A stretch of DNA of 19,215 nucleotides from Gemmatimonadota bacterium (lineage in GTDB: Bacteria; Latescibacterota; UBA2968; UBA8231). The stretch lies in assembly GCA_038153405.1 (NCBI GenBank), contig JAYOYH010000043.1, positions 21,989 through 41,203 on the forward strand. Direction: 5' to 3'. Shown here piece after piece: positions 1-19,215 of the stretch (position 1 is the stretch's first letter; each line of letters opens with the position of its first letter). The notes beneath the pieces are model-generated. The model was not told the origin of the DNA, did not search any database, and worked only from the letters and a program-made list of their open reading frames with translations. Made by a program: the position numbers and the translations under genes.

Positions 1-352
1 CGTCGCGTACCTGCACGCTCCGCCACGGCCCCCCGGGGTGGGGGGGGGCCCCCCCGCGCTCGCGCACCTTGCGCACGCCTATACGCAGCATTTCTAGCGC
101 CACATCGACGCCGACGACGCGCTGCGGCGACAGGCGGCCGGCCGCTAGAGCAAAGTCGCCCGTGCCGGTGGCTAAGTCGAGAATCCGCGCTGGCTGCTCG
201 AGCTCGAGACTGTCGAGCGCACGCCGGCGCCAGTAGATGTCAATGCCGCCGCTCAGCAGGTGATTGAGCACGTCGTAGCGCTGGGCAATGGCGTCAAACA
301 TCTCGCGATTGCGCCTCTTGTGCTCGGCGATCTCTTCCTTGTTCTTAAGCAT
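1..352 (-). CDS. ubiE: UbiE/MenG-family quinone biosynthesis C-methyltransferase, N-terminal part; runs off the window start
   Basis: Manual translation from ATG at 352: MLKNKEEIAEHKRRNREMFDAIAQRYDVLNHLLSGGIDIYWRRRALDSLELEQPARILDLATGTGDFA...VVGVDVALEML. Contains the family N-terminal MFDxIAxxYDxxNxxLS motif and SAM motif I (LDLATGTGD). Bases ~1-57 look degraded. Confidence 0.9.
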   Translation of the reverse strand, partial: MLKNKEEIAEHKRRNREMFDAIAQRYDVLNHLLSGGIDIYWRRRALDSLELEQPARILDLATGTGDFALAAGRLSPQRVVGVDVALEMLRIGVRKVRERGGAPPHPGGPWRSVQVRD

Positions 353-360
353 GGCAAGAG

Positions 361-388
361 AAGCTACTCCATCCCCCCGACCTGTCAA
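361..388 (-). promoter_or_regulatory. Putative sigma70 promoter for ubiE
   Basis: Minus strand reads TTGACA (388-383), a 16-nt spacer, then TAGCTT (366-361), 8 nt before the ATG. Confidence 0.5.
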
Positions 389-393
389 TAGAA

Positions 394-1455
394 TTGAACG
401 ACCAACCGTCCCGAGCCGATTATATCGTCGCCAACCTCAGCGAAGGGGTCGTCGTATTTGACGGCGCGGGGCGCGTGCAAACGGCCAATCCCGCCCTGCT
501 CCGCCTGCTCGACTGCGCGCTGCCGAGCAACGCCTCACTGTCCGACCTCTTTGCCCCGAGCACACCGCTGCACGCCGTGGCGCAAACAGCCCTGGCCGGC
601 CAGCCCGTCATCGATGCCGACGTACAGCACGGCGCGCACGACGGGCGTATACACTGGCTGCGGGTCAACGCCGCCGCGCTGCTCGACGAGCAGTCCAACC
701 CCCTCGGCACGATGATGACGCTGAGAGAAGTATCCGATCTCAAGCGCGCTGAACGACATATGGGACAGGTCGAAAAAATGAGCGCACTCGGCCGCCTGGC
801 CGCCTCCGTCGCCCACGAGGTGGGCAACCCGCTGGGGGCCATTGACATCCAGCTACAGCTGCTGCAGGAAGACCTCGACAAGACGAGCGAGTCGCTGTCG
901 GACAAGGCCCGCCGCCGACTCGATATTGCCCGCACCGAGATGCGCCGATTAGAGGGTATTGTGCAGAACTTCCTGCGCTTTTCGCGCCCGCCCGCCCTTC
1001 ACCTCAAACAGCTCGACCCGAACGAACTGGTAGACAGCATCTACCAACTAGTCGCGCCCGAAGCGCGCGAACGCTCGGTCCATTTGCACCTAGAGTCCGA
1101 CCGAGACCTACCCCCACTTGAAGCCGACGAAAACCAGCTCAGCCAGTGCCTGCTCAACCTGCTCATCAACGCCTTTCAAGCCGTCGACAGCGAGGGCCAT
1201 GTAACGCTGCGCGCGCGCGCCGATGGCGGCGATATCATCATCGAGATCGGCGACGATGGCCACGGCATTCCCCCGGACGATCTGGAGCACATTTTCGAGT
1301 TTTATTATACTACCAAAGACGAGGGCACTGGGCTGGGCCTGTCCATTGCCCAGCGCATTGTGCACCAGCACGGCGGCACGCTGAGCGTCGACAGTCGCCC
1401 GGGTGAGGGCACGCTGCTGGCCATCCACCTGCCCGGTCTGACAACGCAACCATAA
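394..1455 (+). CDS. Cytoplasmic PAS-domain sensor histidine kinase (NtrB/AtoS-like)
   Basis: PAS-like N-terminus (IVANLSEGVVVFD...NPA); H-box AASVAHEVGNPL; N-box QCLLNLLINA; G1 DDGHGI; F/G2 FYYTTKDEGTGLGL. No obvious TM segment. TTG start. Confidence 0.93.
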   Translation: MNDQPSRADYIVANLSEGVVVFDGAGRVQTANPALLRLLDCALPSNASLSDLFAPSTPLHAVAQTALAGQPVIDADVQHGAHDGRIHWLRVNAAALLDEQSNPLGTMMTLREVSDLKRAERHMGQVEKMSALGRLAASVAHEVGNPLGAIDIQLQLLQEDLDKTSESLSDKARRRLDIARTEMRRLEGIVQNFLRFSRPPALHLKQLDPNELVDSIYQLVAPEARERSVHLHLESDRDLPPLEADENQLSQCLLNLLINAFQAVDSEGHVTLRARADGGDIIIEIGDDGHGIPPDDLEHIFEFYYTTKDEGTGLGLSIAQRIVHQHGGTLSVDSRPGEGTLLAIHLPGLTTQP

Positions 1456-1468
1456 GAGCACCTACTCC

Positions 1469-2833
1469 ATGTCCAAACAGCGCGTCAACATACTCATTGC
1501 CGACGATGAAGTCTTTATCCGCGAAGGGCTCAAAGAGGCGCTGGAGACGGTAGCCGACCGCGTGGAAACCGTCGCCGACGGCCAGCAGGCGCGCGAAAGA
1601 CTGCGCACCGAACGCTACCATTTGGCCATTCTCGACCTGCGCATGCCGGGCCCTTCGGGTCTCGATCTGCTAGAGGAACTGCGCCGGCGTGAATCGGATA
1701 CGCAGGTCATCATTCTAACCGCACACGGCAACGTCAGCACGGCCGTTGAGGCGATGAAAAAGGGCGCGCACGACTTTCTCACCAAACCCGTCGACCTGGC
1801 ACACCTGCGCCTCGTCGCCGAGCGCGCCCTCGACCGCCTTCACCTCGTAACGGAAAACCGCAAGCTACACAGCCGCCTAGAAAACGGCGATCCCTTTCGC
1901 CGCCTCGTGCGGCACAGCGACAGCATGCAGGTGGCCTCCAAGCTGATCAAGCAGGTGGCGCAGTCGGACGTACCCGTCTTGCTGCGGGGCGAAACCGGCG
2001 TCGGCAAAGACCTCGTGGCCCGCGCTATTCACGAGCGCAGTAAGCGCAGCGACAAGCCCTTTGTTGCCGTCAACTGCGGCGGTTTTACCGAAGAGCTCTT
2101 TGCCAGCGAAATATTCGGCCACAAGCGCGGCGCCTTTACCGGCGCTCACGCCGACAAACCCGGTCGCTTTGCCCTGGCCGAAGGCGGCACGCTCTTCCTC
2201 GACGAGATCGGCGAGGTGCCCGTCAAGAACCAAGTCGAACTACTGCGCGTTCTCGAATCGCGTGAATACCAGCCGCTGGGCGAACCGCAGGTCCGCCACG
2301 CCAACGTGCGCATTATCGCCGCCACCAACCGCGACCTCGAGCGCAGCGTCGGCGACGGCTCGTTCCGCGAGGACCTCTACTACCGGCTCAACGTCGTGCC
2401 CATTGACATTCCGCCGCTGCGCCAGCGCCAAGAAGATATTCCCGTACTGGTCGAGACCTTTCTCGACGAGGCCTGTCGCGCCCAAGAGCGTCCGCAAAAG
2501 CGCCTTAGCAGCGAGGCCATGGGCTGCCTGCTAGCGCATGCCTGGCCCGGCAACGTGCGCGAGTTGCGCAATATTGTCCAACGCCTCGTCGTCACCGCAC
2601 CCGATCTGGTCATCCACCCGCAGCACCTGCCCCCCCATCTGGCCGAGGTCACCGAAGTAGAACCAAGCCATTTTAGCGTACGCCTCGGTTCCAGCGCCGC
2701 CCAGGTCGAGGCCGAACTCATCCGCCAAACGCTGCAGCGGGTAACCTCCAATCGGCGCAAAGCGGCGGACATTCTCGGTATGAGCGTGCGCGCGCTTCAA
2801 TACAAGATCAAAGAGTACGCCATCGCCCCTTAG
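1469..2833 (+). CDS. Sigma54-dependent response regulator (REC-AAA+-Fis HTH; NtrC/AtoC family)
   Basis: Receiver ILIADDE / LDLRMPG / KP; Walker A GETGVGKD; intact GAFTGA; Walker B LFLDEIGE; FREDLYYRLNV; WPGNVRELRN; C-terminal HTH NRRKAADILGMS. Confidence 0.96.
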   Translation: MSKQRVNILIADDEVFIREGLKEALETVADRVETVADGQQARERLRTERYHLAILDLRMPGPSGLDLLEELRRRESDTQVIILTAHGNVSTAVEAMKKGAHDFLTKPVDLAHLRLVAERALDRLHLVTENRKLHSRLENGDPFRRLVRHSDSMQVASKLIKQVAQSDVPVLLRGETGVGKDLVARAIHERSKRSDKPFVAVNCGGFTEELFASEIFGHKRGAFTGAHADKPGRFALAEGGTLFLDEIGEVPVKNQVELLRVLESREYQPLGEPQVRHANVRIIAATNRDLERSVGDGSFREDLYYRLNVVPIDIPPLRQRQEDIPVLVETFLDEACRAQERPQKRLSSEAMGCLLAHAWPGNVRELRNIVQRLVVTAPDLVIHPQHLPPHLAEVTEVEPSHFSVRLGSSAAQVEAELIRQTLQRVTSNRRKAADILGMSVRALQYKIKEYAIAP

Positions 2834-2848
2834 GTGCATTTTTTGCAC
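2834..2848. promoter_or_regulatory. Palindromic box GTGCA-N5-TGCAC, candidate enhancer-binding-protein site
   Basis: GTGCATTTTTTGCAC lies about 100 bp upstream of the -24 element. The same motif recurs at 3109-3123. Confidence 0.6.
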
Positions 2849-2914
2849 TTTTCTCCCCACCATGCGCTAAGCACGGCAGTCGCATCGCACTTCGTATTTT
2901 TTTAAATTATTATT

Positions 2915-2927
2915 TAACAATTAGTTA
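2915..2927 (+). promoter_or_regulatory. IHF-like site between the box and the sigma54 promoter
   Basis: TAACAATTAGTTA has one mismatch to WATCAANNNNTTR and is preceded by an A/T tract (~2895-2914). Confidence 0.5.
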
Positions 2928-2944
2928 AAGCCGAAGTCAGCACG

Positions 2945-2961
2945 CTGGCACTCCTTTTGCA
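2945..2961 (+). promoter_or_regulatory. Sigma54 (-24/-12) promoter
   Basis: CTGGCACTCCTTTTGCA: GG-N10-GC, a near-perfect match to YTGGCACGNNNNTTGCW. Confidence 0.85.
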
Positions 2962-3078
2962 CCCCTCTCCTGAACGCCAAAACGCGCCTTTTTTTGAGCG
3001 CGAACGCACATCGGCGTAACACCTTGTTTTACAATGACTCAAGCTGTAGGTAGCATGATTTACTACCGCCCTCAACGC

Positions 3079-3123
3079 GTGCAGTATCTGCGAAGGGGCC
3101 GGCACCACGTGCAATTTATGCAC
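3079..3123. promoter_or_regulatory. Pair of GTGCA-N5-TGC(AC) boxes 30 bp apart, downstream of the sigma54 promoter
   Basis: GTGCAGTATCTGCGA (3079-3093) and GTGCAATTTATGCAC (3109-3123). Confidence 0.55.
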
Positions 3124-3160
3124 TCCGATACCCACGCGTAACCGATTAAAAAGGCTTGTT

Positions 3161-3670
3161 TTGACGGCAATTCATCTCGCGACCCAGCGGGCAAATGCAA
3201 AAATTGCGCAACCGTTCGCTATCGCCGATGTCGTCGATCCAGCCCTCTTGCTGCCCGAGCTATCCGCTACGAGCAAGATCGGTGCAATCAAAGAGCTCGT
3301 CGATCGGCTGCACGGGCGCGGCATCGTCGAGGATAGTCTGAGTTTTTTGCAGTCCGTGCTGGAGCGCGAGCAGTTGCAGAGCACTATTCTCGGCACTGAA
3401 GTCGCCCTGCCGCACGCGCGCAGTCGCGGCGTGCGCGCGCTGGGCTTGGCCCTGGGCCGGACTGCGACGCCGATTGACTTTCCCTCTGGGGACGAGCGGC
3501 AAAGCGTGCGCCTGATTTGCCTTATCGCCGTGCCGTCCCACGCGCCGGATTCGTATTTGCACTTACTAGGGTCGCTGGCGCAGATACTGAGCCAGGCTGA
3601 GCGCAGAGATGCGCTACTGCAAGCGCAGTCGGCCAAACACATGCAAGAGCTGTTGCTGGAAACCGTCTGA
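3161..3670 (+). CDS. PTS EIIA domain protein (fructose/mannitol/PtsN type), standalone
   Basis: Motif LEREQLQSTILGTEVALPHAR with the phospho-acceptor His; IDF...VRLICLIAVP; YLHLLGSLAQIL. TTG start preceded by AAAAGG; the start is somewhat uncertain. Confidence 0.88.
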   Translation: MTAIHLATQRANAKIAQPFAIADVVDPALLLPELSATSKIGAIKELVDRLHGRGIVEDSLSFLQSVLEREQLQSTILGTEVALPHARSRGVRALGLALGRTATPIDFPSGDERQSVRLICLIAVPSHAPDSYLHLLGSLAQILSQAERRDALLQAQSAKHMQELLLETV

Positions 3671-3705
3671 AGATAGCGAACTTCACCTCATACGAAGGAC
3701 ACACC

Positions 3706-4578
3706 ATGGCCTACAGCATTCAGGAAATTCTCAGCGACGAAGAGACGACGCTGCGCCTCTACTTCGACGATATCGCCGACTCGCGCCCTTTGAGCCGCGA
3801 GCGCGAGGTCGAGCTCGCCGCCCGCATTTTGGAAGGCGATATGGTCGCCCGCGACGAGCTGGTCAATGCCAACCTGCGCTTTGTCATCGACGTCGCCAAG
3901 AACTACCAGAATCGCGGTCTTTCGCTGTCGGACCTGATCAGCGCCGGCAACGTCGGTCTGCTGACGGCCGCCGAGCGCTTTGACGGCACCAAGGGCTACA
4001 AGTTCATCTCCTACGCCGTTTGGTGGATTAAGCAGTCGATCCTGCAGTCCATCGCCGAGCACGCGCGCACGGTGCGCCTGCCCCTCAACAAGCTCAGTCT
4101 GTTGAAGGACATCTCCAAGGCCTCGCGCAAGCTAGGCCAGGGCCGCGAGAGCGAGCCAGCCATCGAAGAAATTGCCCGCGAGCTGGATATTCCTGAGCAG
4201 GAAATTCTCGACACGATGATGAGCGCGCGCTCCGTGCGCTCGCTCGACGAATCCTTTGAGGAGGACGACGAGCGCAGTCTGCTGAACATTCTCGCCGATG
4301 AGAACCAGGCCACGCCCGATAGCCACGTGCTGGAGACGTCGGCGCGCGCTCAGTTGGAAGAAGTACTAGAGAGCCTCGATGAGCGCGAGCTGCGCATCAT
4401 CCGCCTCTACTTTGGCCTGGACGGCAGCGAATCGCTAACGCTGGAGCAGATCGGCGGCCTGATGGGCCTCACGCGCGAGCGCGTGCGCCAGCTCAAGGAG
4501 CGCGCCCTCGGCAAGCTGCGCCATCCGGCTCGCTATCAGGCGCTGCTGGCGCTGATTGACGAAACCGAAGTCTACTAG
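3706..4578 (+). CDS. RpoD/SigA-family sigma70 factor lacking region 1.1 (290 aa)
   Basis: Region 1.2 LRLYFDDI...LSREREVELA; region 2 ANLRFVIDVAKNY...GYKFISYAVWWIKQSI; region 4 TLEQIG...TRERVRQL. SD AAGGA. Confidence 0.95.
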   Translation: MAYSIQEILSDEETTLRLYFDDIADSRPLSREREVELAARILEGDMVARDELVNANLRFVIDVAKNYQNRGLSLSDLISAGNVGLLTAAERFDGTKGYKFISYAVWWIKQSILQSIAEHARTVRLPLNKLSLLKDISKASRKLGQGRESEPAIEEIARELDIPEQEILDTMMSARSVRSLDESFEEDDERSLLNILADENQATPDSHVLETSARAQLEEVLESLDERELRIIRLYFGLDGSESLTLEQIGGLMGLTRERVRQLKERALGKLRHPARYQALLALIDETEVY

Positions 4579-4606
4579 CGCCCCGCGCTCATAGCACCCA
4601 TTGACA

Positions 4607-4643
4607 GCGGGGCGGGGTTTCCACTATGGAAATCTCGCCCCGT
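4607..4643. terminator. Strong hairpin between convergent genes; possible terminator
   Basis: CGGGGCGGGGTTTCCA-CTA-TGGAAATCTCGCCCCG forms a 16-bp stem with two G-U pairs. There is no clear U-tract. Confidence 0.55.
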
Positions 4644-4661
4644 GCGCTTGTACAGTACTCT

Positions 4662-6929
4662 TCACGGCGCTTGTCCACCGCTGCGTGCCCTAACCCCATC
4701 TAGGTAGCTTCGGACGTCGTCGCGCCGAGTCGAGTCCAGCCGTACCGCTTCGGCAAAGTACTCCGCCGCCGGCGCATACTGCCCCATTTCGATCGACAGC
4801 ACGCCGCTGTAAAACTGCGCTTCGGCATTCTGCGGTTCGAGCTGGCGCAGCCGATCGAAATAGCGCTGACCTTCCTGGGGCTGCCGCGCACGCCAATACG
4901 CTTTGCCAATCGCCCGCAGATCATCCCCCGTCCAACGCTTAGGATCCATCTGGCGCTCTACTTCTAAGGCGATATCGGCTCTGCCCTCGGCCAGCGCGAC
5001 GATCAGCACATGGCGCGCTGCAGCCGGATAGCGGCGATCCATATCCCACGTTTTTCGCAATATCTCTAGTGCTCGGCCCCTGTCGTTCCGATCGAGGTAA
5101 AATTGAGCCAACGAAAAGTGCACGTGCTGCTTGGTCGGGCTCAGCTGCGTCGCTTCAATCAGATGCGCCTCCGTGCGCCCTGAGAGCGACGAATCAAAAC
5201 GACTCGCTCGTTGTGCCACCACAGAAGCCATCAGCAAAATTCGGGTGTCTTTTGCAGGCCGCTCAAGTTCCGTTTCCATTTCGCGCAGTGCGTGCCGCAG
5301 AAAGCGCTCTTTGTCCAATGCATCTATACCCACTGCATCATTGGCAACCAACGCGGCACGGACCAACTCTTCGCGCACCTCCCCGCGGCCCAGCGCACTC
5401 ATGCCGATAGCCCGATCAAATGCGGACTGCATATTCGCTATCTCCACAACTTCTCCATCGACCAAGCGATCCATCATAACCTGCGCGCGCTCCAAAGCGA
5501 CGATCTGCTGTAGGGGAACGACGTTTACGCCGTAAAAAAACAGCGCGCAGCACGCAGACGCGCCGACTGCGCTCCACATCGACCATCGCTTGGCCTGCGC
5601 GGGTACATCTGGTTGCCCGCGGCCTGCTCCCACGTAGGCCAGCAGGACAAAAAGCGGGATATACACGTACAGCGTGTCATAGGATAACAGCCCCTGTGCC
5701 AAATAGCTGATAAAAAAACCCGACAGCAACAGCGCGGAAAACGCCGACCACAGGCCGCCGCGCACACCTTTCCAAAGTGCGAAAAAGGCGGCCGCAAATA
5801 CCGCCAACTGCGCACATAAACCGGGCACGCCCGCGTCGAGGGCCCAGCGCAGCAGATTGTTGTGCGGGCGATCATACCAGGGCTCTCTCTTTGCAAATAG
5901 AGCTGGATCGTAATACTTCTGAAAGACCAAGTAAAAATTGTCCATGCCCCATCCCGCCAGCGGCCGCTCGACCACCCCGCGCCAGGCGATACCCCAAGTG
6001 CGCAGGCGCGTACCGAGCGTCGCATAGACCTCGTAATCGTCCAACAACTCCCCTGGGTTGGTAAAGCGCTTGAGCAGATAGGTTTCCTGCACCCAGGAAG
6101 CATCCCTCTGGAGCCACACCACCAGCGGAGATAGAGCGCCGATCAGCAACGCGGCAGCCAGCACGCCGCGCACGCGTTGACTGCCGCGCGGAAACAGCTG
6201 CGCAAAGAATATAGTGGCCAGCAGGCAGACGAGGATAAGGGAGAGGAACAGGCCGACGACACCCGCCCGCGTGCCCGTATAATACAGCACGACCAAGTGC
6301 AGGAGAGAGAGCGCCAACAGGCCCGCCAACAGCGCACGTCGCGCTCGATAGACGTGCGCCATATATGCGGTCAGCCAAAAGTGCAGCAACACATACGGGG
6401 CGAGAAATGCCGCATTTCCGGTTATAGACTGGACGCGCTGCGGAGCCCCAGGCACCCATAGAAACACGCCGTTGCGCTCCAAAACGGCGTGCACGCAGAC
6501 CAGTGAACTCGTCGCAACAAGCCCGCCGATCAACACATGCCAGTCGCGCGACGACCTGAACAGACCTGCCGCCATAACAAATAGCAGATACAGATGCAGC
6601 AGCGTTATAAATCCGTCCATCTTTTCGAAATTCGACCAAAAAGCGCGCGACGGATTGGGACTGAGCACCGTTGCTAACGCCCATAGGACCACCATTGCGC
6701 TCAGCGCCACGAACACGGGCGTGCGCGCCGGGCGATAGCGCGGCGACAGCAGCGCCATGGCCGACCAAAGCACAAAGAGCAGCGATACGGCAAGGCGAAA
6801 AGCGAAGGCCTTACCCGTGAAATAGGGAAATATGAACGATGTATTGACGTAGAGGAGGACCAGCGGAACGCAGCAAAGGCCGACGGTCAGCGCGCGCGAG
6901 AGATAGACCTCGCCGATGGGTAGTTTCAT
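4662..6929 (-). CDS. O-antigen ligase / O-oligosaccharyltransferase-family membrane protein with C-terminal TPRs
   Basis: Many hydrophobic segments; SITGNAAFLA, TGTRAG, RLRTW...RPLAGWG and DRPHN motifs typical of Wzy_C/WaaL-like proteins; TPR-like C-terminus (LEPQNAEAQFYSG). Start is either ATG 6929 or TTG 6959. Confidence 0.85.
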   Translation of the reverse strand: MKLPIGEVYLSRALTVGLCCVPLVLLYVNTSFIFPYFTGKAFAFRLAVSLLFVLWSAMALLSPRYRPARTPVFVALSAMVVLWALATVLSPNPSRAFWSNFEKMDGFITLLHLYLLFVMAAGLFRSSRDWHVLIGGLVATSSLVCVHAVLERNGVFLWVPGAPQRVQSITGNAAFLAPYVLLHFWLTAYMAHVYRARRALLAGLLALSLLHLVVLYYTGTRAGVVGLFLSLILVCLLATIFFAQLFPRGSQRVRGVLAAALLIGALSPLVVWLQRDASWVQETYLLKRFTNPGELLDDYEVYATLGTRLRTWGIAWRGVVERPLAGWGMDNFYLVFQKYYDPALFAKREPWYDRPHNNLLRWALDAGVPGLCAQLAVFAAAFFALWKGVRGGLWSAFSALLLSGFFISYLAQGLLSYDTLYVYIPLFVLLAYVGAGRGQPDVPAQAKRWSMWSAVGASACCALFFYGVNVVPLQQIVALERAQVMMDRLVDGEVVEIANMQSAFDRAIGMSALGRGEVREELVRAALVANDAVGIDALDKERFLRHALREMETELERPAKDTRILLMASVVAQRASRFDSSLSGRTEAHLIEATQLSPTKQHVHFSLAQFYLDRNDRGRALEILRKTWDMDRRYPAAARHVLIVALAEGRADIALEVERQMDPKRWTGDDLRAIGKAYWRARQPQEGQRYFDRLRQLEPQNAEAQFYSGVLSIEMGQYAPAAEYFAEAVRLDSTRRDDVRSYLDGVRARSGGQAP

Positions 6930-7049
6930 ATGGGAGGCGTATCTCTCGAGTATATCCAATTCCGTCGATATGCAAGCGCGCGACTGCCGCGGCGAGCAGC
7001 ACCCATAAACGGACTTTTAAAAACGCCCTTCGAGTGTTTAATTATCGCT

Positions 7050-7472
7050 ATGAACAAGAGGTCTCTACAGCCCGCCAATCGCCGTGCGCGCAGCCCCCGC
7101 CAATACTTGCAGTCCCTGCTCAGCCGCGAAGATCTGAGCGCCATCGGCCGGCTCGGTCTGTGGTCGGCCTTTACCAGCGAAGAAGCGGCACGACGCTTTG
7201 CCGCCCAGCCCAAAGCCGAGCGGCGGGCGTTTTTTGAGCGCTATGCATCCCACATGGATGCCGAGCCCCAGGGCGCAAAACGCCCTACGCGCCCCGCACA
7301 TGAAGCCGACTATCGCCTTTTCGACCTGCCCAACGGGGCCAGCCTCGCGCAGATCCACAGCCGTTACCGCGAGCTAGCCTTGAGCTTTCACCCCGATCGC
7401 GCCGACGGCGACACCGAACTCATGCAGGAAATCAACGAGGCCTATCTGCGCCTGCAGGAGCGCGCGCGCTGA
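7050..7472 (+). CDS. Small protein with a C-terminal DnaJ J-domain (140 aa)
   Basis: DYRLFDL...IHSRYRELALSFHPDRADGDTELMQEINEAY carries the HPD motif. ATG 7050 is preferred over 6930, which would leave no room for divergent promoters. Confidence 0.82.
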   Translation: MNKRSLQPANRRARSPRQYLQSLLSREDLSAIGRLGLWSAFTSEEAARRFAAQPKAERRAFFERYASHMDAEPQGAKRPTRPAHEADYRLFDLPNGASLAQIHSRYRELALSFHPDRADGDTELMQEINEAYLRLQERAR

Positions 7473-8041
7473 TGCGAGACGACCGTGCGCTCGGCGTCTG
7501 CGTCTACTGCGGATCGCGCCCGGGCGCCCACCCGTCCTACGAGCAGCAGGCTCGAGCGCTTGGCACGGCCCTTGGCCGGTGCGATCTGCCCCTCGTCTAC
7601 GGCGGTGGCCACGTGGGCATGATGGGCGCGCTGGCCAATGCCGCCCTGGCAGCGGGTGGCACCGCCATCGGCGTTATCCCGCGTGCCATGGTCGAGCGCG
7701 AGTGGGCGCATCCGCACCTGAGCGAACTGCTCGTCGTCGAAGATATGCACCAGCGCAAGGCCGCCATGGCGCGGCGAGCGCAGTGCTACGTCGCGCTGCC
7801 CGGCGGCTTTGGCACGCTGGAAGAGCTGGCCGAAACGCTGTCCTGGGCCCAGCTCGACTTCCACCAAAAACCGCTCTTTTTGCTGAACGTGCGCGGCTAT
7901 TTCGACCCCCTGCTAGCCTTTCTCGATCACTGCGTCGGCGAGCGCTTTGCCGAACCGGTCCATCGCCGACTGCTGCAGGTTACCAACAGCGTCGACGAGC
8001 TCTTAGACCATACCCACTTTCCCACGGCGCGTCACACGTAG
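7472..8041 (+). CDS. LOG-family nucleotide phosphoribohydrolase (TIGR00730-like)
   Basis: CVYCGS, LVYGGGHVGMMG, MHQRK and PGGFGTLEE motifs. TGATG overlap with the upstream gene. Confidence 0.94.
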   Translation: MRDDRALGVCVYCGSRPGAHPSYEQQARALGTALGRCDLPLVYGGGHVGMMGALANAALAAGGTAIGVIPRAMVEREWAHPHLSELLVVEDMHQRKAAMARRAQCYVALPGGFGTLEELAETLSWAQLDFHQKPLFLLNVRGYFDPLLAFLDHCVGERFAEPVHRRLLQVTNSVDELLDHTHFPTARHT

Positions 8042-9057
8042 GGATCGTCTTCTACCGAACGCGGAACGCGCAGCAGCTGTCGCTCTTCCAACGCGCGCAC
8101 CGCCTGCACAATGCGGTCCTGCGCCGCCTGCACCTCGCTCATGCGCACCGGTGCCAGCGCCTGTATATCCTCCATGAAACGCGCGCGCCGCCGCTCGGAC
8201 ATGGCGCTAAGAAACGCGTCGCGCACCGCCTTATCGGCTGCGCGCAGCGCCAGGCGCAGGTCGCCCATATCAATTTGCTCGAGCAGCATCTGCGCGTCGT
8301 GCTCGGGCAGACGTGCCAGATCGTCGAACGACAGCAGGCGGCGACGGACCGCTTCAGCCGCTTCGGGATCCTGTTCATCGATGCGCGCCAGCACGCCTTT
8401 TTCCAATCTGCCGCCGCCCGCATTGAGAATAGCGGCCAGCGTCTCCGACCCGCCCACGCGATGTTCGCCGTCCAGCGCAGCGGCGAGTAGCTCGGCCAAA
8501 TTCTCCTCCACGGCGCGCACGATCTCCGAATCGACCTTTCCCAGCGTGGCGATGCGATGAGCCACCTCGCCCTGCACCGCACCCGGCAGGCACTCGAGTA
8601 TGGCAGCAGCCTGCTCTGTGGCCAGCTGCGATAGGATCAACGCGATGGTCTGCGGATGCTCGCGCGCGATAAAGGGAGCAGCGCGCTGGGGATCGAGATT
8701 GCGCAGCAGGGCAAATCCCGCCGCCGGCTCACCCAGCGCACGCTCCAGCATCGCGCGCGCCCGCTCTGGTCCCAGCGCGCGCTCCAGCACCTGGCGGGCG
8801 TAGTGCACGCCACCGGCAACCGCACCATCGCCTTCCAGCGCCGCGGCAAACTCGGCCAGCACGCGGTCCTGCATATCTTTCGACACGCCCTTTAAATCGA
8901 TCAGCGCCTGCGCCACTTCGGCCGCCTCGTCGTCGTCGAGCTGGCGCATGAGATCGGCGGCCAACTCATCGCCTAGGGCCACCATGAGCACGGCGATTTT
9001 ATCCCAGGAGGGCAACGCCGCGCGCAGGCGCTCCTTGTCGATGTCGATTTGGCGCAT
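8032..9057 (-). CDS. fliG: Flagellar motor switch protein FliG homologue
   Basis: KIAVLMVALG N-domain; GGVHYARQVLERALG; EHPQTIALILS middle-domain motif; GG linker; LSFDDL (MFxF-like); AMSERR...PVRMSEVQAAQ C-domain. Confidence 0.9.
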   Translation of the reverse strand: MRQIDIDKERLRAALPSWDKIAVLMVALGDELAADLMRQLDDDEAAEVAQALIDLKGVSKDMQDRVLAEFAAALEGDGAVAGGVHYARQVLERALGPERARAMLERALGEPAAGFALLRNLDPQRAAPFIAREHPQTIALILSQLATEQAAAILECLPGAVQGEVAHRIATLGKVDSEIVRAVEENLAELLAAALDGEHRVGGSETLAAILNAGGGRLEKGVLARIDEQDPEAAEAVRRRLLSFDDLARLPEHDAQMLLEQIDMGDLRLALRAADKAVRDAFLSAMSERRRARFMEDIQALAPVRMSEVQAAQDRIVQAVRALEERQLLRVPRSVEDDPYV

Positions 9058-9060
9058 GAC

Positions 9061-9831
9061 CTATCCCTCTTCTTGCAGTTTTCTCAACTCGTCGCGCAGC
9101 AGGGCGGCCCGCTCAAAATCCTCGCGCGCCACTGCTTCTTCCTGCAGTCGCTCGAGTTGCTCAAGGCGACTGAGCGGCCGCTTGTCCTGCAGTTCGCGCT
9201 GCAATTCGTCCAGCGCCTGCTCCGAGCGCTCCATCTCGGCGTGAAACTCCTCCGCATCGACGGCGCGGCACTGGCCAATGTGCGCCCGCGTCTCCTCGAC
9301 GATTTCCAGCGCGCGATCGTAGGCGTCGTCCTCGCAGGCCAGCATCGCGCGCGCCGTCCCGTGAATGCGTAAGATATAGGGCCACCACTTCTCTAGATTA
9401 AGCCGATCGTCTTCCTCGGCGGCGTAGCGATTGACAAAGCGAAACAGGCTCATATTGCGCTCCGTATCGCGGATTACGCGACCGTAGTCTTTTAACTGCA
9501 GCAGAAAAACGTAGCGCTCATAGAGGCGCGCGCCCTCCTCAAACAGCTCTTTGCAATCTGCCGGTTCAAGCAAAAAGTCGCTTCTATCCGCATTGACAGC
9601 ATTGCCCTGGCGCTCCTGCTCTGCGCGAAAGTAGTCAAGGGCAAAATCGCTCCCATGCGGCTTTCTTCCGTCGGGTCGCCCGTCTAAATCGAGCTGTAGA
9701 ATGCCCTGGAAGGCGCCCTGGTCAATGCGCACCTGGATTTTCTCCACGCCATCTTCACCGCGTATTTTGCGCACGTTGGCCTCCGGATCGAACGCCCACT
9801 CCTTCAAGAGTTCTGTGATATCTTGCTTCAT
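9061..9831 (-). CDS. Conserved hypothetical protein with a C-terminal UvrB/UvrC (UVR) coiled-coil motif
   Basis: C-terminus LQEEAVAREDFERAALLRDEL is a UVR motif. N-terminus VRKIRGEDGVEKIQVR...GRPDGRKP. ATG 9831 follows AAGGAG. Confidence 0.82.
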   Translation of the reverse strand: MKQDITELLKEWAFDPEANVRKIRGEDGVEKIQVRIDQGAFQGILQLDLDGRPDGRKPHGSDFALDYFRAEQERQGNAVNADRSDFLLEPADCKELFEEGARLYERYVFLLQLKDYGRVIRDTERNMSLFRFVNRYAAEEDDRLNLEKWWPYILRIHGTARAMLACEDDAYDRALEIVEETRAHIGQCRAVDAEEFHAEMERSEQALDELQRELQDKRPLSRLEQLERLQEEAVAREDFERAALLRDELRKLQEEG

Positions 9832-10011
9832 CCTGTTCTCCTTCGCCCCGCAGCAAACGCAACGCCGCACACCGGTATGATACCTTGCACCCTAGGCGAT
9901 GTCAATTGCCGCCGCCCACTCGATGTAGAGACACCTGGCTGGCATCTATACGCGCAGGGGCGCCTTTCAAAGGAACCTCACGGCACGCCGTGCGCCTCAC
10001 TCCATTGCATA

Positions 10012-10040
10012 TTTACAAATCGACAAATTTGTCTTAAATT
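10012..10040 (+). promoter_or_regulatory. Putative sigma70 promoter of the NifA-like gene with a palindrome in its spacer
   Basis: TTTACA-17 nt-TAAATT; the spacer contains the perfect palindrome GACAAATTTGTC (10022-10033). Confidence 0.5.
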
Positions 10041-10069
10041 ACCTCAATTATATCACATATTTGTGCGAA

Positions 10070-11638
10070 ATGGAGCCCATGAGCACGTTGACCAATTCGA
10101 CGCCCAATGCGCGTCAGCAAATTTCTGCCCTGCATGCCATCGGTCAGATCCTCGGCGAAACGACCGATTTTGAGGAGGCGCTCAACCAAATCCTCAAAGC
10201 CATCTGCGAAGGACTCAATATGAGCCTAGCCACCGTCAGCTTGCTGCACGAGCAAACGGACCAAGTCACCATTGATGTGGCCTACGGCCTGTCGCGCAGC
10301 GAAATAGAGCGCGGTCGCTACAAGGTCGGCGAGGGCATTACCGGCAAAGTCGTAGAGTCCGGCAAACCGGTCATCGTGCCGCGCATCAGCAGCGAGCCTC
10401 TCTTTCTCAACCGCACCGGAGCCCACGGCAACGAAAAAGAGCAGACATCCTTTATTTGCGTGCCCATCTCCCTATCGCAGGAAGTGGTCGGCACCCTCAG
10501 CGTGGACACGCCATACGAGAGCGATCCCGTGCTGCAGGAGACCGTGCGCCTACTTTCCATTATAGCCGTCATGATCGGCCAATCGGTTGCCGCTCGCAAG
10601 CGCGCGCGCGACGAGCAAATGCAGTTGGTCGATGAAAATCAGCGCCTTAAACAGGAACTGCGCGAGCGCTTTCAACCGGCTAACCTGATTGGCAATGCGC
10701 GGCCCATGCAGGAAATCGGCGAGCTGGTGCGCCAAGTCGCGCCCAGCGATGCAACCGTCATGCTGCGCGGCGAAAGCGGCACCGGTAAAGAGCTCCTGGC
10801 CGACGCCCTGCACTACAACAGCCTGCGCGCCAACAAGAACTTCGTCAAAGTCCACATCGCCGCCCTGCCCGAAACGCTGATTGAAAGCGAGCTATTTGGC
10901 TACGAAAAGGGGGCCTTTACCGGTGCGTCGGGCAGTAAAATAGGCCGTTTTGAACGGGCCAATGGCGGCACGATATTCCTCGACGAAATTGGCGAACTCA
11001 GCCCCGCCGTCCAGGTTAAGCTGCTGCGCGTGCTGCAAAATCGCGAAGTGGAACGCCTCGGCAGCGATGCCCCGACCCCGATCGACGTGCGCATTGTCGC
11101 CGCGACCCACGTCAATCTAGAAAAAGCCGTAGCCGAGGGCACTTTTCGCGAAGACCTGTTTTACCGCCTCAACGTATTTCCGATTTTTATGCCTCCGCTG
11201 CGCGAGCGCAAATCGGATATTTTACTGCTGGCCGACCACTTTCTCGAAAAGTACGCTCGTCAGCACAGCAGCGAAATTCGCCGCATTTCAACTCCGGCCA
11301 TTGATATGATGATGAGCTACCACTGGCCCGGCAACGTGCGCGAACTGGAAAACTGCATCGAACGCGCCGTTATTCTCAGCAGCGACGGCGTGGTGCACGG
11401 CCATCACATGCCGCCGTCGCTGCAGACGGCCGATGCGACTAACACCCCGGTGGCCGGCTCCTTCGAGGTGCTTATAAAGGCCTACGAACGCGAGATCCTG
11501 ATCGAAGCGCTTAAGAACGCGCGCGGCAATATGGCCAAAGCCGCGCGCATCCTTGGCACGTCAACGCGCATTTTCTCTTATCGAATCCAAAAACTGGATA
11601 TCGAGCCCAAGCAATACAAGAGTAAAAAACAACAATAA
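10070..11638 (+). CDS. NifA-like GAF-AAA+-HTH sigma54 transcriptional activator
   Basis: GAF domain (YKVGEGITGKV...SFICVPI); Walker A GESGTGKE; ESELFGYEKGAFTGA; FREDLFYRLNV; HTH GNMAKAARILG. Start could be 10061, 10070 or 10079. Confidence 0.93.
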   Translation: MEPMSTLTNSTPNARQQISALHAIGQILGETTDFEEALNQILKAICEGLNMSLATVSLLHEQTDQVTIDVAYGLSRSEIERGRYKVGEGITGKVVESGKPVIVPRISSEPLFLNRTGAHGNEKEQTSFICVPISLSQEVVGTLSVDTPYESDPVLQETVRLLSIIAVMIGQSVAARKRARDEQMQLVDENQRLKQELRERFQPANLIGNARPMQEIGELVRQVAPSDATVMLRGESGTGKELLADALHYNSLRANKNFVKVHIAALPETLIESELFGYEKGAFTGASGSKIGRFERANGGTIFLDEIGELSPAVQVKLLRVLQNREVERLGSDAPTPIDVRIVAATHVNLEKAVAEGTFREDLFYRLNVFPIFMPPLRERKSDILLLADHFLEKYARQHSSEIRRISTPAIDMMMSYHWPGNVRELENCIERAVILSSDGVVHGHHMPPSLQTADATNTPVAGSFEVLIKAYEREILIEALKNARGNMAKAARILGTSTRIFSYRIQKLDIEPKQYKSKKQQ

Positions 11639-11673
11639 CGTAGTTTTACAAAGCTTTTAAACTACATTATTGT
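11632..11673. promoter_or_regulatory. Candidate upstream activator sites (ACA-N4-TGT type) for the amtB promoter
   Basis: ACAATAACGT (11632) and ACATTATTGT (11664) are 32 bp apart, with a weaker ACAAAGCTTT (11648) midway. They lie about 95-135 bp upstream of the -24 element. Confidence 0.45.
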
Positions 11674-11764
11674 TTCTTTTTAGTCCTCTCTCCATGTGCC
11701 TTCCATCGCGGTAACTAGCTGTTTTAAAAGAGCTAAACAATTTATTCGTGCCCACTCCTTCCGC

Positions 11765-11781
11765 TTGGCACCCCGCTTGCT
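11765..11781 (+). promoter_or_regulatory. Sigma54 (-24/-12) promoter of amtB-glnK
   Basis: TTGGCACCCCGCTTGCT: GG-N10-GC consensus. Confidence 0.9.
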
Positions 11782-11911
11782 ATCCCAATGCTGAAACGTT
11801 AGCGCGCTTTCTCACTCGTTCCCACCGCCGGGCGCTCTTCACACAGCGCTACCCCGCTAGGCGCGGCAGAGGGGGAGATCAGTAGCAACGCACCGCAAAG
11901 GGAAGGATACT

Positions 11912-13246
11912 ATGCCCAATCTCCGCACAGCAGCACTCGCAGCGCTATCTGCGCTGATTGCAGCAGGAAGCAGCACCGTCCACGCTGAGGACTTCACGAC
12001 CATGGAGGCTTTTCAGGCCATGCCCTTGGCCTATCCCAAGTTTATGATCGATAACTTGTGGATTTTGATCTCGGCCGCCCTGGTATTCATCATGCACCTC
12101 GGCTTTGCCACGCTGGAGACCGGTCTCACGCGCCAGAAGAACACGGTCAATATTCTCTTCAAAAACCTTTTCATCATATCCATAGGCATCGTCTCCTACG
12201 CCCTGACCGGCTTCAACACCATGTATCCGGGCGATTTCAACGGATATCTAGCCATTAAGGGATGGATTGGCTTTGACGGCGACGTTGCCAATCTGACCAA
12301 TCAATACGCCGACTACACCTACTGGTCCGACTTTATTTTTCAGGCCATGTTCGCCGCCACCGCGGCCACTATCGTCTCCGGCGCCGTCGCCGAACGCGTC
12401 AAACTCTCCGGCTTCATGCTATACGCTACGCTGCTCGTGGCCTTTATGTATCCCATCGCCGGATCCTGGAAGTGGGGCGGCGGCTGGCTCGACCAGATGG
12501 GTTTTTACGACTTTGCCGGCTCCTCGCTCGTGCATGCCTTCGGCGGATTTGCCGCGCTGGGCGCCGTGCTGGTGCTCGGACCGCGCATGGGCAAATACGT
12601 AGACGGTCATATCCGCCCCATTCTCGGCCACAGCATGCCGCTGGCTACCATTGGCGTTTTCCTGCTCTGGCTGGGCTGGTATGGCTTTAACGGAGGCTCA
12701 GTGCTCAGCGCCGATCCGACCCTCGTATCGCTGGTCTTTGTCACGACTACGCTGGCGGCGGCCGGCGGCTGCCTGGCGGCCATTATTACCTCTTATATCT
12801 ACCTGAAGAAACCCGATATTACCATGGGTCTAAACGGCATTCTCGCCGGACTCGTCGGCATCACCGCTGGCGCCGACACCGTGACGTGGAGCAGCGCCAT
12901 GCTCATCGGCCTGATCGCTGGCGCCATCGTCGTATTTGCCATCGTCATTATCGACCGCATCAAGATCGACGATCCCGTTGGCGCCATCTCCGTGCACGGC
13001 ATCTGCGGCATCTGGGGAACGCTGGCCGTCGGCCTGTTTAGCACCAACCCCGAACACACCTTTAGCACGCAGCTTCTCGGCACGCTGTGCTATGCGAGCT
13101 TTGCCTTTGTCATTTCGCTCATTCTGGCCTCCCTTGCGAAGGTCACCTTCGGCTTCCGCGTCGACGAAGACGAGGAATACGAGGGCCTCGATTTGAGCGA
13201 ACACGGTCAGCCGGCCTACGCCGACTTCCAGCACATAAACAACTAA
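11912..13246 (+). CDS. amtB: Ammonium transporter
   Basis: FQAMFAATAATIVSGAVAER, DFAGSSLVH, GWYGFNGGS and IDDPVGAISVHG; both conserved His residues are retained. Signal-peptide-like N-terminus. Confidence 0.97.
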   Translation: MPNLRTAALAALSALIAAGSSTVHAEDFTTMEAFQAMPLAYPKFMIDNLWILISAALVFIMHLGFATLETGLTRQKNTVNILFKNLFIISIGIVSYALTGFNTMYPGDFNGYLAIKGWIGFDGDVANLTNQYADYTYWSDFIFQAMFAATAATIVSGAVAERVKLSGFMLYATLLVAFMYPIAGSWKWGGGWLDQMGFYDFAGSSLVHAFGGFAALGAVLVLGPRMGKYVDGHIRPILGHSMPLATIGVFLLWLGWYGFNGGSVLSADPTLVSLVFVTTTLAAAGGCLAAIITSYIYLKKPDITMGLNGILAGLVGITAGADTVTWSSAMLIGLIAGAIVVFAIVIIDRIKIDDPVGAISVHGICGIWGTLAVGLFSTNPEHTFSTQLLGTLCYASFAFVISLILASLAKVTFGFRVDEDEEYEGLDLSEHGQPAYADFQHINN

Positions 13247-13274
13247 GAGCGCTTGTGACCAAGGAGAATACGCC

Positions 13275-13613
13275 ATGTTTAAAATCGAAGCATACTTGCG
13301 TCCTTCCGCTCTGGAAGGCGTGCAAAAGGCCCTCGGAGAAATTGGTATCGTCGGCATGTCCGTAACGGAAATCCGCGGTTTTGGCCGCCAGCGCGGCCAT
13401 CGCGAGGTCTACCGCGGCGCCGAGTACCGCATCGACTTCGTGCCCAAAATCAAGGTCGAAGTCGTGGTGAAAGACGCAGACAAAGACGGGGCAATTAACG
13501 CCATAGTCGAGTCATCGAAGTCGGGCAAAGTCGGCGATGGAAAAGTTTTTTCCTCGCCCGTGCAAGACGCGGTGCGCATACGAACAGGCGAAACCGGAGA
13601 GGGTGCTCTCTGA
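13275..13613 (+). CDS. glnK: P-II nitrogen regulatory protein
   Basis: 112 aa; T-loop GFGRQRGHREVYRGAEY with Tyr51; GKVGDGKVF; RIRTGETG. SD AAGGAG. Adjacent to amtB. Confidence 0.96.
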   Translation: MFKIEAYLRPSALEGVQKALGEIGIVGMSVTEIRGFGRQRGHREVYRGAEYRIDFVPKIKVEVVVKDADKDGAINAIVESSKSGKVGDGKVFSSPVQDAVRIRTGETGEGAL

Positions 13614-13623
13614 TTCGCCACTA

Positions 13624-13669
13624 CCGTTCGGCGCGGCAAGACCCACCCTCCCCTTGTCGCGCCGAACGG
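13624..13669 (+). other. 17-bp intergenic stem-loop between glnK and the putative porin gene
   Basis: CCGTTCGGCGCGGCAAG-12 nt-CTTGTCGCGCCGAACGG, with one G-U pair and no U-tract. Confidence 0.7.
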
Positions 13670-13742
13670 CTACACCTTGATTTGATTCTTGATAGCCCCG
13701 ACGGGCATCTTACCCACCAAACCCTCTAAGGAGAGAGTCCAC

Positions 13743-14441
13743 ATGAAGAAGTTAATACTTTATGCAGCCTTGTTGAGCATTGGCCTGACTTCAGTCCCCG
13801 CTACTGCTGAAATCAGCATTGGCGCAGATGTAGTTAGCCGGTATGTATGGCGTGGAACAGATTTCGGAGACGGAGTCTCCATCCAACCAGGTATCTCCTA
13901 CGCTGCAGGTGCAGTTGAGATTGGTGCGTGGTCTTCATGGGGTTTAACGTCAAATGGAGCTAACGAGAATGACCTTTACGTGAGCTACTCGGCCGGGCCA
14001 GTGAGCGTCACGGTCACTAGCTACTTTTTCCCGGGAACCAATAGTTCAGAAGCTGTAGGAGCCGTGGAAGATGATCCAACAACGGAGGAAGACGAAACAG
14101 CCCCTGGGAAAGAAGCAGTTCCAGTAGATTTTTTCAATGTAGACGATCATATAATCGAGCTCACGGTTGGCTTCGAAGCAGGCAGCCTAAGCCTGTTAGG
14201 CGCGGTGAACGTAATGGGTGCCGATACAGACGTGTATCTTGAAGCTGGTATGGATCTCGGATCTGTAGGTGATGCTGAAGTAGGTCTAGCCGTGGGCATA
14301 GGGAACAAGGTGTACACGAGTGATGGAGACCCCATGTTATGTAACATAGCACTGAACGTTAGCCAGGGTGATTACTTCGGTTCCTACGTCATCAATCCTG
14401 ACACGAAGACCCCATACCTCTTCATAGGTAAAAGCTTCTAA
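13743..14441 (+). CDS. Putative outer-membrane beta-barrel protein (TorF/TIGR02001-like porin)
   Basis: Signal peptide MKKLILYAALL...ATA; ADVVSRYVWRG motif; END LYVSYS-type strand; amphipathic strands; C-terminal Phe (YLFIGKSF). SD AAGGAG. Confidence 0.72.
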   Translation: MKKLILYAALLSIGLTSVPATAEISIGADVVSRYVWRGTDFGDGVSIQPGISYAAGAVEIGAWSSWGLTSNGANENDLYVSYSAGPVSVTVTSYFFPGTNSSEAVGAVEDDPTTEEDETAPGKEAVPVDFFNVDDHIIELTVGFEAGSLSLLGAVNVMGADTDVYLEAGMDLGSVGDAEVGLAVGIGNKVYTSDGDPMLCNIALNVSQGDYFGSYVINPDTKTPYLFIGKSF

Positions 14442-14578
14442 TCAATCACACACCGGAGCCGATTCTCCCATTATATACAGCAATGGTGGGTAGTGGAGAA
14501 TCTTTCCGGAACGCGCGCGGCGCACTGCGGGGAGTGCGTCGTGCGCACTCGAATAACCCACCGCCCCCCGCACAACAG

Positions 14579-14673
14579 AAAAACGCCGTTTAGCAGTAGC
14601 CCATTCCTCTCAGCGCGGCGGGCTTGCCACCCGCTCGCTGGGATAAATAGGCGCTGCCAAGCGGCGTTTTTTT
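14579..14673. terminator. Long hairpin with A-tract and T-tract ends; possible bidirectional terminator
   Basis: AAAAACGCCGTTTAGCAGT ... GCTGCCAAGCGGCGTTTTTTT lies between convergent genes. Confidence 0.55.
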
Positions 14674-16669
14674 AGTTTTGCAGTGCCGTGCGCAACTGAT
14701 CGGCGCGTGCGCTCGCTCCTTCTACCGCCCAAAACTGCTCGGCCTGATGCCGTGCAGCGTCCCTTTGCCCCGCTTGTAGGTAGAGCAGCGCCAATCTAAA
14801 ATGCGCCGGTGCGTAGCGCCGCTGGGCCGCCAATAGCAGCGCCTCAATTGCCGCATCGAATTCCCCTTGCGCTTGCAGCGCCATGCCCAGATTGAAGTAG
14901 ATCTCGCCGCGCACCTCGCCGCGCTGCAGCGCCGTGCGATATGCTTCTACTCCTGCGCGCGTCTGCCCGCTGCCCATCAACGCATTACCCAAATTAAACC
15001 AGTATACGCCAAAACCCATGTCCAACTCCGTTGCCCTTCGATGGGCAGCAGCACTAGCAGTCCAGTTTTCCCGCGCCGCGTATAGCGAACCCAATTGGTC
15101 CCAAAGAGGCGCATGTCCTGCGTGGCGCTGCAGCGCCTCGCGCAAAACCCGTTCGGCCTGCGCGTCGTTTCCCTCGGCCGCGTATTCAGCCGCCAGCGCC
15201 TGCCAATGGCGCACATTGCCCGGATGGGCGGCCACCGCCGCGGCAAATGCCCCACGCGCTTTTTCGTGTCGACCAGCCTGACGATAGTGACTCCCCACGC
15301 TCTCCCAGCCATATGAGCGCGCGTGCTGCGATAGCGCTCCGTTGCGCATCAGCGTTTCGTAGCGATACAGAGCCGATTCCGCATCCGCATTAAGCGCCAA
15401 CCAACTCAGCGCATGCAGTGCAACTGCACCTATGATCAGCATCCCACCGGCGGGCTCCAAGCGGTTTAGGCGCGCGCTATACAACACCCATAATAGCGTT
15501 GGCAACAGCGCAGCAGAGAGTATATCCCAGTCTCGAAACGCTCCAATTTCTGGATTGGCACAAAAGGAAAACAGCAGCGGACCTAGCGCGGCCAGCGCAA
15601 GAAAAACAGCAGCTGCATCGCGGCGCCGGTGAATCCCCACAGAGCATATCAGCAGCGCGCCAATCGGCGCGGCCAGCAGCAAGACATTGACCATGTCTAA
15701 CAAATGGGCCGGGGCGAGTAAACCATAGGCCTGAGCGAAGTCGGGCGGCGCTGTGATGGGAAGAATGTGGCCCCCCCGCAGACCGCTGGCATAGGCGAGT
15801 GGATCAATGCCCAACGCACGCAGCACAGCCAAGCCGAACAAGGGGGACGGCAGCAGTTGTAAGGCAATGGCCCAACCGCTTTGACCGCGCTGACGTGCGC
15901 TCCACGCCAACGCGAGTAACGAGGGTGACAGCATAAAAGCGATGTAGTGATAGGTCGTCAGCAAGGCGAGAAACAGCGGTGCCCCAAGAAGGTATCTTCC
16001 GCCTCTCAAGTAGCGAAGCGCAATCAGCACATACGCCAGTATGCCAGGAAAGAGCAGCGCATAGGTTTCGATATAACCGCAGAAAATCTGCATATACCCG
16101 GCGGTCAGCAGCGCGGCAGTGACCAATCTGCGCTCGGCGCTCTCGCCGCGTAGGGCCGCCGCCGCCGAAAAGGCCAGCAGCACGTAGAGCACTCCCGATG
16201 CATAGCTATATGTGCGCAATACCTGCTCGGCATTAGCACCCAGGCGCAGGCCGACAATATGCAGTTGATCGAGCACATACAGAGCCAGTGGCTCATTGCC
16301 GCTGCGCACAGCGCGCATCTCCACCTCGCGCAGCATCAGGTAGCCGTCTCCGAGCAGATGCAGCGCAGAACGCAGGGCGACAAACAGCCCGACATACAGA
16401 ACCCCCAACACAAGGGGTCGGTCTAGTGCAGACCCCATCGGTGCGACCAAACGCACTAGCGCAGGACGGCCTGCCAGCAGTGCAAGTGCGGCTCCTCCCA
16501 AGACAAAGGTCCACCGCGACCAATCCGGTCCGTAGGCGAGTAGATCGAGCGACCATAGCGCTGGCAGAGGCGCCCATAGGGCGACGACATGCAGCATCCA
16601 AAACGCAGCCACACAGCCCAGCAAACGCCGCGAAACGCGCCCACCATTCCCCTCTATTTCGTCCTTCAA
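14672..16669 (-). CDS. Multi-pass membrane protein with C-terminal TPR repeats (possibly GT-C-like)
   Basis: About 430 aa hydrophobic N-terminal part with LLGDGY, GYIETY and RDWD motifs; TPRs (WFNLGNAL, YFNLGMAL, AHFRLALLY). TTG start. Confidence 0.75.
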   Translation of the reverse strand: MKDEIEGNGGRVSRRLLGCVAAFWMLHVVALWAPLPALWSLDLLAYGPDWSRWTFVLGGAALALLAGRPALVRLVAPMGSALDRPLVLGVLYVGLFVALRSALHLLGDGYLMLREVEMRAVRSGNEPLALYVLDQLHIVGLRLGANAEQVLRTYSYASGVLYVLLAFSAAAALRGESAERRLVTAALLTAGYMQIFCGYIETYALLFPGILAYVLIALRYLRGGRYLLGAPLFLALLTTYHYIAFMLSPSLLALAWSARQRGQSGWAIALQLLPSPLFGLAVLRALGIDPLAYASGLRGGHILPITAPPDFAQAYGLLAPAHLLDMVNVLLLAAPIGALLICSVGIHRRRDAAAVFLALAALGPLLFSFCANPEIGAFRDWDILSAALLPTLLWVLYSARLNRLEPAGGMLIIGAVALHALSWLALNADAESALYRYETLMRNGALSQHARSYGWESVGSHYRQAGRHEKARGAFAAAVAAHPGNVRHWQALAAEYAAEGNDAQAERVLREALQRHAGHAPLWDQLGSLYAARENWTASAAAHRRATELDMGFGVYWFNLGNALMGSGQTRAGVEAYRTALQRGEVRGEIYFNLGMALQAQGEFDAAIEALLLAAQRRYAPAHFRLALLYLQAGQRDAARHQAEQFWAVEGASARADQLRTALQN

Positions 16670-16774
16670 AACACCTCTTTACCCATCAAAGGCTCATTGT
16701 ATTGCTGACAGCAGCAGTTTCGCTATATTGATACACTTTCCACATACACCGCACCATTAAAAGAAGCCACACGA

Positions 16775-17683
16775 GTGAAACTCACAATCGGCAGCCGCGG
16801 CAGCAAACTGGCTCTTACGCAGACGCATCACGTGCGCGACCAACTGTGCGCCCTACACGACGACCTCGAAGTCGAGATCGCGATTATTCGCACCACTGGC
16901 GATGGCAGTGGCGACTCCCTGCGCAGCTTTGGCGGCCAGGGCGTCTTCACCAAAGAATTGGAAAACGCCCTGCTCGACGGGCGCGTCGATTTAGCCGTGC
17001 ACAGCCTCAAAGACCTGCCAACGCAGTTCCACCCCGATCTCGACATTGTCGCCACGCCGCCGCGCGAAGATGTGCGCGACGCGCTGGTGGCCGGCGCCGA
17101 ATACAGCGCGCTGAGCGAACTGCCTGCCGGCGCCGTCGTCGGCACCGGCAGCCCGCGTCGGCAAACTCAACTGCGCGCCCTGCGCGACGACCTCGAACTC
17201 GTGGATATCCGCGGCAATCTCGACACCCGCATCGACAAAGTTGCCCAGGGCGCATGCGCGGCCATTCTGCTGGCGGCCGCCGGACTGCACCGCCTAGGTT
17301 GGCGGCGACACATTAGCGCCTATCTACCGGTGTCCGACATATTACCCGCTGCTGGCCAGGCCGCCCTCGGCCTGCAGATGCGCTGCGACCATCCGCTGCG
17401 CGCGTACGTGGCGGGCCTGGACGACGCCAGCACCCATCAGTCCATATCGGCCGAGCGCAGCCTGCTGCGCACCCTGCGCGGAGGCTGCCACGCGCCCGTC
17501 GCCGCATGGGCGCGCATTGAAGAGGGCCAATTGGTGCTGGACGGGCGCGTCGGACATCCCAGCGGCGCGCCGCTCCTGCACGCACGGCGCAGCGCGCCGC
17601 CCGACCGCGCCGAAGCGCTCGGATCCGACTTGGCAGAGGATCTGCGCGCACAGGGCGCCGACGCCATTATCCAAGAGCGCTAA
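16775..17683 (+). CDS. hemC: Hydroxymethylbilane synthase
   Basis: IGSRGSKLALTQ, GVFTKELE, AVHSLKDLP, IRGNLDTR and GGCHAPV (cofactor Cys). GTG start. Confidence 0.97.
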   Translation: MKLTIGSRGSKLALTQTHHVRDQLCALHDDLEVEIAIIRTTGDGSGDSLRSFGGQGVFTKELENALLDGRVDLAVHSLKDLPTQFHPDLDIVATPPREDVRDALVAGAEYSALSELPAGAVVGTGSPRRQTQLRALRDDLELVDIRGNLDTRIDKVAQGACAAILLAAAGLHRLGWRRHISAYLPVSDILPAAGQAALGLQMRCDHPLRAYVAGLDDASTHQSISAERSLLRTLRGGCHAPVAAWARIEEGQLVLDGRVGHPSGAPLLHARRSAPPDRAEALGSDLAEDLRAQGADAIIQER

Positions 17684-19215
17684 TGGTCGACGCCTCAATC
17701 CACTCTACGCCCGGCATGGTCTATATCGTCGGTGCTGGACCGGGCGATCCAGGCCTGCTGACCTGCAAAGGAGCAGAGGCCCTGCGGCGCGCCGACGTCG
17801 TCTTTTACGACGAACTGCTCGATCGCCGGCTCCTCGACCTAACCGAGCCGCGCTGCCAGCACATCTACGTCGGTAAGCGGGGCGGTCGCACGAGCGCCAC
17901 ACAGGAAGAAATTAACGACCAACTGTCCGAACGCGCACGCAGCGGCCAGGTCGTGGTCCGCCTCAAGGGCGGCGATCCCTTTGTATTCGGACGCGGCGGC
18001 GAAGAAGCGCTGCACCTGAGCCATGCCGGTATCGACTTCGAAATCATCCCCGGCATCTCTGCGGCCGCCGGCGCGACCGCCTACGCCGGCATTCCCCTCA
18101 CCCACCGCGGCCTGGCCTCGGCCGCCGTTCTCGTCACCGGCAACGAAGATCCCGAGGCCGACAACGGCCAGGTCGACTGGCCCACCCTCGCCCAACTCGA
18201 CGCCACGTTGGTCGTCTTTATGGCAGCGCGCACCCTGCCCGGCATCTGCCGCGTCCTCGTGCGCCATGGCCGACTAGCCACCACGCCAGCGGCCGTCGTT
18301 GAGTGGGGCACTTGGTCGCGCCAGCGCACCGTTGAAGGCTCGCTAGCCACTCTGCCCGGATTGGCCGAAGAGGCCGGCATCGCCTCGCCGGCCCTCATCG
18401 TGGTCGGCGACGTCGTATCGCTGCGTTCGCAGCTGGCGTGGCGCGAGCACAGAGCCCTATTCGGGCGCACCGTACTCGTCACGCGCAGCAGAGAGCAATC
18501 CGCCGAACTGGTCGCGCACCTGGAGCGGGCCGGTGCCGAAGCGCGCATTCTCCCCCTGTTGGACATCTCTGCACCCGATGACCTTGGCCCGCTCGACGCC
18601 GCGCTGCGCACCCTCTCAGAATGGGATTGGCTGCTCTTTACCAGCGCCAACGGCGTGCGTTTTTTCTCTGCGCGCCTCCAGTCCCTACAACTCGATGCGC
18701 GCGCCCTGGCCCACCTGCGCATCGCCGCCGTGGGCAGCAAAACGGCCGAGGCGTTAGCCGTATGCGGTCTGCGCGCCGACTTGGTGCCCGCCGAGCAATC
18801 GCAGCAGGGCCTAGCAAAGGCCTTCGCCGAGCTGGATATGCAGGGCGCGCGCGTGCTCTTCCCGACCTCGGCCATTGGCCGCACCGAATTAGTCGAGTTC
18901 CTGCAGGAGCGCGGAGCCCGCGTCGAGCGGGTGACGGCGTACCAAAATCGCCCGCCGACCGCGATCGATACGCGCTCAGCGCTCGACGGCGAGGCGGCAA
19001 TCGACATGGTCGTCTTTGCCAGCCCATCTAGCGTCGATCACCTCTACGAAGTCCTAGGGCCAGACGGTGCCCAGCGGCTATTTGAGCGCGCCGCCGTATC
19101 CTGTATTGGTCCCACCACCGCCGCCGCCGCCCGTGCGCGCGGTCTGCCAGTGCACGTCCAACCCGATCACAGCAGCGTGCCGGCACTCGTCGAACACATA
19201 TGCGCCTACTACGGC
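17683..19215 (+). CDS. cobA: Uroporphyrinogen-III C-methyltransferase / uroporphyrinogen-III synthase fusion (CobA-HemD), 3' end outside the window
   Basis: Manual translation from the TAATG overlap with hemC: VYIVGAGPGDPGLLT, VVRLKGGDPFVFGRGGEE, AYAGIPLTHR, then the HemD part LFGRTVLVTR, LFTSANGV, VFASPSSV, CIGPTTA. Absent from the ORF track because it has no stop in the window. Confidence 0.95.
   Translation, partial: MVDASIHSTPGMVYIVGAGPGDPGLLTCKGAEALRRADVVFYDELLDRRLLDLTEPRCQHIYVGKRGGRTSATQEEINDQLSERARSGQVVVRLKGGDPFVFGRGGEEALHLSHAGIDFEIIPGISAAAGATAYAGIPLTHRGLASAAVLVTGNEDPEADNGQVDWPTLAQLDATLVVFMAARTLPGICRVLVRHGRLATTPAAVVEWGTWSRQRTVEGSLATLPGLAEEAGIASPALIVVGDVVSLRSQLAWREHRALFGRTVLVTRSREQSAELVAHLERAGAEARILPLLDISAPDDLGPLDAALRTLSEWDWLLFTSANGVRFFSARLQSLQLDARALAHLRIAAVGSKTAEALAVCGLRADLVPAEQSQQGLAKAFAELDMQGARVLFPTSAIGRTELVEFLQERGARVERVTAYQNRPPTAIDTRSALDGEAAIDMVVFASPSSVDHLYEVLGPDGAQRLFERAAVSCIGPTTAAAARARGLPVHVQPDHSSVPALVEHICAYYG

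Follow-up and report, generated by a model that had tools for sequence, protein, structure and literature searches.

The window that we analyzed is a stretch of 19,215 nt of contig JAYOYH010000043.1 (assembly GCA_038153405.1) from an uncultured Latescibacterota-type bacterium, whose genome of 4.86 Mb is 93% complete. Within it lies a block that begins with the genes for a sensor kinase and a sigma-54 activator, followed by a sigma-54 promoter and then by the genes for a PtsN-like EIIA and a short RpoD-like sigma. All the parts listed in the original prediction, that is, the kinase, the GAFTGA activator, the promoter, EIIA and the sigma factor, were found at the positions it had given. A comparison of related loci showed that the whole block is common to dozens of related species.

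The kinase gene (HK; 394-1455, forward strand, TTG start) encodes a 353-aa protein with the Pfam domains PAS_4, HisKA and HATPase_c, an NtrB/AtoS-like architecture. No hydrophobic stretch was seen on reading the protein sequence, in agreement with the cytoplasmic PAS kinase that had been predicted, and the H-box was read as SVAHEVGNPL. The best NCBIfam match of HK was AtoS at 286 bits, under the cut-off of 646. The activator gene (bEBP; 1469-2833, forward strand) encodes a 454-aa response regulator in which Pfam identified Response_reg (107.5 bits), Sigma54_activat (229.7 bits), AAA_lid_14 and HTH_8 (40.1 bits). With a REC domain, an AAA+ sigma-54 interaction domain and a C-terminal Fis-type HTH, it belongs to the NtrC class of enhancer-binding proteins, and the predicted intact GAFTGA motif could be read directly in its sequence (KRGAFTGAHAD). 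The bEBP scored below the curated NCBIfam cut-offs for AtoC (417 against 714 bits), NtrC (406.5 against 558.6) and ZraR (337.9 against 760), which rules it out as an equivalog of any of the three; thus, we treat it as a member of the class and not of a named orthologue group. The genome holds a single rpoN gene, on contig C32 (Sigma54_DBD, 217 bits).

Downstream of the bEBP gene, at 2946-2961 on the forward strand, the sequence TGGCACTCCTTTTGCA matches the sigma-54 consensus TGGCAC-N5-TTGCA exactly. The consensus promoter of the original prediction was thus confirmed, except that its start had been put at 2945. The site has the -24 GG and the -12 GC spaced by ten bases, in a genome that encodes RpoN and a GAFTGA-bearing bEBP, and from its position transcription is predicted to start near 2972. 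With one mismatch allowed, the window contained three matches to the motif against a mean of 0.83 in shuffled sequences, and 17 of 200 shuffles had at least three, so that the motif alone is not striking in the window. Genome-wide there were 8 exact matches in 4.86 Mb, where about 5 were expected by chance from base composition. We took the promoter to be real because relatives have kept it at the corresponding position, and not because of its score. In a first set of related loci, the best intergenic site kept GG-N10-GC in 30/30 and fitted the fuller pattern TGG[CT]A[CT]-N5-TTGC in 28/30; in a second set, the promoter scored at least 18 of 20.5 in 43/45 loci.

Two dyads flank this promoter. 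The upstream one, TGCATTTTTTGCA (2835-2847), is embedded in GTGCA-N5-TGCAC and precedes the -24 element by 111 bp; it is predicted to serve the adjacent bEBP as its enhancer (UAS). An exact TGCA-N5-TGCA was present at -100 to -124 in 26/30 loci of the first set, and the upstream dyad was found at -99 to -146 in 41/45 loci of the second. Its offsets clustered at about -101, -111 to -114 and -120 to -124, with roughly one helical turn between clusters. The form TGCA-W5-TGCA occurs only 7 times in the genome. The second dyad, TGCAATTTATGCA (3110-3122), is part of what would be transcribed as the leader; the -24 element is 164 bp upstream of it and the EIIA start 39 bp downstream. It was among the few leader blocks conserved in an intergenic alignment of 8 loci. 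One or two downstream dyads were present in 22/30 loci of the first set and in 36 of the 43 loci of the second set that have a credible promoter. Between the upstream dyad and the promoter, an A+T-rich block, TTTAACAA-N4-TTAA (2913-2928), was largely conserved in the same alignment, one of the eight rows differing in its first half and one in its last. We take this block to be a putative IHF-like bending site; the genome has four HU/IHF-family genes.

The first gene behind the promoter (3161-3670, forward strand), which has a conserved TTG start after AAGG, encodes a 169-aa protein with a PTS_EIIA_2 domain (PF00359, 104.9 bits), in line with the standalone EIIA that had been predicted. Its His85, in ALPHAR, is invariant in 12/12 orthologues and aligns with AIPHGR of chain 2a0j, so that the protein has both the fold and the conserved phospho-acceptor histidine of PtsN (EIIA-Ntr). 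The solved chains closest to it by sequence were the EIIA-Ntr structures 2a0j, 3urr, 4gqx and 1a6j. It scored 64.7 bits on the PtsN model TIGR01419, under the cut-off of 138.7, and its gene lies on contig C43 with rpoN on C32; on both counts it falls outside PtsN proper. The genes for EI and HPr are on contig C88 and that for HPr kinase is on C20. Because EIIA keeps the phosphorylatable histidine, it would be phosphorylated via EI and HPr.

The second gene (3706-4578, forward strand) encodes a 290-aa RpoD/RpoS-like sigma factor with matches to Sigma70_r1_2, r2, r3 and r4 of 31.7, 60.5, 56.3 and 60.2 bits; regions 1.2, 2, 3 and 4 together place it in group 1/2 of the sigma-70 family. Region 1.2 begins at residue 16, which leaves too short an N-terminus for region 1.1, and the description of an RpoD-like sigma without that region was correct. 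The best-scoring named model was rpoS_proteo (TIGR02394) at 255.3 bits with a cut-off of 378.7, and NF004207 gave 241 bits with a cut-off of 394, so the protein was rejected as a proteobacterial RpoS. The genome also has a FliA-like copy, on contig C53. The paralogue count proposed in the original prediction gave nine short RpoD-like copies, the sigma of the block included, making this one accessory and not the sole RpoD-like sigma. Three of the nine were scored against NCBIfam, and among these a copy on contig C20 reached 286.5 bits on the RpoD model NF006666 against 240.2 for the sigma of the block; in the sigma tree, the C20 copy sits on short, conserved branches. The number of paralogues, the more RpoD-like C20 copy and the conserved sigma-54 promoter upstream together argue against the sigma of the block being the primary sigma. 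The tree needs three changes of the EIIA-linked label, so that EIIA-linked and solo sigma copies are interleaved in the family.

The gap between the EIIA and sigma genes (3671-3705) is 35 bp, as had been noted for the two-gene unit; it holds a GAAGGA Shine-Dalgarno sequence, and no promoter-like or terminator-like site was called in it. A sigma-70-like match, TTTACA-17-TAGCAT (3028-3056), was found in the leader at a frequency expected by chance. We also examined RNA libraries, where the evidence consists of assembled contigs of runs that were found with the window itself, and such libraries can contain DNA. One contig of 605 nt spans 3607-4211 across the EIIA/sigma junction, although the joining of two genes in a contig falls short of proving that they share a transcript. 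The 5'-most ends of contigs from two studies were at 3005 and 3022, in a region that DNA contigs run through, which is a weak hint of a nearby start.

The gene order was conserved too: bEBP, EIIA and sigma were colinear, with the bEBP orthologue adjacent, in 30/30 loci of the first set. In the second set, where the predicted order HK-bEBP-EIIA-sigma could be followed gene by gene, EIIA preceded sigma in 45/45 loci, the bEBP gene was directly upstream in 42/45 and an HK gene was found upstream in 40/45. Six relatives have no EIIA orthologue. All six keep the bEBP and the dyads, and their sigma orthologue still has a sigma-54 promoter 318-657 nt upstream. Since these relatives keep the activator, dyads and promoter ahead of sigma, the sigma factor is, judged by gene content, the core output of the block, and EIIA is a dispensable add-on or modulator and not a required link.

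Taken together, these data make it very likely that an operon of EIIA and an accessory sigma is switched on, from the sigma-54 promoter, by the PAS kinase and the NtrC-type activator encoded beside it. The kinase would phosphorylate the activator, which would bind the dyads; a bend at the A+T-rich block would help, and the sigma-54 promoter complex would open. Transcription would then run from near 2972 through the EIIA and sigma genes, and newly made sigma would redirect part of the RNA polymerase. The sigma-54-to-sigma wiring had been proposed in the original prediction, together with the observations that would count against it, namely a genome lacking rpoN, relatives that share neither the gene order nor the -24/-12 motif, and a sigma gene that is the sole housekeeping sigma or has a constitutive promoter of its own. 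None of these was found. The single rpoN copy, the conservation of the motif (28/30 for the fuller pattern and 30/30 for GG-N10-GC), the 35-bp gap in which no promoter was called, the synteny and the paralogue count all support the wiring.

We considered whether the promoter could serve EIIA alone, the sigma being the main sigma of the cell or having its own constitutive promoter. EIIA-sigma gaps reach 76-227 bp in some relatives, so that a second promoter for sigma is possible in those, and in this genome, which is 93% complete, the 14 matches to the sigma-70 family include none whose N-terminus has the length of region 1.1. Here, however, the gap is short and free of called promoters and terminators, an RNA-library contig bridges the junction, the sigma-54 promoter lies directly ahead of sigma in 6/6 EIIA-less relatives, and among nine short RpoD-like copies it is C20, on its short conserved branches, that is more RpoD-like; we regard this reading as very improbable. 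It is also conceivable that some other regulator, be it a repressor or a further bEBP, uses the dyads as its operators, and that the two-component system acts elsewhere, its adjacency being historical. The genome encodes about 13 full-length bEBPs, any of which could in principle use the sites, and the second dyad follows the promoter, as repressor operators typically do. Yet the bEBP gene, dyads and promoter occur together in 42/45 loci and in all 6 EIIA-less genomes, the upstream dyad is fixed at about -111 or one helical turn to either side, as sigma-54 enhancers are, and neither a bEBP nor a dyad was found at solo sigma paralogue loci (0/7). This makes a different regulator unlikely, and control by the adjacent pair remains the reading that we prefer.

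The place of EIIA in the circuit is a closer question. It could be solely a co-regulated output that acts, like proteobacterial PtsN, outside the circuit, for example on ion transport or central metabolism, and leaves kinase, activator and sigma untouched; we consider this quite plausible. EIIA evolves much faster than sigma, with only 68-69% identity between two genomes of the same genus against 99% for sigma, and it was lost repeatedly among relatives, all six of those examined keeping the rest of the block; such divergence and loss would be expected of a loosely attached gene more than of an obligate partner. Moreover, the genome has four EIIA-family genes. On the other side, EIIA, where present, always lies between the promoter and sigma (45/45 loci), as a single-copy orthologue per genome and across at least four families, and such tight linkage usually suggests a shared function. 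Our best guess for such a function, a tentative one that we would not yet bet on, is that EIIA may report metabolic state back onto the circuit through the kinase, the activator or the sigma, the first and last of these being the targets that the original prediction had suggested.

Among known systems, the closest is the Hk2-Rrp2-RpoN-RpoS cascade of Borrelia burgdorferi. A PAS-type kinase gene there too lies beside that of an NtrC-type activator, and the activator with sigma-54 switches on a sigma-70-family gene that reprograms transcription (PMC2940757, PMC1976401). The block shares with that cascade a kinase and NtrC-type activator and a sigma-54 promoter before a sigma-70-family gene, a likeness in mode of action rather than a claim of common descent, and it is very likely a cascade of this known type with a new EIIA passenger. 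Unlike in Borrelia, the target operon is directly beside the activator gene, a PtsN-like EIIA is its first gene, the sigma is one of nine short paralogues, the hosts are uncultured Latescibacterota-type bacteria, and conserved dyads flank the promoter. Rrp2 is reported to act without a defined enhancer.

Sigma-54-dependent control of another sigma gene also occurs in the flagellar hierarchies of Vibrio, Pseudomonas and Campylobacter, where sigma-54 leads to FliA (sigma-28), and FlbD of Caulobacter uses ftr sites that can precede or follow the sigma-54 promoter, much as the activator sites predicted here lie on either side. In contrast to those hierarchies, the sigma of the block is group 1/2-like, with regions 1.2 to 4, and not FliA, and its operon has no flagellar genes. 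Proteobacterial PtsN, for its part, is encoded in the rpoN operon, and E. coli EIIA-Ntr affects sigma selectivity through potassium. EIIA of the block resembles PtsN in being a standalone fructose/mannitol-class EIIA with a conserved phospho-histidine, with PtsN proteins as its closest solved chains, and in belonging to a regulatory PTS, EI, HPr and HPr kinase being encoded in the genome. It differs in scoring below the PtsN cut-off, in having rpoN on another contig, and in standing under a sigma-54 promoter, with a sigma-70-family gene in the same orientation 35 bp downstream. In Azotobacter vinelandii, both RpoS-dependent expression and the proteolysis of RpoS are influenced by the unphosphorylated form of EIIA-Ntr (PMC4314083, PMC12923157), a functional link between such proteins and sigma factors. 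In line with the original prediction, no described system with the HK-bEBP-EIIA-sigma arrangement was found in the literature searched; new here are the downstream leader dyads, the EIIA-less relatives that retain the rest of the block, and a second dyad-flanked locus in the genome.

This second locus emerged from 125 loose sigma-54-like sites in the genome, among which upstream and downstream dyads were combined only at the block and at C11:68302. The latter site precedes a gene for a 114-aa protein that consists of a degenerate sigma region 4 alone, which we predict to be a second target of the same activator. Five further genomes keep the layout, whereas the parts found in a sixth (L134) were the promoter and the downstream dyads only.

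The block at 394-4578 consists of four co-oriented genes. The first encodes a histidine kinase of 353 aa (394-1455) with PAS, HisKA and HATPase_c domains and without a membrane segment, and it is followed by the gene for an NtrC-type activator of 454 aa (1469-2833) that has a receiver, an AAA+ sigma-54 interaction domain with GAFTGA, and a Fis-type HTH. The 327-bp intergenic region behind the activator gene holds an exact match to the sigma-54 motif, TGGCACTCCTTTTGCA, at 2946-2961, and leads to a gene with a TTG start for a standalone EIIA of 169 aa (3161-3670). The last gene encodes a sigma factor of 290 aa (3706-4578) with regions 1.2, 2, 3 and 4; its N-terminus is too short for region 1.1. 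The gap between the EIIA and sigma genes is 35 bp long and contains a ribosome site; no promoter or terminator was called in it. The original prediction's description of the block was accurate to within one base.

We then compared the block with its relatives. Those found with the EIIA alignment were mostly recorded as Candidatus Latescibacterota, and the nearest had been submitted as Gemmatimonadota, Planctomycetota or 'uncultured bacterium'. Because the submitters' names differ while genome grouping places all of them in one phylum, we use the label Latescibacterota-type. Activator, EIIA and sigma genes were colinear in 30 of 30 loci around EIIA orthologues, our own locus included. A second set of 45 loci had longer flanks, and its species overlap with those of the first; here the sigma gene followed the EIIA gene in every case (45/45), the activator gene lay directly upstream in 42 and the kinase gene was found in 40. 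One of the three loci lacking an adjacent activator gene is cut by a contig end, and the other two (L090 and L091) carry an insert of about 4.3 kb between the activator and EIIA genes, with no good sigma-54 site within 650 nt of EIIA. The five loci without a kinase gene comprise two that are truncated by contig ends and three in which none could be found. These data show that the gene order is conserved in relatives. In one species present in both sets (L062 and L028), the sigma match comes in two pieces, as does the kinase match in L062; frameshifts or assembly errors in the MAG account for this.

In an even sample of 120 other genomes of the phylum, an EIIA orthologue (E up to 1e-25) was present in 68 and was always single-copy. 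By family, it occurred in 26/40 genomes of f1, 29/29 of f2, 11/13 of f4 and 2/2 of f6, and in none of the 36 genomes from ten further families of the same sample. Weaker matches to the EIIA query from other phyla (WOR-3, Planctomycetales, Verrucomicrobiota and Planctomycetia) had no sigma gene beside them in any of four loci.

The sigma-54 motif with up to one mismatch occurs three times in the window, where 0.83 matches are expected, and 17 of 200 shuffled sequences reach at least that number; the exact motif has eight matches in the 4.86-Mb genome, which by our own estimate is not far above the base-composition prediction. Since the promoter score alone is not beyond chance, the case rests on conservation. 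The best sigma-54-like site kept GG-N10-GC in each of 30 intergenic regions and fitted TGG[CT]A[CT]-N5-TTGC in 28 of them, showing that the -24/-12 motif is conserved in relatives. In DNA contigs of two sequencing runs (X3 and X4) there is an extra A behind position 2960, a strain variant that leaves TTGCA and the -24/-12 spacing unaffected.

Upstream of the -24 element lies a TGCA-N5-TGCA dyad, GTGCATTTTTTGCAC (2834-2848), the predicted enhancer of the adjacent activator, which was present in 26/30 loci of the first set and 41/45 of the second. Its offsets from the -24 element group near -101, -111 to -114 and -120 to -124, a spacing of about one helical turn, which is what face-of-helix dependence of the enhancer would give. 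Between dyad and promoter is an A+T-rich block, TTTAACAA-N4-TTAA (2913-2928), largely conserved in an eight-locus alignment; it resembles the IHF consensus and is a candidate bending site, and the genome has four HU/IHF-family genes. A downstream dyad is situated at 3110-3122 in the transcribed leader. One or two such dyads were found in 22/30 loci, and in 36 of the 43 loci of the second set with a credible promoter, at a distance from the promoter that differs by lineage (+116 to +330).

Apart from the downstream dyad and the ribosome site with the TTG start, the leader is not conserved in the eight-locus alignment. No Rfam family was found in the window at gathering scores, or in 2800-3750 at E up to 1. 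The fold of 2972-3175 gave z = -1.98, with a U-run near the 5' end pairing with the EIIA ribosome site. Since the closest relatives do not keep this U-run, the hypothesis of a conserved translational trap was dropped. A leader ORF of 35 aa (3034-3141) is likewise not kept in relatives.

RNA libraries gave a hint of expression. Near-identical contigs from four libraries of three studies fall on 3005-4597, and one contig of 605 nt (3607-4211) reaches from the EIIA gene into the sigma gene. The 5'-most ends, 3005 and 3022, lie downstream of the predicted start at about 2972 and upstream of a sigma-70-like match (3028-3056) that is no better than chance; in other studies, DNA contigs extend across this region. 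The hint is weak because the evidence consists of assembled contigs, not reads, because the runs were chosen with 2800-4600, and because the libraries may contain DNA. For the first two reasons, the parts free of RNA contigs (most of the kinase and activator genes, 2611-2958) are not readable as silence.

The host assembly has 93 contigs and is 93% complete, with the window on contig C43. It contains 14 sigma-70-family matches, namely nine short RpoD-like genes (277-302 aa), one FliA-like and four ECF-like, and none of the 14 has a long N-terminus. The nine short genes lie on contigs C3, C6 (two copies), C7, C14, C20, C31, C33 and C43. The copy closest to the window's sigma, C7:40259-41107, is 76% identical and stands alone. 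Among the three of nine copies scored with the RpoD model NF006666, C20:76811 is the most RpoD-like (286.5 bits), followed by C7 (254.2) and the window's sigma (240.2). Among named models, the window's sigma scores best with proteobacterial RpoS (255.3 bits, below the cut-off of 378.7). The window's sigma is therefore accessory and not the sole RpoD-like copy, being one of nine and outscored by C20 on RpoD models. In Bacteroidota the primary sigma lacks region 1.1, and the primary sigma of the present group may itself be of this kind. The position of dnaG did not help to identify the primary sigma, as its small contig carries no sigma gene.

A sigma tree was built from 36 sequences of six genomes, after the removal of three rows that were truncated or contained stops. 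All five EIIA-linked copies fell into one 13-row clade (support 85/87), whose first branch is an EIIA-linked copy of family f2. In family f1 the clade is duplicated into linked copies and solo copies, which have no EIIA gene beside them, and the EIIA-linked label needs three changes on the tree. Six relatives have no EIIA orthologue (L097 and L157-L161, in genomes G009, G003, G036, G007, G025 and G021), four of them being assemblies of one or two contigs. In all six, the sigma orthologue is still preceded by the activator gene and by a sigma-54 promoter with dyads both upstream and downstream of it, and a dyad-bearing leader of 318-657 nt separates promoter and sigma gene. An activator gene or dyad was found at none of seven solo sigma loci. 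These sequence comparisons argue that the sigma-54-to-sigma link is the conserved core and that the EIIA has been lost repeatedly. Taken together, conservation at every level tested (gene order, promoter, dyads and EIIA-less relatives) supports the original prediction that the block is a self-contained cascade from a sigma-54 promoter to an EIIA and a sigma70 factor.

The EIIA is nearest by sequence to solved EIIA-Ntr (PtsN) proteins (2a0j, 3urr, 4gqx and 1a6j) and scores below the cut-off of the PtsN model. The histidine of 'ALPHAR' aligns with the phospho-site motif of PtsN and is the same in all 12 orthologues compared. EI and HPr are encoded on contig C88 and HPr kinase on C20, and the genome has four EIIA-family genes in all. 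The EIIA evolves fast: between two same-genus genomes its identity is 68-69%, that of the activator 84-87% and that of the sigma 99%. Complex prediction of EIIA with sigma scored 0.00 in both runs (alignments A1 and A2), an outcome that speaks neither for nor against an interaction.

A/T-spaced dyads (TGCA-W5-TGCA) occur seven times in the whole genome, two of them in the window and two on contig C11, where a third dyad has a C in its spacer. The C11 locus (C11:68192-68849, equal to L127:1188-1845) has a dyad 110 bp before a sigma-54 promoter, TGGCATAAATCTTGCT, further dyads at +108 and +171, and then an ORF of 114 aa with a strong hairpin 3' of it. The genome has 125 loose sigma-54-like sites, and those of the block and of this locus alone have both upstream and downstream dyads. 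Five further genomes have the complete layout, and a sixth (L134) yielded only the promoter and downstream dyads. We predict that the C11 locus is a second target of the same activator, giving a two-operon regulon. Over 55 residues, the 114-aa protein shares 40% identity with region 4 of the window's sigma, and it reaches 16.6 bits, below the cut-off, on Pfam Sigma70_r4; 'LTRERVRQL' of the sigma aligns with 'LGARRTMEI'. Clear orthologues (44-67% identical) were found only within the same genus, and one other genus gave two weaker matches (35%, one in-frame stop each). The protein is a lone, degenerate sigma region 4 and may be a sigma mimic or decoy.

Flagellar hierarchies, in which sigma-54 leads to FliA, are a looser match to the working principle of the block. 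The same principle is found in the Borrelia Hk2-Rrp2-RpoN-RpoS cascade (PMC2940757, PMC1976401). The block differs from both systems in that its target adjoins its own regulators, its promoter has dyads on either side, and its operon includes an EIIA gene; moreover, the sigma is one of nine short family members in the genome, and the second predicted output is a region-4-only protein. Neither sigma factors of Latescibacteria nor an EIIA-sigma operon was the subject of any paper found in the mostly open-access literature searched. In Proteobacteria, EIIA-Ntr acts on sigma competition and RpoS stability only indirectly, and we know of no bacterium in which a direct EIIA-to-sigma link has been described. 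In Azotobacter, PtsN affects RpoS-dependent expression and RpoS proteolysis (PMC4314083, PMC12923157).

One reading, which we consider unlikely, is a PTS-gated RNA polymerase switch. One two-component activator would fire two sigma-54 promoters, and the outputs would be an accessory sigma, a phospho-histidine EIIA directly gating that sigma (or its kinase) by metabolic state, and a region-4-only decoy loosening the resident sigma's hold on core polymerase. If true, this would establish a direct EIIA-to-sigma link and a new class of sigma mimic. The EIIA gene is physically coupled to the sigma gene across at least four families, which makes it worthwhile to test whether the regulatory PTS acts directly on sigma choice; the natural EIIA losses are ready-made comparisons, and all parts of the block are small enough for rebuilding in E. 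coli. To our knowledge, Latescibacterota have no cultured member and no experimental biology, and therefore nothing is known of their gene regulation. The block offers this uncultured phylum a concrete, testable first circuit with a defined promoter, an enhancer motif and a predicted regulon of two operons. The downstream dyads are in addition a lead on sigma-54 enhancer geometry, and the region-4-only protein is one on sigma mimicry.

Elsewhere in the window, a second exact sigma-54 promoter, TGGCACCCCGCTTGCT (11766-11781), stands ahead of amtB (11912-13246) and a P-II gene (13275-13613). Before this promoter comes the gene for a GAF-domain bEBP (10061-11638; 515.7 bits on the NifA model, cut-off 528.85), and 10061-13613 looks like an ordinary nitrogen module. 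On the minus strand at 8032-9870, fliG (270.5 bits, over the cut-off) adjoins the gene for a 269-aa protein with only a UVR motif, and the flanks are unrelated LOG-family and DnaJ-domain protein genes with no flagellar cluster. At the left end, a G run followed by a C run (ggggtgggggggggcccccccgcgc, 35-57) inside an open frame has the look of an assembly artefact; one RNA library (X17) also has short 31-nt contigs piled up at 28-55. At the right end, hemC is followed by a fused uroporphyrinogen-III C-methyltransferase and uroporphyrinogen-III synthase gene (17683-19215, plus strand; TP_methylase plus HEM4), which continues past the end of the window.
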